Sequence record: BH153096.1
Reading direction: 5' to 3' (one strand)
DNA length: 381 nucleotides
DNA from: a phage
Shown one piece after another: positions 1 through 381 of this stretch. Under the pieces are notes generated by a model. It did no database searches. It saw only the letters and a program-made list of their open reading frames with translations, and was not told the DNA's origin. The position numbers and the translations under genes are program-made. The number at the start of each line of letters is the position of its first letter. Position 1 is the first letter of the stretch.

Positions 1-168
1 TGGAAGAGCCTTCAAAGGACAATAGAATTCAACAGGCAAACGCGACAATATGGTTATTAGACCGTCGCCTAACTCGTATAAAACGTATCACCGAGATATC
101 GAGTATTCGACAAGCTTTATAGGATCTAGTGGTGGGTAACGTAAACCTGGTATTTTAAATGATGTCGG
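1..168. other. Mirror image of an unidentified cloned insert adjoining the vector polylinker; origin and function unknown
   Basis: Contiguous with the vector image through a hybrid BamHI-position hexamer (window tctagg at 169-174, complement AGATCC). I recognise no family signature in the forward, reverse-complement, complement or reversed readings. Confidence 0.4.
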
Positions 169-174
169 TCTAGG

Positions 175-204
175 AGATCTCAGCTGGACGTCCGTACGTT
201 CGAA
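175..204. other. Mirror image (complement without reversal) of a pUC18/M13mp18-type polylinker, XbaI-SalI-PstI-SphI-HindIII; non-functional as written
   Basis: Five abutting 6-bp palindromes: agatct 175-180, cagctg 181-186, gacgtc 187-192, cgtacg 193-198, ttcgaa 199-204. Complemented base by base they read TCTAGA GTCGAC CTGCAG GCATGC AAGCTT, the pUC18 multiple cloning site order. Five contiguous hexameric palindromes are not expected in natural sequence. Confidence 0.8.
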
Positions 205-381
205 CCGTGACCGGCAGCAAAATGTTGCAGCACTGACCCTTTTGGGACCGCAATGGGTTGAATTAGCGGAACGTCGTGTAGGGGGAAAGCGGTCGACCGC
301 ATTATCGCTTCTCCGGGCGTGGCTAGCGGGAAGGGTTGTCAACGCGTCGGACTTACCGCTTACCGCGGATCACGCCATAAA
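205..381. other. Mirror image (complement without reversal) of the lacZ-alpha coding segment and downstream pUC backbone; not a CDS in this orientation on either strand
   Basis: The base-wise complement of 205-381 reads GGCACTGGCCGTCGTTTTACAACGTCGTGACTGGGAAAACCCTGGCGTTACCCAACTTAATCGCCTTGCAGCACATCCCCCTTTCGCCAGCTGGCGTAATAGCGAAGAGGCCCGCACCGATCGCCCTTCCCAACAGTTGCGCAGCCTGAATGGCGAATGGCGCC..., which I recognise from memory as lacZ-alpha/pUC18. Known internal vector sites appear as their mirror palindromes: PvuII (gtcgac at 292-297), PvuI (gctagc at 322-327), FspI (acgcgt at 342-347), NarI (ccgcgg at 363-368). Not verified by database search. Confidence 0.8.

Follow-up and report, generated by a model that had tools for sequence, protein, structure and literature searches.

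The 381-nt window analyzed here, which is the whole stretch of DNA taken from sequence record BH153096.1, is a sequencing read of a laboratory clone that passes from a 173-base segment of gene 13 of coliphage RB49 into untrimmed pUC18-type vector. The two-part chimera is obtained when the window is complemented base by base, without reversal, and the positions below refer to this complement unless the record as given is named. The record is a plain complement of real DNA and not a reverse complement, and its stated 5′ to 3′ polarity is wrong. Neither of the given strands is biological, since one is the complement of the real molecule and the other its reverse. The comparisons presented below show directly that the sequence is chimeric, exactly where its halves are joined, what each half is, and that the polarity is wrong. 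The G+C content is 41% for the insert versus 57% for the vector part.

The window as given was compared with 72,556 plasmids using sensitive BLAST and provided no match. A local BLAST comparison (word size of 7) with two reference loci, the vector and RB49, returned noise only (E > 2), and a site scan found no pUC polylinker on either strand of the window as given. Because neither given strand is real DNA, the complemented letters were used as the query in all later searches. The sequence-only reading had held that the complement, rather than the reverse complement, was needed, and this was borne out by the hexamer AGATCC at 169–174 and by the lack of matches for the window as given. The polarity error may have arisen with the depositor or during preparation of the window, and the two are equally possible. 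A plausible cause would be complementation of the read for display of the coding strand, with the reversal omitted.

Several restriction sites appear in the record as given as mirror images. The apparent EcoRI site (25–30), HindIII site (112–117), and SalI site (292–297) of the given record are really CTTAAG, TTCGAA, and CAGCTG, respectively. The apparent BglII site (175–180) is the XbaI site of the vector.

The insert was identified by comparison with phage genomes. Positions 1–175 of the complement are identical at 175 of 175 bases to positions 82263–82437 of Escherichia phage RB49 (NC_005066.1), with an E value of 5.9e-90 in the local search. When the 173-base insert was used as the query against phage genomes, a match of 100% to RB49 was obtained (AY343333/NC_005066.1 82265–82437; E = 2e-83). 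An ungapped comparison showed that identity to the phage runs through position 175, the first mismatch appearing at 176. The portion that is phage sequence only, at 1–169, corresponds to NC_005066.1 82269–82437 of this Krischvirus with 100% identity and is antisense to gene 13. The matching gene is annotated as gene 13, neck protein/head–tail adaptor Ad2 (NP_891720.1). This result supplies the source of the insert and agrees with the earlier proposal that the sequence upstream of the junction is cloned insert and not vector. A search with the insert at distant sensitivity gave no match in plasmids or E. coli genomes, and the insert therefore comes from neither a plasmid nor the host.

Identity of 100% over the 173 nt is shared by eight Krischvirus records, namely two records of RB49 together with Sf20, kvi, AV108, vB_ESM-pEJ01, GoldenSnicker, and FL38. 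Since the eight records do not differ in this stretch of gene 13, the sequence alone cannot single out RB49 as the source of the clone. A random-clone survey of RB49 was reportedly carried out by Desplats et al. in 2002. With eight identical Krischvirus genomes, RB49 itself is a historically likely rather than a proven source of the clone. Desplats et al. 2002 is cited in PMC1524935.

A single fully open reading frame of 58 codons is present in the insert, on the strand opposite to the direction of the vector lacZ. The 58-amino acid frame occupies positions 1–174, including the shared positions 170–174, and corresponds to residues 120–177 of the 311 residues of gp13. The window holds only 58 of the 311 codons of RB49 gene 13, and these are antisense to the lacZ direction of the vector. 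Full-length RB49 gp13 was matched over residues 1–309 to the gp13 neck-protein chains 9mkb and 9lu4 of the PDB (E = 3.4e-132). The RB49 protein is thus homologous by sequence to the gp13 of the T4 family, and RB49 gene 13 is the homologue of T4 gp13. A scan of Pfam-A with the 58-amino acid fragment and with full-length RB49 gp13 (L002 1099–2031) gave no hit at E ≤ 0.01. The Pfam copy used appears to hold no model that detects RB49 gp13, though gp13 is a well-known T4 structural protein. A word-indexed protein search with the 58-amino acid frame returned no candidate; this search needs three shared words, and short queries can be missed. Given the 100% identity to RB49 gene 13 in the DNA search, the empty result reflects a limit of the index rather than a protein that is truly missing.

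The remainder of the complement, at 170–381, matches pUC-type vector at 210 of 212 bases (99.1%), with E values of 4e-103 for the plasmid collection and 2.5e-107 for the local search. The pUC-derived record GQ149343 (locus L001) was used as the vector reference for the alignment. In this alignment the reference reads ...GAATTCGAGCTCGGTACCCGGGGATCCTCTAGAGTCGAC... where the complement of the window reads ...AAATTTACTACAGCCAGATCCTCTAGAGTCGAC..., with identity from G170 onward and none upstream. The remaining pUC18/mp18 polylinker was located by the site scan at 175–204 and is identical to the vector reference. The same scan placed the sites for XbaI (TCTAGA), SalI (GTCGAC), PstI (CTGCAG), SphI (GCATGC), and HindIII (AAGCTT) at positions 175, 181, 187, 193, and 199, respectively. 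These five sites follow the BamHI position directly, in this order and with a spacing of 6 bp. The polylinker was not found in natural E. coli lacZ in the comparison with E. coli genomes.

The lacZ alpha coding segment of the vector lies at 207–367 and is identical to chromosomal lacZ of E. coli. Matches were obtained in 5347 of the 5426 E. coli genomes, where chromosomal lacZ covers 207–367 (query positions 39–199) at up to 100% identity. The M13 forward primer sites are presumably contained within this segment, at 207–251. Chromosomal identity ends at 367, and only engineered pUC-type records reach 381. The final stretch, at 368–381, is a tail specific to the pUC backbone that follows the truncated lacZ alpha (CTGATGCGGTATTT in the vector) and is found in engineered pUC-type records. 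Because natural lacZ explains only 207–367, the segments at 170–206 and 368–381 are engineered sequence. A natural replicon carrying lacZ was rejected as the source since the polylinker is present.

The only mismatches within the 212 vector bases appear at 370–371, where the complement reads AG and the vector reads GA in CCTGATGCGG. This transposition of adjacent bases sits 11 nt from the end of the window and is probably an end-of-read base-calling or typing error.

The HindIII site adjoins the lacZ alpha codons, and the EcoRI site adjoins the lac promoter in the reference vector. This arrangement is the orientation of pUC18 and not that of pUC19. M13mp18 was also considered as the vector. 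In M13mp18, lacZ continues beyond the corresponding point. This candidate was rejected because the lacZ identity stops at 367 and pUC-type records continue. The segment otherwise has the organization of vectors in the pUC18/M13mp18 orientation, with GATCC-XbaI-SalI-PstI-SphI-HindIII, lacZ alpha, and the pUC backbone tail matching at 210 of 212 bases. The window differs from pUC18 by the AG/GA transposition at 370–371 and by replacement of the EcoRI-SacI-KpnI-SmaI side and the first G of the BamHI site with the insert. The absence of that side of the polylinker had been recognized earlier, and the insert stands in its place. Derivatives of pUC18 that carry this same segment are indistinguishable from pUC18 here.

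The two halves of the chimera meet at 169–175. Positions 169–174 read AGATCC, and the XbaI site TCTAGA begins at 175. The alignments identify the ligation junction as GATCCT at 170–175, which is common to RB49 (CCAGATCCTAAA) and to the vector (GGGGATCCTCTAGA). Upstream of 170 the vector reads GGTACCCGGG where the complement of the window reads CTACAGCCA, and the similarity ends there. Sequence belonging only to the phage ends at A169, and sequence belonging only to the vector starts at C176. The base preceding GATC is A169 in the window versus G in the vector, and the BamHI site is not regenerated (AGATCC). The RB49 genome carries GATC exactly at the breakpoint, within the hexamer AGATCC, and reads CCAGATCCTA/CCAGATCCTAAACC there. 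The hexamer AGATCC alone is uninformative. The abutment of two near-perfect alignments in the shared GATCCT is far beyond chance, and this shared segment is as expected from a 5′-GATC overhang ligated into BamHI-cut vector.

These results agree with the sequence-only reading that an insert–vector junction falls at the BamHI position of a pUC18-type polylinker, where a hybrid AGATCC stands in place of GGATCC. The match to vector begins precisely at G170, with none further upstream than 169/170, and the BamHI position is indeed where the junction falls. The insert had been assigned to 1–168; its foreign nature holds, and its boundary is adjusted, since the portion found only in the phage is 1–169 and positions 170–175 belong equally to phage and vector.

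At the other end, base 1 of the window directly follows a GATC of RB49 at 82438–82441, in the context TGAGATC followed by ACC (AGATCA). The surrounding 3,173 nt of RB49 contain 21 GATC sites, or one at 0.66% of positions, and the chance of the window starting in register with a GATC is about 0.7% (approximately 1 in 150). The case for a second GATC end rests on this coincidence, which suggests it; the far junction itself is not part of the window. The whole insert is suggested to be the 173 nt between GATC sites. Most likely the far junction was positioned exactly at the left edge of the window, where the read would have lost its leading vector up to and including the GGATC at the other BamHI half-site. 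The earlier view that the far junction lies outside the window is therefore refined, as it is probably right at this left edge and not far beyond it. One GATC within the insert, at 126–129, was left uncut and is also found in the RB49 genome in the context CTAGATCACC. The uncut site indicates a partial digest or incomplete cutting, with the insert made up of two adjacent fragments. A partial-digest genomic library or a subclone had been proposed previously, and the uncut internal site fits that proposal; the genome in question is that of a phage and not of a cell.

The sites at the two ends bear on the enzyme that was used. Four-base cutters of the Sau3AI/MboI/DpnII type and BstYI (RGATCY) fit the observed junction AGATCC. 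The alternative that a six-base enzyme leaving a GATC overhang (BglII, BclI, or BstYI/XhoII) was used instead of a four-base cutter draws on the fact that BglII and Sau3AI cannot be told apart from the AGATCC of the clone by itself, and on the match of BstYI to the phage site AGATCC. This alternative is considered improbable. Neither BglII (AGATCT) nor BclI (TGATCA) can cut at the junction because the hexamer there in RB49 is AGATCC. The AGATCA that abuts the start of the window is not a site for BstYI, BglII, or BclI, and thus only a four-base cutter fits both ends if AGATCA is the other end of the insert. An origin from BglII or BclI was rejected given a donor of AGATCC at the junction and AGATCA at the window start, and for BclI an A preceding GATC is never compatible. 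The GATC-compatible end postulated earlier is accordingly retained for enzymes of the Sau3AI type, and BglII and BclI, which had been named with it, are excluded because RB49 reads AGATCC. Dam methylation blocks MboI and DpnII but has no effect on Sau3AI, and Sau3AI would accordingly be the more likely choice of the three. The phages listed as carrying gene 42 (dCMP hydroxymethylase) do not include RB49 (PMC2993671). The T4 relatives without the gene 42 network are reported to be probably unmodified and open to cutting by Type II enzymes (PMC2993671). A restriction library from RB49 DNA is plausible because RB49 is unlisted for gene 42 and such T4 relatives can probably be cut.

The coincidence of GATC sites at both ends also favors ligation over a join of another kind, such as an in silico chimera produced by mis-assembly or concatenation, or illegitimate recombination in vivo between RB49 and pUC at GATCCT. 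The 6-base stretch at 170–175 that is common to both partners at the breakpoint would suit these origins, as such stretches are also seen at assembly and recombination chimeras. The breakpoint, however, coincides exactly with both the polylinker BamHI site and a GATC of the phage, and the other end of the window abuts a phage GATC as well. A plasmid of the pUC type is about 2.7 kb in size. These two independent GATC coincidences (approximately 0.7% per position on the phage side, and one site in the plasmid) are predicted by ligation and not by random breakpoints. In addition, exact 30-mers spanning the junction, in the real and in the as-given polarity, gave 0 hits in a viral contig collection. 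A join that is not a physical ligation is therefore given only a very slight chance. The specific case of an infecting RB49-type phage recombining illegitimately at GATCCT with a resident pUC plasmid is given an even slighter one, because the breakpoint is on the BamHI cloning site and both ends of the insert are at phage GATC sequences.

The window is thus very probably the read of a recombinant plasmid from a library of restriction fragments of RB49, or of an identical Krischvirus, in a pUC18-type vector. From the arrangement of the sequence we infer which enzyme was used, in which direction the clone was read, how the read was trimmed, and how the polarity error came about. Phage DNA would have been cut partially with a four-base GATC enzyme, most likely Sau3AI, and a 173-nt piece bounded by two GATC sites of gene 13 would have been ligated into the BamHI site of the vector. 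The clone would then have been read from the EcoRI, or M13 reverse primer, side, and the leading vector removed up to and including GGATC. With an insert of such small size, the read would have passed through it into the vector and continued for 212 nt of XbaI–HindIII polylinker, lacZ alpha, and pUC backbone. These trailing 212 nt would have been left untrimmed, and the plain complement of the read would have been stored.

In the reference vector, the EcoRI site is preceded by the M13 reverse primer site (CAGGAAACAGCTATGAC), with approximately 35 nt from the end of the primer site to the end of GGATC. A read from this primer would be predicted to arrive at position 1 of the complement near base 36 and at position 381 near base 416. 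As position 381 would be reached only at about base 416, base-calling errors such as the transposition at 370–371 are expected there. A read in the opposite direction would need a nonstandard primer beyond 381, since the forward primers are presumed to lie inside 207–251, and this points to a reverse-primer read. Gene 13 would be antisense in the proposed reverse-primer read. Stop codons interrupt the insert in the lacZ frame of the vector (complement frame 2), and its length of 173 nt is not divisible by 3, and so the clone would presumably be white in a blue/white screen. From the forward side the predicted clone would read HindIII...XbaI-GGATCT GGCTGT...GGTGATCC-CCGGG, with a far half-site of TGATCC that is not regenerated.

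Such a structure resembles known products of shotgun cloning. Junctions obtained by ligation of Sau3AI partial digests share the GATC overhang in BamHI-cut vector and the loss of the site when the 5′ base of the donor is not G. Reads from libraries of this kind likewise contain an uncut internal GATC and untrimmed vector at the end of the read. Record BH153096.1 differs from typical vector-contaminated records in that it is also in the wrong polarity, as a complement without reversal.

The window is an ordinary artefact of vector contamination combined with a polarity error and is not a biological feature. Nothing in it is new; a textbook clone junction, untrimmed vector, and a fragment of a gene from a publicly complete phage genome are all already known. 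Cloning vector accounts for 212 of the 381 bases, and at most positions 1–175 are from the phage and duplicate the complete RB49 genome. Because the polarity of the record is wrong, vector screens of the BLAST type and homology searches on either strand find nothing. Analyses that treat the window as natural sequence would be misled, and no biological question hangs on it. Its practical use is limited to marking a record for database clean-up and to illustrating how records stored only as the complement escape strand-aware vector screens.

Follow-up and report, generated by a model that had tools for sequence, protein, structure and literature searches.

A mis-oriented clone read that almost certainly joins a Krischvirus (RB49-type) gene 13 fragment to a pUC18-type vector

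Known sequences closest to the window

The cloning vector pUC18 and gene 13 of Escherichia phage RB49 (genus Krischvirus), which codes for a neck protein, the head-tail adaptor Ad2, are the described sequences that come closest to the window, the term used here for the whole stretch of 381 nt that was analysed. When positions 170-381 are complemented base by base, they are colinear with pUC18, beginning at the BamHI site, passing HindIII and the M13 primer sites, and continuing through lacZ-alpha into the backbone. Unlike pUC18, however, the window stands in parallel-complement register, carries AG in place of GA at 370-371, and shows an A belonging to the insert where the BamHI site would begin with G. 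The complement of 1-175 is identical to nt 357-531 of RB49 gene 13, corresponding to residues 121-177 of the protein, whereas the window differs from the phage gene in holding only an 18% fragment of it, which is linked to vector and does not stand in a biological orientation.

Two further kinds of sequence offer a comparison. In vector contamination, the problem addressed by UniVec and VecScreen, a genomic insert still carries pUC sequence that should have been trimmed off, as is the case in the window, but the orientation of the window hides the vector from every similarity search. Reversed-sequence decoys retain length, base composition and inverted-repeat potential and lose homology and coding signal, and the window does the same; unlike in such decoys, an intent behind the reversal has no support in the window.

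Orientation of the window and the reading as given

Four forms of the window were built: as given, reverse complement, complement-only and reverse-only. Complementing a strand without reversing it gives the same string as a plain reversal of the other strand, and all similarity was confined to the complement-only and reverse-only forms, where it covered the whole string colinearly. Two matches, to phage at 1-175 and to vector at 170-381, tile all 381 bases and overlap only at the GATCCT of positions 170-175. Altogether, 379 of the 381 positions agree with the two known sequences in parallel-complement register (E=4e-103 for the vector and E=3e-84 for the phage). One colinear chimeric clone with two mismatches explains every base; what the two parts are, where they join and how they are oriented are all established. 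It is practically certain that the window is a laboratory clone read consisting of a Krischvirus (RB49-type) gene 13 fragment and pUC18-type vector, complemented without being reversed. An earlier note on this sequence had classed it as a matter of data provenance and not a biological system, a judgement that stands now that both parts have been identified, and only in a non-biological orientation. Its title had called the window cloning-vector sequence, which is right for 170-381 but not for 1-169, where the sequence is that of gene 13, and vector makes up only 56% of the window.

The strands of DNA are antiparallel, and we know of no process that copies DNA in parallel polarity. A parallel complement is not producible by replication, recombination or transcription, and the string must therefore have arisen in data handling. 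Since it is a complement without reversal, both of its readable strands are reversed versions of real sequence. The earlier note had made this claim, and the searches carried out with the readable strands agree with it. Neither the window as given nor its reverse complement matched pUC18, the longest word shared with the pUC18 reference being 9 nt, and the longest word shared by the window as given and gene 13 was also 9 nt. By BLAST, neither of these two forms had a match in the plasmid collection, in the phage collection or among 92 fetched loci, the plasmid search with the window as given including the sensitive mode. The 26-mer at 210-235 as given was found in none of three collections (genome, metagenome and viral); its complement is present in 91 genome stretches.

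These results bear on a reading of the as-given window as authentic natural DNA, whose likeness to pUC18 and RB49 under complementation is coincidental or the product of an unusual biological process. Such a reading would have to accommodate agreement at 379 of 381 positions in parallel-complement register with the E values given above, a junction that is a cloning junction, and a string that as given is without a match in plasmids, phages and the genome, metagenome and viral collections. With strong complement-only matches on one side, empty as-given searches on the other and nothing found in its favour, it is regarded as refuted and retains a vanishingly small probability.

As given, the mis-oriented clone read encodes nothing and does nothing, and no biological system is present. 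Five ORFs of at least 20 aa can be called on it, none of which was on record when the protein and contig collections were searched. One of them, an 84-aa ORF with a TTG start at 88-342 on the minus strand, spans the junction between insert and vector, and it had no PHROG family and no PDB relative. Gene-calling programs would list an ORF of this kind. The window as given showed no promoter-like or terminator-like sites, and the sole Rfam match, to the sobemovirus frameshift element sobemo_FSE at 98-170 (minus strand), reached 17.5 bits against a gathering threshold of 55 (E=0.46) and arose by chance on the reversed string. A function for the as-given ORFs was considered and rejected; promoter and terminator matches were lacking as well. 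All of them, the 84-aa ORF included, are artefacts, which is what the earlier note had predicted for any ORF, promoter or motif call made on this string.

Vector, insert and cloning junction

The vector part was compared with a typed-in reference of the pUC18 polylinker and lacZ-alpha and with real records. Against the typed reference, complement-only 170-381 aligned without gaps over 212 nt with 210 identities. Against the plasmid collection, the same segment matched the pUC-derived vectors U36911.1, U36912.1 and GQ149343.1, among others, at 99.1% identity (E=4e-103 over the 212 nt), a value that excludes a chance match, as the earlier note had maintained. That note had also proposed comparing the complemented string with pUC-type vectors, which gave near-full identity over 212 nt in the plasmid collection, and running the window as given and its reverse complement as counterparts, which returned no meaningful match in plasmids or phages. 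It had placed the start of the vector at 169. The match does extend through 381, but it begins at 170, as position 169 is A where pUC18 has G; 10 vector-bearing contigs likewise match from 170.

In the complement-only form, the polylinker occupies 170-206 in the pUC18/mp18 orientation, as seen in the alignment and in the restriction sites. A site scan of this form located the BamHI half-site GATCC from 170, XbaI at 175-180, SalI at 181-186, PstI at 187-192, SphI at 193-198 and HindIII at 199-204. The order BamHI-XbaI-SalI-PstI-SphI-HindIII, with HindIII adjoining the GGCACTGGCCGTCG of lacZ, is that of pUC18, and it appears in the complement-only reading alone. The lacZ-alpha segment follows at 207-367 (complement-only), where 161 nt agree at 100% with native lacZ on the E. 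coli chromosome CP178308.1, and it holds two M13 primer sites in the same form, (-20) at 208-224 and (-40) at 228-244. The complement-only translation of this part matches the N-terminus of beta-galactosidase, approximately residues 5-63, in PDB entries (E=1e-31).

Identity with native lacZ ends at 367, while 24 vector-bearing contigs and the top plasmid matches continue to 381. The last 14 nt, 368-381 of the complement-only form, are pUC-specific backbone: pUC reads ...GGCGCC TGATGCGGTATTT at this point, and the backbone sequence (…GGCGCCTGATGCGGTATTT…) follows lacZ-alpha in the window with two mismatches at 370-371. The vector is of the pUC18 type rather than M13mp18 or pUC19. M13mp18, which presumably continues with lacZ after the position of 367 instead of passing into pUC backbone, was ruled out because native lacZ identity stops there and pUC backbone follows, and pUC19 was ruled out by the polylinker, whose orientation is that of pUC18. 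The mismatches at 370-371, AG in the window and GA in pUC, are the sole difference from the vector and correspond to the single 2-nt discrepancy near the end that the earlier note had reported. GA is found at this position in all 24 vector-bearing contigs that run on to 381, and the swap is private to the window sequence. Its simplest and probable cause is an error of base calling or reading close to an end of the read.

The remainder of the window had been left without an explanation in the earlier note. The match of complement-only 1-175 to 82263-82437 of NC_005066.1 (phage collection; 175 of 175 nt, 100%, E=3e-84) identifies positions 1-169 as a cloned fragment of RB49-type gene 13. The gene is annotated in NC_005066.1 at 81907-82839, and the insert corresponds to its nt 357-531. 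In the reverse-only form, frame 2 yields a 57-aa peptide equal to residues 121-177 of RB49 gp13, and this frame is the only stop-free one within 1-172 among the 12 examined over the four forms. By a rough, uncomputed estimate, one open frame of 57 codons among 12 may not be improbable in itself at 41% GC; it counts through the equality with gp13.

The 57-aa peptide gave no homologue in a word-indexed protein search, although gp13 is present in the collection searched, where the full-length protein belongs to a cluster of 134 members. The empty result is a limit of sensitivity and not an absence. Short queries can be missed wholly by a word-indexed protein search, as illustrated by this exact substring of 57 aa for which nothing was returned. 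The peptide was assigned no Pfam or PHROGs family. At the nucleotide level, neither E. coli genomes nor plasmids contained a match to the insert, and its 29-mers, searched as exact words in both orientations, were absent from viral contigs. A protein identical to RB49 gp13 also appears in NCBI nr under the name 'neck protein [Bacillus atrophaeus]', and this name is likely to reflect coliphage contamination or a mislabelled record.

The insert is 100% identical in eight Krischvirus records, namely two of RB49 and those of Sf20, kvi, AV108, vB_ESM-pEJ01, GoldenSnicker and FL38. Judged from these genomes, the 1-175 stretch of the neck gene appears to be invariant across the genus, and with identical sequence in eight genomes the strain is not assignable from the insert. 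The history of RB49 as the cloned phage of its group suggests that RB49 itself was the source; the Krisch laboratory probably deposited short reads of RB49 clones in the late 1990s.

Insert and vector meet at 170-173 of the complement-only form, where the GATC of the insert runs into the vector's BamHI half-site, as seen by comparing RB49 with the clone. The six bases GATCCT (170-175) are shared by both matches. RB49 reads ...CAGCCAGATCCTAAACC at the junction and the clone ...CAGCCAGATCCTCTAGAG, so that a native GATC of RB49 lies exactly at the junction and RB49 diverges from the clone 2 nt later. A native GATC fused to a BamHI half-site is the mark of a Sau3AI or MboI fragment inserted into a BamHI site, and the clone has this arrangement: the junction is at a GATC native to the insert, and vector resumes directly after it. 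No GGATCC occurs in the complement-only string; position 169 is A where pUC18 has the first G, and the BamHI site was not regenerated because the base preceding GATC is A and not G. A second GATC at 126-129 of the complement-only reading, inside the insert, was left uncut, which indicates a partial digest. The record starts in the middle of the insert, not at a restriction site. Taken as a whole, the junction suggests that a Sau3AI/MboI partial digest was cloned into BamHI-cut pUC18; no details of an RB49 library are given in Nolan et al. (2006; PMC1524935).

A series of three steps would account for the window. In the first, a pUC18-type vector would have received, at its BamHI site, a Sau3AI/MboI partial-digest fragment of gene 13 from RB49 or from a near-identical Krischvirus. 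The clone was then sequenced in a read that starts within gene 13, crosses the junction, the remaining polylinker and lacZ-alpha, and ends 14 nt into the pUC backbone. Finally, the string of the read was complemented without reversal during data handling.

Source of the reversal and vector sequence elsewhere

Within the reading as a mis-oriented clone read, the reversal may have entered either downstream of the public record or in the deposit itself. The former is slightly favoured, a lean that rests on priors. If it is correct, as seems somewhat probable, the record is an ordinary vector-contaminated clone read of RB49, and the reversal is a deliberate decoy or a bug in strand handling. Reversed strings, which keep their composition, are a standard null, no part of the string as given was found in the plasmid, phage, genome, metagenome, viral or protein collections, and the reversed window presents vector followed by gene 13 in sense orientation, a natural form of deposit. 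However, the chimera in its real orientation is likewise absent from the public collections searched (plasmid, phage, metagenome and viral): no phage or plasmid record covers at least 80% of the complement-only string, and neither the metagenome nor the viral collection contains the junction 27-mer in real orientation. The use of the window as a decoy has no direct support.

A substantial probability, somewhat short of even, is given to an error in the deposited record. The submitter would have intended a reverse complement and would have only complemented or only reversed the read. In such a form, vector screening would be blind to the pUC18 part, so that the record stayed untrimmed. The complement-only read is antisense to gene 13, which provides a motive for flipping it, and 212 nt of untrimmed vector escape BLAST-based screens in the as-given orientation, the plasmid and phage searches being empty. 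Against a faulty deposit, no public copy of the string as given was found in the genome, metagenome, viral or protein collections, and orientation errors of this kind are rare in archives. The fuller proposal, that the string as given is a genuine public record in which a complement-only error keeps similarity screens from seeing the 212 nt of pUC18 and from identifying the insert, is put forward tentatively and is rated a little lower again.

The significance of the window is one of data hygiene only, and no call of a gene, motif or structure on it has any meaning; all such calls should be dropped. Should the orientation error lie in a public record, that record needs both correction and trimming. 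It would then also represent a small class of mis-oriented records that systematically escape detection and that can be found with reversed vector sequences; a search of the archives with a reversed UniVec would be a cheap finder of similar hidden errors. If the window is instead a decoy, the earlier note recognised it correctly.

Vector sequence in its real orientation was also encountered elsewhere, and contamination of public assemblies with vector is widespread. The lacZ-alpha/M13-primer 26-mer occurs in 91 stretches of species-representative genomes. The carriers are mostly tiny contigs from unrelated taxa, including Nocardia and Streptomyces strains of the NBRC collection, Rhodobacteraceae of the CECT collection, and MAGs. 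The 26-mer is often located at an offset of 91-116 from the contig end, and 24 of the stretches run on into pUC backbone.
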